Source: Escherichia coli (lineage in GTDB: Bacteria > Pseudomonadota > Gammaproteobacteria > Enterobacterales > Enterobacteriaceae). From it: a DNA stretch of 453 nt. The position numbers and the translations under genes were made by a program. This document shows, piece after piece, positions 1 through 453 of the stretch (within the stretch, counting starts at the first letter, position 1; each line of letters starts with the position of its first letter). The notes under the pieces were generated by a model. The model was given only the letters and a program-made list of their open reading frames with translations, was not told the origin of the DNA and searched no databases. The DNA is taken from the NCBI RefSeq assembly GCF_003334335.1, contig NZ_QOWQ01000187.1. One strand, 5' to 3'.

Positions 1-374
1 TCACATGTGTCGAACTTAACCATGACAGCGTTCTGTACTTCAGGGGCCAGCTTGTCAAAAGTGACGTTCATCGGATCTGATTCAGTCTCAACCGGGACAA
101 AGGAAGCAGACTCCTCATCCCAGCGGTTTTCCTGCATATATTCAGCATCCCAGGAATCGAGGGCAGGGCGGGGTATACCGGGTTTATCCTCGCAAACAAG
201 AAATTTATAAGCGCAGTCCTGAGCAGCCGGATAATGTTCCAGGAATTGCCAGTGAAATTTTGCGCGGGCGCGACGTTCATCACCGGCTTCAATGGCAGTG
301 GCCACCGCAACAGCGCTATCTTCTTTTATGGCCTGTTCGTCAGGAATAGCAGCGCAAATAAAGATTTTACTCAT
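1..374 (-). CDS. Hypothetical small acidic protein; 5' end complete (ATG at 374..372), 3' end truncated by the window edge (at least 124 aa, partial codon at 2..1)
   Basis: Seen in sequence: reverse-complement frame from ATG 374..372 is open for 124 codons to position 3 with no stop, which is unlikely by chance at about 50% GC. An in-frame TAA at 383..381 just upstream makes this ATG the 5'-most possible start. GAGGT Shine-Dalgarno lies 9 nt upstream. Hand translation: MSKIFICAAIPDEQAIKEDSAVAVATAIEAGDERRARAKFHWQFLEHYPAAQDCAYKFLVCEDKPGIPRPALDSWDAEYMQENRWDEESASFVPVETESDPMNVTFDKLAPEVQNAVMVKFDTC. Codon choice (CTG, GAA, GCT, CCG, CAG) fits enteric usage. The residue mix looks like a folded protein, unlike the Ser/Leu/Arg-rich shadow frames. 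Absent from the ORF track only because the stop lies outside the window. Function not recognised. Confidence 0.82.
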   Translation of the reverse strand, partial: MSKIFICAAIPDEQAIKEDSAVAVATAIEAGDERRARAKFHWQFLEHYPAAQDCAYKFLVCEDKPGIPRPALDSWDAEYMQENRWDEESASFVPVETESDPMNVTFDKLAPEVQNAVMVKFDTC

Positions 375-383
375 TGTGTTTTA

Positions 384-388
384 ACCTC
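384..388 (-). promoter_or_regulatory. Shine-Dalgarno / ribosome-binding site for the minus-strand CDS
   Basis: Minus strand reads 5'-TGAGGTTAAAACACAATG-3'. GAGGT (complement of plus 384..388 acctc) matches the anti-SD core and sits 9 nt before the ATG at 374..372, within the normal spacing range. Confidence 0.55.
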
Positions 389-453
389 ATTACAGATTTC
401 AGGGTGAACGAATCCCTGCCATTGCTGGCATTTTTAATCCGTTGGTATGGCGT

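Follow-up and report, generated by a model that had tools for sequence, protein, structure and literature searches.

The closest described counterpart of the locus analyzed here is ydfE (b1577) of E. coli K-12, a pseudogene of the cryptic prophage Qin that follows dicB and ydfD (annotated 'lysis protein') and is interrupted by IS2E. ydfE has been placed in the DicA-repressed dicBF operon of K-12 (PMC10448788; PMC11430063). On northern blots of K-12 RNA, a transcript with its end after ydfD was detected, but none that extended to ydfE (PMC10448788). A second point of comparison is RecE, the exodeoxyribonuclease VIII of the Rac prophage, which occupies a similar place on the map of a lambda-like prophage. 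The corresponding position is held by exo/bet in phage lambda and by recET in Rac. A third is Rv2179c, a small single-domain protein that gives its name to a family of 3'-5' exoribonucleases. A search of the literature yielded no functional work on ydfE or on a prophage exonuclease of the Rv2179c-like type.

Here we analyzed a stretch of 453 nucleotides of E. coli DNA (the window). We conclude, with a probability of about 96%, that its minus strand from position 374 to 1 is the start of the large 'exonuclease' gene of lambda-like E. coli prophages, the intact form of K-12 ydfE. The gene is common, well annotated and already known; the finding is a correction of gene calling and not a discovery.

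Reading frame and identity of the gene

The ORF list that accompanied the window held only ORFs closed within it, at a threshold of at least 60 aa: 7..210 on the plus strand (67 aa, GTG start) and 68..310 on the minus strand (80 aa, TTG start). Frames exiting at an edge were omitted by the listing rule. The preliminary description, made from the letters of the window and this list, had claimed that the real gene was an unlisted frame longer than both. Such a frame is present. On the minus strand, the ATG at 374..372 opens 124 codons without a stop, and the frame leaves the window at its left edge. Translation of the reverse complement of 1..374 confirmed the peptide MSKIFICAAIPDEQAIKEDSAVAVATAIEAGDERRARAKFHWQFLEHYPAAQDCAYKFLVCEDKPGIPRPALDSWDAEYMQENRWDEESASFVPVETESDPMNVTFDKLAPEVQNAVMVKFDTC, which begins MSKIFICAAIPDEQ and ends KFDTC. 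The two remaining bases, GA, are the start of codon 125 and agree with the GAA (Glu) found after ...FDTC in relatives. Of 5,000 mononucleotide shuffles, only 11 (about 0.2%) had, in any frame, an ATG from which 124 codons or more ran to an edge of the window without a stop.

The signals that had been described upstream of this frame were found as well. An in-frame TAA at 383..381 (minus strand) closes the frame three codons 5' of the ATG (upstream translation ...G*NTMSK...), and the ATG at 374..372 is therefore the first possible start. A putative Shine-Dalgarno element, GAGGT at 388..384 (minus strand), precedes the ATG by 9 nt.

A profile search with the 124-aa translation, one of the checks that had been proposed, matched PHROG 2082 'exonuclease' with E=6.8e-91, query positions 1-124 aligning with positions 1-124 of the 823 in the profile. 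A full-length relative scored 1804 bits against the same profile. No NCBIfam family (0) was matched by the window's N-terminal peptide. The closest record, NZ_CP074853.1, encodes WP_069358385.1 (816 aa) at 2924..5374 on the minus strand of the locus taken from it (L001). Since the window corresponds to 5001..5453 of this locus, the annotated start of WP_069358385.1 falls exactly on window positions 374..372. The window thus holds the first 15% of the gene (1..374, minus strand; codons 1-124 and two bases of codon 125), an assignment that draws on the translation, the RefSeq start, PHROG 2082, conservation, the codon score and an AlphaFold model.

Over all 124 residues, beginning at residue 1, the window peptide and K-12 YdfE are 94% identical. 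In general, the start codon and the neighbours are the same in K-12 ydfE and its intact counterparts (e.g. WP_069358385.1), and protein identity over these 124 residues is 94-98%. At L001, DUF1482/dicB lies upstream of the exonuclease gene and DUF4224/integrase downstream, as is also the case in the PPompW phages. The neighbourhood, with dicB and ydfD/DUF1482 upstream and xis/int downstream, is present in L001, in the Stx2a-phage locus L002 and in K-12. In the closest relative, the stop codon of the upstream DUF1482/ydfD gene lies 17 nt past the window's right edge.

Distribution of the gene

Of 5,426 complete E. coli genomes searched by megablast with the window, 3,955 gave matches, whose identities ranged from about 89% to 98.2%. 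Among the matches listed, the CDS over the matching region was always named 'exonuclease' or '3'-5' exonuclease' by PGAP. Seventeen phage records also matched, including PPompW/Stx2a phages, mEp460, Evi, Tritos and HannyBb, and in these the gene is called 'putative exonuclease' or 'exodeoxyribonuclease VIII'. No copy identical to the window was found among the complete E. coli genomes and phage records, the best match being 98.2%. Carriers of the gene include CP-933/Sp-type and PPompW-type prophages and phages such as mEp460, and Qin holds a remnant. Among complete E. coli genomes, about 73% carry the gene.

One metagenomic contig (L084; SFGN01000167.1, 3,934 bp) was the only one with an exact match to a 120-nt piece of the window in a scan of genome contigs, being 94% identical overall. 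It has been assigned to a Lachnospiraceae metagenome-assembled genome, carries an intact exonuclease ORF of 823 aa and is probably a binning contaminant.

Coding potential of the overlapping frames

The frames of the window were compared across 83 homologous loci (80 IMG/VR contigs together with L001, L002 and L003), which reduced to 47 distinct sequences with 92-98% identity. The frame from ATG 374 (374..3, minus strand) was open in all 47 homologs, and the start codon at 372..374 was ATG in all 48 aligned sequences. Variable sites in 374..3 fell on codon positions 1, 2 and 3 of this frame in the proportion 15/10/55 (chi-square p=1.2e-10), and the distinct codon variants comprised 51 synonymous and 30 non-synonymous changes. 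The frame is under purifying selection. Codon usage was scored as a log-likelihood against out-of-frame triplets, using 35 K-12 genes. The score was +31 bits for the ATG 374 frame and negative in the other five, which ranged from -25 to -188 bits over the whole span. Thus homology, RefSeq annotation, substitution pattern and codon usage all bear out the proposal that the unlisted frame is the gene, and annotation of the window should follow it.

Both listed ORFs were tested as candidate genes in their own right. The minus-strand ORF at 68..310 is closed within the window and encodes 80 aa, which might make it the gene or a second, overlapping one. The preliminary description had named conservation of this frame with synonymous-site variation as the result that would speak for it. 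Instead, it was open in only 6 of 47 homologs; the start was TTG in 7 of 48 sequences and TCG in 39; and its variants split 5:47 between synonymous and non-synonymous. With a codon score of -33 bits and zero family matches in PHROG or NCBIfam, there is virtually no chance that 68..310 is a gene. The sole database protein containing its peptide, P0008, passes in and out of the ATG 374 frame, as expected of a frameshifted copy. The case for the plus-strand ORF at 7..210 as a real antisense gene is that it was open in 47 of 47 homologs, with GTG retained in 47 of 48 sequences. However, this ORF shares its third codon positions with the exonuclease frame, and it stays open because the exonuclease protein is conserved: a stop in the 7..210 frame requires a Tyr, His or Gln codon on the opposite strand, within certain sequence contexts. 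GC content by codon position was 0.36/0.61/0.52 in this ORF, versus 0.61/0.34/0.52 for the exonuclease frame over the same span. Its variants were evenly divided (19:19), its codon score was also -33 bits, it matched no family (zero in PHROG or NCBIfam), and a promoter scan of the window returned no promoter-like site. We consider an antisense gene at 7..210 very improbable. Upon random synonymous recoding of the exonuclease protein, stop-free runs at least as long as those observed appeared in 28-93% of trials, depending on the alternative frame (43% for a run as long as 68..310, and 28-73% for runs at least as long as 7..210). Shadow ORFs as long as 67 and 80 aa are thus to be expected from such a gene, and both listed ORFs are by-products of the exonuclease codons read in other frames. 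The Ser/Leu/Arg/Pro-rich composition that had been ascribed to them as shadow frames was also seen, the summed fraction of these residues being 0.45 for 68..310 and 0.37 for 7..210 versus 0.19-0.23 for the exonuclease frame. An ORF list that leaves out edge-exiting frames conceals the true gene in such a window and shows only its shadow ORFs.

P0008, a 100-aa entry of the representative protein library, runs in the exonuclease frame, changes to the 68..310 shadow frame (WNIIRLLRTALIN...) and then returns to the exonuclease frame. This pattern is a signature of frameshift errors or of a decayed copy, and provides an example of shadow-frame peptides entering protein databases.

Domain structure and relation to RecE

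Pfam searches of the 816-aa relative identified a single confident domain, PF16473 (Rv2179c-like 3'-5' exoribonuclease), at residues 635-806 (E=2e-65; model positions 2-177 of 177). A weak RNase_T match covered the same residues. A sequence search of the PDB with the relative likewise matched the C-terminal domain only (8kel, 'Exodeoxyribonuclease', E=5e-7) and returned no match for the N-terminus. Intact relatives, of 816-830 aa, consist of four parts: an N-terminal alpha/beta domain, a long central region partly in common with RecE, a four-cysteine motif and the C-terminal Rv2179c-like DEDDh 3'-5' exonuclease domain. The catalytic DEDDh domain is encoded entirely outside the window, about 1.5 kb past its left edge. 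The AlphaFold model of the part encoded in the window had a mean pLDDT of 80.5, with values of 82-91 over residues 1-95. Judging from this model, the window is predicted to encode a small N-terminal alpha/beta domain followed by the beginning of a helical region.

Residues 453-619 of the relative, in its central stretch, matched positions 446-603 of the NCBIfam profile for RecE (NF007259). Over the whole protein, however, the relative scored 259.7 bits against an equivalog cut-off of 1269 bits. RecE ends in a PD-(D/E)XK domain, whereas the relatives end in the DEDDh Rv2179c-like fold of PF16473; among the relatives examined with Pfam, DUF3799/PDDEXK was found only in the distant relative P0042. 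By these sequence comparisons, the full-length relative has a RecE-like central stretch but is not RecE. The RecE name 'exodeoxyribonuclease VIII' is used for the exonuclease gene in older records. The relative differs from Rv2179c itself in having about 630 additional N-terminal residues.

Intact and decayed copies

The preliminary description had advised extending the frame leftward to its stop codon. This was done in the relatives. Starting from the homologous ATG, the ORF reached 816-830 aa in 47 loci, was truncated at 274-660 aa in 11, and left the fetched DNA in 26. The copy in the window could nevertheless be a decayed pseudogene, read here in the right frame and truncated or frameshifted past the left edge, as in the Qin prophage of K-12. 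In K-12, IS2 interrupts ydfE at codon 306, the Stx2a-phage copies have a 4-bp deletion, both are annotated as pseudogenes, and the ORF stops at 274-660 aa in 11 of the 58 loci with a visible end. On the other hand, the remaining 47 of these 58 relatives are full length, unlike K-12 ydfE, and the 124 codons in the window show no defect, with two residues differing from the closest intact protein. We regard a decayed copy as unlikely.

In L002 (1688..4155), which represents the Stx2a-converting phage Stx2_14040 and its sister PPompW phages, the exonuclease gene is annotated as frameshifted by this 4-bp deletion. The deletion in these phages indicates that the gene decays repeatedly in otherwise complete prophages.

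The upstream spacer

According to the annotation of L001 and K-12, positions 375..453 (minus strand) are a non-coding spacer between the DUF1482/ydfD lysis gene and the exonuclease gene. The spacer contains 1-nt indels among relatives. GAGG of the putative Shine-Dalgarno element was kept in 26 of 27 upstream variants. The T after it (window position 384, minus strand) is polymorphic among relatives as a 1-nt indel, giving a spacing to the ATG of 9 or 8 nt, and at position -3 (window position 377) the window carries C, in contrast to the A of almost all other sequences.

Comparison of the prophage groups showed a conserved 5-bp hairpin, TGCCAGCAATGGCA, with a GCAA loop at 430..417 (minus strand). 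From this hairpin through the ATG, the sequence is conserved in all prophage groups, and upstream of it the groups diverge completely. As a consequence, many records match only positions 1..431 of the window. Positions 417..432 are thus a mosaic junction marked by the hairpin, the loop of which is GAAA in two relatives. On the plus strand, the hairpin at 417..430 was considered as a terminator and rejected: 0.5 such elements are expected by chance, and relatives do not conserve the T-run. The spacer may contain an RNA 3' end, because the K-12 transcript detected by northern blotting ends after ydfD without reaching ydfE (PMC10448788). An Rfam search of the window gave no match at E<=1, and the predicted RNA fold of 355..453 (minus strand; the spacer and the 5' end of the gene) was no better than that of shuffled sequences (z=-0.43).

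Proposed expression and function

Its position after dicB and a ydfD-type lysis gene and before xis/int makes the exonuclease gene a member of the early operon, silenced by DicA in K-12. Expression of this operon, once a DicA-type repressor is lifted, would then yield the exonuclease. The product may process DNA ends as a nuclease in phage recombination or replication, as suggested by its nuclease domain, the RecE-like centre of the protein and the place of its gene on the prophage map.

The N-terminal module in other proteins

Searching 1.84 billion representative proteins with the window's N-terminal module returned 52 matches at E<=1e-3. In the long matches, the module starts within the first 25 residues. 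One N-terminus combined with swapped C-termini is a pattern observed directly in these proteins. The 124-aa domain could accordingly serve as a dedicated 'scaffold' at the extreme N-terminus of large recombination proteins of phages with exchangeable C-terminal effectors, performing a common task; we offer this as a tentative idea that is rather doubtful at present. If it were true, the common task might be, for example, the binding of a partner or host factor.

The module heads proteins of 680-921 aa with differing C-terminal domains (P0002, P0013, P0027, P0042, P0047 and others). P0002 ends in a DEDDh Rv2179c-like domain, P0042 in the RecE-type PDDEXK/DUF3799 domain and P0027 in a PHROG 26058 domain. 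About ten module-bearing proteins have a PHROG 2489/7838 domain, possibly of the Rad52 annealing type, that contains the motif KKSLTDA.KKALS.LGFSADV and in which matches to Rad52_Rad22 are weak (E about 0.05).

Follow-up and report, generated by a model that had tools for sequence, protein, structure and literature searches.

The window analysed here, a stretch of 453 nucleotides from Escherichia coli, contains the 5' end of an exonuclease gene and the spacer that follows DUF1482/ydfD. It represents the distal end of a prophage operon of the dicB type. The gene order is dicA/dicC ... ydfC-dicB-DUF1482, spacer, exonuclease, xis, int, and in five related loci all the annotated genes from the integrase through dicB lie on the minus strand. 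According to alignment with related loci and their annotation, the DUF1482/ydfD stop codon falls about 17 nt past the end of the window. Homologues of the exonuclease in E. coli and phage records are annotated 'exonuclease' and are about 816 aa long, and ydfE in the Qin prophage of K-12 is a truncated homologue. No credible open reading frame was found on the plus strand of the window, and a sigma-70 promoter scan of the window returned zero sites. The features are listed below, with the minus strand, which encodes the exonuclease, taken as the sense strand.

1..374, minus strand: 5' part of a RecE-like exonuclease gene, with its ATG at 374..372 and the start MSKIFICAAIPDE... (from translation and the annotation of related records)
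383..381, minus strand: in-frame TAA before the exonuclease ATG
385..388, minus strand: GAGG, the Shine-Dalgarno sequence for the exonuclease; its distance to the ATG is 10 nt, and relatives retain it
398..431, minus strand: conserved motif of ~34 nt, ATGCCAGMAATGGCAGGKATT-YNN-TCA-MYCT-KAA (alignment A3, 30 variants)
399..431, minus strand: possible mini-ORF MPAMAGIRSP-stop, starting at the core ATG 431..429; rejected as a coding unit
400..418, minus strand: hairpin 1, CAGGG / 9-nt loop / CCCUG; weak, helix not conserved
411..431, minus strand: near-invariant core of 21 nt, ATGCCAGCAATGGCAGGGATT, made up of hairpin 2, one A on its immediate 5' side and GGGAUU on its 3' side
417..430, minus strand: hairpin 2, U430-G-C-C-A426 / G425-C424-A423-A422 / U421-G-G-C-A417; the structured conserved part
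431..435, plus strand: T5 run (A5 on the sense strand), of which the core holds base 431 only; 432-435 are spacer of one DUF1482 allele
436..453, minus strand: allele-specific spacer between the DUF1482 stop and the core (alignment with L001, L002 and L003, and annotation)

The two hairpins and the T-run had been pointed out in an earlier note, and a check of the bases agreed with that description. On the plus strand, caggg at 400-404 pairs with ccctg at 414-418 around a 9-nt loop (hairpin 1), tgcca at 417-421 pairs with tggca at 426-430 around a 4-nt loop (hairpin 2), and ttttt occupies 431-435. Bases 417-418 are common to both stems, making the two 5-bp stems mutually exclusive, and the minimum free energy structure holds 4 bp + 4 bp. 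The expectation of short stems and low stability was borne out, with folding no better than that of shuffled controls (z -0.6 to -1.9). The 400-435 region gave -9.2 kcal/mol on the plus strand (z -0.84, equalled by 31 of 200 shuffles) and -9.6 kcal/mol on the minus strand (z -1.44). Hairpin 1 alone gave -6.0 kcal/mol (z -1.89) and hairpin 2 plus T5 gave -5.7 kcal/mol (z -1.36). The z-scores for 390-453 were -0.56 (plus) and -1.05 (minus), and the full spacer of a near-identical locus gave -1.21. A 44-kb phage with the element contains perfect 5-bp GNRA stems at roughly the rate that chance would give (2-3 per strand against 1.35 expected). Hairpin 2, at -5.7 kcal/mol, is weak and by itself statistically ordinary. 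The earlier placement of the element at 40 to 60 nt upstream of the Shine-Dalgarno sequence was wrong. It lies 12-47 nt upstream of GAGG (388..385) and 26-61 nt upstream of the exonuclease ATG (374..372).

Hairpin 2 sits in an island of conservation. The conservation profile was computed over 20 context classes with flanks less than 75% identical. Consensus frequency was about 0.5 upstream, 0.99-1.00 in the core and 0.82 over the next 13 nt, after which it returned to background. At its 5' end the motif breaks off abruptly (431), whereas conservation fades slowly on its 3' side, and homology to the window stops at 431 in many E. coli relatives. Many contexts were gathered by exact-core scans, which are biased towards an unchanged core. 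An unbiased set of 160 loci was collected through the N-terminus of the exonuclease or through RacC (protein-anchored loci); the core was present in all 160 with at most 3 mismatches. It was intact (21/21) in the diverged, protein-anchored RacC-like loci L210 and L211, and RacC-like loci with 52-77% protein identity kept 21/21 with both spacers different. An exact core was also found in Citrobacter braakii, in a locus located by exact search. The carriers are Escherichia-associated prophages and one Citrobacter, and common ancestry and recombination could inflate the apparent conservation. Among 5,426 complete genomes, 3,955 contain relatives of the window and 1,820 contain the Rac-type copy. 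There is one copy per phage, including the 44-kb PPompW_132418, and E. coli K-12 has two copies, in Qin (ydfD-ydfE) and Rac (ydaE-racC). When the window was compared with Rfam up to an E-value of 10, the only matches were sR60 (E=1.3) and mir-357 (E=8.1), each more than 35 bits under its gathering score. In Rfam and the literature searched, the element has no family and no published description.

The core is also portable. It precedes at least seven unrelated downstream ORFs and follows at least six unrelated upstream ones, and in every context examined it sits between co-oriented cistrons on the coding strand. Its upstream partners encode Kil, YdaE-like or DUF1482 proteins, and the downstream partners encode RacC, phrog_2016 or phrog_2434 proteins, after which comes a RecE-family exonuclease. 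The downstream ATG lies 41-57 nt after the core start, and the upstream stop codon lies mostly 23-38 nt before the core. At the position equivalent to 436..453, at least seven unrelated upstream sequences were found in other prophages. When tracing across genera was attempted with DUF1482, the homologues were from E. coli in every case.

Hairpin 1 and the T5 run did not share in this conservation. Among the 30 aligned variants, 72% of cells were paired in hairpin 1, compared to 70.7% in a control slid by one position. The outer C-G pair was present in 5 of the 30 variants, while the inner pair was G-C in 12, U-A in 4, G.U in 1 and unpaired in 13. What is left of the helix across variants is an AGG/CCU kernel only. 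The probability that the GGG pairs downstream ranged from 0.00 to 0.89 depending on context, and hairpin 1 was not predicted by RNAalifold. Similarly, five or more A residues in the 8 nt 5' of hairpin 2 were seen in only 24 of 115 distinct contexts; the T-run is replaced in the other 91, and in K-12 Qin CTTAT (ATAAG on the other strand) takes its place. Hairpin 1 and the T5 run are peculiar to the window allele and incidental. The earlier note had suggested a leader structure or an operator-like dyad on the minus strand. That suggestion is supported for hairpin 2, by its conservation island and predicted sense-biased folding, and fails for hairpin 1, where pairing equals the control.

The sense loop of hairpin 2 is GCAA, a GNRA tetraloop, and the antisense loop is UUGC. 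GCAA or GAAA was found in 158 of the 160 protein-anchored loci, and the one common polymorphism of the hairpin is the N of GNRA. Across 90 distinct 160-nt contexts, the mean predicted pair probability of hairpin 2 was 0.90 on sense RNA versus 0.48 on antisense RNA, and on sense RNA the hairpin exceeded a probability of 0.5 in 98% of the contexts. In the alignment of 30 variants, 98.7% of cells were paired and three of the five pairs were invariant. Hairpin 2 was the sole helix predicted by RNAalifold. Pairing of the flanks lengthens it in Rac and Citrobacter contexts; this extension is absent from the window allele and from Qin.

No two-sided stem change was present in the 30-variant alignment, and a targeted census recovered one compensated pair, confined to one lineage. 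At pair 428-419 the census gave the series C-G, U.G (about 17 loci in at least 9 contexts) and U-A (4 loci). A419 was seen only together with U428 (4 loci), and no copy in the census combined C428 with a mutated 419. U.G at this position can pair on the sense RNA only. Uncompensated disruptions of the stem were found in about 15 loci, with C.A at 427-420 in 10 and C.U in 1, and U.C at 429-418 in 3 and U.U in 1. Judged from these comparisons, the stem is conserved as sequence, beyond mere pairing. An invariant palindromic stem is equally compatible with a DNA-binding site.

The most likely explanation, which we hold tentatively, is that hairpin 2 is the core of a putative sense-strand RNA cis-element. 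The element is portable and about 34 nt long (431..398, minus strand), with hairpin 2 as its structured core. In Rac-, Qin- and PPompW-type lambdoid prophages it lies within the polycistronic early-left transcript (dicB/kil type), directly before the gene that opens the recombination module. This place is taken by racC or a different small ORF with a RecE-family exonuclease after it, or by the exonuclease gene directly, which is the arrangement in the window. The element would act as sense RNA, in the form of a small autonomous 5-bp stem with a GNRA tetraloop at its tip. The stem is preceded by AU-rich single-stranded sequence, and the conserved GGGAUU...UCA.CCU tract follows it, ending 10-25 nt before the Shine-Dalgarno sequence. 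Since the stem is conserved as sequence and not only as pairing, a factor may recognise it. The element may control mRNA stability, processing or translation for the recombination cistrons, separately from the toxic small genes upstream. Hairpin 2 was provisionally classed as a structured intercistronic mRNA element, with an intercistronic site on the coding strand and folding that is independent of the flanks and better on the coding strand. A fuller version of this proposal, in which a hitherto undescribed, sequence-invariant RNA cis-element of about 34 nt (the GNRA-capped hairpin with the single-stranded GGGAUU..UCA.CCU tract) is recognised by a conserved factor of host or phage and gates a RecET-type module in Rac-, Qin- and PPompW-type prophages, uncoupling it from the toxic kil/dicB/ydfD genes just upstream, is possible but on the doubtful side.

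Intercistronic stem-loops that give differential mRNA stability or processing are known from the malEFG REP, papBA and puf operons and from the T7 RNase III sites. The element resembles such stabilisers in lying between cistrons on the coding strand, with AU-rich single-stranded RNA before it. It likewise folds autonomously, is read through and splits toxic small genes from a distinct module. However, its stem is much shorter and weaker than those of typical stabiliser hairpins or RNase III sites, and stability elements do not need an invariant stem sequence, whereas hairpin 2 has one.

There is also a likeness to lambda-type boxB, in the 5-bp stem, the GNRA-type loop and the location in the sense RNA of a lambdoid early-left operon, and the sequence conservation would fit recognition by a factor. 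Some contexts carry CGCUCAAC after hairpin 2, which faintly recalls boxA (CGCUCUUA), but this stretch of the element varies (CGT, TGT, CAC, CTA, CTT). The boxB loops of lambda and P22 are pentaloops. The loop of the element is a true tetraloop (GCAA/GAAA) and not a GNRA-like pentaloop. Unlike in a nut site, no CGCUCUUA-like boxA precedes hairpin 2, and the sequence there is unrelated among contexts. Nut sites are promoter-proximal, whereas in K-12 dicBp lies some 1.6 kb upstream of the element. Nut sites also occur in both early operons, but the element is single-copy, with none in the rightward operon of PPompW_132418. A nut-like pair of sites was excluded by the one copy per phage. No N-family antiterminator is present among the annotations of PPompW_132418.

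Another possible explanation is that the conserved feature is a DNA site. In this case, the dyad TGCCA-N4-TGGCA together with GGGATT would be an operator, or another site bound by a host protein or by a conserved protein of the phage, and would influence transcription or recombination where the recombination module begins. The perfect inverted repeat in a single copy per phage, the three of five stem pairs that are invariant, the lack of any two-sided change in 30 variants and the mostly uncompensated nature of the rare stem variants all fit this explanation. However, the conservation is asymmetric, since it begins abruptly at the 5' edge of the dyad and runs about 20 nt onward on the 3' side. 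The commonest stem variant is the wobble U.G of the sense RNA, and A419 appears only with U428. The central 4 bp, which are usually free in dimeric operators, stay GNRA in 158 of 160 loci. Inspection turned up none of the sigma-54, IHF, KOPS, Chi or ops motifs, and the immunity repressors differ among the prophages that have the element. We consider a DNA site unlikely.

The core could also be a linker, a patch of homology at which lambdoid prophages swap the recombination module, with its conservation coming from exchange and no regulation involved. Conserved boundary or linker sequences have been proposed at lambdoid module junctions (Botstein's idea of modular evolution and subsequent comparative studies), and identities of 21-35 nt are within the range used by RecET and Red recombination. 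The element resembles lambdoid linkers as a short identical block that joins varied modules, with one core joined to many partners on either side and homology that breaks exactly at its 5' edge (431) in many relatives. Nevertheless, the identity still needs a reason, given that the adjacent non-coding sequence has diverged to about 50%. A linker does not predict the loop polymorphism restricted to the N of GNRA, the U.G/U-A series or the narrow 41-57 nt spacing to the downstream start codon. The GNRA retention, the U.G/U-A pair and the fixed distance to the start codon suggest function beyond homology. A purely homologous role is decidedly unlikely.

The structure could form 3' ends on the sense strand instead, with hairpin 2 serving as a weak terminator or a barrier to 3' exonucleases that ends dicB-ydfD (or kil-ydaE) transcripts. 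A terminator scanner flagged TGCCAGCAATGGCA GGGATTTGTT on the sense strand of the K-12 Qin allele, where a U-rich stretch comes after the hairpin. A 1,608-nt ydfABC-dicFB-ydfD transcript has been inferred, and none including ydfE was seen (PMC10448788). When the start of the dicB operon transcript was deduced from the hexamers of dicBp, with the Term-seq end at 1,649,584 as a check, the end of that transcript (+1,608) came out about 10 nt past the 3' side of the stem of hairpin 2; however, the derivation of the 1,608-nt figure is unexplained in that paper (PMC10448788). In the window allele the stem is followed by GGGAUUCGUU, with no U-tract, and only 47 of 115 contexts passed a lenient U-tract test. 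Three G residues directly after a stem disfavour intrinsic termination. The K-12 Term-seq tables show no RNA end at either K-12 copy of the element, in conditions in which both operons were repressed, and the supplements of SMRT-Cappable-seq do not mention the genes that flank the K-12 copies. In contrast to what a sense terminator would give, expression is equal on either side of the element in Rac. On derepression of Rac, ydaE and racC both went up about 40-fold, and genes further downstream went up more than 70-fold (PMC6765115, PMC11014345). Since the two genes that flank the Rac copy rise alike, transcription reads through the element in that copy. Formation of 3' ends here on the sense strand is very unlikely.

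It is highly improbable that the structure has no function, with chance hairpins in an AT-rich spacer and conservation from recent ancestry only. The fold z-scores do lie inside the shuffle distribution, small GNRA hairpins arise by chance and the carriers are all closely related hosts. On the other hand, the flanks are at background similarity, while the core is 21/21 even where RacC is only 52-77% identical. For a 21-nt identical run at a flank identity of about 55-60%, the calculated probability is about 1e-5 per locus.

The earlier note had read the hairpin and the T-run as a weak terminator on the plus strand. A lenient terminator scan did flag 417-430 + T5 on that strand, where it would be an intrinsic terminator of a transcript running antisense through the exonuclease gene. 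K-12 Rac has a strong plus-strand Term-seq 3' end in the racC-recE spacer, near the 5' end of recE, and that end uses a different hairpin, which is 8-bp and G+C-rich. The likeness to a rho-independent terminator (hairpin and T5 on the plus strand of the window, hairpin and U-rich stretch on the sense strand of K-12 Qin) is offset by the weak stem, the unconserved T-run and the sense read-through. Only 3 of the stem's 5 bp are G-C pairs, and 0.5 comparable sites are expected per shuffled window by chance. The hairpin is less stable on the antisense strand, the T-run is missing from 91 of 115 contexts, K-12 Qin among them, and the window has neither a plus-strand promoter-like site nor a plus-strand gene that could end here. 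An antisense terminator is extremely improbable, and the plus-strand reading is not supported. The 400-435 region is very probably a terminator on neither strand.

A translated leader peptide, in which the mini-ORF at the core ATG controls the downstream gene, has an equally slight chance of being correct. An ATG ORF of 10-13 codons, or an in-frame fusion to racC, exists in all contexts, and GGG>GGT and CGT>CGC are synonymous in this frame. Against this, there is no conserved Shine-Dalgarno sequence before it, and U430 and G429 of its start codon are inside the stem. Most substitutions within its first 7 codons alter the amino acid (P>S, A>E, A>T, A>K, M>I, G>E, I>V), and the core is no more variable at third codon positions than at first and second ones. 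The stop position varies (with the fusion to racC in Rac contexts) and so does the frame relative to the downstream gene (ATG offsets 45, 46, 47, 48, 49, 54 and 57).

Several other candidates were considered and rejected. The window sequence CAGGGAU matches the CsrA SELEX core, but the dominant Rac allele, including that of K-12, is CAGGUAU and has no GGA. By inspection, the GG-to-GC spacing is one nt short for a sigma-54 site and the GC is variable, and no match to IHF, KOPS, Chi or the RfaH ops element was seen. On the same kind of inspection, pairing of DicF with UCACCCUGAAA is possible in the window allele and is lost in the commoner CCCUUAAA alleles. A 7-mer match to RyhB was no more than chance, and a likeness of hairpin 1 to a T-arm or anticodon loop fails. 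The sRNA catalogues place AgvB and the EcOnc anti-sRNAs downstream of PR' and not at the element. The paper on Pas sRNA does not mention the locus, and the papers on the transcription factors DicC and YdaT report no site at the element.

As first described, two weak hairpins and a T-run are ordinary, and the terminator idea can be set aside. The interest of the locus comes from its context, a 21-nt core that is present in most E. coli genomes, always immediately upstream of a recE/recT-type module. The core would also be useful for marking a mosaic junction that recurs among lambdoid prophages. If it is indeed a regulatory RNA, it would help to explain how prophage recombination functions are expressed independently of the adjacent cell-killing genes.

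The minus strand carries the window's sole long open reading frame, which begins MSKIFICAAIPDE (ATG at 374..372, in-frame TAA at 383..381). Megablast found relatives of the window in 3,955 of 5,426 complete E. coli genomes, plus lambdoid phages, and these carry the annotation "exonuclease" or "exodeoxyribonuclease VIII". The minus-strand order in annotated loci is dicA ... ydfC - dicB - DUF1482 (ydfD) - ~95-nt spacer - exonuclease (~816 aa) - xis - int and, therefore, the hairpins sit in an intercistronic spacer of a polycistronic early-left operon. The K-12 counterpart is the Qin prophage, where the exonuclease is a truncated pseudogene at the ydfE position. The features are as follows.

400-418, plus strand: hairpin 1, caggg (400-404) and ccctg (414-418) with a 9-nt loop
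417-430, plus strand: hairpin 2, tgcca (417-421) and tggca (426-430) with a 4-nt loop
431-435, plus strand: T5 run, ttttt
431..411, minus strand: 21-nt conserved core
431..398, minus strand: conserved element of ~34 nt

Measured in the upstream direction, the hairpin region is 12-47 nt from the SD (GAGG, 388..385) and 26-61 nt from the start codon. The SD-to-ATG spacer (384-375 in the window) varies in length among the window and its relatives: GAGGTTAAAACAAAATG, GAGGTAAAACAAAATG and, in K-12, GAGGTTAAAACAAATG. Weak pairing of the SD to a pyrimidine-rich stretch close by is predicted in several contexts, such as AAUCU with AGGUU in the window allele. In L003 and L289 (Stx2a-converting and PPompW phages), the annotation gives the exonuclease CDS a frameshift through a 4-bp deletion, and the upstream element is intact.

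Both stems and the ttttt were confirmed by a sequence check to be exactly where the earlier note had placed them. The MFE fold contains 4 + 4 pairs because the two stems share 417-418. Folds were compared with dinucleotide-preserving shuffles.

Predicted folding energies and z-scores against shuffles
400-435, plus strand: -9.2 kcal/mol, z -0.84
400-435, minus strand: -9.6 kcal/mol, z -1.44
Hairpin 1 alone: -6.0 kcal/mol, z -1.89
Hairpin 2 + T5: -5.7 kcal/mol, z -1.36
390-453, plus strand: -15.0 kcal/mol, z -0.56
390-453, minus strand: -14.1 kcal/mol, z -1.05

The complete spacer of a near-identical locus gave z -1.21. All folds fell within the shuffle range, no region folding better than its controls, which by the earlier note's own standard counts against the hairpins as thermodynamic objects. 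A stronger 6-bp hairpin, GGCUGG-AUAACCCG-CCAGCU, lies just past the window end (461-480, plus strand, of the related locus L208, equivalent to window ~459-478, minus strand). It is found in the DUF1482 allele linked to the window, encloses the DUF1482 TAA stop codon in its loop, and appears in the full-spacer MFE fold.

Hairpin 1 did not hold up as a conserved structure. In an alignment of 30 distinct variants, 72% of cells pair, compared to 70.7% with the 3' partners slid by one column. The outer C-G pair is present in 5 of the 30, and at the innermost position G-C occurs in 12, U-A in 4 (all in the lineage of K-12 Rac) and G.U in 1; 13 lack a pair there. The arm on the 5' side, CAGGG, is near-constant and the 3' arm varies (CCCTG, CCCTT, TCCTT, CCATT, ACCTT, ACCTG, ATCTT). 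In full-context folds, the probability of GGG pairing with the downstream CCY took values between 0.00 and 0.89, and unrelated upstream sequence was the partner of GGG in many contexts. RNAalifold did not predict hairpin 1 from the variant alignment. Only an AGG/CCU kernel is conserved, and hairpin 1 was treated as incidental.

By contrast with its surroundings, hairpin 2 belongs to a sharply bounded, portable island of conservation that heads the recombination module. Anchoring on the N-terminus of the exonuclease, a choice without bias as to the spacer, gave 80 IMG/VR loci; ATGCCAGCAATGGCAGGGATT was constant among them, and on its 5' side the loci divided into unrelated sequence classes. A second unbiased anchor, RacC, gave 80 loci, including a Citrobacter homologue just 52% identical, and the element was present in all 80. 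Allowing at most 3 mismatches, it was found in 160/160 protein-anchored loci. An exact 21-mer search of IMG/VR placed the core before at least seven unrelated ORFs (two RecE-like N-terminus types, RacC, and four other small proteins), with the downstream ATG 41-57 nt from the core start, and after at least six unrelated ORFs. PHROG matches identified the upstream partners as Kil-family septation inhibitors, YdaE-like and DUF1482 proteins, and the downstream partners as RacC, phrog_2016 or phrog_2434 proteins. A RecE-family exonuclease came next in every case; in longer loci it is followed by a ~261-364 aa ORF where, by position only, recT would be expected. The RacC-anchored loci L210 and L211 match over 21/21 core positions, though their spacers differ on both sides.

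Column consensus frequency by distance from the core start (20 context classes, flanks <75% identical)
Upstream flank: ~0.5
Core, 0 to +20: 0.99-1.00
+21 to +33: 0.82
By ~+50: background

Each phage has one copy, and hosts comprise Escherichia and Shigella prophages, E. albertii, and Citrobacter braakii. K-12 MG1655 has two copies: one in the Qin ydfD-ydfE spacer (3430-3396 of the Qin locus L002), preceding the truncated exonuclease pseudogene, and a GAAA/GGT variant in the Rac ydaE-racC spacer (match H100). The Rac-type copy occurs in 1,820/5,426 genomes. Window 431/432 is a recurrent mosaic junction: homology ends exactly at 431, where the core has its 5' edge, in many E. coli genomes and phages, which continue with a different ydfD/DUF1482 allele and spacer. 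Two loci came from Firmicutes-assigned assemblies, L205 (Terrisporobacter mayombei NZ_JAHZMP010000179.1, 476 nt, coverage 0.79) and L208 (Lachnospiraceae MAG SFGN01000167.1, 3.9 kb, 94% identical to the window overall, spacer identical); this E. coli prophage DNA is almost certainly contamination or mis-binning. A Rac-like copy (match H66, 88% over 34 nt) lies at 5369-5402 of phage vB_Apl-pPE4 (PP818812.1), attributed to Actinobacillus pleuropneumoniae; the host attribution or the segment's origin looks odd.

The core of the island is a small hairpin predicted to fold preferentially on the sense RNA, where hairpin 2 reads UGCCA-GCAA-UGGCA, a 5-bp stem whose GNRA tetraloop has A-U as its closing pair; the plus-strand loop is UUGC. 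The GNRA loop is retained. The sole common polymorphism in the 14 nt changes the second base of the loop from C to A and gives GAAA, still GNRA and the K-12 Rac allele; non-GNRA loops (ACAA, AAAA) were found in 2 of the 160 loci. Since a standard alignment of variants contained no two-sided stem change, IMG/VR, with at least ~700 copies (the two anchor proteins have 474 + 264 relatives there), was queried by setting one base of each G-C pair to a non-wild-type letter and leaving its partner free.

Variants of the hairpin 2 pairs
C428-G419: U.G in ~17 loci (at least 9 contexts), U-A in 4 loci (one context), U.U in 1
C427-G420: C.A in 10 loci (at least 4 contexts), C.U in 1, no compensation
G429-C418: U.C in 3 loci (left side alone scanned)

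No copy in this census had C428 with a changed 419. The U.G intermediate pairs validly on the sense RNA only, and the A419-U428 linkage is as an RNA helix predicts, but it represents one evolutionary event (p ~0.03, our own rough estimate). The stem is simply broken in ~15 loci. The variant pattern lends modest support to a sense-strand RNA hairpin but is not proof. Invariance of the stem sequence would also fit sequence-specific recognition, possibly of DNA. We consider a DNA-binding dyad possible but unlikely: against a symmetric operator, conservation halts abruptly at the dyad's 5' edge, yet runs ~20 nt further 3'. A recombination "linker" with no regulatory role is a less probable reading.

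A sense-strand 3'-end former is also doubtful, and more so. An efficient terminator was rejected, as GGGAUUCGUU follows the stem in the window and K-12 Rac shows read-through: on derepression, ydaE and racC, which flank the element, each rise ~40-fold and genes further downstream >70-fold (PMC6765115, PMC11014345). A 1,608-nt ydfABC-dicFB-ydfD transcript inferred in an RNase E-ts strain, with none including ydfE seen (PMC10448788), hints the other way, toward an end at the element. With a start site derived by reading dicBp as TTGACC-17-TAATCT, the 1,146-nt species of that study would end at the Term-seq 3' end 1,649,584, and in the K-12 allele +1,608 falls ~10 nt beyond hairpin 2 on its 3' side; the study gives no source for the figure, and the Term-seq tables hold no 3' end at this site. 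The MG1655 1,649,584 end (L002 3893-3879) lies 25 nt upstream of dicB, after a small hairpin, CCUGG-AGGCA-CCAGG, and coincides with the "1,146-nt" dicBp transcript if the TSS is at L002 ~5013.

That the element has no function seems improbable. A nut/boxB site was rejected because the element is single copy, not promoter-proximal, and without boxA, and a CsrA site because the Rac allele has lost GGA. A leader peptide is very unlikely, given no SD, a start codon inside the stem, mostly non-synonymous substitutions, and a varying frame. In racC and phrog_2434 contexts (L091, core to +324; L103, core to +345), the core ATG is in frame with the downstream gene and stop-free, so ORF finders can call a 16-codon N-terminal extension (MPAMAGIRSTLIKEKN-MITNYEAT...).

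The earlier note's weak plus-strand terminator is equally hard to credit: a terminator scan does flag 417-430 + T5, but a shuffled window is expected to hold 0.5 sites of this sort, the plus strand has no credible ORF or promoter-like site, adjacent genes all lie on the opposite strand, alignments of many relatives reach only position 431, the sense strand at the T5 reads AAAAA in the window versus CTTAT in K-12 Qin, an A-rich stretch (T-rich on plus) is there in just 24/115 distinct related contexts, and hairpin 2 has a predicted probability of 0.48 on plus-strand RNA versus 0.90 on sense RNA. K-12 Rac does have antisense RNA ends close to the 5' end of recE, at a different, much stronger hairpin. 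A very abundant plus-strand 3' end in the racC-recE spacer (MG1655 1,417,486), antisense to recE/racC (Term-seq table, PMC7815308), lies at an 8-bp G+C-rich hairpin (AGCCTGCG..CGCAGGCT) directly after the racC stop codon, implying that the 5' part of recE is strongly transcribed in antisense.

A scan of the window found no promoter, Rfam gave no match to it, and no description of the element was found in Rfam or the searchable literature. We tentatively favor an RNA cis-element, at somewhat under an even chance. Some factor would recognise it, and it may influence how stable the recombination cistrons are, or how they are processed or translated, separately from the upstream toxic genes. Its probable kind is familiar: small structured elements between the cistrons of a phage early operon. 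The main interpretation first offered for this site was very probably wrong, and the hairpins and T-run as submitted are ordinary; a modest lead, open to testing, is the conserved element to which hairpin 2 belongs.
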